Below are positions 1-64,000 of a stretch of DNA of 64,000 nucleotides, piece by piece (within the stretch, counting starts at the first letter, position 1; every line of letters begins with the position of its first letter). The notes beneath the pieces were generated by a model. It saw only the letters and a program-made list of their open reading frames with translations, searched no databases and was not told the origin of the DNA. The stretch comes from Guillardia theta CCMP2712. Taxonomy: Eukaryota > Protista > Cryptophyta. The DNA lies in the NCBI RefSeq assembly GCF_000315625.1, contig NW_005434647.1, positions 114,103-178,102 of the forward strand, given 5' to 3'. Made by a program: the position numbers and the translations under genes.

Positions 1-1044
1 CACTTTGGCAGGAGCGCCCGACCCTAGGGAGTCAGGATCGCATGTGGCTGAGGGAGGCAGTCAGTCATAGCGTCCGCCACCACCATCATCAATGTCATCA
101 TCATCATCAGCAGCAGCAGAAGCGGCAGCATCACCGAAGTCTAGCTTCTTGGAGTGATAAGTTGGCTGCCATGAAGCAACGTGAGAGTCTGCGTTTGTTT
201 TCTTCTTCGCATGTCCACCGGACGATTGCGACGACATGCCCTTGCATGCTGGCAACCCCCAGGCCTTGTTTGCCAGCAGGGGTCTTGTGATCTTTGAAGC
301 TTTGAACGACCTCATAGCGCGGAACGAGAAAAAGAAGAGTCTGAACGCACACAACATGAGTGTAATGCCGTCAGTTTTCTCTTGGTGCGCACTCTCAACA
401 TCTGGTTTGCTGTCATATGCTAAATCAACTTTTTGTAGCTTCTGAAATTCACTCGAAGATGCGTTGAGAGGCTACCGGATCACAACAAATGCTCTCTTGA
501 TCATTAGCAAGACTGCTCGAAATCAGATAAACCAGGCCTATCATTACGCGACTACCACTCGCATAGAATTCCTCTGCCTGATGAATTCTTGTTCGGTGTC
601 GAACTTCTAGAAAGCTAAGAGGTCATTGCAACACTTGAATCCTTCTCCAATTCTTTTCAATTTTTCTTTCTATACTTGTCTTCGTTCTTGAATCATGTTA
701 TCGTTTCCTTAGCTCACTGCTACGTCGATATCCTCATTGTCGCTTCGTCTCCCTACAATCTTCCTCCCCTCTCCCTTCTCCGGATTGCATCAACACAAAC
801 TTTCAATATTTACTACCCTACCCCCATCGACCCACCCTCACACCGGATTTGCAGGGGGTGAACGCTTGAAACAGAGGGCGGAGAGCCCGTCCAGGGGGTA
901 GCCAATCTTGATAGGGTACTGAGATTGCAAGGGTAGTTTAATCTGGACCATGAGTCAAACAGTGGGGTACTTAACTATCATTTAGGGGGTACGAGTGTGA
1001 TGATGGGCAAAAGAGGGGGTACTTGACTCCGGGTACAATTTGGT

Positions 1045-1097
1045 GGAGGTAGGTAGGTAAGTGGGTGGGTGGGTGGGTGGGTGGGTGGGTGGGTGGG
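1045..1097. repeat. (GGTA)/(GGGT)n microsatellite, potential G-quadruplex
   Basis: About 9 tandem GGGT units inside a GGGT/ACCC-rich intergenic island. Confidence 0.9.
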
Positions 1098-2648
1098 TAG
1101 TAAAACAATGCACAACTCATCTCATGAATACGCCTCAACAACCTACCCCACCCCCTTACGAGCTTACCCCTTTAAATCTTATACCCACCCCTTTGACTAA
1201 CTTTGCTATGAAAACCTTCACGATTGATCAAGATGGGGTGGGGTGTGTTCAACCACGTTGAAGTGGGGTTTGTAATCCCTTAGGGTGGGTTACCAAAAAG
1301 GGGTGGGGGTGGTCCTCCATCGATTCCCAAAGGACCGAAGTTTGCTGGGGTTTGTTAGTGTTGCAGCCTCTTACCAGGGTGGGTAGTGCGATCCCCCGGG
1401 GGCCGGGGTACCAGGAAACCCGGAGGCCGAGGGGTGGCAACACATGGGATCACATGGGGTGGGTACATGAATTCAGAGTTGGAGTCGAGATAAAGGGTGG
1501 GTGGTGCACTTAAAGATGGTGGGTCCATGACCCCCCAGGTCACAGCAGGAAATCCCTCAGCTGACTAGGCTAGTGGGGTGGGTGAACCTTTTACACCGCT
1601 AGACCCGGGTAAAGTCCCGGTACATCCGCCGTCAAATAGGGGTGGGGGTATACACCCGTACCCACCAGGAACCTCATCGTGACCTTTCCCCCTGTAACCT
1701 GCAACGGACTGACCACTCTGGTCAAATCTCGTGGTCAAACCAGTCAAACCCTCACCCGGTACGTCACTCGGTGACTCAGTGTCGGGCCCGGTGGCGGCCC
1801 GGCTGGTGGACTTATTAGTTTTATGTTGGTACATGATTTTAACTTAATCTTGAGTAAACAATGAATAGATGATTGAAACATGGTACAAAAATTGAACCCA
1901 TTGGAGAATATTTTTAGAAATATTTGTTGGAAAGCGGTTTATTACATATTCGTATCAGTACCAACTTATATAATAAAGTATAATATAAATATTAATGGTA
2001 CAAATTTAAGTGTAGAGGTACACTCGAGCAGCTACCAAAACTTTTAAGATTAAATCTTTTGTAAAGGCCGGCCTGCTTTAGTGCCCACGATGGTGAATTA
2101 GGGGATGCCATGAAAGCTCGTAGGAGACGGGAGAAGAGGTGCGAGAGGAGGGAGGAGGAAACAGAGGAGAAGGCAGAGAAAGAAGTAGAGGAAGGAGCTG
2201 AAGAGATGTAGATAGCGATGCGAGCAAGGGCAAGGGCGATGGTAATGGCAATGGGAGTCAGGAAGAAAAGGACACATGATGGGAGGGACGAAGGCAGTTC
2301 GGTGGAAGTTCTCAGGATGATTGATACCAGGATGAGATTAAGGTGATTCAAATTGCACGTTTGCGACCGATGTATCGAGTTGCCCTGCTGGCACCGATGG
2401 ATTGAGCTTTGGGTGCGGATCGGGGTGTAGGAAGTGCTTTGTTGCTTTCATGGAATTGTGCTTGTGAGTGGCAAACATGATCTCGATACAGTACACAAGT
2501 TACTTGCTTGATCTCGATCGTTTCTTTCGCTGGAGCTGCTGCGCTGAAAGTATATATATATGTCCTGAAATTTCATATTCAGCCACAGTACCGGTACAGA
2601 ACAAGTTTAGAAAGGGTAGTACAGCTCAACAGGTGTCGTGACCTTTTG

Positions 2649-3443
2649 ATGCAGTTGATGAGCTCTGTGCGGACTGTCCGACCCCGGAGGAGCAACGCGA
2701 CTGCCGCTAGACTCATCTCCTTCGTCCTCTGCGTCGAGTGTTGGCTGGTCAAGCACGACTGTGCTCTGGCCGTAGCCGAGCACGAGCGCCCAACAGTGCG
2801 GGCACATCGGCAGGAGCATGCGCACTCCCACCTTGGCTTCCTAAGCGCCAACGTCAACCTTGCGAGGAGGAAGACGTTCTCGGCGTGTCCTGCCGCCCCG
2901 ATGACGTGTAGCCAAGGGCAGCGCAGGAGGCTGATGAGGATGAATGGGGAAGCCGAGAACGACGGAGTCTGTAACCCCAGGAGCAAGAAGGTTGCGATCA
3001 TCGGGGCTGGAGCCGCAGGCTTGGCTGCCGCCAAGCAGATGCGGCTAGCAGGGCATGAGGTGACGGTCTTCGAACAGACCGGGGAGGTAGGAGGGGTGTG
3101 GCAGTACAGCAATCAGACAGAAGGAGATCCACTGGGGCAGGTGGGGGTAGAGGAGCGCGTGCACTCGTCCATGTACGAGAATCTCCGCACAAACCTCCCG
3201 AGAGAGGTCATGTCTTTCTCCGACTTCGACTTCGACACCTCCTTCGGCGACCCACGTCGCTTCCCCCACCACAGCGCCGTTTTCAACTACCTCGTCGCCT
3301 ACAGCGAGGTCAACGGTCTCAGGGAGCACATCGCCTTCCGGAGAAGGGTCCTTTCCATCGAGCCCTGCGCGAGCCAGCAGGAAGGAAGAGGTTTCCAAGG
3401 GCATTCTTGGTTGTTGAAGCACGCGCCCTCCTCCGCTTCGGAG

Positions 3444-3479
<36 letters not shown>

Positions 3480-5188
3480 TCGAGTGTTTCCGATCACTTC
3501 GATGCCGTGGCTGTGTGCAACGGGCACTACAGCGAGCCTTTCCTGCCCGAGCTGGAGGGGAGCGAGATCTTCTCCGGGGTGGTGATTCACTCGCACAACT
3601 ATCGCAGCCCCCAGCAGTTCTCGGGCAGGAACGTGCTCGTCGTGGGGGCCTCGGCGTCGGGAGAGGACATTTCAAGGGAGGTTGGGGCCGTGGCGAACCA
3701 AGTCTTCCTGTCTGCTCGGTCCTGGCAGGTGACGGCACTGCACGAGTTGATTCGTGTGCTGATGCTGACTTGATGGTGATGGTGATGATCATGATCATGG
3801 TGGTGGTGATGGTAAACATGATGATGATGACGATGCTGTTGTGCTGTGCCGATGCTGCCTTGATGCTGCCTCCTCCTGGCTGACTGGTAGGTTGCCTCCT
3901 CCTGGCTGACTGTTGGAGGCAGAACCCGGAGTGGGGGCATCCTAACGCCCCTCCCTTCGGAGAGAAGAGGAACATCCATAGGCGCCCCACCATCGCTCGC
4001 TTCCTCGGGCATGACAGCGTGCAGTTCGACGACGGACGGGTCGCAGAGAAGCTTGATGCGGTCATCTACTGTACAGGCTACAGGTGAGCTTGACGAAGTA
4101 CCATAGAAGCTGCTGACATTTCTGCTCCTTCTCCTCCTTTCTCCCCCGGCTTCTCCTCATCTTCCTCCCCTCCCCGCGCTCCTTTGCATCGCTTCCTGTG
4201 CCATTTCTTCTGTCCTCGCCCAGGTATCATTTCCCCTTCCTGCAGACAAGTGGAGTAGTGGACGTGGAGGACAACGCCATCTTTCCTCTCTACAAGCACA
4301 TGCTCCCTCCTTCCATGCCTTCCATCGCCTTCATCGGCATCCCCGCCAAGATCGTCCCCTTCCCTCAGTTCGAGATTCAAGCGAGATACGCTGCCAAGGT
4401 CTGGGCGGGAGAAATCCAGCTGCCCTCTGAGCAGAAGGTCAGCACAACATCCCTCTTTGCGGGCCCTGGAGAGGCTCAGCGGCTCCTCACCTCTGCTATC
4501 CCCTCCTCTCCCCTCCCCTCCTCTCCTCTCCTCTCCTCTCCTCTCCTCTCCTCTCCTCTCCTCTCCTCTCCTCTCCTCTCATCTCCGTTCCCCTGCCCTC
4601 CCCGTCCTCTCTCCCCCCTCCTGTCCCCGAAAGAGTCTTGACTTTAGGATTATCCAGATGCTGGAGGAGGTTACGGCTGAGTGGGAGAGAAAGAAGGAGC
4701 TCGGTGTCCCTCTCAAGTACTTCCACGTCCAGGGAGGAGATCAGGTAGCGCAGGCCCTGGGATCACTTGCTCGCTCACGCTCTTCCCACAGTTCGAGTAC
4801 AACGACGAGCTGCTCTCGCTCTGCAACGCAGATCCGCTGCCAGGTCCCTTGTAATCCGCTGCAGCGAAGCAATGGAGCTGACTCCTCCTGCAGAATGGAG
4901 GATGTACATGTTCTCACAGTGTGGGCAGAACAAGCGCAAGTTCCCTGAGGTCAAGACGAGGAAGGAGGAGGGAGGAGGGAGGAGGGAGAGAGGAAAAGAA
5001 GGAGGAGGGAGAGAGGAAAAGAAGGAGGGAGGATGGAGAGGAGAGGAGAGGAGGGGATGGGAGCGGGTCAGGGAGGGGAGGGCTTTCGCTCTTGACTGTG
5101 CTTTCAGAGCTACCGGGATACTCCGCTGCCAACCATTGAAGATTATGAGCAGATGTTAGCGAGAGCCAGGCTAGCTGCGGCTCGATGA
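2649..5188 (+). CDS. Flavin-containing monooxygenase (FMO family), 7 exons
   Basis: FAD motif VAIIGAGAAGL, EQTGEVGGVW, FMO motif FSGVVIHSHNY, NADPH motif VVGASASG, IYCTGY, C-terminal KFPESYRD. GT-AG exons approx 2649-3728, 3923-4083, 4224-4437, 4658-4744, 4792-4843, 4894-4949, 5108-5188. Start codon uncertain. Confidence 0.92.
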
Positions 5189-6032
5189 TGACCATGGAGA
5201 AAAGAATATTTATTGCATCTTCATCATCAGAGAAGCAGCAGCGTGTTGGTAAGGAAAGATGCGAAAATGCAGTTGAGCTAGACAGAAAGCAAGATAGAGA
5301 GAAAGAGAAAGAGAATAGAAACAATGTATCAGTTCACGAACAAATCATTCAACATGTGCTTCATGCGGCCCCGCTGTCAACTTGTAAGTGCTCATCATGG
5401 TTGTGTTTACAAGGTTTACCTTTCCTCCCGTGAGTGACGCGATTGGTTCGATCCTATCCTCCTCCATATCGCAGACCTGCCGGGCGGATGAGGTTGCCCG
5501 AGGCGTCAGCTTGATACTGACCTTGCATCCGATGCTCGTTGAGAGATCGCACGTCCGAAGTTACCCATGGCCGACATAAACCTGCATCCACCGTCAGCGT
5601 CTCCCTGACAGTCCTTGCGGCACCACCTGCTGGAGCTTCGCCTGGACCCCGAGGAGTTGCTAGTGCTGTCTCGTCCTAGCCTCCTGAGCCCATCAAGTCA
5701 GAAGGACGACGCGCGTGTGGCTCCCTCTCACCGATCACTTGAGAAATTGTCCATAGGGGAATCAGCCTCCTAAGCGGCATTCAGAACAGAACCCCGGCAC
5801 CATCACAATCAAACCGTGCTCCTCAAACGAGTCCTGCTCAGCGTTCTTCGATCATCACTCCTCCGCATACGAATGCCTGCTCATCATCAGTCCTTGCGAA
5901 GATGCTTCCAACTGAAAGCTTCGTCCAGAAGCTTACCTTGAGAGGTCGACGTCGTGCCCTCAGTCCTTGAGCGCCTTGCGAACCTGCATTCACGTGTCAG
6001 AGGTGCAATGTACTTCTGTAATCCTTGTCGCT

Positions 6033-7421
6033 TCACCTCGTTGAGTTGTTTTCATTCGCCGCATTCATTTGCGCAGCTGCAGCAGTGACCAGACTGAGGT
6101 CGAACAGAGTTTCCAAGATGTTGGTGGCGTATTGAATGGTTTGAGCGCGGTCAGCAGCCCCAGCCTCGAAGAAGGAGTTCGGTGCCGCTTCAAGCTCATG
6201 GCGGCATGACGGGCATGTGTTAACTTTCTTCAGCCAGGGCAGAACGCAAGCAGAATGGAAGTCATGCTTGCAAGGGAGACGCGTGAGTTCTTGGCCACAC
6301 TCGTAATCATCTTGGCAAATAGCGCAGGTATCCTCGGTGACTTGGGTCGATCCTTTCTCGTACGTCAGGGTCTCAAGTGCCTTTAGGGCGTTGGTGGAGG
6401 CAGGGCGATGCTGCGTTGAGCTCTCCATCCCAACTCGCGAGATTTCTTGAAGAAACCTCGCTGGACTCCGCCTGACAGGCGTGAGCCTTCGAAACGTGTG
6501 TGTAGTGCTGAACGAGCATGATCAGACAGACACACAAGGCATGCAATCACTCACTCGTGAATGCGCGATCCATTGCGGCGGGAGAGCGCAGCATGGCAGT
6601 TCTCACACAGATCGAAGTCCCCGCACTGGCAGCACTTGTACCGCGCACCCACGATTGGGTGCATCTGGCAACCGTCACAGATGATGTTGGGGTGTATTTC
6701 CCTCGTCTCCGAATATCTTGAGAATGGCCTCCCGATCCTATCATCCCCCAGTGTTAGCTGTGAGCTGGACAAGAGTTCACGGAAGATCTGAATCTGCAGA
6801 TCCCTCCCTGCCCTCTCCCCAGAGTTCCTGTGCCAACCCATCGGCGCCATCCGCATGGCGCGGTCACGCATGAACATGTATTGGTTCCTCCTACTGCTAT
6901 CGCCCGACGTTATCTCGACGAACTCGCTCCCACAGTGCACGCACTGCAGCGGGCTGCCAGCAGTGTACCTCTCCTCCGTGCGGCACTCGTGGCACCGAAG
7001 AATTTGAACCTCCTCCTCGCTCTCATCACCGTTCTCCCCCCCGTTGTGCTCCTGTGGAATGTCCATGCTGTCATTGGAGTCGCTCCCTTGGTTGTTCTCA
7101 GATTGGGTGTTTGAGTCCTGCGTGCCTGTGTTCGACCGTGGTCCGTTCCTTTCTGCTCCCGCAGCATCCGAAACGTCATCTGAGATCTGTAGCTCTTCGA
7201 CCCGCTCTTCTATAGTGATGTTCTGCACGCAATCATTCAGAAGCAAGGCGGAGGGCTTCCAGCATCGCACCTCTGGCACATAGATGCTGCGATCGTTGTC
7301 AATCTCTTCATACTGAACAGCACCAGCTAAGGAACGGTCAGAATCCAGCACGCGCGGGTCAGAGGAGAGTACCTTCGTTGCCGGAGCTCACACTCGTCGC
7401 ATCCGATTCCCGACGACTCAT
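6033..7421 (-). CDS. RING-H2 E3 ubiquitin ligase with RNF115/126-type zinc ribbon and a ZZ zinc finger
   Basis: CHEC...[10 protein letters not shown] zinc ribbon, ZZ domain [34 protein letters not shown], and PASTNAL...CAICQDDY...[31 protein letters not shown]2. Spliced from ORFs 6551-7351 and 6033-6428. Start uncertain. Confidence 0.85.
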
Positions 7422-9462
7422 GCTTTCCCTGAGACAGCATCGAGTCATTGCATCAGCGACAATGCGAAACGAGCAAGGGCATGGGCGGCCTCCTGCCCTG
7501 CCCAGCGGCGACCTTTCACTTTCGTTTGCGGGCATTCGTGTCTAGCATGCCTCAAAGCCCTAAAGTACCTGTCTCTGACACCATGACAACCTCGGCATCG
7601 TGCCTATGATGATTCTAGATGGTATTGAAGGGCAGACTTCAGCACGAAGGAGCAGGAGGAGCAAGGGACTCTCATTGGGAAAGGGTCGATATCATCTCTT
7701 CCAGTGAAGCTCCAACACCAAGTTCAAGAGGTCCTGACCAACAAGTGCGAGCGGAACAGTCGTCATACACGAGCAGGGTGATAGTGTCGGGACGAGGATA
7801 TGAGAAGAGCAACGGGGATGCGCGAAGGATGGTGTAAGGATGAGCACGAAACGGAGAGGTCCACAAACAAGTACCAAGGGATGCCATGAGGACGCGACTG
7901 AGCCACACACAGGAAGGGATTCAGTTCAGCATGAGAAAGACACGAAGAGGGAGGAGGGGAGGAGGGGAGGAAGGCCGATCGAGGCGCGTTCACACGCCGG
8001 CATCGCCGCGGTTCCTATCATGTTTACTACCCCTGCATCTCCCCGCAAAAACAAGCATATTATAAATCACAATTATATCTGGCTAAGTATGGTAGGTACA
8101 TCTAACTGATCTGTACCATTCCTCTATAGCTGTATTCGACGTTATTTTGTACCACCACATTCTAATTTTCTTTATAAACATAAAAATATTGTATCGATTC
8201 TTGGACTACCCCACCCCTTAATTTGACATGCGTCCGGTAAAATCTAGTCGCTACCCCATCACTTGACTGGCAGATTGAGGGGTGGGTTAGCCCTCAATGT
8301 CCTTTTGCCCCACCCTGTGCACCCTCTTGCTAGCACCCCTACCCTTACCAGTCTCAATTTACTCCTGGGGTACCCACCTCTATGACCGGAAAATTGCTTA
8401 TCGAGCACCCACAGCTTCAGGCTTCTACCCTCTTCGACCATGACCCCTACATACAAGTTGAGCCCTTTCGAAGTCAACAAGAGGGTCACCACCACCACCC
8501 CCATGAATCCCATGTCATGAGACTGGTGGGTAGGTGGTGTGTGTATTAAAGATGGGGAGACGCAAGAGCGGATTGGAGGGGTGGTAAGTGAGTCAACTTC
8601 TAGGGTGGGGTAGTTACCTGGTACAGTGTAGCGAGAGGACGTTTTGTGTAGGGTAGTCCCGAGTGAGAATTTTTTGAAGTTGACCAGGGTGGGTGGTAAA
8701 GTCACCGGTACATAATTGATGAGCCCGTGGGGTATTTGTGGGATATGAACTCGAAGTACCGGTGTCAGATCCTCTCCTTCATGGGATGGGGGAGGTAGGG
8801 TGGGAGGTTTCATCTTTCCAAATGGAGTACAAAAAGGTGGTTTGTAGAATTAAAACTGTTTTCCCATTTATATGTATAGTATAAGTTGTACCGGTGTGGG
8901 CCCCCTTTTGTACTGAACATCTACAACAGAGATCCTGCAGTGAACTTTCTACTCCGATGATCAGTGTGGATGGGGTGAGAGTAGATGGGGTGAGAGTAGA
9001 TTTTCAAGACAGATGCCCTAACCTGTTGTTCTTGTCTGCATCGGTGCACTTGCACTTGTCTCATGACCAAGCTGTGATGTCTCTTTGACAGTGTACCTGT
9101 GCTTCCTCACTGCCATGGTGCTGCGTAGCTGTACTGTCTCTCCATCTGTGTGCTCAAGTCTAGGCGAAGAACAAGGTCAGGTCCAAGTACACCCATCCAT
9201 CCTGCCCTCCTATGCTCTGTTTCGCACTACTAGAATGCCACAGAGGACAAACTATTCATGATAGGAACAAGATTGTGACGTAAGAGGACACGAGATGGGA
9301 GGAACAGTGGGAGGAATAGTAACACAGCAGAGCTCGTTCCATGGAGGGAATGGGGAGTGCGACTTACACGCAGAATCTTGCATGCGATGGCATGTTGCAC
9401 TCCAATAATGCAGAGACGCACATGTAGTTGTAGCCGACTACCATCGACGTCAAAGAATGCTT

Positions 9463-9755
9463 GGTATATCTATGCTTGGCATTGTAACTTTCCGAACATC
9501 ATTCGCCAGGGAAAAAGGGGACTTGTGTCGAAGAAAATCGTAGAAGTCAGTGAAGTATGATCAGCTGCATTCCAACTGGTGGGGTTTCAAGCCTGGCAAG
9601 TTCCAACTGGTGAGGTTTCAAGCCTGGCAAGTTCCACATTGCTTGGAATGCAGCTGATCATACTTCACTGACTTCCACGATTTTCTTCGACACAAGTCCC
9701 CTTTTTCCCTGGCGAATGATGTTCGGAAAGTTACAATGCCAAGCATAGCTATACC
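9463..9755. repeat. Long inverted repeat (113-bp arms 9463-9575 and 9643-9755) with internal 31-bp tandem repeat
   Basis: Arms are reverse complements with 2 mismatches seen. TTCCAACTGGTGRGGTTTCAAGCCTGGCAAG occurs at 9570-9600 and 9601-9631, with a partial third copy at 9762-9787. Confidence 0.93.
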
Positions 9756-10661
9756 CAGGCTTGAGGTTTCAAGCCTGGCAAGTTCCACCATGATTGCTGT
9801 AAGTCATGTCGCCACTGCCGAGCCTCGGAGTGGCAGCCGACTCCGGCGAGTCGTGGCCGGGCCCCCGGGGGCCCGGGGCCAGGCCGGGATGATGTCGGAG
9901 ACTCTCATTGGATGATCTTTAACTTTGAGTAAAGTAAAGGATGATCATGGGCCGATCAGCCTCCTCGAGCCGCTGAGTGACTCCGCCCCCGCCCGGCCCC
10001 GGGGAACTTGAATCGAGTCCACTGAGGCGGACCGCACGGCTCAGGCTGGCCGGGCCGGCCGCCGCCCCCCTGCGGTGACGAGTTTGGTCAAACATTTACT
10101 CAAACTTTATTAAGTTACTAAAAATCAGTATATCATAGGCTGACGGTGGGTACTACCGGCGTGACTGGCCGCTGCGGCGGTCAGTTGCCAGCCTGCCACG
10201 GCTGAGAGTCGGACGGGTGACTGACGGCTGAGAGTCGGACGGGTAACTGACTCTGTGAGAGCCTCGGAGCCTCCGGCCCGGGAGCACTGCCCGGCGCCCG
10301 CAGAGCAGACTGAAGTGCACTTAGTAACTGGCGCGCAGGGACTGCCTACTACCGTACGGCGGCAGAGCCCGCCCGGGCGCCCTCGGATCGGACCGCGGTG
10401 TCAGTGGGCACAGGTGCTGCACAGGTGTCAGCCACGGTCACCGGGTGCCACGGTGTGGGCAGCCGTGTTGGGATGAGGGGCTCGGAGAATGAGTGGGGGG
10501 ATGAGGGTACGGGGAGTGGAACTGTCGAGGTAGAGGATCAGCAAAGCTTCTCTTGGACGAGAAGGAGGGACGCTAGAGGAGGGAGCGAAACAGCAGTCGG
10601 GCGCGAGGACAGACGGCAAGAGGTAGGTAGCTGAGGAGACTCTGTCTCGAGGTGCTGGAGG

Positions 10662-13600
10662 ATGGCAGGGAAGAAGGGGAAGGGGAAGAACGATCCCCCT
10701 CCCTCCTCCTCCTCCTCCTCCTCTGCCAGCACAAAGTTGGACCATGTGGGACAAACACCAGGAGGCTCGGCAGCGGGTGCGGAGAAGACGGGCAAGGATA
10801 AGGATGCGACGAGACAAGATCAAGAAAACCCAGGGGACAGGGTGAGAAACGGCCTGCCCAGTGAGAAGCATTCAGCCGCGGGGAGCAAAGTACGCCGGAT
10901 GAGCACAGTTGGAGCTCGGTGCGTGAGCTATATTCTTGCAAGACGAAGGTTCTCCCTCGTCGTCGGGCTCTTCGTAGGACTGGCTGTCCCTTGGGCGGGT
11001 CACAACCTTGGGATCTGGGACACTGAGCTGCCTCTGCAAGGTTGTGCTGTTGATGATCCTGCAGCGGCGCTGACGCCTCTCTTGGTTCAGTTCTAGATGA
11101 GTACGTGAAGAAGTCGAGGAACGCCTTCGATCAAGCAAGGAGGGAGATTCAAGTATTCTCCCCGACAGACCTCCAGTTGGAAGCTTGCTGCATCCTGCCT
11201 CCTGCCCTCTGCCTGACGAGCTTGCCAGGTTGTTCTATCAGCTCCGAGAAATCATGGACTTCACACCCAAGGCACCGTCCAAGAACGCGAGTTGCGAGCG
11301 TCCAGGAGTGAACCTGTGGGCGGTAAGGATTCGGAGCATCTCGAGCTTGCCTATTCTCACCAGCAGACAGGACGGAGTTCGGGCGAAGCACCCGGTCGTG
11401 ATGCTGCCTGGGATTGTAACCACCGGGTTGGAGTTGTGGAGCGGGGAGGACTGTGCGAAAGGTTACTTCCGACAACGCATGTGGGGACGCGGAGGCGAGA
11501 GAGGGAGAGTCTGAAAGTTGTTGGGCAGGTGGGGGACCATGACGATGGTGCAGAACATGCTTCTCAACACCAAGTGCTGGCTCCGGCATATGGCCCTGGA
11601 CCCTGTCACGGGGCTGGACCCCCCCAACATCAAGCTGAGGAGCGCGCAGGGGTTCGAGGCCGCAGACTTTGTGGTGGGGGGGTACTGGGTGTGGTCGAAG
11701 CTGATAGAGAACCTGGCGGACATCGGGTATGACCCCTCCTCCATGTTCATGGCCTCCTATGACTGGCGGCTGGCATACCCGCTGCTGGAAGACCGGGACC
11801 AGTTCTTCACGAGGCTGAGCTCTCAGGTGGAGGTGATGGTGGACGGCAACGGGGCCAAGGCGATCCTGGTTGCGCACTCGATGGGCGGCAACGTGCTCTT
11901 CTACTTCCTGCACTGGGCAACAGCCAACAGGAGGAGAGACTGGGTGGACAAATACATCCACTCTGTGGTCGGGCTTGCGATCCCCTGGCTGGGAGTTCCC
12001 AAGGGAATCAGCGCTGTACTGTCAGGGGAGGCGAAGGATACGGCGGAGATGGGCGTGATGGGTGGTATCCTAGATCATCACCTCCCTCGGAGGGAGCGGA
12101 GGAGGCTGTTCCGGTCATGGGGCAGCGCTCCGAGCATGTTTCCCAAGGGAGGAGACGTGTTCTGGGGAGGGAGAAACAAGAGCTTTCCAGCTCCCGACTT
12201 GCTGGACGACGAGGAGAAAGCATGGAAGTGCGCAAGCCTCCTGCATATGGAGGGGGAGGACCTGAGTGTGGAGGAGGCCATCGACTACGTGCTGGAGTCG
12301 AGCAGCAAGGGGCCAGTGCAGGACGGGCAGTTGGCCAACTATCACAAGTGGTACTCGCACGGGCTGAGGACGACGCCCTTCGAGAACGACAGCAGGAAGC
12401 GGAAGCGAACTCACCGCTCCTCGGACAAGAGCGAGCAATGCTCATCGCAGGAGCTGGGGAACGAGACCAAGTACTGGACGAACCCCCTTGAGATGCCCCT
12501 CCCTTTCGCTCCCAACCTCACCATCTACTGCCTCTACGGGGTGGGGAAGGAGACGGAGGTCCTCGTCCTTGAAAACTCTTGCTCCTCTTCGTTTTGCTCA
12601 TGTTGCTTCCAGAGATCTTACTTCTACAAGAGGACAAACAAGAACATCTCGAAGAATCAGACCGACGGTGGGGAACATGCACTCGCCGACTCTCACTCTC
12701 TCTCCTGCACCCTCAGCTTTCCTCCTTCTCTCTCCTCCTTGTCCTCTCACTTGCTGCTGCTCTCTAGCTCACTGCTCCCATCCCAGATGCTCAGGACATG
12801 GAGGATGTTGAGTGGCGTATCGATACTGCCCTCGAAGACTCGATGGTGAAGAGAACAAGGAAGCCAGGGGCAGAGAGAGGGGGGAAGGGAGAGAGCAGGG
12901 GGAGAGGATGGAGACAGGGAAGCTGAGAGAGGAGTGGGACAGGGAAAGTGGAGGGAGGCAGGAAGACAGGGAGGGGGAGATAGTGGGGGCGTGAGATGTT
13001 CACTTGCTGTGCTCAGACTTCTTTGGGCATCATCAGAGGACACGGAGACGGCAGCGTTCCCCTGCTCTCCCTCGGATTCATGTAGTACTCGCTGCACCCT
13101 CCCTCCCTCCTTACCCTCCCTCCAGGTGCCAACGGGGTTGGAAAACCCGTCACTGGAACCCTGCTGGATCTAAGGTGGACTTGCTGCTCCCCCAGCCTCG
13201 CTCTCTCCTCCCCTTCACTGTCCTGCTCCTCCTGCTCCTTCTGCTCCTGCTCCTCCTGCTCCTCCTCCTCCTCCTTCTGCTCCTGCTCCTCCTGCTCCTT
13301 CTGCTCCTGCTCCTCCTCCTCCTCCTCCTCCTCCTCCTCCTCCTCCTCCTCCTTCTCCTTCTCCTCCTCCTCCTCCTGTTCTTGCTCCTCCTCCTCCTCC
13401 TCCTGCTCCTCATACTCCTGCTCTGCAACTGTCCCACTGTTCCCGGCACCTTCTTATGACCTTCGCGTCAGACTGTCATCCGCGAGTACGTCCACGAGCC
13501 TTCATCTAACTTCATCGACATGCGTGGGGGAGACACTTCAGCGGGTGAGCGAGGAGGAGGAGGAGCAGGAAGAGGAGCAGGAGGGCAGGAGGAGGAGAGA

Positions 13601-14000
13601 CTCGGCTTGACTGCCATGCAGATCATGTCGACATCATGGGGAATCGTCACATGATCAACGATGTGCTGATGATCGCTTCGGTAACGAAACATAATGACTG
13701 TGGACATGACGATGATAGTGATGGTGATGGTCATGGTGATGGTGATGGTGATGGTGATGGTGATAATGATGGTGATGATGGTTGTGAAAAGCATCAAGAT
13801 TATCTTGACTGCCGTAGCAATTCTGGTGACGGCATGTATGCATGCTTCTTTCCCTCCACCTCGTTTGTTTCCGTCATCTCTTGTTTTTTCCCTTAGCATG
13901 ACCAGCCTTTGCGATTGATCAGGGAGAAACTTTGGACAACAACATCCACAGCAACATCGCCAACATCAGCAACAACATTCGACTTCCTGGCATCAGCTAG
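10662..14000 (+). CDS. PDAT: Phospholipid:diacylglycerol acyltransferase (PDAT/LRO1, LCAT family), multi-exon
   Basis: N-terminal TM segment, HPVVMLPGIVTTGLELW, FRQRMWG, ASYDWRL, catalytic AHSMGG, IYCLYGVGKETE, GDGSVPLLSLG, HVDIMGN. Last exon ends in TAG at 13998-14000. Confidence 0.92.
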
Positions 14001-14218
14001 TCCCTTCAGCTCAACGTAGCGAGGCGTTGCAACCTTGCTCTTGCTCTTGCTCCTTTTCTTCCCGCCCTTCTCCTAATCCACCTAGCCCGCCCTCCTCGGT
14101 TTTGGTCGTTTCGACAAATTTTGTGTGTTCGGGAGGCAAGCAAGCTTCCGAAAGTTTTCAGTTTCTCATTGCATATGAACAAGGTTTCTACAGCAAGCTG
14201 CTCTGATATATCTGTCCG

Positions 14219-15359
14219 CTACCTCTCGTCCTCCTCCTCAACTTCCGCTTCCTCCTTTCTCAGCTTGTCGAGTGTCTCTACTAGCAGCCGACTCTCGCTC
14301 GTCTCCTCCTCCTCTCCCATCATCGTCGTCATTTCCTTCCATCCCTTCCTCCCCCACCCTGACCAGAACCATCGCAGCAGCAGCGCCAGCGCATGCGAGT
14401 CATAGTCTTGACGCGGCTCGTCCTCCCTCCTCCTCCCCTTCCTTGGGTCCGGGAGGTAACTCGCCAGCTTCTGCAGCCGTCTGATCGTGAACTGCCCTTC
14501 CTCCTCCTCCTCCTGGCCTTCTTCCTCCTTGGTGTGCAGGGCGTGTGCGGTAACGACGGCAAGGAAGGAGTTGAGAGCGTCGAGCTGCTGCTCGGCCTGC
14601 TTGCAAGGTGCAGGGAATCTGTAGAGGAACAGGGCGCTCCTAAGGAGACTCTGCTGCCTCCTCCTCCTCCTCCGCACCTCCTCGCACATTTCGTCATCCT
14701 CCGCACACAAGTTTGCCATCCACCAGAAGAACTTGATCCTCCTCTCCTGTCCCAGCTGCTGAGCCCTCGCCTCCTCCCCTCCTGCACTTCCCATCGCCAC
14801 TACCTCCAGCATCGTCATCTTCCCGCTCTCCTCTGACCGCCGAGGCCAGCAAGCTTGAAGCATGCAGACACACAGCTGATACATGGAGGAGGAGGAGGAG
14901 GAGGAGGAGGAGGAGGAGGAGGAGGAGATCCAAGAGCAGGGAATCATTTGCACCACCTCGAAGAAGAGTTGTCTGCTGGCATTCGCCTTCACCTGCAGGT
15001 TCTGCCAAAGTCTGAGAATGTCCTGCCGAGAGATGAAGGCAGCAGACGAGGAGAAGGAGGCAGAGCTCTTTCCCCTAGCCCCCAGCAGCCTGCTCCTCCT
15101 GCTCAGCACAGATCGCAGGAGACGGAGGAGCAGGACGATGTCGAGGCTGCTGGCGTCTGCGGAGGAAGCGACAGCTCTAGTTTTCTCCTCCTCCTCCATG
15201 CATGCGGCAGCGTAGACCAGCACCTGCCGGCAGCAGATCGCCAGCTCCTCGTACGCCAGCACAGGGCGAGCAAGTGGAAGCCTCACGCTGAGACTGTATA
15301 TGAGCTGCAGCATCAGCCCTGCTAGCGTCTTCTTCCCCTCTCCTGCTGTCACTGCCGCT

Positions 15360-15401
<42 letters not shown>

Positions 15402-17726
15402 CCTGACGTGCCTAGCCTGTCTTTGCCGCCGCTTGCCGGAGACAGGAGCGATAGGGAAGATCGGATCCAAGCAAGAACGCCTGCTTGCTCGACCAGATAC
15501 ACTGAACCTGCAGGGCTGTGAGGGAGGAGGCGCAGAGAACACAATGACAGGACAAGCACAGTACAAAGCACAGAGAGCAGGAGAAGAAAGAGGACGAAGA
15601 AGGAGAAGGTGCAGGTGCAGAAGAGGAAGAGGAGGGGGAAGAAGAGAGGAGAGGAGGAAGAGGAATAAAGGTGACAGGAGCAGGTGCAGGAGGAAAGGAG
15701 GAAGGGGGGGGGAAAGGAAGGAGAGGAGGAAGAGGAGGACCTGATGGGGTGTGCGAGAAGGCCAGCAACACTTGAAGGATGGAGCAGCTCGTGTCATTGC
15801 CGCAGGAGAACGAATCATGAGTCGCCATGAGCAGCGAGAGGACGTGACGCTGCCACACTGTCACTATTTTCTCCTCCTTGCTCTTCTCTCTTCTTCCTGA
15901 TCCTGCTCTCCTCTTCTTCGTGATCCTGCTCTCCTCCTCCTGCTCCTCCTGCTCCTACTGCTTCTCCCTTCCCTTCCCTCTCTCTCCTGCTTGTTTGTGT
16001 CTTCCTTCGCAACTCTCTGCTTCCTTTCCTCGGTGTGTCTCTACCTACCCTCCCGCATCGCACCTTGCGGAAGATCGACCGATCATGTTCGGAGCGCGGT
16101 GCATGCTTGAGCATGCGGATACACCAGTCCCGTTCCGTCCTCCACGAGGCTCCCCCACTGTTGAGCATCTACACAACCATGAGATGAGGGAGGAGGAGGA
16201 GGAGGAGAAGGACACCTGATAGAGCATGGGAATCTCGTTGAGGTCGAGGAAGGGACGCTGGAGGAGGAAGCTTGTGACTGGCTGGAAGAGAGGATGCGCA
16301 GGGCGAAGAACGATGGGGATGCTCTCAGCCACAAAGCAAGTCACGATGACAGGCAGTTTCTGTGACAACTCTGTTCAGCAAAACTCCCCAGCACTTTCTT
16401 TGCCTCCCCCTCTCTGCTCCCCTCCATCCGGCGTGCTTCCCCTCCTAGTGTCCCTCCCTCATCTCATGCGTCGGAANNNNNNNNNNNNNNNNNNNNNNNN
16501 NNNNNNNNNNNNNNNNNNNNNNNNNNNNNNNNNNNNNNNNNNNNNNNNNNNNNNNNNNNNNNNNNNNNNNNNNNNNAACTACCTGTTCTACGCGAAACTA
16601 CCCCACGCACCTTTCCTTTTCGTCCTCCCCCCTCCCTCCTCGCTCCCCTCCCTACCCTAACCCCCTCCCCTCCCCCCCCCTCCCTCTCCACTCTCTTCCT
16701 GTCCTCTCTCTCTCTTCCTGTCCTCTCTCTCTCTTTCTCTCCTCCTCTCTCTTCCTCCCTCCTCTCTCGCACCTGAAGAGGCTGGGTTATAGCATCTCGT
16801 AGCGATCGCAAGAGGATCCCCAGGGACGTCCAGTCGCGCGAGAGCCCTGAGCTCTTCTTCCTAGTCTCCTCCACAACCTCCAACGCGCTCTCCAGCACCG
16901 CATACCCCATCCTCCTCACCCTCTCCTCCTCTGCCGCCGTCGCCATCACCGCGTACGCCAGTCCTCCCCCTTCGATCGCCATCTGCACGTCATGCGGCCC
17001 CGACGAGAGGGCGACGAGCAGGACGGGAAGGATGTACGTCGGGTCCAACGCGCCCTCCATCGCCCTCGGGCATGAGCAAAGTCCACTCCCCGTCCACAAG
17101 AGATGCGATAGGGGAACCTCCTCCTCCTCCTCCTCCTCTTGCGTCTTGAGCAGGAAGGAGGAGGGAGCAGCAGGAGGGTCCGGCACGATCATGCACAGGG
17201 GGAACTCCCGAGCAGCCTGAGCAAGACGAGCAGGAGGAGCAGAGGCTGGTCCCCAGAGCCACCCGAAGGTGCCAGCTCCCTGCTGGTCGAGGATGCGGGA
17301 GGAAGAGGCCTTGGACGAGGCTGCCGCTCCCCAGGCAAAGTCAAGGAGGGAGGGAGAGTGTCCGTGCGACTCGAAGAGCAGGAGGATCCTTCGGATGACT
17401 CTGTCCGCGTCCGCCAGCGTCGCGCGGTAGCTCTCGAGGTAGAGGAGGAGGTGGGAGGACGAGCAGCAGTCCGGCCCCCCGACCTCAAGGAGGGAGAGGA
17501 GGACGGAGAACAGGTGGCGGCGAGAGCGGCTGGTGGGGAGGGAGGAGGAGGAGAAGGAGGGCTGCTGTAGGATGAGAGCATGCAGACGAACAGCAGAGAT
17601 AGCGAGGACGTTGCACCCTTGGGTCACAAGCTCTGGGCTACAGAGCACCTGAAGGAAGATCATTCGAGGAAATGGAGCAGGAGCAGGAGCAGAAGCAGAA
17701 GCACGCGGAGCAGCAGCAGCAGCAGA

Positions 17727-17774
<48 letters not shown>

Positions 17775-17799
17775 GGCAGGAGCAGGGGCAGGGGCAGGG

Positions 17800-17852
<53 letters not shown>

Positions 17853-19630
17853 CGGAGGAGCAGGAGCAGGAGCAGGAGAAGGAGCAGGAGCAGAAGCAGG
17901 AGCAGGAGCAGGAGAAGGAGAAGGAGCAGCAGCAGACCTCGACGATGAGGTGGATCATCCTCATGCTGCTGGTTCTTGTCATTCTCTTCTCGATCACTGA
18001 GGACAGGAATGCCTCGATCTCCTTCCCCTTGCTGTTGAGCAGCTCCTGAGCCCTGCTGCTGCTCGCGAGAGCGGAGGGAGAGGAGGATGGAGGGGAGGAG
18101 GAGGAGAAGGACGTGGAGGACAGCAGTTTGACCAGCACCTCCTCCAGCATCTGCTCTGTTAGTTTGAGTTCCTGCACATTCCTTGGCTTTGACGAGTGCT
18201 CAGCGACTTTTCTCCTCTTTTTGCTCCCGCCCTCCTCCTCGTCCTCCTCGCCCTGTTTGTCCTCTTGCTCATACAGCTCCCGCAGCCTCTGCATGCAGAG
18301 GAGCAAGACGGAGACGGCGAGGCAGGTCTCTTCCTCGTCCAGCTTGTTGTCCGTGCAGTGAAGGAAGAGGAGGAGGTGAAGGGAGTCCAGCGACTTCTCG
18401 CCAGAGAGAAGAAGATCGACTTCTGCTGCCAGCTTCTGCGAGGTTAATCAGGACGAGGAGAAAAGAGGAGGAGAGGAGATGGGACGAGGATTCAAGAAGA
18501 GGAGAGGTGAGGAGAGGTGAGGAGAGGTGAGGTGAGGAGAGGAGAGGAGAGCAGACCTTATGCGAGAGTCGGATCACCACCTGCTCTGATCGATTCCTCA
18601 AGACTTGGAGAACAAGTTGGCAGCAAGACCAGCGGAGGTCGAAGGGGTTGCTCAAGTCCAGAAGCCCTTCCAGTAGTACCTCCCCCCAGCCCTCCCGCAG
18701 ACTCGACAAGCTCTCGTAGTCCTGGAGGCACATGGCCTTGCAACCTTGAATGAGAGGAGGGAGCAACACAAGAAATTTCCCTCTCCCTCCTGCTGATCCT
18801 CCCGTCCTCTCCTGCTCCTCCTTGAGCAACTTCATCATCTCCTCCCTCATCCTCCCTCCGCAACGAGCAAGCTGGCTGTAGACTTCCATGCTGCCGCTGC
18901 CGCTGTTCTTGAGAATCTCCTTCATCTTGCCTTTCTTGCAGAAGAACAAGAGGGACAGATCGTCTTCGTTGGGATGCGAGAGAAGTGAAGAAGAAAAATC
19001 TCCTTCCTCCTCCTCCTCCTCCTCCTCCTCCTCCTCCTCTACGTCCTCCACTCCCTGCCCAACTTTCGCTCCCTCCTTCAGCGGTCGGTGGCCTTGTAAG
19101 TCAAACGTCGACCTGGTAGACTGTGAGACGAAAGAAAGGCCGAAAGCATGACAGCGAGGGAGGAGAAGGGGGGAGGGAGAAAGGAGGGGTGCGAGAAGGG
19201 AGAGAGAAGGGGTGGGAAGGAGGTAGAGCTTTGAAAGGAGAAACAACACAATCAAAACAGGAGATTGAGATAACAAAGGGAAGAAAGGGATGGAACAAGA
19301 GCGTCGTCAGACAGCTTGAACAAGATTACTAACACTCAGTCACGATCATCAGACCCTTCCTCTCCAAAACAACGACAACCATCAACTCACTTGATCAGCG
19401 AAGTAGCGAGACTTTGCCAGAGGGAGAAGAGAGGAGAAGAGGAGAAGTCTTCATCGCCAGCCGCAAACTTGATCAAGTTGAAGATGGTTCTGATGTTGGT
19501 GAGTGGAACGCCGTTGATGCTCAGCCGCTGAGTCAGGAGATGGCAGATCAAATACAGCATCTCAGTCTGCTCCTGCACAAGGTGTGAGATCATTACAACA
19601 TTCCATCCTCCTCCTCCTCCTCCTCTCCTT

Positions 19631-19706
<76 letters not shown>

Positions 19707-22700
19707 ACGCTACCTCGCCATGCTGGCCTTTCATCCTCCCGCTCACAAACTTGTTCACGATGCGACGAGCATGAGCAAGTGGCAGACAAGACCACAACTG
19801 CTTGAGAGAGCTCAAAACCATATTGCCCGCATCACCTTTATCCTCCTCCTCTTCCTCCTCTTCCTCCTGCTTCTTCCTCCTCTTCTTCTTCTCCTCACCA
19901 CCCTGTTGATGTTCGATGTGCAAGCAAGCAGCATCGCAAACACACTGCATGTAAGGAGCAGCAGCAGAGGAGACTGCGGCAGACGCGCCGCTGCCTGCCG
20001 GCCATCGGACGGAGCACGAGAGCACCAAGATCGAGTTGACTGCATGCATCAACTGCTGCATGTTCCCCTCCTCTCGCTCCCTCCTCCTCCTCTCCCTCAC
20101 CCTCCCGTACACCTCCTGCAACACCCTCGTTGACAAGATCCGCTCGCACATGCTACCCAGCATGTCATACTTGCTCCTGACCTCGGAGACGGCCGACTTC
20201 AGTCCTCCCTCCTTCCTCCTCCTCGCCTTAACCGCCGGCGCCGTCGCCTCCTCCCTCAGACTCTCCAGCACCCTCCTCATCATCGTCTCAGCAAGAGAAA
20301 GGTAGAACACGGTCATCTCGACAAGCTCCCTGCCGCCCTCCGCAGGAGGAGGAAGCGAAGGAGCAAGAGATCGCAGGACCCCAACCAGGTTGAGGAGGAC
20401 GTGGCTGAAGAACCTTGCGATCGTCTCCTCGTCTGCTCCTTTGATGCAGCTCTCCAGCCTCCCCCACACCAAGGTGTCGTTGATCACCCGAGGTCCAGCC
20501 AGGTGGCACTGAGAGAGGAGGGAGTCGAAGGAGAGGAGCTCCAGGAGGCGGCGGCTGCGGAGGAGGCGGTTCAGGTCCTCAGCGGGCACGAGCATGTCAA
20601 TGACGACAGCGCTCGGGCAGTCGGAAAGGAGAGGAGGAAGCGAGGACCTTGCCTGCCCCACCTCCCCCCTGAGAGCATCCTCCACCAGCTGCTTCATCCT
20701 CATCACGGCCTCCTTGTCTTCTCCTCCTCCTGCCTTTCCCCCTGCCCATTGCAGAGCGCTCCTCCCAAGCACGATGGAGCAGTAGGAAGAGACCGACCTA
20801 AGAGTACCCGCCTCCAGCTGCTTCCCAGCAAACTTGACAAGGCGCGAGAAGATGAAGTCTGGACGAGGAGAGACGTGGAAGATGTCCACGAAGACGCGCG
20901 AAATGAACATCACCAGCTCTCCTCCTCCTGCTCCTCCTCCTCCTCCTGTTTCTTCACTTGCCAGCGTCATGAGGGCATGGAGGAGGAGGGGGCTCAGACT
21001 GCCCTCTAGGAACTTCTTGTCTCCTCCCAGTCGCAATCCTCCCTGTGAGAAGAAGAGCATCAGGGGAGAGCGGAGGATTTCAGAGACAAGTCTGAGCCGA
21101 GAGAGTAGGGAGAGAGGACGAGAGGAGAAGGGAGGAAACGAGCGAAGCAGAGCAGAGCAGAGGAAAGGGCAGGAGAGGAGAGGACAGGGCAGAGAGGAGA
21201 AGAGAGGAGAAGAGAAGAGAAGAGAAGAGAAGAGAGGAGAAGAGAGGAGAAGAGAGGACAGGAGAGGAGAAGATGACAGGAAAAGCGAGAGAGATGGGTA
21301 GAAAGCAAGCCTCACATCGCTTTCATGCTCAAAATTGTTCTCTTCCTCCATGGCGGTCGAACTTAATTGCTGCATCCTCTTCATTCCCTCCACGCAAAGT
21401 CTCTCCAGAAGATGCTCGCTGCTCGCTCCTTCATTTGCTCGTGACAGCCAGATCTTGGCCTCCTCTTTTCTCCCCCCCACCTGCTGCCGGTCAGCAATGA
21501 TTGACAAGAGAACGCAAGAGGGAGGACAGAAAGGTGAAAGTGAGAAGGAGAAAGGACACGGGAATCCAGTGAGAACAAACAAGATGAGAGGGGGGGGGGG
21601 GGGATGAACGGGGAGGACGGAGCCTGAAGGAGGAGGGGGCGGTACCAGGCCGAAATCAAGGAGGAGCTTGACAGCAACAGCTTGCGCTTCGAGTCGAAGT
21701 GGAGGAGGAAGGCTCGCCATGCTTACGATCTTCATCAAGTTCCCGAAGTTGCTCCTCTCCCCCTTGTTGCTTGCCGCAAACCAGGAGCCGCCCGCGGAAG
21801 GAGCGTGGTTGAGACAGTGGAGGAGGTGGAGAAGAGAGGAGGAGGAAGACAGGAGGAACTTGTCACTGAGGAACTTAGACAGGTCGATTCTTGACTCAGC
21901 AATGCTCTCCGGGAAATGGATCAGGTACATATTGAGCACCTTTACGACAAGTGAGTTAGATGAAAGAAATGACGGTGCAGCCCAAGAGAACGGGCAAAGT
22001 TCTCCTTCCATCAAGAACGAATACAGCAGACAGAATAGACGCATTGTAACGTCAACGAGATTGAAGGAATGAGAGGGACAAGGGGGTACACCAGAACAAA
22101 ATCAAACATCAAACAAATCATCACCAGCACCAGCACCAGCACCAGCACCAGCACCAGTACCAGCACCAGTACCAGCACCAGCACCAGCACCAGCACCAGC
22201 ACCAGCACCAGCACCAGCACCAGCACCAGCACCAGCACCAGCACCAGCACCAGCACCAGCACCAGCACCAGCACCAGCACCAGCACCAGCACCAGCACCA
22301 GCACCAGCACCAGCATTCGTTTGACTACACTTGTCACTGACCTGTAGTATCCTCGGCATCAGGAGCTTGGCTCCTTGCGCATTCTTGTCGTCGGCAGAGA
22401 TGGAGGAGGCGGCATGCTGTCTCACCGCCACGATTACCTGGAAGTCTGGGAGCTGCTTGCGAACTATTTGCTTCAGGTGATCCATGAAATCCTCAACCAT
22501 GACCGCCACGTCGCCCGCTCCCATCCTCCTCCTTCCCCCCCTCCCTCCTCCTTCCAGATGTGAGAACCGACGGAACACGAACTCCAGACGCAGCAGGATG
22601 CTGGTGAGCAGATGGCACGTCGACAACCTGACCAGGTACGACGAGTGCTGCAGCCCGGGGCTGAGAAACGCCTTGCAAATCTGCCTGGGTGCGATCCAGT

Positions 22701-24099
22701 CCGCCACACTCATCGCGTTCGTCCATGCAGACATCTGGTGGGCGTCATGGCCGATGAGGAAGAGAGGGCAGAGCTCATCGTCGGGGATGTTGGAGAGAAT
22801 CTTCAAGAGAGCAGCAGACATGGACAGAAACTTCAGCGACAAGACCGGCGACATGGTGAACGGGGAAGCTCGGAGGTAGTGCGGGTGGATGTGGGGATGC
22901 CTTGCCAAGACCTCACACACGAACCCGAGCTGAGAGCTGTCGTCCAGTACCTTGAGGCTGGTCAAGAAGGGGATCAGCAGCTTGACGTTCGACTGAGCAA
23001 CAGTGTAGGAGCGACTTGAGAGCGTATCGCAGCACAGCTTCTTCAGCAAGATGCTGGCGTCCTTCCGCACCATCTCCTGCTCCTCGTCACCAGGCTTCTG
23101 AGAGAGCAAGCAAGCTAGCTGCTCCAGATTGTTGGCCGTGAAGATCTGAGCGACTGCAGAGAACCCCATGTCTCTGTTCGACAGCACCCTCTCGTCAACT
23201 GCACCCAGCAACTCCCGCACGACGGCTGGTTCGTCCCCTTCGACATGGGCAAACATGGAAGTGAAGAGCCCGGAGGTGCCGATGATCGCCTGCATCAGCT
23301 CGACGTCTCCAACTTGCAGCATCTTGACGATCCAGGAGATCACGGCGCCTCTAGCTTCCCTCTTGTGCGGCTTTTCCGCCGCCTCCTGCCTTGAGCTGGT
23401 CTTGGACGTCTCCATCATCTTGAGCAGATGCTTCATCTGCGGGTTGGTTTTCTTCCAGCAGTCTCTGCACTGGATGATTCCGATACTGCATATTGACCTC
23501 AGCAGCCGCATGCACTCCGTAAACAGCTGGAACTTGTTTCCTGTCATCGCCTCCACCAACGCGAGGTGGTGCTTCCTTATAAGTTTCGTCGCGATGTTCC
23601 GCGCATATTGTGTGAGGAGAGACATCTTGTGGCATGAGATCATAGCAGAAAGCAAGCGCAAGACGGTCAGCATCCTTTTCGTCTCCTTCATCTTCTCAGG
23701 AGCGAGCAGACGACAGATCTCTGCTGCCTCTGGTGATCCGTCGAAGTAGGCTTTCAACAAGGACGCTTGCTTCGAAGTTTCATCCCCAGAGGCTTCGAAA
23801 GCATGAGCAGCTTGCTTCACAACGTCTTCGAGTATCTTCAGCCTAGTGCTCAGCGTCCTCCCCTCCCCATTGAGACCTTTCAGGATGAACTCGAGCTGTT
23901 CCCCAACGTCGCCCTCGGGGAGCTGCAAGGGAACTTCTTCCTCTCCCTCCTCATCAGAATCTTCAAGCTCAGCATCCCTCTTCCTGTGCACTCGCTCTCT
24001 CATCTTCGACTGACGAGATCCTCCTTCCTCCTCTCCCTCATCCCTTCCCCCGCCCCTGCTTCTCTTCCGCCCTCCCGCACGTGCGTCCCCCGACACCAT
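14219..24099 (-). CDS. URB1: Nucleolar pre-ribosomal-associated protein 1 (URB1/Npa1), large multi-exon gene spanning an assembly gap
   Basis: Long helical ORFs 22102-24372, 19387-22044, 18269-19276, 17638-18306, 16464-17663, 14219-15571. URB1-like motifs QLPDFQVI, YRATLADADRVIRRILLLFE, LDPTYILP, and NopRA1-type C-terminal PMLYQMLNSG...WRTERDWCIRML...RHVLSLLM. Start taken at ATG 24097-24099 (MVSGDARAG). The 3' end is approximate. Confidence 0.8.
16477..16576. other. Assembly gap (100 N)
   Basis: Run of N inside a low-complexity URB1 intron. Confidence 1.
19631..19706. repeat. (ATC)n microsatellite in URB1 intron
   Basis: Pure ATC tandem run, source of the spurious poly-Met/poly-Asp ORF segments. 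Confidence 0.95.
22122..22315. repeat. (CACCAG)n hexanucleotide microsatellite in URB1 intron
   Basis: About 32 tandem copies. Related (GCAGGA)n/(CTCCTG)n tracts fill introns at ~13220-13410, ~17675-17935 and ~51430-51665. Confidence 0.95.
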
Positions 24100-24323
24100 A
24101 GCGGCTCCTGCCGTTACACGTTTCTGCCTATTTGTAACGAGCCGGAACTTGAACTTAACTGAGCCGCGGCCCGCCGGGCGCTGTGACTCCCGGTCCGAGC
24201 CTCCCGCGCGGCAGGGCCGCCGCGGGCCGGGCTGGGCGCCGGGCACTGCGGCACAGTCTGAGCCGCCCGGCGGCGTACGGGGCCCGGGGCAGCCGGCCTG
24301 CATGAGCTCGTAGGCAAGTTTTA

Positions 24324-24705
24324 GGGCCGTTTCCCGCCGGCTCCCAGATTCCAGATTTTTGACTTTATTCAAAATGATTTGAAATTTACCCCGAAATATT
24401 CACCGGTGCTTTCAATACATACTGACAGGGGGTGGGGTCCACTGCCTGTTCATATTTCATGCTCCCAGCGTACCCTGCCTACCTTCTAACAATTTTTCTC
24501 GATTGAGCTAATAGTATATTTCCATATAGTGCCTGCCCATTCGAAAAGCAAAATCTGGGAAAGTCAACCGCATCGTTTCATTCTCAAATTAAAATGACTT
24601 ATAGTTGAGTTCTCCAAAACATTTGGAGGAGAAAAAAAGAAATTGACTTATATTTGTATGAAAAAATCTGGAATCTGGAATCTGGGAGCCGGCGGGAAAC
24701 GGGCC
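24324..24705. mobile_element. Non-autonomous PIF/Harbinger (Tourist-like) MITE, 382 bp
   Basis: TIRs GGGCCGTTTCCCGCCGGCTCCCAGATTCCAGATTTTT (24324-24360) and AAAAATCTGGAATCTGGAATCTGGGAGCCGGCGGGAAACGGGCC (24662-24705). TTA on both flanks (24321-23, 24706-08). AT-rich non-coding interior. Confidence 0.85.
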
Positions 24706-26758
24706 TTACTCTCTGTTACCGTAGCGGCTCACCGTTCGTCAAAGTCAAATTTGATTTAAAAATCAGTACGAGGACAATCAGGAGAGTAAATTTATTTCAG
24801 TATTTACAAAGTCATCATCTCGATTCAGCCGCGAGTTCAGAGGCAGTACCCAAATCTTTCAAGAGAGGCCTGAATATTCGAATTTCGGTGCGGCTGATTT
24901 TAGTTTACTATTTCAAGTTAGCAATCCGCGCCTTGAATTTTGAATTAGTTCCGAGGCATGTGCTGACAAAAAGGGGGCACAAAACATATCGGTTCGGTCT
25001 CGGCCACCGGTTGAGATCGGTACCCTGGGTGCCGGGCGCAGCGGCATGACGTACCGTGGGCGTACCGTGCCTACTAGGCTACCCGGATGCCGCAGTACCG
25101 TACCGTTTACGGTGTCAGGGGGCACTGCTCAGATGCCCCCGATGCCAGGCCCGGTGCCCGGCCGTCAAACCGTTGAACGGTGGGACCGTCGGACGGCCGC
25201 AGTGCGGCAGTTCTAGCATTTTTTGTACTTCATCCCGGACCGCCGGTGACCAGTTCACTGCAGGCACGGCGGGGTGGGCCGTGGGTGGGTGGGGTGGGGG
25301 AGAAGAGCTAGTGGGGGCGGTGGGGGTCAGTGAGCTGCGGCAGGGTGGGGGTGCCGCAGTGCCCCGGGTCACCTGGGGTTCATTGGGTCACACCGACGGT
25401 GAATAAAAACTACTGCGACTGTTCCCTAGGACCTTTTCAGCTCTAGTGCCCTATGCTATCGGGAGTACCGAAGATGGTGCCTCCTATGGCCTGAGGGGGT
25501 ACCCCAGTGGTACTCGGTACTGCCAGTGACAGTACTGTACCGTACCAGACTCGAGGACCCCTCCTTACCTGCGCCATTCGGACCCTCCCGTCTCAGGCCT
25601 ACCCCTGGCCTCGAGATCTCGACGGGCATCTTCCGATGGTAGGGCCGTCTCCCTTAGGGCCTGGTCTGAAGTATGAGCCTACCACCCCACCCCCCTTTCA
25701 AGTAAAGTATATCCACCTGCCAAGTTGAACCCCCTTCACTGCCTTGCCCCACCCCACCTTGGTGACTCCGGGATGCCAATAAACCCAATCATACTAGCCA
25801 CCATAGTACCCCTGGTCTCATCCTTGGAAATGCTGAGGATAGTAGGGGTGTGACCCGTCTCTACGGGTCAATGTAGAGCTGCGATGACCCCACCCTCTAC
25901 CGGGGGCCTGGCTGTGCGTACCACCAAGTCTTAGGGAGTATCCTACTCATGTACCACCACTATGAAATCACTACCCTTGATTTCTCACATTGCAGCACCG
26001 GTGTTGGGAGGTGCTCGGTACCCTAGATCAGAGGTGGACCCCCCCTAGAATCTTGAAAGGTCCCCATCTACCCTACCCCTATCCCGCGGAACTTAGGTTC
26101 TGTATCCCGTGCTACCGCGCACTTTCCCTACGCTAGCTATCATCCTAACACTACACTGGTACTACCCCACCCTGATATCTCCTGCAAATGACCCCCCAAA
26201 AGATAGCCTCGGAGAAACCCCCTCACAAACCAACCACCCCACCACAGAACCTCACTTTCCTACACTCGAAGTCCCACCCTCAGGGGTGGGGATGACCCTC
26301 ACACGGTCATGTTGTCTTACTTGTCGGCAGAGCACATGATGCCTGGCATGGTCTTGCGATGCTGCCGCTGTCTGAGCCTTCTCATCTGATTCTGCTGTGT
26401 GCCTTTCCTCTCTTTGATCGCTGCATGACGTTGATGAGCGCGATCTTGTCACCGTGCCGTCCTATCGTTGTGTTGGGAATGGCATGGGCAACATGTGCAA
26501 CGTGAGTGTTGACTTCAGGGCGGCAGCTAGTTGTTTTTCTGGGTGATTTGTCGATGAGAACGTGACCAAGTTAGTTTCCTCATCCCTGCTCTTTCAAGTT
26601 TAGTTGTGGAGGTAATCTCAGTGTTGAGTGAGAAGAGCTCAGAGAGATGCGAGCTCTTGGCGTTGTAAAGTGCTTGTTGTCTCCATCGTCAGTTGAACTT
26701 TGAAGCATTAGAGTTTCGTTGGACTTCGAATCAATCTGAAAGTTACTTTGCAGCTGAA

Positions 26759-28056
26759 ATGGTTTCTGCATTGGATCAAAACGGCCCGCAGTACTTGCAA
26801 AACCCAATCGTTATCGCAGCAGATTGGATTGGGTTCATTGCCTTATTTGGTATCGATGACATGACTTGATCTTGTTATGAAAGCTGAGTTTACGTGTAGG
26901 ATCTTCTCTTGCTGTAGCATACAAACTTGTTACTTTCAAAGGACCAGACCAAGATGATGTCTACTTCTTTGGGTTTGGAAACGAATCCTTGCTTCTTCCG
27001 TTGTTGATCCCTCATCAGATACCGTGAGGAAAAGATGATCTCGGTGTTCGTGAATCTCTTTGCAGCTTTAGCATACGTAAGTATTTAACTTGATTCCTTG
27101 CTCTGCCTCTGATTGTCATTGCTCAGTGGGCAAAATTAGCGTCACATGCCAATGGAGATGTCGGGCCCGCAGCGTCAGTGACAACCTACAAGTATCTGGA
27201 CTACTTGTTCACCTGCCCGCTCCTCACCATCGATCTCTTGTGGTGCCTCAATCTCCCCTACAAGTTCACCTTTGGCGCCATCGTGGCTGTGTGCATCTTG
27301 TGCGCCTTCATGGCCTCGGTCATTCCTCCGCCGGCCCGTTACATGTGGTTCGGCATGGGCATCACCGTCTTCTCTGCAGCATGGTTCAACATCTTGAAGC
27401 TCGTGCGCATGCGCCTCGAGCAGTTTGTGAGCAAAGAGGCGAAGAAGGTCCGTCAGTCCCTCAAGGTTGCCTGCATGACTTACTTCTTCATCTGGCTCGG
27501 ATACCCTACCCTGTGGGTGCTCGGCGACGCTGGCGTGCTCGACTCAGTGGTTTCAGCTTTGTTGCACACGTTCTTAGACGTTTTCTCCAAGTCAATTTAC
27601 GGCTTTGCCCTGCTGCACTTTGTGATGAGAACCGACAAGAGAGAGTTCATCTTCGTGCCTCTGAAGCCTTCGGTTGAGAAGATCGTGGTCGAAGACGACG
27701 AATCAACGAGCTCGCGAGCCGAGTCGACGCGCGCGTCCAAGTCCAAGATCATGATCGGCTCGAGGGTCAAGAAGTTGCGGAGCTCAGCGACTGATGAGCT
27801 ACGACCGAGCGCGACAAACATGAACCCCTGGCTGAACGGGTTGCCGAATGGATTGTCGATGGGAGGAAGCATGGGAAGCATGGGAGGAATGCCCGGCATG
27901 CCCGGAGGAATGGGTGATCACGGACTTGAAGACGTAGAGATGCACAATCAGTCGGCACAGCAGCAGTATCTGGCAACCCAGGAGGAGATCAATCAAGTGA
28001 ATAAGCAGCTCCAAGACCTCTTGATGCGTACTGGAGGAGCGGGTCGCTCGATTTGA
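26759..28056 (+). CDS. Bacteriorhodopsin-like cation channelrhodopsin (cryptophyte BCCR / GtCCR family), 383 aa, 4 exons
   Basis: Exons 26759-26849, 26900-26972, 27019-27076, 27127-28056 (introns 50, 46, 50 nt, all GT-AG) give MVSALDQNGP...ADWIGFIALFGSSLAVAYKL...GYREEK...YKYLDYLFTCPLLTIDLLW...WLGYPTLW...LDVFSKSIYG. Seven TM segments, helix-C D99/T103/D110 (DTD), D225 and retinal-binding K229. Confidence 0.95.
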
Positions 28057-28293
28057 AAGCAAGGATGCTTGTAAGATATATCACCTCGAGGAACCGCATT
28101 GGGTTGTGGCCTGAGCTCCACGTTTTGACGATTTGACTTTGATGGAACCCAGTGTCAGAGAGGGAGAAATGCTCCAATCTGCTCCAAGTTGCCGACAGAT
28201 GTTTCAAGTTTTGTGTTATTTACCATGTGAAGGATTAAATTATATACTCTGTTGCTGCCTGTCATAATTGTGTTCAAACATAGAGGTATAGAC

Positions 28294-28443
28294 GAAGTGT
28301 CAGTGGTGCGGGGTTTGAAATGGTGCAGATCCACCAATTTTGTTCAAAACCGTATCAAGTCTCGTGATGTCAATGCTGCTATGAATATTCTATTGTGCTA
28401 CATGTCTCTACCAGCACGACCAGATTTTCTGAAACGGCCTTGA
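28294..28443 (+). pseudogene. 3' fragment of a Fanzor (eukaryotic TnpB-like RNA-guided nuclease) gene
   Basis: Open frame EVSVVRGLKWCRSTNFVQNRIKSRDVNAAMNILLCYMSLPARPDFLKRP*. It has the RuvC-III signature RDxNAAxNI (28363-28389) preceded by Fanzor1-like VRGLxWC (28306-28326). No RuvC-I/II upstream. Confidence 0.8.
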
Positions 28444-28590
28444 ATCACACATGGGTCTGGTTATACTTCAACCTGTTCTTCATAGAAAGAAAGGATGAAG
28501 TACGAGTCAGACACAAGGAAATATTGGCGTGTGGGTCTTCCATGATCCATAATTTTGTGTCGTTTAGCTGATAGAGGTATAGACTATGAA
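28444..28590 (+). ncRNA. Candidate Fanzor omegaRNA (scaffold plus guide)
   Basis: Lies directly 3' of the Fanzor stop. Imperfect ~24-bp hairpin 28455-28512 (GTCTGG/TCAGAC, TACTTCA/TGAAGTA), second hairpin 28531-28550 (GTGGGTC-ttccat-GATCCAT), long-range GACACAA(28510-16)/TTGTGTC(28555-61) pairing. Boundaries and expression are inferred. Confidence 0.45.
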
Positions 28591-29527
28591 ACTTGTGACT
28601 ATGAAAGCTACTGTCAGTCTTTTACTCAAAGTTAAGTTAAAAATCAGTACGAGGACTCAGCCTCACAGGCGAAAAGACAGCAACAACCAATCCCTATATG
28701 GCCGACTGCTGTCCCCCAAACTACATGTAGGGGTGTAGTTTTAAACGGTAACATTAATATATATTTAAAGTATGATGCTACCACAACTTGAGAGAGACAC
28801 CGGTTAACAGCAAATATAATGGTTATTTTCAATAGAAATTTATAAGCATATAGTCTATATATAATCCTAGGTACTGAAATAAGGAGTTATAATGACCAAC
28901 TCGTACAGTTATTTCTCCATGCGGGGGAGAAGCGCGACAGGATGGCGGGGGGTGTGGGGCAGGGTGAGGAAGGAGACGAGAGGGAGGGCAGGGACAGGAA
29001 GACAATGAGCGATAGTTGAAGGGACGTTGCTGTGGAAAGATTGGAATCCCACGATGGCAGTTTCATCATGGAGGACGAGAGGACGGAGGAGTAAGTGAGT
29101 GATTAACAAGCAGAGGAAGGAATGGCGTGTAGGGAGATTGAGGGGCTGAAGAAGGAAGGACGAGGATGAAAAAGTTAGACACCAACAAACATGCATTGCA
29201 CATAGCTGTGAACCATGACGAAGACTAGCCCAAGGGCGATAGGTCGAGGCCTTGTTGAAGCAGTAGGGGGCTGGCCTTGGTGGAAAGGGAAGGAGTGAAG
29301 GAGGAAGGGGGGGAGGAGGGGAAGGGAGGGAGGGATACATGAGAAAGGGAGGGATACGTTAGCTTGTGATAGAAGACAGAAGAATGTGTGAAATAGCTAA
29401 TTAGACATGTCGGAGCTGACTCCAGCCGTGCATTGGTCTCGCGAGCCCCTCTACTTGCGCTCTCGTTGACGCCTTCTGACGTGCATGCGGTTGTTCAGGA
29501 CTCGATCTGGTTTCGCACCATTGAGAC

Positions 29528-30290
29528 ATGGGGAAGAGGAAGATCAAAGTAGAGAAGATCAAGGACGATCGCACGCGCCTTGCCACGTTCCAGAAGCGAA
29601 AGATGGGGCTGATCAAGAAAGCCATGGAGCTCTCCGTGCTGTGCGAGGTGGAGGTTGCTCTAGTGATCTTCGGTGCCCCCACCCAGACGTGCAAGCAAGG
29701 GAAGCTCTGCCAGTACTCGTCCAAGGACATTGACCTCCTTCTCACTAAGTTTGTTGACCTGCGCCCTGCGGAAGTGAGTCTCCCATCCTCCGCCCTGCTG
29801 TCTTCATCTACCCGAAGTCACCTAACATCTACTGGCGCTCTGTTCTCCCCTTCTTCCTCTCCTCTCCCCTCCTGTCCTGTGATCTACCATCCCCTCTCCT
29901 TCATCTGCGCCATCTCTGCTGCTTTCTTCACCTTCTGCGCAGCTGAATGTCAGGCAGGTTTACACTAACGACGACTATGAAAAGAAGTTCAAGGACGACG
30001 CTGGGGATGGAGAGGAGGACGAGGCAGCAGTAAACCCGGGGAACGGAAACTCTGCGACACCCGAGCAGCTCCAGGAGGCTCTGCAGCAGCTACAGCGGAC
30101 TAGCATGCCCTTCGTGCCGCAGCTGGGCGGTCCCATGCCAGGCTATCATCATCATCCCATGCCGGATCAGCTCATGCCCTCCCCGGCTCCTCCCAGCATG
30201 CAAAATCACCCTGCTCATCCTCCTCCTGGTATGCAGCCTGTTCCCCAGCAGCAACAAGCGCACCCCTCGATGCACGGAGGACAGCCATCT

Positions 30291-30355
<65 letters not shown>

Positions 30356-31380
30356 GCAGCAACAGCAGCAGCAACAGCAGCAGGAGCAAGGAGACGGAGA
30401 CGTGCAGCCCAAGGGGAAGAGAAAGAAAGGGCTTGCTCCCCTCGTTGTCATGAATCCCAACTCGCAGCCGGCGCTCCCATCAGCAGGAGGGAGGGACCGA
30501 AGTCTCTTGTCTGCTGGTCCGAGACCGTTGGACTCAGCGGGCAGAGAGTCGAGCTTGTTCCTCGGCGATGATGACCCGGGGCTTCAACTGCACAGTGCTG
30601 GTCCTCTGTGAGTGCCCTTCTCTTTCCTCCTCCTTCCTCCTGCCTCCCCCTCCTTCGTCGTTCCTCCTGCCTCCTCCTACCTCCTACCTCCTGTCTCCTG
30701 CCCCCTTCCTTACGCTTCACCTTGTCCTAGTGTTGACGGTTCGGCAGGTTCTCCTCTCACACTTTCTCTGGCGTGATGCCCTCGCCCTCTCTGCTCTCAG
30801 GCCCCATGTCAGCGTTCGGGGCAGGCGCTCCCTTCGGCTCACAGAACTCAGCCAACACGTTACAAGTGAGACAGAAGAAAGAGATGTTGAGGAGAGGAGA
30901 GTAGAGTAGAGTAGAGTAGAGTAGAGTAGAGGAGAGGAGAGGGAGTGGTTTGGGAGGTGGAGGGTGAGGAAGACAGGAAGCGAAGAAAGGATTGCTTGGG
31001 AAAAGATAGTAGGGAGCGAGGAGATGGGAAAAGGAAAGAAATGGGTATGGGTGCCGAAGTCGGAGTGAAGAGGGAGAGGCGGCAGAGTAAGGGCAGGAAG
31101 GTGGAACAAGGAGGACAAATGAAATGACAGGGAAGGAAGGCGAGCGTCCGGGAGTTTGCATGAGAGGAGGGGGGGGTGACCGGGCTGGTGCAGGGATCAG
31201 GCTTCTTCAGTATGGACCGGCAGCTCTCGGGAGGGTTTGAGATCAACGGTAGGCAAAGCGAAGAGAGCAGGGGAAAGAAGCTGACGGCCTTGCACAGAGA
31301 TGAACTTAAAGACTCCGACCGGGTCGTCGGCCATGGGGCAATCAGGTCCCCTCAGCATGCCCAACGACAAGATGAACTAG
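29528..31380 (+). CDS. MADS-box transcription factor, MEF2-like, with polyQ tract
   Basis: MGKRKIKVEKIKDDRTRLATFQKRKMGLIKKAMELSVLCEVEVALVIF, then QYSSKDIDLLL...EVYTNDDY. Exons approx 29528-29773, 29958-30607, 30748-30865, 31194-31248, 31298-31380. Confidence 0.9.
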
Positions 31381-31989
31381 TGAAGAGAAGGGCTGGGACG
31401 AGGCAGCGGGGGAAGGGCAAGGGAAGGGGGAAGGGAGAGGAAGCCTCGGTGTTTGTTTTTAAGAAAGGAATTCTTTCATCGTGAGAGATGGGCAGTGCGA
31501 GGGTTGAAATGATGTTGGTTCACCAAATGTTTCATAACTCGCATTGTACCTCGTGACATTAGAGCTGCACTGAACAGAGACAGAAACTTTCATGTGTGGC
31601 CATGGTCACTCACTAGTAAGTTTTCTGCACAACCAATATTCGACATATCGAAGATTTGAATGGTTCAAATCATATTTCAAGGTCTTGATCTTCCTTGACG
31701 TTTCAAGGTTAAGAAAGGAAGACAAGAAAGCTTCTCATGCTGCCTCGAGGTCCTGAGGGAAGAACATGTCCGTGTCTTCAGTCTGATCGCACCCCGTCAC
31801 TCGTTGAGGCAGACGTTGCAAAGAATGTTTGCCGAAGTCACCATGATTGTCATTAGAATATCACCACCATCACAAGTACATCTTCATCCTTCTCGTCATC
31901 ATTACATCAGCATGATCATTACATGTCATCAACACCACCACCGTCATTGACAATGTTATCGTCCTTTCTATAGTTGTTCGTTTCGCTTA

Positions 31990-34713
31990 CCTCAATGCAG
32001 AAGAGATTGTAAAAGAAACCTGGATTATAGTCAAATGTTTGCTCATGCAAATGACAATCGCCCCTCCCCCGCTATCACCCCTTCCCATCTTTTTCTCCAC
32101 CACTTCCACTCTCGCCTCTTCCTCCTCTTTACTGTACACCATTCCTCCTCCTCCTCCTCCTCCTCTCCCCTCTTCCCTCTCCCTCTTCCCTCTCCCTCTC
32201 CCTCTCCCTCTCCCTTACAAATGCGGCACTTCCGACGTAGTAGTTGACCATTCTCAAGATGAAGCTCAAGACGGAATGCCATCTAGTACCAGATCCCTTG
32301 AAGATGTTCGCCAGCACCTGCTCCTCCTCCTCAGTCTCCTCGTTTGCTCCCTCCCTCCTCTGACCCTCTGTTCCAAGACGCCCTCCATAAACTGGCCGCG
32401 GAAGTTGCTGAAAATGGCCACATAGAGGCCGACGAATCCAGCGACTTTGAGGACGACAGACAAGGGAGTGTAGCCTGCAAGAGTTTCAGACGTGGACCGA
32501 AAGAGGAGGAGAAGGAGGAGGAGGAGGAGAAGGAGGAGGAGGAGGAGAAAGGTGGGGATTGGGGTGACCCAGGGAGGCGGTGGCATGAGGAGAAGCATGA
32601 AGGCAGGGAAGGAAGTGGCAGCCGAGAAGGAGGAGGGGGAAGGAGAATACGATGATAATAAAGATGATGAAAGGATGATGGGAGGAGGAGGAGGAGGAGG
32701 AGGAGGATACAGAGAAGGTCAAGTAGCAGAGACAAGAGGAGGAGGCAACTGTCACCGCTCTCATCTTCGGAGGCGTCAGGTTGAAGGAGGAAGAGGGAGG
32801 GTGAGGGTTTCATCATGCTGGGGCTTTGAATGACTAACGTCGGACTCCTTGCAAATCGCCTCGCGTCGTGACGCTGCTCGCAGTTAGGAATGCCGACAGT
32901 CCCTCCTTCTCCTTCCTCCTCCTCCCCTAACCCCCACCCCTCCCTCTTCTTTCTACTCCCCCTCCTGTGCTCCTTCCATTTGCTGTTCCTCACGTATCCA
33001 GTCTCTATTCTCCATGTCCTTCTGTTCATGCCTCTTGCCAGTCTTCTATCCCCCCCCCNNNNNNNNNNNNNNNNNNNNNNNNNNNNNNNNNNNNNNNNNN
33101 NNNNNNNNNNNNNNNNNNNNNNNNNNNNNNNNNNNNNNNNNNNNNNNNNNNNNNNNNNTCCTCTTTCCCTCCCTCCCTCCTCCCCCCTGCTCTTCCTCCT
33201 CCAAGCACCTGCAATCTTCGCAGCCGCGGAGTGCTGGAGGGACTGATTGCGCTGTGTATCGGGGCTTCCCTCAGCACCTTCCCAGCTCCCCCCCTTCTCG
33301 TCACCTGTAGCTCGTCTTCCCCTTCTGCCCGCTGAACCGAATCCTGCTCCGCACCATCTGTACACCAGCCGACGGTCAGCGCCGTGCGCGGGTCCCCATG
33401 CGTTACCTTCTTGAGGGTTGATAGGAAGAATCGCAGCTGCAGCAGCAGGGAGCTGTAAACGTATCCTGCCACCATGATGAGCCCTCGAGAGCAGCAGCAG
33501 GAGCCTTTGAGACCGCAGACAGACGCGCCAGACCCGATGCTGCCAGCACACAAGTCAGAGGAGGCGGAGGCGGGAGGGAGGGGCCAGGATGAGGCGGTTG
33601 ATGGGAGCGAAGGAACCCTTAGCAAGCTGGAAAATTGTGGTGGAGAGACGAAACGTGGGAGAGCCAGGAGCGGATGGAAGGATGGAGGAGGAGAAGTAGC
33701 AAGGGATGCAGACGGGGGAAGCAGGGAGTAGCACATGAACAGAGCTGGCATGGGCTTGAGGTAAGCAAAGAGTCTCTGTCCTGCTGCTTCAGCCTCCGGG
33801 TCATCACGGAAGTACAAGAGGAACCTGAAGAGCAGAAAACGGGGGAGCGTCTTGGTTTGGCCTCTGCGGCAAGATCAGGAGCTCCTTTCCAGCACAACAT
33901 CCGCCACACCTTCCCAAACACACTAGAAGGGCAGCCGGACAGGAATCTCCCTAGGGCCCCCCGGTCCTCGTCCTGTGTGGAGGCCATGAGAGAATGGCAC
34001 AGGGTCTCTCCCTCTCCAGCTCACATGCGTCTGAACGACCGGAGCAGCGTACACAACGCACGCCAGGCACTGGATCATCACAATGAACAAATCAGCGCTC
34101 TGCAAGCGAGGTCAGCCGTTGACTCTGGCGTCCGCCCAGGAGGGCCCACGGACCACGAGGTCGAGTTGTTGAAGGAACGCTCCTCCTCGTTGCTGTATCT
34201 CCGCCACCGCCTGCATGCTGCAGCCCATGAGCGCCTGCCGACCCGTCAGCTACCATGGCAGGGAGGAGCCCTGGGGGCACCTCAGTGGACATCTTGAGGA
34301 AGAGGTCCTCGTCTGCTAGCATCCTCTGAGCGACATGGGTGAGCACACCGAGCAGAGAGCATCTCCTCTCCTCCTCTCACCCGCCAGATGATCTCGAACC
34401 TCAAAATCCAGCGAAAGTTGTGCGGAAGCTTTGCAAGCGCGGCTGCGTATCTTCCAACGACCTCTCCCGCCACTTCACCTCGTTTCACCGCGGCCGCGAG
34501 AGATTGCGGGATGCTCTCTTGCACTATGCCGCCACGCAGACGTAGCAAAGTCGCACCATGACCGAACGGCTTCTCCCGCTCTCTCGCAAGGAGCATTTGA
34601 AACTTTGTCGGGCATGCCCGTCCGGAAAGAGCATCTGTAGATTTCAACCCCCCCTTCATCTCGGAGAGCAGTACGAGAAGAACAATGATCAACTTGCTTG
34701 TGCTCCAGAACAT
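31990..34713 (-). CDS. RETICULATA-related (DUF3411) plastid membrane protein, multi-exon, 3' end uncertain
   Basis: Signal peptide plus LRLRGG, then RMLADEDLFLKM, AEIQQRGGAFLQQLDLV, CVVYAAP, CPSSVF, GLYVAIFSNFRGQFMEGVLEQR, LSFILRMVNYYVGS. These match the motif order of RER/DUF3411 proteins. Confidence 0.7.
33059..33158. other. Assembly gap (100 N)
   Basis: Run of N inside a low-complexity intron. Confidence 1.
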
Positions 34714-35453
34714 AGTTAACTATCTTGCTTCAGCAAGCTTTCGGGTTCATTGTCCCTAGCCTTCCTACTTTGTCTTCCCTCCACCGCGATACAACCCACC
34801 AGATCCTACCTAGAACAATCCACGGCCACCTTCACACAAGCTGGGACCACTCAAGGGCACTTGTCATCTCCTACAGCCTGCATTAACCATACGAAGATGT
34901 TACTGCCTCCTCTGCCGTTGCTGCTCCTACCCAACGCTCCCTGCCCGTCTCGCTCCTACCGAACCCTCCCGCCATTGCGCGCGGCCCCGATAGATTGCTG
35001 GCATAAAACTCAATTTTAAAAAAATGGGCCATGGAGGGGACGAGGGTACTTCCTCGAAAAAAGGGTTCTATCGGGCTACTACCCCCACCCCCACCCCCAC
35101 CCCCACCCCCACCCCCACACCCACACCCCCTCACCCCCCACCCTCCTTGAACCTTCCAAAGTACCCCGTACCCATACTATGTCCTTGATGAATCGCTCGT
35201 CTCTCCAGGTAGGGGTTATCAACCCCCCGCCGCTAACCCCCACCCCACTCCCCCCACCCCAACCCTCCACCCGAAAACAATGGGGTAGCAGGGGTAGCTC
35301 ACTAAGAAGTCTTCTCCAAACGGGCAGCGCCCGGTAACCCTGCCAGCAATTTTTCAATCCTGCAACCCCGGGGGGTATAGAGTGAGTATTTCCTATGTGT
35401 CGTTCTAATTAATACCTGCTATCATGTCCTGTCTCTTATCCCCAGCAGTCGCC

Positions 35454-36611
35454 ATGAAGCAGGGGACGACAGTCTTGGCGGAGATACCGGGAGACTACGA
35501 GCCATCGGAGGAGGGTAGAGCATGGCATGCAGCTCCTTGCTCCTGCTGACGTCTACGTCGACAGAAGTAACAGATTATGCCAAGTGGCTGGGTATCGACA
35601 CCGCCCAGGAGCAGAGCCTCATGTGGATAGCCAGGGAAGGTATCAAGGCGCCTCTCCCCCAAGGATGGAAAGCCTGCAAGTCGTCGTCGGGTGACATCTA
35701 CTACTTCAACTTCGAGACCAGCGAAAGCATGTAGCATTCTCCCTCTACATGCCGATACTTGTGCTGAAGTGAGGCCGGTTCTCAGGTGGGAACACCCACT
35801 CGACAACAAGTACAGACAGCTGTGCAGGAGGGAGCGCGAGAAGGCGAGGACAGCAAGCTAGATGAGGCCCGACCCAAGCAATCTGATATATGTTGTGTTG
35901 TGTGCAGATGGCAGAGGAGAAGGTCCAGTGCAGCGTGACGGAAATGAGGGAAACAGAGCAGAGGAAGGTACAGGGCATGATGTTGAGTGCCGCGATGTTG
36001 AACTTGTGCTTGAATGCAGATCCGTGAGCTTGAGATAGCGAGTAGCGAGAGAATCCGCAAGAAGAAGCAAGAGCTGGAGGAGTTGGAGAGGAGAGAGGTT
36101 CCCGCCCTGCCTCCTCTCTTTCCAGCACCTCACACAAAGCCAGATGGTCAAGGTCGAGCAGGAGGCGCAGGTTCAGCTGCAGAAGAAGAAGAGGATACAA
36201 TCGGGCAAGAGCAGAGAAACCAAAGAAGTGGCCCAGACAGCAGATGGCTCAGGGGTTAGCGAGGCATCGAATGGTATCGCGGAGCAGGATCGGGCAGCAG
36301 AGCAGCACAGGGTATACGAGAGTCACCTCAGCACCATGGAAAGGTCTGTCGAGCTTGCAGAAGAGACTCTTTCTCGAGTCTGGGCTGTGATGGATCAGAG
36401 AAGGAGCAACAGGCAGACTGTTGCCACCCAGGCTGGGAGCCCGATGCCAGAGGAGGAGATCCACATCAAGGTTCAGACAGCGGCGCAGATGGGGTTGAGG
36501 GTTAGTGCACAGAGTCTGGAAGCTACTCGCTCCCGCAGCAGCCTTGCACTTTGTGCAGCCTTGGGTTGTATTGTGGGGTATTGGATTGCGTCAAGGAGGG
36601 CAAGAGGATGA
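35454..36611 (+). CDS. CEP164-type WW-domain protein with coiled coil and C-terminal TM segment
   Basis: Spliced YEPSEE|EVTDYAKWLGID...LMWIAREGIKAPLPQGWKAC...GDIYYFNFETSESM|WEHPLDNKYRQL. Ends SLALCAALGCIVGYWIASRRARG*. Confidence 0.8.
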
Positions 36612-36768
36612 TAGAATGTACAAGGTAAGGAAATGTTGTGTGGTAGTAGAGCAGTGCGCTTGATGTAAGAAACTCGGTTTATTGGCGCCGTGTCTGCACA
36701 AACGAAGCAATTCAGGCGCTGTCAATGTTGAACATAGTACAATGAGGTTCTCGAGCTTCGGACAAGGC

Positions 36769-38246
36769 TCAAGCAATCGCTCCATCCTTCTCCAGCGCCT
36801 TGAGCATCAGCACTCGCTCCACAGACTCCTGCAGATATCTGTCTGGGGTGGAGGCCCCACTGGTCACACCGACGGTGACCTTGCCCTTGGGCAAGAAGTC
36901 CTTGGTCACAGTGATTGTGCCGTCGGTCTCCCTGTGCTCGATGCTTCCGTCCTCGCGGATGCGGTGGGCCATGTCGATGTGGTAGCCGACCTTGCCGTTC
37001 ATGTGAACAATCTCGAGGAGATGTCCAGTGTTGGAGCTGTCCCACCCACCCACGATGAGGTAGAAGTCAACGCTATCGTCCCTGATCAGATCGTTGATCG
37101 CGTCCTGCCTCTCTTGAGTGGCATCGCAGATAGTGTCTAGCGCCATGAAATGCACATTGACGTTCTCGGGACCAAACTTCTTCAACATGGTGCGTTCGAA
37201 GAGCTTGGCGATGGCAGCCGTCTCCTCCTTGTACATGGTTGTCTGGTTGGCAATCCCGACCTTCTTCAGATCGCGATCAGGATCAAACCCAGAGGAGCAA
37301 GCGTTCTTGAACTTTGCCATGAACTCCTCCTTATTGCCTCCGTTGAGAATGTAGTTGGTCACGTACTTGGCCTCCTCCATATCCTTGATGATTATGTAGG
37401 TATCCGCCATGGATGCCGTTGCGATGCTCTCCTCGTGGGCCCACTTCCCGTGGATCACAGACGTCATGTCCTTCCTCCTGTGAGTGTCCACTGCATTCCA
37501 CACCTTGCTCACCCATGGACACGTGGTGTCCACGATCCTACATCCCTTGGAGTCGAGAAGCTAGCAACGGCAAGTAAGAAACAGGTCCAGGGTCAGCAGA
37601 GGCGTTCATACCTGCATCTCTTCCAGCGAGGCCCCGAAGGCAGGAAGGACAACAACGTCGCCCTCCTTGACATCCGAGAAGTCCTTCACACCGCCGTTGA
37701 CAGGCACGAAGTTATATCCCATGTCCTTCAGTCGGCCGTTGACTCCTGGGTTGTGGATGATCTCGTTGGTGATGTGGATCTTGTCGTCCTTGTAGAAGGA
37801 CCTCGCCTCGTACGCCATGGCGACTGCTCGTTCCACTCCCCAGCAAAAGCCGTAGGACTCTGCGAGCTTGATCACTACATTGTTCCTCTCAATCACGTTA
37901 TTGTTCTCCTTGAGCTCCTTCACCATGTCCGAGGTGAACTCCTCCACCATCATGCCCTGGACCTCCTCCTTGGTCTCACCGAACCCTCTTCGATTGAAGT
38001 TCTCTGACGCTACAATCCTCCTACGTTCCGCACGCTTGTCCAACTTTGCGCCCTCGGACATGCGCAGGAAGCAGGCAGAGCGGGACCTCAGAGGCGGGAC
38101 AGGAGAGCGACCCTTGAGAGAGCCCATGCCAGAACCGACAGAGGATGATGGCCCTCGAGCTTGCAGGGGGTGAGGGGAAGGGATGGGGAGGAGCTGGAAG
38201 GCGCCAGCGGTGGCAGCGAGGCATGAAAGAGCAGCGCTCGCACCAT
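36769..38246 (-). CDS. ispH: 4-hydroxy-3-methylbut-2-enyl diphosphate reductase (HDR/LytB), plastid MEP pathway
   Basis: GFCWGVERAV, EIIHNP, LPAFGAS, DTTCPWVSKV, HGKWAHEE, ANQTTM, TICDATQERQ, VGGWDSSNT, TSGASTPD. Intron 37561-37611. The putative ATG is out of frame (see findings). Confidence 0.95.
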
Positions 38247-39426
38247 GTCGGCCTCCCTGGGTCTTTGGTGGTAGGTGGGGTGGTACACTGTTTGTGGAGG
38301 GATAAGGGTTGTGATGAACGGGTGGTACAAGAATACACATCAATCGACTAAACATAGGTAATGTAACTATAAGTTATTTTTTCCAGGTAGAAATTTGAGA
38401 TTTTGCGGGGGTATCCTTCAAAATTTACAGGAAGATGCCACCCCTTCACAAAAAGAGCGTGTTTCTGTGACGGGGAACATGGTAGGGTACCAAGGCTATG
38501 GGTGGGGATGGGTAGGGGTGCTAGGGGTGGAGATAATGGGGTAGTATTGAGAGGTAAGGGATCAAGGGGTAGGGTAGCTTTCAGCAGGGGGGTTGTTGAA
38601 ACTCGGGGTCATGGGTAGGGGTGGGTAGGGGTAGAGAGTTCTTTTCTGGGGATGAGGGCCAAACGAGGAGGGCTTGAGAGGAGATGAGGGATGGCCCGCT
38701 GCCTTCCAGTCTTTTGGTCGGGTTTGAAGGAGAATGTAGGGGTGGTGTGACTATCGAGCGGGTGGGTGCTTAACAGGTAGGGGTTCACAGGGTAGTAGAT
38801 TGTACCAGATTTTTGTTGTTACAAAGGGTGGGTGGAACTTTTCAACGTTATGGGTAGGGTGGAGAAACACAGCCGTTTTTAGATTCAGCAGTGGTTGAGA
38901 GGGGGGTAGGGGTGAGGCAGGACCATGGATCTACCCCTCTTCAAGGCTGCAACTCCGGGGTAGGGGTTGAATGGTTGACGGGTGGGGAGCTCGAGGAGAA
39001 AAATGTTTCCAGCGGCTAGAAGCGGCTGGCAGAGAGCAAAAATGGCGGGGGAGAGGGAGGAGGAGCAGGGAGACTGCAGGAGTGAGAGTGAGAGACAAGT
39101 GCCTTCAAGACACAGCGGTGTACGAATTAACTATGATGCGATGAAAGATGGGTTGGTGGAAAGATAATCATTGTGAATGGTGAATCGATGGCAGGCGGAA
39201 GACGGTGGTTGGGTGCACGAACGTCCGGGAGGGTGGTTGGAGTGAGGGAGATAGGAAGGAAAACGTTGAGGGATTGGTACAGCAGTTGAGGGTTTGGATA
39301 TTGATGATAAGAGAAGAGCACGGGTAAAGAGACGTGCACGAGTTGATGTATTGATTCGGCAAGGCATAACAATATTTTGGAGGCTGAACTTGTTTTCCTT
39401 TCAGGTACGCAAGAAAGCTTTTCACC

Positions 39427-39885
39427 ATGGTGAGGGTATATGGAACTTCTCAAGAAATGGAGATTGAAGGAAACTACAAGGGGGCTCGCTATACTGGCCT
39501 CGTCAAGGCTGTTTTGGTCAGCACAATGGCCCTAGCTGCAGTTGTTGCAACCATCTTCATGTTCGGAGCAGAGACGCCTGTCTCGACCAATAGCGTCAAA
39601 GTAGTGCCAATGAACGGCTGGCATCTTTCTGGGCGAGTCGCAAGGAGGGAGATGCAGAATTATTTCAACAAGAGGGATTTCAAGGACGAGGCGAAAAATT
39701 TGGAATCCTTCGTTTCTGAACATCCGTTTTTCTCGAATGTCCGCCGTGTACCCATGCCGAGCCACGCTCGACATTTTCGTGTTTTCGGAGCTCCTCATTC
39801 GCAGTATCGAAATGGTCTTGGATCCAAGAGAGTCCATCACAGAACCACTCCTCAGGATCATGCGGAAGAGACTCGTAAGGTCTAA
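39427..39885 (+). CDS. Hypothetical small protein with one N-terminal TM segment
   Basis: 152-aa ORF with ACCATGG context and hydrophobic LVKAVLVSTMALAAVVATIFMFG. No family recognised. Confidence 0.5.
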   Translation: MVRVYGTSQEMEIEGNYKGARYTGLVKAVLVSTMALAAVVATIFMFGAETPVSTNSVKVVPMNGWHLSGRVARREMQNYFNKRDFKDEAKNLESFVSEHPFFSNVRRVPMPSHARHFRVFGAPHSQYRNGLGSKRVHHRTTPQDHAEETRKV

Positions 39886-40099
39886 CATCTTGCTCTCCGT
39901 TGTATCTTGTCCTCTACCGATGTGCGCTGTCGCGTTCATGCCGGCATACGAGTACAAGTGATGTATCAGTAAGAGAAAGAAGCATTCGATTGTGGAATCT
40001 GATGCTTGTTGTACAATAAAGGTCGAATGCTTTGTTTGCTTAGTTTACATTCAGCAGCCAATTATCGGGTATTGACAGCAATCAATTCATCCTCGTCCT

Positions 40100-41420
40100 A
40101 ATTTCAAAGCACGGCAGAACATCCATGTCTGCGTGAGCAATGTGGTTGGCCTTGTCTAGACACAAGTTCGGCCTTATTGTTTGTATTCGCCAGGTCTCGG
40201 AATGTTAGTACCTGTTTCAACAATCAGTGGGTAGTCCTATTCAGGCCTTGCTTCTTACGGAACACGGACACTGGCACATCTTCGTCATCGCCCTTCATAT
40301 CTACGAACTTTCGAACTTCCGTTGTACTACATGTAGGAAGGTTAGCTTCATATAAGTTGGATTTGCCAACACGCGATGCAAAAGCGTGCAGAACAAGTCA
40401 CGAATCAACGAAGCTGTGGTGATCACCTGGACAATATTTTGTTGTCAAGCACCGCTTGCAGGTATGTGGTCAACATTCTCTGCCTCTCTTCGATAACCTG
40501 CGACACCAGTGATTGCGTTGAAACCCACGTGTTGTCTGTCCCACTTTGCTGCTCTGTGAACCCACTATCACCTTCTTGGGCAACGGTGGAAAGGGTCGAG
40601 TTGGCTTTCCAAACATCTTCCCTTTGAGTCAGAAGCTCCATATCTCAGTAACAGCAATCATCATGTACTTGTAACAATTTTTGATGAAGATCCACAAAGT
40701 CGCTGTATCTTCGTGTTACCTTCAAATCAAATCAATTACAAAAAGGTTTACAAGGCATGATATCCCCACCTTCCATGTCTGCCCCGTGGAAGTAAGAATC
40801 TCAAAAACATATGCTGTATGCCCGGTTCCTGGATTTAGACTCAGACCTTGAAAACTATATGGTTTCCGAATACATACCAGGGAGAGAAACACCAAAGCAC
40901 ATTCTTCCTGGATTCTTCTGAGCGGTTCGCGGCTGTTTCCCGAGCAAGTCAAGGAACAGAGTTGTATTGAACGTTCGAAACCTGAGCTGTTATCCCTACA
41001 TCCTCAGGTACCGGCGAATGAGAATGATGCTCTCTAAACTCATCCATGGATCTGAGAAGTTAGAGTCACTTGCCGATCGCAGAGGAAGCTTTAGGTTGTG
41101 CTCGCACCTGCCCTGGACATGATGGAAACCATTACCATGCATCATGGTTCCACTTGACTGGACCGAAAGCCTCAGGTTATGATCATGATCAAACACCTTG
41201 GAGACTCTATAATCAGATGCTTGTGAGAGGGTTTCACTGCCTTACCGTGGAATGTGACTCAGATACAAGCTCTCGTTCCGAGATTTGCCTTCTGCCCACT
41301 GCTTGCATCTGGTCTGACCACACCAAACTAAACGGGAAGGTAAGTCAAACACTGAGTGCCTTTGCATTCGTTGACGCTGAACATTTCGATCATAGCCTGG
41401 GATTGCACCGGAATCGCCAT
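40100..41420 (-). CDS. PX (phox homology) domain protein, multi-exon, ends approximate
   Basis: Spliced HTAYVFEILTSTGQTWK|VTRRYSDFVDLHQKL...IEERQRMLTTYLQAVL...EVRKFV, a typical PX pattern. Confidence 0.65.
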
Positions 41421-44400
41421 CACAAAGCTACATAATCATGATGCTACAGAAACCCTATCTCTTTGCTTCTAATCTAACGGCTCGGTTTCAAGAATGGTTC
41501 TACAAAGTTCCCCGTGCGATCTTCGGCTCAAAAGTGAAGACGAAACAATGGAGACAAAGCTATATGGACAGGTGCTGCATTTCAAATTTCTTAGATGTTG
41601 CTGGGTACTAAAAGACCTTCCTGCAATAATTGTAGACAACGTGATTCTCTCCTGTCAAATTAAACTGAGTCCAAAATAACAATGGACGTATGTTGCAGGA
41701 TCGCCACGTGTTATATATTGTATCTCATTTGACTCCCCGATTTGTTTTAGTACGTCTGTACCCACGATCTCTTCCCTAGCATGCCATGGCGGGCATCTTT
41801 GATCTAACCTGTATCATACGCTGACTCAAAAGGTCATTGCGCTTTCTCTCTACCATTGTGACTCCCCCTTCCTTCAAAATTCGCTTTCCTGCCATCGAAG
41901 ATCCAAACTCGACGTCACCAACCACCCCCACCCCCTCGCACAGACCACCCTACTTGAAATCTGCTCATCCTTTATTACATACGCTTGGGCTCTCCTACTA
42001 CCCCATCTAAAACAACCCCACCCCTACCTACCACACAACCACTTCCACCACCTCCCTGTTCCACCCTTGCAACCACCCCTGGTAGCTATTCCCTTTTGCC
42101 GACCCCTTTTTTCCACCCCTCGTTTGATCTGGTTCACCCAGACATTTCCAGGGGTGGGTAGTAAATATTTCCTTGAGTCAGGGAAGGCCCGTACCCCTGT
42201 TTTTGCGGTTGTAAACACCCGTGCATGAAAAATGTTGCCGGAAATAGATTTGGGGTACGGAAACGATCTGATAAGTAAAAAGTGTAAAGGGGTTGAGGAG
42301 AGGGCAGCAACCATCCAATAGGGTAACTATTAGTTACCTGCCAAAGTATAGCTTTTGACTCCGCAAACTCTCCTGCTCCGTAAGAACACAGCTGAGCTCG
42401 GCAAGATGAGATGAACAGCATGTCACCGCAAGATTTTGATCCCCTCAATGATAGGAAGAACGATGAAGATAAAAGAGAAGGATTATCAAGTGTATCTGAC
42501 GCTCAGTGGCTTTGAAAGTGCATCATATAGCATCTCTGAGTGTTGAAGTATCTAACCTAGTTCAGAGCGATCAGGATTTCAGGTTTTATACTGAGCTCGC
42601 AATCTTGCATTGAGCACAATTGTCAGTGTTATCAGATCCTGCAGAGAAATCAGTGCCCTTCACTTCCTTGAAAGGGTGTGGTCTCAGTATCCTGGTAAGA
42701 TGAAAATGGCATGATCTGTTCGGACTGACCAATTAGATCCTAGATCAGTACTGAAGAGATAGTGGCTTGGGAGGTGACGAAGATGTCGCGGCATCGGTCT
42801 CTAAGACGAGGTTTTAACAACAAATTGCTTGAGAAGTTCCAGTATGAGACCCATCGTAAAATTCATAACAGATACGTCCGTCCTCAACCCAGATATGTTC
42901 TGGCCGAACCCCCTTGATTTCATCAAACACAGGATCCACAAATGGCCTCAAATCAAAATCATCAGAGACCAGAGAAAAGAACCTGCTTAAACATCCACTC
43001 AATATCTCGGTGAAAGTACTGCCTGTTGCCATTCATCAACAAACCCATCGCCACAATCTTGGTATCTTCGCCAACCGACCCTTCAGTACATTGCACAGCC
43101 GAGTTACCTGAAACAGCTTTTCAAAGGTTTGGCCAGCGCGTCTCTGTGATTTGAAAGCCGGTGTACTCCTTCTCGGCCCATGATTTGAAAGTTCTCATCA
43201 TGACGAGACTCAAGGCATTCCAAATATCCTTACATCCTGAGCAGGCCCGTTTGCCGCGGTTCAATGGTTTTCACAGTCAAGTCCTTGGAAATGGTTTCAA
43301 GATCACCGTGTGCCACGGTCCTTTTCAAAGGCCACGCACATGTCCACTTGATATTCCTTTGCTGTTTTGGGGGAAGTTGATATGTAGCTGGAACTGAGCC
43401 GCTTCAAACTGCGGTCGCTTTCGGGCAACCGGGTTCCGACCCGGTCACAGACTTTCAACGGTGCAGTCGCGGCGCGGGTAGTCGACGCGTTGTCACCGTC
43501 GGCGTACGGTAGTATTAGTCCTAAGTTTCGGAATTGCCGGGCGGCCCGGCGGCAGTGCGGTGACACGGCGCGGTGCGGCCCGGCAGCCGGCGGCCGATCC
43601 GATGAGTCGGATCGCCGAGTCCGAGTCGGACGGCAACGCCCGCGGCCGCCCGGCCGGCACGGCGGCGGCCGGCCGCGGGGCGTGGCGCCAGCCAGTGGCC
43701 CTGCAGTGGGCCGGGCCTGCCACCGGCGATCCGACGGACCGACCGTGCCGGCGCCGGCCGCCCGGTGATCATCATGGAGGCCCGGCGGACTCGGCAGTCG
43801 GGACTCAAGCTTGCCTGCTGATGAGCCTGAGTCCAGTCTCAGTTCAGTCCGACGGTCACGGCCCACTACGGCCTGGCCCAGTATTACTGTAAGCCTGCCG
43901 CCGGGGCCGGGGGCGGCCGCCGAGTCCCGGCGGCTGGCACGGTCACGGCCGGCTGCCCCAGTGAGCCTGTCCACCGTGGACTCCGGCACGGCAACTTTCT
44001 CCCGTCGCCGAGTCGATAAGCCTCCGGGGCGGGGCGCCCTCGAGGCTCTCACGGGCCGCCGCGCTGAACCGGCCCGGGGGGGCCTCCCCGCCGGGGCCGC
44101 CCGGCGGCGGCCCCGGGGCCCGGGGGCCCAGCCGTACTACCGTACTCCGAGGCAGCTCACCCAGGGTGGGCAGCTCTAGTGTTGACGGGCTACATGGGCC
44201 CTACCCCATACTCATCCCTGTAAAGTACCCCGTTTTTTGGGGGTACTGTTAACTTGGGGGCTGACAAAAAGGATTTGAGGGTGGGTATGACGGGGGCTGT
44301 AAGGGGTACTTGATTGACAAAGATCCTTTTCGTGGTCTCACTTATGTCAAAAGAGATTTTTTCATCTTCTACATATTTTTAAAAACAAATTTCATAATGA

Positions 44401-45199
44401 AGCATTGCGGTTCCACACACTATAACGGTATTTGAAGTATTTTGTTGAATTGGTGGTTTACCCTGAACTGCAGAGATAATTGTTAAATTATTTTCCAAAT
44501 TTTCTTTCAAATTTGAAATTATAGGGAAAATAATATCTCACAAATTATTCATGTGTTTCTCAAAGCCCGTTCGACGGAACATCATTCCATACATTCCATA
44601 TCGTTGTAGGAGAGTATGTTGGTGGTCCTATCCGAGGTCTCAGTACTTTCTGAAAGCAAAGCCCTAGGCAGGTCATAGGCAACGGCGTAGGGTGCTCTGA
44701 AACATGGTCAAGCAGCTTGTGCAGCAAGGACATGTTGGTGGGAGGGACGAGTAGAGAGCGAGAAGCTCGACCTCAGATGTCAAAGTGCAGGAAGTTGGTA
44801 GTTCTCAGCATTGTGTTGGCAGTAGATGCTGATATGCCTTGCCATTGAGAGAAATAGAGCGATATATTAACCGGAACATCACAGTCCATCAATCATTTGT
44901 GGGAATCAAGATGGAATTATACTGGGCGAACATCTGAAAGCCTTGGGTTTGATTGTATGGATGATTTTGATGATCCATATCAACGTTTTATTGCTTGCCC
45001 TGGCGTTTGCTCCGTCAAATGCTGATCTGTTCGGTTTGACCATCCTCAACTCTTGCTTTCTCCTCGTCGTTCTAGCCTGCTTTTGCTCTGCATGCCTCTG
45101 CTGTTCACATTTGAGCTTCTCTGACATGTGCTGATCAGTTGGAGGGAGATTGAGCCATCTGTGCGTGAGATGCTGTGAGCTGCTCTTGTAGAAGACTAG

Positions 45200-48100
45200 A
45201 TGATCGGGGAGGTGACGGCCGAAGGATGTCTCGATGGAAGTGGCGGCTTTCATTGTGACCAGGACAAGAGCTCATCAGAAAGGGAGCGCCCGCTCTCTCC
45301 GTCAGTTCTGGCTCCTGGCCCTGGCCCTGAGCCTCACACCCCTCCGAAACCTGTAGACCCTTGCCAGGCTGTATCCAGCAGCAGGGGCACCCTGTGGGAC
45401 CAGGTGAGTTTCTTCCAGAAGGTCCCTTCCATGGAGGATCTGCTTGATCACATCGAGGACATCCCGACGAGTCCTGCGCACTCGCACCATGGCGGCCGCG
45501 CAGTAGCGGACCTGTGCGAGGACTACGTGGTCTGGGACGGGCCACCGGGCCCGGTGCCCTTCGTCACCTACAACAGCCGAGAGGGACTGCAAGTCTCGCC
45601 GGAGGTAGCGGACAGGCTGACGAGCCAGGAGGCTCCACTGCACGTGTTGACGTTCTTCGGGGAGCCCAAGACAGGCAAGAGCTCCTTCATCAGGCACGCG
45701 ATCTTGAGGGGGAAAGGGCTGAAGGTGGAGGACTCTGGCCTGTCCGAGGTCTTCCACAGCAGGAATGACGTTGTGATCTGGTTGTGGAATGGGATAATAC
45801 GATGCAAAAGGGACGATGGCAGCGAGTATGACACGATTGTCTTGGAGAGCAAGAATGTCGAAGGAGTCGATGAATCCGTCGTCTTCGCCCTCTGTGTTCT
45901 GCTCAGCAGGTGAGTTTTAGAGCCTTGAGAGGTCAATTGCTGCTTGTTGATTGTTTCTGTAGCCATGTTGTGTACAATGGCATGGACATGCTCGAGCCAA
46001 ACAACATTCAGAACCTCAAAGTGATCAAGAACCTCTTGAAGACCATCAAGGCTACCCGGGACCAGGAAGAGGAGGACGGCTTGACTTTCCGCGAGCACTT
46101 CCCTCACCTGTCTTGGCTGCTGCGCGACATAGACGAGCCCTTACTCGATGAGAGGCGTAACCAGATATCCTCCCGCACATACCTAGAGCGATGCCTCCGC
46201 CTGAGAGGGTTCAGCGAGGAGGCGGAGGCAAAGAACCTTATCCGGAAGATGATAGCCTCCTTCTTCCCTTCCCAGGACTGCTACACGCTCCCCAGCCCAG
46301 CAGAGATCTCGGGCCTGTCACCCCACGAACGCTATCTGAAGAAGGTCCTTTCGATCCGCAGGAATCTGATCAAAGTGTCGCCTCCTAAACAGGTTTTGTT
46401 CGTCGTGGAGGTCCCCTTGCTGTCCTAACCCTTGGCTTAGATCATGAAAACCCATTTAGACGGCCTGATGTTCTACCAGCTTGCTCAGGTGTGCCTCAAA
46501 TCCTCCCCTCCTTTTGCCTGTTTCCTGTTTTTGTCTCCTAACTCCTTTCCTTTCCCTCCCTTCCCTGCCTTATTCGTCTTTCTCCCTCTCTCGCGGACCC
46601 TTTCCCCCCCCCCCCCCCCCTCTTCTTCTCTGATCTTTCTCTGGTGCGCAGGCAATCATGGACGACGTCAATGCTGGCCAGCCTCAGAACATCCCGCGTG
46701 CCTGGGACTCAGTCTGCTCAACCTACTGCAAAGTCGCCTTACAGAAAGCCCTGGGGCAGTATGCTCTGAGTATGACGAGGATGTACTCACAGCTGCCCAC
46801 ATCGGACACGGACCTGCACCACTGGCACACGGAGCAGAGGAGCAGAGTCCACCACCTGTTCTCGGAGATGGTTGTTGGGGACCAGCAGCAAGTGGAGGAG
46901 TATCGAGAGCGCCTCGACAAGGTGAGAAGCTGTAACGCTGGTCGTGGAAGCTCAAGAAGTATGGCAGGAGCTGGCGAAGCTGCATGAGAGGATGGTGATG
47001 GACAACGAGAGGGCATCGAGGATCGTCGCCAGGGAGCTGCTGGAGAGTCTCTATGCGGACTGCGACAAGAAGGTGATGTGAGGGAGTGATCGGTAATAAT
47101 GTGACGCTGGTTGATGGACCAGGTGCGATCGGGAGAGGTGAAGTCTCTAGAGGCCTACGAGACTGAGCGAGAGAAAGTCCGCAAGGAGTTCGAGCGACTG
47201 ACTACCGGTGCGTGAAGACTATCTATTCTGGGTTTGGTCGTTTGATTGCGCGTCCAGGGCTCTCCCAGTACACCTGCCGTCTAGTCATGCTTGAGTTTCT
47301 GGAACAGCGACTGTTGAGGTTCACGCAGATGTTGATCAGGAACGTGAGTCTGAGCAAGGCGGACGAGAGCAAAGGTAACGCTCCTCCTGGTCTTTGCGGC
47401 GACTTCTGACCCCGCATGCAGCAGATCTGAACGCTCTCAGTGCACTGCACGGTGACTCGGGAAGTTCCTCTTTCCTCAGTGAGGACGGTCAGTGGGTGAA
47501 GAAGGAGGTGCTGGACATGGTGAAGGCGCGGGCGAAGCACGACTTGATGAAGCTGGAGAACGAGCTCCTCTCTGTCATCTTTACCATGGAGGATGCGGCG
47601 CATCGCTCCCAGAGCGGCGGGACAGATTACAACCTGGACATCCTTGCTGACCTCGAGACCTCGTCGCTGCTTGCTGACGAGGCCTCTGGGGAAGGAGACT
47701 CGCTGCTGGCGGAAATGGGGATCCATCTTCCTGTGGAGGTCAAAAGGCATCAGGAGCGAGTGACCTTGCAAGCTATGCAACCCCAACCAGAGCAGTCCTC
47801 TGTTGCCAGTGAGAAGCATGCCGTCAATGGGAGGGGCGAGGAAGAGGCATGCGGCGACGGGACGTCGAACCGTTCCATACACAGCAGCTCAGGGGCGATG
47901 AGATGGAGAGCGCGGAAGGGAATGCGAAACAAGTGAGGAGTGAAAGGCAGGAGGAGAAGAGTGATTCCTCCATGGAGGAGAGGGAAGGGGATGAGGAGCG
48001 CCCTCGAATCGTTCTGTCCAAACCAGACAGAACGTCCCCGTCTTCGGACACCTCGGAGTCAAAGATGCTTTCCTTTGGCGACTACGTGGCGTCAGAGGAA

Positions 48101-48756
48101 GCCTGCCGCAACATCGAGGCTGAGATCATCCGCAGATGCCAGTTCGATGCTCTCCCCGAGGTATTTGTTCTTGTTCCCCTCCCTTCTCATCTCCCTCCTC
48201 ACCATCACTGTCATCGCTGTCGTCTTTTGGCCTGCGTCTTTCCTGACCCTCTCGCGTACAGGGGAGGACTCAACGTCTGGGTGTGCCGCCGGTTTCGGAT
48301 GCCGCGAGTCAGCGCGAGCAGGTGGTAGCGAAGAGGAGCCTCTGCAATGAGTCCAGCCCCTCCCTCAAGGCCCATCACCCCCCGGAAACGCCGAGCATAC
48401 AGCAGGTGGCTGAAGAAGGAAGGGTCAGTGAATCCCGTGCGCCGAGCGTCGCTCATGCGGCGGCAAGGGAGGACGACAAGGGCGGATCAGGAAAGGAAGG
48501 AGGGAGTGGCTCACACCTGCGGTATGGATGGAGTCCGGAAGAGAGGGGGAAGAAGAGCCCACGGAGCCCTTCAAGGGCCCCGCTCTACCTGGACGGGGAG
48601 GAGCTGATCGTGCCTGATCCTGCGCTGAGCCTCCTCTTCTGCCAGTGTTTGCGAACTGTTTCTGTCCGCCCGCCGGACCTGGACGACGGGAGTGAGGACG
48701 TGAGCTGGGACCAGTTCGTGCAGGTGTGTATAGATTGCGGGGCTGTAAAGAAGTGA
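45200..48756 (+). CDS. Guanylate-binding-protein (GBP)/atlastin-like large GTPase, divergent. Further 5' exons possible from ~44700
   Basis: P-loop GEPKTGKS, IWLW, FALCVLLSSHVVYN, FPHLSWLLRD, YLERCL, KNLIRKMIASFFPSQDCYTLPSP, helical stalk LDGLMF...VNAGQPQNIPRAW. Confidence 0.85.
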
Positions 48757-48905
48757 AGGTTGTAAATGTGAAGGAGGAGGCGGAGGAGTGGGAGCAGGAG
48801 CGGGGAGTAGTACAGAAGTAGTGATGCAGTATTATCTACATTAGAATACATAATAACGTCTAACTTGCAATGCTGGCGTGGCCAGTCTGCTCTCTGCCTT
48901 GCATC

Positions 48906-50102
48906 TTACATGTCAATCAAGCTCTTGGTGTTGGGCTCCTCCAGATTGTCCTTCTCCTCCTCCTCTGCAGCCTGCAGCCTGCGGGTTGACATGAGCGCTG
49001 GACATGAGGGTGAGGGAAGGAGTTGAGGCACCTGCGGACAACGCTAGCGAAAGTCGGTCGAAGGTGAGGGTCGAAGAGGAGGCAGTCTGTGCAGATCTGC
49101 GATAGCAGGGAAGGAGCCGGGGGGATGCAAAGGAGATTCCCTTCCCGGGCAACCTTGACCGCTACCTGTTGCCACGAATGAGAAGCGAGGGGGCGAGGGA
49201 GAGGGGGGGTAGAGAGGACGTAGGGGCAATGGACGGATGAGGTGAGAGTAGCGAATCGGAGGAGAGGAGAGGAGAGGAGGTGGGAGGGGGGGAAGAAACG
49301 ATCATCGACCTGGGACCCAAGGAGCTCTCCTCCCTCCTCCCTTACGCTGGAACTTGACGACTGATCCCTATTCCTCCTCCATCAGACCCTGGAGCCGCAG
49401 CCCCTCCCTCAGCTCACCTGGTCGTGGCCCAGGTGCCTGCCGAGTAAGGGACCTTGCGGGTCAAGAGCTCCCATAGGACCACACCGTAGGACCAGATGTC
49501 AGCCGCCGTGTCGTAGTTCTGACCGTTGAGAACCTGGAGGGGATAAGAAGTGAGATGAATGGAGGGAGGAGGAGGTCGTTGAGGAGGTACAGAGGGATAT
49601 GGTTGTTCTGTGGTAGTGGTGGTACAGGGAGGAGCAGAGCAACTGTAGCAACAACGGGAGAAGAAGAGGGGATGTAGAAGAAGGGGCGGAGCTGAAGGCA
49701 AGGTAAGCAGAAAAGCAAGATCGGCGGATGGGGAGGAACGAGGAAGGAGAGGAGCAGCAGCTGTTGACCTCCGGCGCCGTCCACTTGGGGGAGCCGCAGA
49801 AGGTCATAGTGTACTCGACCTACGAGTGAGATCAGGGGAAAGGAGGAAGAGCAAGAGAAGGAGCGGGGATGGGAAAGAAAGGGAGGGGAAAGAAGAGACA
49901 GTTCAAATACCCGGAAGCGAGAGAGTCCGAAGTCTGCTATCTTGATGCTGAACTACATGCTCGGGTGTCAGGAGATTCCTCCTCGCCCTCCTCTTCCTCT
50001 TAGTAGCTTCTTCCTCCCACCCTTGCTATCTCCCTCTCAACCTCCCTCCCTCCCTCCCTTTCGTTTGAATGCTCGAGCTCCACATCTTTGCCATCCCTGT
50101 CT

Positions 50103-50147
<45 letters not shown>

Positions 50148-51444
50148 TCCTTACATCAGATTGGACCAGCAAGTTTGGACTCTTGAGGTCGCGATGCAGG
50201 ACAGGAGGGCGGAGAGAGTGAAGGTAGAGCATCCCCTTAGCTGCCTGGAGTGCCATGCTGTGATGGAGCAAGTCAGAACAAGACTGCACGAGGAAGATGA
50301 GAAGAAACAGAAGGAAGGAGGGAGGTGGGAGATCGGTAGAGTGAAGGGCAGTGAGGGAGAGGAGGAGGCGAAGGAGGAGGGGGGGAGGAGAAAAGGCAGG
50401 AGCAGGAGCAGGACATACTTGCGCTTCAAGCCGTCAGGGAGCTCAACGGCTGGATCCTGCCATGTTGATCAGGGTTGCCACTGCAGCATCAAACGATAAC
50501 CTGAAGGACGTCCGTCAAGCTGCCCCGCGCGAGAAACTCCATGACGATGAGCATCTCCCTCCCTCCCTAGGAGCCGATCGTGACATGGCATCGAAATAGG
50601 AGGGGGCAGAGAAATGGGAACAAGGGGGGGGGAAGGGGGCGGCGAGGAATGTATGGTGGCGCCAAAGTAGTACAGAGGTGCAAGGAAGGGAGGGGAACCT
50701 GTGGGGTACGAGAGTCGCAGACGCCCAGTAGTTGGACTATGTTTGGATGGTGAAGTTTGCTGGAGGAACTTTAGTGCATGGCTCCGACTCCTCTCCCTCT
50801 CCCTCCTCTCCGTCTCTTCCTCCCCTGTCTCTCCTTCTCCCGCTCCCTTCAGACCTGAGGATGTTCGCCTCGTCGAGAAACTCTTTGAGGTCTTGTAACG
50901 ACCAGACATCAATCTGCTTGATGGCGCAAATAGTGCCGAGCCACGTTCCCTTGGAGCACGTTGAGAGGTGGAAGAGCAGGGAGATGAATAGGAGAACGAG
51001 GAGGAGTAGGGGGAGAGGAGGGGAGAGTAGGGGAGACGAGAAGGAGAAGAGAAGGAGAAGAGAAGGAGAAGAGAAGGAGAAGAGAAGGAGAAGAGAAGGA
51101 GAAGAGAAGGAGAAGAGGAGGACAAGCAAGGCATACATGAAAACAATAGAGTAGGGGAGACGAGAAGGAGAAGAGAAGGAGAAGAGAAGGAGAAGAGAAG
51201 GAGAAGAGAAGGAGAAGAGAAGGAGAAGAGAAGGAGAAGAGGAGGACAAGCAAGGCATACATGAAAACAATAACACAGGCAGAACAAAAAGTCGAAGTAT
51301 AGGAAAGGAGGGATGGAGGGAGGGCGGGGCACCTTATACACACTGCCAAAGGCTCCTCGAGCCAATTTCTTGGTGAAGGTGACGTGCTCTCTCTGTAAAG
51401 AAAGCTAAGAGAGACGAGAAGAAGGAGGAGGAGGAGGAGGAGGA

Positions 51445-51504
<60 letters not shown>

Positions 51505-51513
51505 TGAGGATGA

Positions 51514-51547
<34 letters not shown>

Positions 51548-51587
51548 GAGGAGCAGGAGCAGGAGCAGAAGCAGCAGCAGCAGCAGA

Positions 51588-51635
<48 letters not shown>

Positions 51636-51636
51636 G

Positions 51637-51667
<31 letters not shown>

Positions 51668-53752
51668 ATAGTGGAAAACGAGAGGCGAGAGAAAAAGGGC
51701 AGTCATCGAAGAGACAACGGTTCACCATGATAGTGAAATGCGAATCATCCAGACCGTCTCCCAGCAGGCCCCTCCTCATGTCAGAGCTGCACGCAAGGTG
51801 AGGAGTAACGGCAGCACTTGCTGCGACTTCACCTGCTCATGCCGTACCTGCCGACATACCGGGGGGGGAGAAACTTCCATGCAAGGAGCATGACGACGAT
51901 AGTGAGGGCCATGCAGCCTGTAAGAGAAGGGTGAGGCTCGTGCGCGCACAGCGCAGACGAACTTGTAAGGATGAAGATGACGGCGAAGAGAGTCTTGGAG
52001 GAGGTTGTCACAAACTGCCGGTGCGTGAACTCCTGCTCGCCACCATCTTCCTCTTCCTCCCTCTCCTCCCCCTCCACTCTCACCTCAATCTCGAACTCGT
52101 TCGATATCTCCCCCAAGTCATTCTCGCCGATGAAGATTTGCAGCACCGCGTTCCCCTTCCCGTGAGGAAAAATCTGAACCAGACAGTCAGAGCCCCATCC
52201 CAACCAGAATATCGCCACCACTACCCCCTCCATCTACCCATCCACTACCCGTTCACTTTCCTAACATTGTTGCAGCACTTAGCACGTCTCTCTTCTGCCT
52301 GCGCTGCCCCCCTCCCCCACCCCCTTCTCTCCCTCCGGTGCTCTCTTGACGCACCTGCACCTCTACCGACAGGTACTTGGAGTTGTAGAGCTTCGGATTG
52401 GTGGGAACGCCTTGCTTGTGGCCGTCGATCATAACCTTGAACAGAGCTAGATAAGGAGGGACAACGCTGAGGAAATCTCAGCGCACTTGAATGAAGTTTG
52501 AGTCTCCTCCGAAGCTTTCTCCGATGATTGTGACTAGGCCGCCTTCGATGGCGAAATCCTTCCAGATAAAATCGGTAAGCATACACGCAGTAAATATGAG
52601 CAGAAGACAATGTCAGCATTAGCTCGAGAAAATGGAGATTAAAAAAGAAGAAGGAGGTGGTTGATGAGATTGCAGTGGAGGAGAAAGCGAGAAGAGAACG
52701 GAGGAGGAGCCATAAATAAATGAAATTTAGGAAGAAGAGGAGGGTGAGTACACTTCGATTCACCTTGGGGACTGTTGTCACAATCTTTGGAGCTCGATAC
52801 GTGAAGTTTAACGGCCAGAGCTGAACGCTGCAGAGTAGGAGGGAACACCATCACAACATCTCTGCATCGGCCAACGTCCGGCAGACTATCTTACTTGGGC
52901 TCTAGTTTGCCGTCGATCGCAGGGTAGATCACACAATTCTCCTGCTTCCTCTTGCACGCCCTGCGGCAGCAATCTCACTTCGAAATCACCTTCCTGCCCT
53001 TCCCTCTCCTCCGCGTACTTATCCTTGAAGAACATCTTCAGCGGCTGCTGGCCGTAAAGAGGTGCGACCTGGCAGACGATGGAGTGGCAGCGATACCTTG
53101 TGAGCAACAGGTCAGCGTTGTCAGGCAGCACCATAGAGTATCACGACAACTTGGATCTGAAGAAGTGCCCGTCCCAACCACAATCCCTCACCAGGTCCTG
53201 CGTCACGTCACCGGCGACCAACCCCTTGGCGAGCTCCTCCCCCCGCACCTCCCCCGACGGTGCCGTGCACTGGCATGCATCAGCGTCCTGGTCCTCGAAG
53301 TTGCAGCCGGTGGCATCGGAGCCGAAGTAGACGTAGTACGTGACTTCCATCTCGCACTGGAGGAGCCAAGGAGGCGTCATTATCGCAGAAGGCGCCATGG
53401 GCTGCTCACCGTGTCGCAGGGAGGGTCGAAGACGCATCCTTTGGAGCAGTCGGACGGGAAGAAAGTCCCCGAGATGGTCACGATCTGCGTGCCTTGCTGC
53501 TGGTTGTTGTTGGGACCACTCGCAGGCACCAAGGTTACGTCTCCTGCACGGAGCCATCAGGGTGCGCGTTCCAACGTCGAGCACAGCACATGACCGCCTC
53601 TCACCGTCAGACGGGCATGGAGGTATCGGACAGATCACTTCAGGGATAGGTGTCGTCGTGGGGACAGGTGTCGTGGTGTTCTTCCCGATCGCACAGACCA
53701 TGCAAGGGATCAGGAGCAAACTAAGGCAGAGGGCAGAGGCGGCTCCCTGCAT
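48906..53752 (-). CDS. Receptor-like tyrosine-kinase-like (TKL) protein kinase: signal peptide, Cys-rich ectodomain, several TM segments, kinase domain
   Basis: MQGAASALCLSLLLIPCMVCA signal. Kinase exons ARGAFGSVYK|GTWLGTICAIK, HHPNIVQLLG, IVMEFLARGSL, HRDLKSPNLL, KIADFGLSR, CGSPKWTAPE, AADIWSYGVVLWELLT, CLLFDPHLRPTF. Confidence 0.85.
51025..51272. repeat. 124-bp tandem duplication with (GAGAAGAGAAG)n core in kinase intron
   Basis: Units 51025-51148 and 51149-51272 both run GAGTAGGGGAGACGAG...GGACAAGCAAGGCATACATGAAAACAATA. Confidence 0.9.
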
Positions 53753-54863
53753 GGTGAGACTTGATGAATCTGCTCTAGCGCTTGTTAAAGGTCGAGGGCA
53801 TCTGAACCTGCTCGTGAGATGTCGTCCAACATGATGGCAGCGCGAGCATGTCAGGAGCTCTGCGAGGACGAGCTGAGTCAACTGGTGGCACTGGTGGACA
53901 AACAGCAAACAGCCTGCAGCACCCTTTCTAGCTCATTCAGCTCTACACAACTTCTAAGAGATATCTTTGCTATCCTGGTGTTAGATCTCAGCAATGGATA
54001 CAGCAAGCTCTTGAAGTCAATCATGCAGTATCATAGCTCAATTCCGTAGACTTCCCACCTCTGGCTCGCTCACTGTATCTGCATCTTTCTCTGCCTATCC
54101 TACGTGACGTCCTCTCTCTGTCCCAATGGATCTCGTGTTATCCTCGCATCGTTTCTCTCCTCCTTACTACCTTCGTCTCTCTCCTCCTCTCCTCTCCTCT
54201 CTTGTCCTCTCCTCTCCTCTCCTCTCCTCTCCTCTCCTCTCCTCTCTTGTCCTCTCCTCTTCTCTCTTCTCCCCTCCCCTCTTGATCCTGGTCCCTGCAT
54301 TGCGTACTACAACCCAGAGTACTACCCCCACCCTTTCCCTGACACCCCACCCCCTTTCACCGATCTTCAAATAGGGAATTTGGTATGGGAGACAGGGGTT
54401 CCAAGGGTATTTTAAGTACCCCCTACCCTAGTTCAGCAAGTCCTGTGGATAGGTCCTCATACAGCACAGCCTTTGTTGACCCTCATACCGCTCGACTGGA
54501 CCTGAAGCATGCGCACGTGCGATATGGCGGAAATCCGAAATGCGAGGACGGGGGGAGGAGGAGCGGGGAAGGAGGGAGGGAGGGAGGGAGGGTTGACCAG
54601 AGGAGCAGTAAGGATGAGAGGGTTTCCTATGAATGCTGTAGAGCTTCAGGACTCAGACGGCACACGGTGCATGCAGCCTTGCCAGATCAGTCGAACCAGT
54701 GAACGATTCCTTGAGTGCCTGTGATTGCTGCATGTTGTGCAAGTTCTGAGTGTAGAGGATCATTTTTCACGACCATGATTTCTCTGTTCATGTGTGGATC
54801 CGGTCTCTTGACATGTTCTTGACTGTGTTGCTCCCGACCAGGCAGCACTTGGCCCATCACAAG

Positions 54864-56659
54864 ATGGTTTCTACTCTAGCGTCGCAGCTGGCAGCTTTGC
54901 GGCAAGGGAGGGACCCTAAGGTTCGAGGAGCCTGAGGAGGAGATGTGGAGAGGAGCTGACACTTGCTGCAGGGAGACAACAGCCTCAAGCACAGGCCGTC
55001 CTTCCTCTTCACGTCGTCAGAGGCCGCAGACCTTGACGGGGACGCGATCCACAGCATCGGGCTGAGTGGGCTGGCAGAGCTGGAGAAGCAGGATCCCTCG
55101 CTCCACAAGTATGAGAAGCTTCTGTTCAACCGCTCCCCCTCCACCTTCCACCGAGAGAACCAGTCATACGACGCCATGAAGGTTAGGCTCCTGCCCCTGC
55201 CCCTGCCCCTGCTCCTGCTCCTGCCCCTGCCCCTTTTTCTCCTCCTCCTCCTCCTCCTCCTCCTCCTCCTCCTCCTCCTCCTCCTCCTCCTCAGCGCAGC
55301 GTCTCTTGTGACATCTGCCGCTCTCCAGTCAATCAACCAGTCAATCAAGAGCCTGTTGAAGGCTCTTGCTCCTTATTTCCTGCTCCGTCCCACTCACAAG
55401 ATCCTCGAGTTTCTGATCCGATGCTACCAAGTCCACGAGCACAACCTTGACGATCTGCTGCTCTGCTGCCTTCCCTATCACACAACTCCGCAGTTCGTCC
55501 GCCTGGTCCAGCTGACTAACCCCAAGGACAAGTGGAGCTTTCTCAATGGCGTCAAGAAGACCGGCGCTCCTCTGTCAAGGACGGTGCTGGCGGGAGCTTG
55601 TATCTCGGACCTTGCTGTGCTCAAGTTCATCTGTGAAATGTGCAATGTAAGCATGCGGGGCGGCAGAGGACTAGGCGGATGAGATAGGGGATGGAGAAGA
55701 GGGGTGGAGAGATGGAGGCAAGGGGAAGGAAGAGAAGGTCAAGAGGGGAGTTTTGCAAAGTCTAGGAAGCAAGGGGCAATCCTTTGTGCAAGAGAGGAGG
55801 AGAGGCTGGTGACAGGGATCTGAATCTTTGATACAGGAGCCAACCACCAGTCGAGTCGTCCTGACTCTCTTCGTGAGCACAGCAGTGGAGGTCTTGACGA
55901 CGATGAAGAAAGTGACGGAGGAAGTCTCCCTTGCCATCCTCCCGACCATCCTCGAGGGCATTCGCACCCCCAAGGTCTCTGACTTCCAGTCAGCCGCGTA
56001 CATGGTGCTCGCCGCGCTCGTAAAGAGGGCGGAGCTGTCGGAGGAGGTGATCCGGAGTCTGCTGGAGATCATTCCCAAGTACGCCAACCGGCAGAACCCG
56101 ACGGACTGCCTCCTGATTGTTGTCATCATCTGCAACTTCCAGCGGCCGAGCAGGCTCGAGCCCCAGGGGGTCTCGTCGGTCCTGCACATCCAGCCCGTCG
56201 TCGGGATTCTCAAGGAGCTCGGGGACAAGGTAGACCTCTCTGGCTTCCTGGGTATCTTCATCAGGGGGCTGGTAAGGGACGTGAAGGAGAACAGCCGGGC
56301 CCTTCAGGTGCTGCAGGAGCTTCTGACTAGCCTCCCGCTGTCCTCGGAGATCGTCATGCAGGCAGCCATCGCAGTCACTCGGGGAGCCTGTGACATGTAC
56401 AGGCACGCCAAGAACGGGAAGATGTCGGTGGAGGAGAACGACGTGGTGAAGAAGATGAGCGACGTTCTCAGCTCGCTGGCCCTCCGCTACCCCAACGAGA
56501 TCGACGAGTTTGTGAACAAGATTCTGAGGAGCTATGGAGTGAAGCCGGTGGAGGAGGGCAGGGATGAGCCGTCCAAGAAGAAGTCAGGCGGAGACAAGAA
56601 GGGTGAGGGTGATGGCAAGAAGGGCAACCAGTCAAAACAGGCGCAAAAAGGAAAGAAGA

Positions 56660-56705
<46 letters not shown>

Positions 56706-59700
56706 TGAGGACGAGGATGAGGACGAGGACGAAGATGGGGGCGAGCATGACGACGAGGAGAGGGAGTGGCTAACCTCGTTCCTGTCGCACACCTTCCAGG
56801 GCACAAGGCACATCCCCATCCTAGAGGGAGGGACGACCCTGCTTCTTGCTCTAGAGCACCCCAACGCCTCCATCCGCAGAGCCGCCCTCCTCAAGGCGTT
56901 TCAGAGCACCTCGAGTCAACCTCTGGAGCCCTTCCTAGCCGACGCCCTCCTGCGCAGACTGCAGGACGAGGACCCGTCTGTCGTCCTCTGCGCGCTGTCG
57001 TGGGACAAACTCGTGGCGAAGCTGCCAGCAGAGAGCCTGCTGGAAGGTCTCAGCAGCCTCGTGTTGGAGGGAAGGGGAGGGAAGGTTGGGAAGAAGACGC
57101 AGGTCTCCGAGAGTCAGGGGCAGGCGCTGACCATCCTGTGCTCGTCCTTCCTCGAGGCACATCCGGAGTTCGAGGACAAGGCCATGACGGTCCTTCTAGG
57201 AAAGTTTTTGATGTTCCCCAGCACACGGAGGACGAGCGGGCTGGTGCTGAAGCTCATGGTGGGGTCGAAGCATTTGCTGTTCGAGGGGCTGGTGGAGATG
57301 AAGGAGGAGGTGAAGGAAGGCAGCAAGACTGAGCTGTCGGGGGAGGGAGCGTGGGAGCTGAACGTGAAGGTGCTGATGAGGATAGCACGGAACATGGTCA
57401 GGATGAACGAGGAGGAGATGGAGAAGATGGTCGGACTTGTCAGGGGCTGCAAGTGCCTGGCAAGCAAGTTCCTCCTCCTCCTCTTCTGCATGAAGCAGTG
57501 CAAGGAGGACAGGATGCTGGTGCTGGCGTCAGCGGTGAAGGAGGAGCTCATCAAGTTCGAGAGGAGCGCAGGCGGAGTGAAGAAGAAGAAGAAGTGGAAC
57601 GACCCTGAGGTCCTTGCCAACCTCTCCGCTCACCACCTTGCAAAGCTCTTCTCCTCGGAGGAGGACAACGATAGCCTCTCCTCCCTCAGGGTCGTCAGCT
57701 CGGCGACCTGGTTTGTGATGGCAAAGAAGCTTCAAGGGTGCAAAGTAGACGCTGTGGACAAGGGGGAAGGAGGAGCGGCAACGGAGCTGCTGGCGCTGGT
57801 TAAGAGCATGTTCAAGTTCTTCTGCGACCGCAGGGACATCAGGCCGTTCAAACTTCACGTGCAGGAACTGGTGGGAGGCTGGAGATTAGAGTTCTCCCTC
57901 TCCTTCCTATCCTCCTTCGTCGTCGACAAGCGCTCCTGCTCGCCCTCCTGCAGGGCCCACTGCCTGTACATGCTCACGTCCCTCGTCAGGACGGGAGGCG
58001 CCCAAGTCTCCCTTGCTGCCCAGCACCTCTTCCCCGTCCTCCTCGCCCTCAAGGATCAGAGTCAGCTCGTGCGGCACGCGGCCATCACCTCCTTGAAGGT
58101 CGTGGCGGGGCTCGCGCACGACAAGAAGAAGTCTCCTCCTCCCATCGTCTACGGCAAGCTTGATGTTTCCGTCTTCCTGGCCTTTGTCTCCTTCCTCGCC
58201 GATCAGAGTCAGGACCTGTTCCACGGCGAGCAGCACCTGTCGTCTCTGCTGTCAGGGCTGCTGAGGCTAGAGGAGCAGGAGGACAAGGAGGAGACGGGCA
58301 AGAGATCGCGGAGCTTCTCGGAGAGCAACAGGAAGCAGGTGCAGGCATACCTGCTTGAGCTCGTGTTTGCGCAGGAGGAGGAGGACAGGAAGGTGGAGAT
58401 GATGGAGCTGCTCCTTCCCTTTGTCTCTTCCATGGTCTCCCTGCCAATCACCCACTCCCGCCTGCAGGACTGCGTGAAAGCTCTAGAGGCCTCATCCTCA
58501 TCCTCCTCCGCCTCCGCCTCCTTCTCGCCATCCTACATCAGCAGCCTCGTCCGCCTCCACCTCTCTTGCAGGATCGCGTCTGCGGTCTCCAGCTCGAGCA
58601 AGGAGGAGGTGAACAAGATCTGCTCCACCATCCTCGCGCCTCTCCGAGCTGCAGCCAAGCTCCGTCAGAGGAAGGGAGCAGCTAGTCAGGACGCTCTGCT
58701 CTCCTCGATCCTCCGTTACTTCCCAGCTGATCTCTACAGTCTCCTGCCCGGAAGCATGCAGGAGAGCATGCTGACAGATCTCTGCACTCTAGTTGCCTCT
58801 GCTCCTCCTGACATGGCAGGGCTCGCCAAGACTCAGCTCTTCTCACTTCCCCTCCTTGCTCAGCACGTGACGAAGCTGCTGTCCTCCTTGCTCGAGCGAG
58901 CCAGGGGCACGCAGACTCCGTCCTCGGAGCAGAAGGCGAGGAAGCAGAAGACGGAAGCAGGAGCAACAGGAGGAGCGGACAAGCTCGCGGAGCTGAAGAG
59001 GGACGCGTCGGTAGTGACGGACGTGATGCAGTACCACGAGGATCCGACTCGGTTCCTCTCCCTCCTCCCTCAGCTGTTTGAGATGCTCGACGTGATCACG
59101 TCGGAGGACGGAGGAGCTTCTTTCAGCGCGGACGGGGACGAGTCTCTGGACCAGAGCCTCCTTTCCTGCATTCTTGTACTTCTTCAGGCTCACCTGGGCA
59201 AGAAGCCAGAGGAGGAGGAGGAAGGGAAGAAGAAGAAGAAGCGAAAGGAGGAGCAGAGCAAGGGCGAGGAGGGGCTGGGAGCGGCGATCGAGCAGGGGAT
59301 CAGGATGGAAGCGATCGTGCGGTGCCTTAGGAGGGCGCAGGCCCCGCAGACGCGGCACGACGCGCTGCTGCTCCTGCAGGCTCTGACGGCGGCGCATCCT
59401 CGCCAGGTCCTCAAGCATGTCATGACGATCTTCTCCTTCCTCGGGGAGACCGGTCTCGTGCACGACGACCACTACTCCTTCCTCGTCATTGAGCAGACGC
59501 TCAAGAGCATCGTCCCCCCTCTCATCGCCTGCGGCATGCAGGAGGAGGAGCTGCTTCAGGTGTTCGTCCAGTCCCTCCTGCTCATCCCCGCACACAGGAG
59601 GATGCGGCTGTACACCACCCTCCTCATGCTCCTCCCCTCCAGGAACGTCCTGGAGACCTTCCTCCTCCTCCTCCTCTCCGCCAAGTTTGCCCGGCCCGCG

Positions 59701-62275
59701 AAGAAGGGGAAGGGAGGGGAGGAAGACATGGTCGCCTTCGGCGTCTCGGTCTGCGCGCAATTCCCGCTGGACTTTCAGCTGGACAACTACAACAGCCTGC
59801 TGGAGAGCATGAGGAAGATGCCGCAAAGAGAGGCAGAGCTCAAGAAGAGCAGGTCCTCCTCCTCCTCCTCCTCTATGAAGGAGCTTCGGGTCCTCCAGTC
59901 CCTCCTGATCCAAGTCATCATCCGCCTCCTTAGCAGCCGCTCGTTCGCCGTGCAGGTCCAGACGCTGCCGGCCGCTGACGAGGAGCTCTTCCAAGGGCAG
60001 CTCCTGCTCCTCTTTGAACAGCTCATCCTCCTCCAGCGCATGGCGCACGACTGGGAGGAAGAGGAGGACAGCTCGAGGGCCAAGGAGGACGTGAAGGAGA
60101 GAATGGATGAGGCCCTGCAAGTCGTCAGTTCCCACCTCTCTGTGAGCGGCTTCGTGCGGAGCATCTCCTCTCTCCTCGAGAAGAAGGACGAGCAGGTCAG
60201 GCAGCGAGCGCTTTCGTACCTCAGCCACAAGCTCGAGCTCCTCGACTCTGACCTCCCCCCCGCACAGAGGAGCCTCCTCCTCGACCTAGTCCCCTCCCTC
60301 AGTGGGTATCTCCAGGGCAAGTCGGAGGGGTCCGTCCAGCTCTCCGTCTGCTGCCTTGAGCAGCTGGCCCGGCTGTTCGCCAGCAGCCAGCCCAAGGGTT
60401 GGCTCGAGTGCATGCCGCAGGTGGTGGCCTGTCTCTCCTCCTCTTCCTCCCTCGTCGTCTCCTCCACCTGCTCCTGCATCGCCACCATGGCCATCCAGCT
60501 CGGCGCCGCTGCCCTTCCCAACATCAACAAGGTGGTCCCGAGGATGCTGGACCTGGTGCAGGAGAGAGTGAAGAGCGTCGCGGCCCTGGAGGAGGAGGAG
60601 GCGATCCTGTGTCAGAGCGCTGTGCTGTCAGTGGAGAAGATCATGTCGCACCTGCCGCACCTCATGTCTCCCTTCGTTGACAAGTTCCTCTCCTGCCTCC
60701 TCCACCCGTCGCTCGTCGACCCCCAGGCTCACTCGGCTCTGTTCCTCGCTGCCAAGCAGGCGCGTCAGCGACTGGTGAGCTCTTCCTCTCCTCAGTCACC
60801 TGCTTCCCTCCTGTACTCAAGGGATCGGTTCCTCCCCTCACCCTCTTTGATCCGCTTCTCCCTTCCTCGTTCCTCGCTCCATTCCTCTCCCCTCCCGCTC
60901 GTCTCCTTCTCTACCACTCTGATGCTTCTCTTCTTCTATCCACGTTTTCAAATCCCTGTAACTCGATCTCTCTCTCTCTCCTCTACTGCTTATCCTTCCC
61001 CTCACTCCCTCACTCTCTCACTCTCTCACTCCCTTTCTTCGCATTTTGACTTTCCTTTTACAGCCGGAGATCATCGCATCGAGGATCCTCATCCCGAAGC
61101 TTTGCAAGCAGCGTGAGGAGCTAGCTGAGATGTCAAGGCACAGCCTGCATGCTCTCTTCGCCATGCTCGAGCAGCTCTGCAAGTCCCTCAGCCAGCAGGA
61201 CGTGGCCGCAAGTTTCCCCCGCATCTTCAAGTTCTTTCTCGACTCCCTCGACCTTCGCTTCCTCGCGCTAGCGGGCAAGACGAGCATCGCAGGGGAGGAG
61301 GTTGTGGAGGTTGAAGGCGCCATGCTCGTGGCCCTGGAGGCGCTGGTGCTGAAGCTGAACGAGTCTCGGTTCAAGCCCTCGTTCCTCAAGCTCTACGACT
61401 GGGCGACAGTCCTCGAGGAGAAGGAGGCGGAGGGGAGGAGCAGCAAGGAGGCTGAGCTTCACTCCCTGCAGAGGATGAGCAGGCTGGTGACCCTGAGCAG
61501 AGTTGTCAACACGTTGGGGGAGCGGCTCAAGGCAATCATGGTCCCCTACTTCTCCTACCTCCTCCAGCTCTTCCTCTCCATCCTCTCCGACAGGGCCACC
61601 ATCTTCAAGCCTCTCTCCCAGCCTCCCCCCTCCTCCAAGAAGAGGAAGAGGGACAAGGATGGGGATCAGGACATCGCAAAGCAGGTGCTGATTCCTCCAC
61701 CTCCCCATCGTCCCCCTCCCGCTCCCGCCCCTCGTCTGCCCTCCCCCCCCCCCTTCCTGCTTCCTCTGACTTGCTGGCAGCTGGCCGACGAGTGCACGGA
61801 CTGGGTTGTCCAGGCCCTGCACAAGTGCTTCCTCTACGACACCATCGCCTTCACCAACAAGGAACGCTTCGAGGCACTTCACCCGCCCCTCGTTGCCCTC
61901 CTCGACGACCTCTCGTGTGGCAAGGAGCGCTACCAGACTCGCATCGACCTCTATCTCAAGCCAGCTGTCATCCAGCTCGCCGTTGCCGTGCAGGCAGGGA
62001 CGGGAAGCGACCTGCTCTGGAAGCCTCTCAACCATCAGCTTCTCCTCCGCACTCGCAACGACTCTGCCATGGTCCGCTTCGCCGCCCTCCAGGTGGTCAC
62101 AGGAGTCGTTCAGCGTCTCGGGGAGGAGTACCTGTCGCTCGTGCCCGAGATGCTCCCCTTCATCGTCGAGGTGCTCGAGGACATGGACGAGCAAGTCGAG
62201 ACCTGCGGGCGGCAGCTGGTTGCGCTGCTGGAGACTCACCTTGGGGAGAGTCTCAACGAGTATTTGCGAGCTTAA
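54864..62275 (+). CDS. UTP10: U3 snoRNP protein UTP10 / HEAT repeat-containing protein 1 (BAP28)
   Basis: MVSTLASQL, RPSFLF...AADLD, LAPYFLLRPTHKILEFLIR, LPYHTT, LVLKLNESRFKPSFLKLYDWA, LWKPLNHQLLLRTR, LGEEYLSLVPEMLPFIVEVLED, LGESLNEYL. Confidence 0.95.
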
Positions 62276-62543
62276 CCTGTATCTTACTGTTCCATACATC
62301 TACATCCTCCTCTCCTCCTGCCTCCTCCTCGCATTCTACGCTTCCCCGCATGCTCTACTCGTCGATCTCAGTCTGGCTGGTACTGTTTCACTCCCCTCCT
62401 TTTGCCTTCTGTACAAAAGCGTCAGATCAAGAAGTTGGAGCGACAGCGATGGAGAGGAAGGAAGGAAAAGGTGGAGGAGGGGGTGAGAGCAAGAGAGACG
62501 CAGGAGGAGGGGAGGAAGAAAACGAGAGCTACCGAAACAATGA

Positions 62544-64000
62544 TCAAGGATAAGAAGAAAGATAGCGAGCGGGAGGGAGCACCAGGAAGAAAGGACTGAG
62601 GACAGAGTCTTCTGGGTTCAATAGAATATCCACCTGGATCATCTGATCGATGGAACTTCCGATGGTGACGATGATGGTGGCAAGGAGCCCGACAGTAGAC
62701 ACGAAGGAGATCCTTGCGGCTCTGCAAAGAGACAGTAAGAAGCCTCCCTCCCTCCCTCCCTCCCTCCCTCCCTCCCTCCCTTCTTTCCTTCCTTCGCAAG
62801 CAAGCAAGCATGAAGGTACTTGCCTGCGGATAGGGTTGTCGATAGCAAGATCGTTCTCAAAATGTTTGACAGCAAGAGGATACTGTACATTTCTGAGCAT
62901 CGCCGTTGCCTGCAACGCAAAATTGAACAATTCAGCGAGAATGCTCAGGGAGGAGGGAGGAGGGAGTCGACAAAATCATCGCTATTCAAGGATTGAAGTA
63001 TCATGACACATCAACTGGAAGTTAAGCGAGCGGAGGAGGAAGCGTCCAAGGAGGACAAGATAAGGAACAGCATGTGCCGCTACCCTACAGACGGCTCACC
63101 TTTTCCCAGCTAAACCGCTCAGCAAAGCTCCGGCCTTGCCTTCCCATTCGCTGCAGACGCTGCTTGTCTGCCTTCAGCTGAAGCACATGTCAGAAACCCT
63201 TTTTGGGGCGCACTGTCTCTCCCCTCCATACTCCCTACTCCTCCTTCCACGACTATGGCACAACAACAACACCGCCTCCGCTTCCTCTTCCTCCTTCCAC
63301 TACCTCCACCACTTCCTCTTCTCACCATCTGGATGTGTTGGCTGATGAGGTCTGAGTCCCCAGGGGGCACCAGGAAGCCCGTCTCTCCTTCAGTGATGAG
63401 GTCGGGGATTCCTCCAGCCTTGGCTCCGATCACAGGCACCCCCGACGCCATGCTCTCCAGCACGACGAACCCGAGGGTCTCGCTGTCACTCGGCATGCAG
63501 AAAACATCCGCTGAGGCGAAGGCTCTCCACAACTTCTCTCCTCGCAGCACGCCAGTGAAGACGGTCTTGGTACCCTCAAAGAGCTGCTTCAGGTCCTTCT
63601 CGTAGGGCCCCGTGCCCACAATCGCCAGACGAACATCCGGGTTGGCGTCGAGCACGGCCCGAAGGTCCTGGATCCTCTTCTCCTTGCCCAGCCGGCCGAC
63701 GTAAAGGAGGAGCATTTCGTCAGGGTTGCCGTCGGTCAGCATCCTCCTGGTCTCCTCGTTCCTCCACTTAGGGTTGAAGCTCTCCGTGTCTATCCCCTTC
63801 CTCCAGACCTCCACTCGCTCGATCCCGTGCTCGAGGAACTCCTCCTTCAGCTGAGGGCTGGTGACCAGCGTCAAGTCTGCCTGGTTGTGGATGAGCTTGA
63901 TAGTGAGCCAGGAGATGTCGACGATGAAGGGGACGAAGCCGAGATAGTTGGCCGCGTACACGGGCAGGTGCGTGTGGTATGAGAGCACGAGGGGGATCTG
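62544..64000 (-). CDS. SQD2: Sulfoquinovosyltransferase (SQDG synthase, GT4), 5' part outside window
   Basis: SYHTHLPVY, HNQADLTLVTS, VWRKGIDTESFNP, YVGRLGKEK, FASADVFCMPSDSETLGFVVLESMASG, then exons ERFSWEK|ATAMLRNVQY. The 3' end is approximate. Confidence 0.88.

Follow-up and report, generated by a model that had tools for sequence, protein, structure and literature searches.

A truncated Fanzor1 right end between anchored direct repeats in Guillardia theta: a candidate scar of aborted RNA-guided homing

The locus and its neighbours

The DNA analysed is a 64,000-nt stretch of the Guillardia theta CCMP2712 genome, referred to here as the window. A gene on the + strand with its stop at 28056 encodes a bacteriorhodopsin-like cation channelrhodopsin with a long Gly/Met-rich C-terminal tail, whose nearest relatives of solved structure are cation channelrhodopsin 4 and GtCCR2. 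From 29528 onward, also on the + strand, lies a gene for a MADS-box (SRF-type) transcription factor, with a poly-Gln tract downstream. Between the two genes is the 3' part of a Fanzor1 element, set between the copies of a short direct repeat (Table 1). To its right are two dispersed repeats, one of 36 bp and very high copy number at 28621-28656 (contig depth 3.3e5 vs 60; look-alikes at 24745, 10087, 9933 and 1858) and another of about 50 bp at 28670-28723, present in tens of copies by contig depth.

Table 1. Features of the Fanzor1 remnant and its flanks (window coordinates)
Feature	Position	Strand	Remarks
Left repeat copy: ATAG (putative target/TAM 4-mer) and first 10 nt of the would-be protospacer	28280..28293	+	
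Last 50 codons and stop of the Fanzor1 ORF	28291..28443	+	Second half of zinc finger; RuvC-III Asp GAT at 28366-68
TTT (Phe) where the family has TGT (zinc-finger Cys609)	28339..28341	+	From the assembly; allele absent from DNA-run contigs
First stem loop, predicted omegaRNA scaffold	28455..28512	+	Conserved in all intact-tail members; 4 nt added in the loop of the remnant
Second predicted stem loop	28530..28551	+	Folding of the window and of the intact copy
Element right end	28553..28570	+	Family comparison; the family continues ATA(A), then diverges
Site of 35-nt deletion, with TTT microhomology	28555..28556	+	Third stem loop kept in L001, L004, L008 and the majority of genomic copies
Right repeat copy: ATAG at the family's ATAA position, then first 10 nt of host flank	28571..28584	+	
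Putative guide (host flank)	28575..28594	+	Start assumes a 4-mer that is part of the scaffold, as elsewhere in Fanzor1; otherwise 28571
Second Fanzor1 remnant, of another family and 3 kb away, with exact 12-bp repeat TTAAGAAAGGAA	31459..31720	+	

Identity and boundaries of the remnant

A sequence-only reading of this stretch had pointed to about 50 codons with VRGLKWC-x12-RDVNAAMNI...RPDFL and a stop at 28441-43, and had taken them for the C-terminus of a Fanzor. The frame can be read directly: it is open from 28294 on the + strand and runs EVSVVRGLKWC-x12-SRDVNAAMNI...RPDFLKRP. Its assignment is also borne out. Searching 1.84 billion representative proteins with the 49-aa peptide gave 16 proteins, the best being a 598-aa protein of Hanusia phi (E 1.6e-10, 62%). 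Hanusia, the source of this closest named match, is the sister genus of Guillardia. A profile built from the 16 relatives matched the solved structures of SpuFz1 (E 4e-25), PpFz1 (3e-23) and GtFz1 (1e-15), and a structural model of the Hanusia relative aligns with SpuFz1 at a TM score of 0.71-0.75. The C-terminal zinc finger, with one Cys replaced by Phe, and the RuvC-III 'RD' motif of the remnant are homologous to those of Fanzor1. The 63-aa window peptide had no matches in Pfam or the PDB because it is too short, and no Rfam model matched the remnant.

A much closer relative is the intact copy on metagenome contig L001, which shares 97.7% nucleotide identity with 28291-28555 and encodes a 642-aa protein, P0023, whose residues 593-642 are 98% identical to the remnant peptide. 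P0023 is a full family member with the complete RuvC D-E-D triad (D401, E563 and D618). The remnant has the third RuvC Asp only; RuvC-I D401 and RuvC-II E563 are absent, and the protein is dead, as had been proposed. The remnant is the 3' 280 bp (28291-28570, a smaller extent than the 28263-28600 first suggested) of a Fanzor1 element, young and some 2.5 kb long, and holds 50 of that element's 642 codons. The left 2.2 kb of the element, left end included, is absent.

Other members of the family are L003, L004, L005 and L008. The right end of the family reads ...GTGTCGTTTAGCT(A/G) and is followed by ATAA in L001, L004, L005, L008 and one RNA contig, beyond which the sequences diverge; at the ATAA position the window has ATAG. 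No family copies were found in viral and prokaryotic collections, and a search of JGI metagenomes returned one already known locus and one distant match. Membership of the GtFz1 family was considered and rejected: the C-terminus and tail are unlike the published GtFz1 locus, and P0023 alone matched no PDB sequence at E<=1. P0023 is an uncharacterised intact Fanzor1 whose right end is defined and whose TAM is predicted to be of the ATAA type.

DNA-run contigs over the remnant have a depth of 1005-1142, against about 60 for unique flank, which by this rough measure corresponds to roughly 17-19 copies. The left junction has a depth of about 60 and is single-copy; it was also seen in an independent 2021 DNA run, in a contig covering 27600-28320 with 0 differences. 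The right junction and the private changes of the remnant are taken from the genome assembly.

In L001, a 42-bp block occurs three times at 693-1098, upstream of the intact Fanzor, at spacings of 121 and 88 bp, and a candidate left end is at ATAA 693-696; the element carries no transposase gene, and a clear terminal inverted repeat is likewise absent. The flank of the L001 insertion (3186-3215) recurs in a 2023 aquatic metagenome run (X19), so at least two wild samples contain the intact copy. In another family, L010 holds at 1-2276 a complete Fanzor1 element of 670 aa with short inverted ends CCTTTAAACG, TTAT/TTA flanks and no transposase.

Tail structure, decay and the question of a guide

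The tail of intact members has a predicted fold (z about -4.1) of three hairpins and, enclosing them, a terminal stem in which the ATA from the end 4-mer takes part. A terminal stem taking in end bases has likewise been reported for insect-virus Fanzor1 RNAs. Of the pairings proposed for the remnant from its letters, the hairpin at 28455-28512 is strongly favoured (z -3.9; none of 200 shuffles as good), and the one placed at 28531-28550 was recovered with its ends shifted by one base, at a pair probability of 0.89-0.95 in the window and 0.67-0.97 in the intact copy. The third, GACACAA/TTGTGTC, fails: its probability is 0.57 without the first hairpin, 0.00-0.04 once that hairpin is included, and 0.0 in the intact copy. 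Among copies, the tail is conserved up to ATA(A) and the sequences then diverge, giving the structured non-coding right end and variable flank of a Fanzor1. Covariation support is slight, with one compensatory change among few, closely related sequences.

The 3' half of the scaffold differs among copies by whole hairpins: the tail of L008 has one extra hairpin, the third hairpin is absent from that of L005, and L009, which ends in ATCA, has lost most of its tail. This internal deletion made L009 unusable for covariation.

Three changes in 280 bp are private to the remnant: Cys609 to Phe, a 4-nt insertion in the first loop (about 28484-88), and a loss of 35 nt at 28555/28556 that removes the third hairpin. 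The deletion is present in no contig, and contigs drop rare variants. With these changes the tail of the remnant folds with a z of -2.6, against about -4.1 for the intact tail, and the predicted probability of the terminal stem goes from 0.98 in the intact copy, a value that depends on the segment folded, to 0.01. The proposal of a structured omegaRNA-like 3' end therefore stands in part: a structured right end lies at the place expected for an omegaRNA, and a guide would be read from the flank, but with 35 nt missing the 3' end is not intact, and the suggestion that the portion kept is precisely the module that makes the guide finds no support.

These observations bear on whether the remnant works as a guide-only 'ghost', supplying intact Fanzors in trans. 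Ghost loci and guides in trans are already published for SpuFz1, whose ghost omegaRNAs work (Saito et al. 2023, PMC10432273). Here the first two stem loops are retained, near-identical copies of the family exist in the genome, and read-through is possible from the expressed rhodopsin gene, which is on the same strand and ends 235 bp before the remnant. Moreover, the loss of a hairpin is not proof of lost function, because Xu et al. (2024) suggest that scaffold past the first stem loop is not critical and may be dispensable. Against this stand the missing 35-nt hairpin and the terminal stem that is no longer predicted, the three private changes in so short a sequence, and the missing left end, since published ghosts retain both ends (PMC10432273).

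Expression also argues against a working ghost. Contigs of the rhodopsin gene from two presumed RNA runs of different studies stop some 30 bases short of the 14-bp repeat, at 28251 and 28250, whereas the DNA contig continues to 28320, and in these two studies no presumed-RNA contig crosses the left junction of the remnant. Contigs prove neither ends nor absence, and short RNAs lie outside the sampled material, so the only conclusion is that the junction is not crossed by any abundant transcript. Where RNA contigs cover the remnant, they have the alleles and flanks of other copies; the missing private alleles were dropped as evidence, as the DNA contigs are also without them. Finally, the sole match of the would-be guide within the window is the left junction of its own locus, over 10 nt, so the only target in trans would be a vacant allele of the remnant site, and the idea of a useful guide in trans finds no support there. 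We regard a functional ghost as improbable. The remnant is probably an inert, decayed, 5'-truncated copy of a Fanzor1 right end, and as a single locus it is an ordinary relic. Its value is in the anchored duplication around it, repeated in a second family of the same window.

Direct repeats around the two remnants

The remnant is flanked by an exact 14-bp direct repeat, ATAGAGGTATAGAC, whose first bases are exactly the end 4-mer and whose remaining 10 nt lie in the unique flank. The last three bases of the repeat (GAC) are common to the element at the left junction and constitute a microhomology. The chance that the 11 other bases match within 20 positions is about 1e-5, and any 14-mer has a copy 100-500 bp upstream at 0.11% of window positions. 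The full-length L001 element has no long repeat (best match 8/14), as judged from one full-length copy with its left flank.

The second remnant (31471-31708) is older and likewise 5'-truncated, with an in-frame stop. Its right end matches the inverted end of full-length L010, and its repeat starts at TTAA directly after that right end. The fold of its tail does not stand out from shuffles (z -0.2 to -1.1). The geometry was examined directly at two loci, of different families.

Duplications of this kind have a precedent in the Fanzor1 elements CRe-1/2/3 of Chlamydomonas reinhardtii, 5'-truncated copies of which are accompanied by duplications of 7-19 bp (Bao and Jurka 2013, PMC3627910). The likeness is close, since there too the copies are 5'-truncated and 3'-intact, the duplication lies beside a fixed tetranucleotide, and complete copies are without a long duplication; the present remnants likewise combine 5' truncation and a kept right terminus with a tetranucleotide-tied duplication, of 14 bp in the first and 12 bp in the second. 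Two differences are that in CRe-1/2/3 a TTTT lies upstream of the duplication in a Helitron2 carrier, whereas here the 4-mer opens the repeat, and that here the scar is also found in a second family, one with inverted ends. An explanation for the variable duplications that flank truncated Fanzor copies has been lacking since 2013 (PMC3627910, PMC10288648); Craig (2023, PMC10288648) calls the cause of those in Chlamydomonas unknown and tentatively invokes Fanzor.

Aborted homing as a proposed source of the scar

The reading that we favour, at a probability of about 0.55, is that the remnant is the product of aborted RNA-guided homing at a vacant allele cut by Fanzor. A slightly stronger case can be made for the broader claim that the anchored repeats are footprints of Fanzor cutting in vivo in any form. 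The identity, boundaries and decay of the remnant and the geometry of its repeat are observed, and the steps of homing are inferred. A full element formerly at the ATAG site would have given an omegaRNA carrying the right-hand flank as its guide. A vacant allele, either an excised chromatid or an element-free homologue, would be cut inside the protospacer, at least 10 bases to the right of ATAG. The right broken end, whose homology to the filled allele would reach its very end, could invade, while the left arm would end in a non-matching tail. Copying leftwards would take in the start of the protospacer, ATAG and 280 bp of the element before synthesis halted, and the 3-nt GAC microhomology would serve to join the new strand to the left arm. 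The order so produced would be 4-mer, guide seed, 3' part of the element, 4-mer and guide. A break inside the right flank is needed, because repair of an edge break or of a gap left after excision would duplicate the 4-mer only. Such scars would accumulate, because the product cannot excise, having no left end, and offers only a 10-nt guide match.

The argument for aborted homing is that the repeat starts at the family's end 4-mer and enters the unique flank by 10 nt, that a second family 3 kb away shares the layout, and that full-length L001 is without a long repeat. It also draws on published work. GtFz1 cuts inside the flank, 14-17 nt from the TAM (PMC10432273), and in Chlamydomonas the repeats mark Fanzor-carrying truncated copies and are near-absent from Fanzor-less ones, being found in 1/200 Helitron-1N1 copies (PMC3627910). 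One-sided copying would further predict an excess of 3' ends, as seen in Chlamydomonas. Trimming of the broken end has to be assumed, because the 10 nt of flank in the repeat (8 nt in the second remnant) fall short of 14-17 nt, a distance that comes from GtFz1, a member of another family. Further points against homing are that the remnant has ATAG in place of the family's customary ATAA, with GtFz1 accepting no change in its TAM, and that no empty allele was found, the metagenome run having no contig across the site.

A different origin for the layout is one-ended transposition, the Bao and Jurka / Craig model, in which a putative Helitron/HUH-like transposase copies the element into a new site from its right end, and a duplication of variable length results from a staggered cut of the second strand, perhaps made by Fanzor. 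CRe-1/2/3 share the architecture (PMC3627910), Craig (2023) proposes HUH and Fanzor cutting combined, and L001 has no terminal inverted repeat matching its right end. However, no guide for a new site exists before insertion, and the family of the second remnant (L010), with inverted ends and TTAA/TTAT flanks, is not Helitron-like and yet shows the same scar. One scar layout in two families, one of them with inverted ends, points to the nuclease rather than to Helitron machinery. We regard one-ended transposition as unlikely.

Insertion could also have been templated by RNA, with a transcript reverse-transcribed at a nick, either by a LINE in trans or primed at the guide after a Fanzor cut. The combination of 5' truncation, a duplication of 7-20 bp and junction microhomology is a hallmark of LINE-type reverse transcription too, which counts against homing, and the truncation, 12-14 bp duplications and 3-nt microhomology seen here are typical of target-primed reverse transcription. 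Sequence of the family was also found in a presumed RNA run. On the other hand, there is no poly(A) and no donor flank, the copy stops exactly at the DNA end of the element, and the duplications of Bao and Jurka reach 443 bp (PMC3627910). Templating by RNA appears a little less probable still than one-ended transposition. A LINE-processed retrocopy would carry a 3' tail of poly(A) or simple repeat, whereas here the element end runs directly into the 14-bp repeat. In another version, resembling prime editing, the scar would be written from RNA, the cut end of the target strand priming reverse transcription on the bound guide RNA, through the scaffold and into the ORF. This guide-primed writing fits both loci as well as DNA-templated repair does; we rate it slightly below even the functional ghost.

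Lastly, the scar might owe nothing to Fanzor, a random nearby break having captured element DNA during repair, or the layout being due to chance. Ordinary end joining is known to yield templated insertions with microhomology. The repeat is nevertheless anchored to the exact end of the element in both Fanzor remnants of the window. A Fanzor-independent origin is very improbable.

Relation to known systems

Aborted homing at the G. theta site has its nearest counterpart in the TnpB homing of IS200/IS605 and IS607 (PMC13565253), in which a vacant site is cut and the element is copied back from the filled allele, as is proposed here. That process has been demonstrated in bacteria, where it normally brings back the complete element; the remnant would be an incomplete product, for which homing is read from geometry. 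A 2026 review of restorative homing contains no mention of 'truncat', 'ghost' or 'CRe-1', and no report reading such duplications as aborted homing was found in the literature covered, most subscription journals being outside it. Elements reduced to a Fanzor and a right end have been reported from a green-algal giant virus.

Ghost Spu-1 of Spizellomyces punctatus resembles the remnant in having an omegaRNA-type right end without a working Fanzor ORF. Its 134 conserved loci have kept the inverted ends on both sides, and the scaffold has been tested (Saito et al. 2023, PMC10432273), whereas the remnant is a single truncated copy with no left end, a deletion in its scaffold and an RNA that is predicted only. 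To SpuFz1, PpFz1 and GtFz1 it is related through the profile matches, the Hanusia model and the D-E-D triad of its intact relative, its family being distinct from that of the characterised GtFz1.

The natural role of Fanzor nucleases has been stated to be unknown (PMC10432273). If the anchored repeats are scars of cutting followed by abortive repair, genomes would hold a countable record of eukaryotic Fanzor homing, and each scar would give its family's TAM and an approximate cut position, no experiment being needed. Because the anchored duplication is found in two families, a host role of Fanzor would become testable by a genome census.

One further repeat was noted beside the remnant. A 10-bp direct repeat, GACTATGAAA, with a 15-bp spacing, lies at 28582-28606, inside the would-be protospacer and near the expected cut; it could be a second repair scar or could have arisen by chance.
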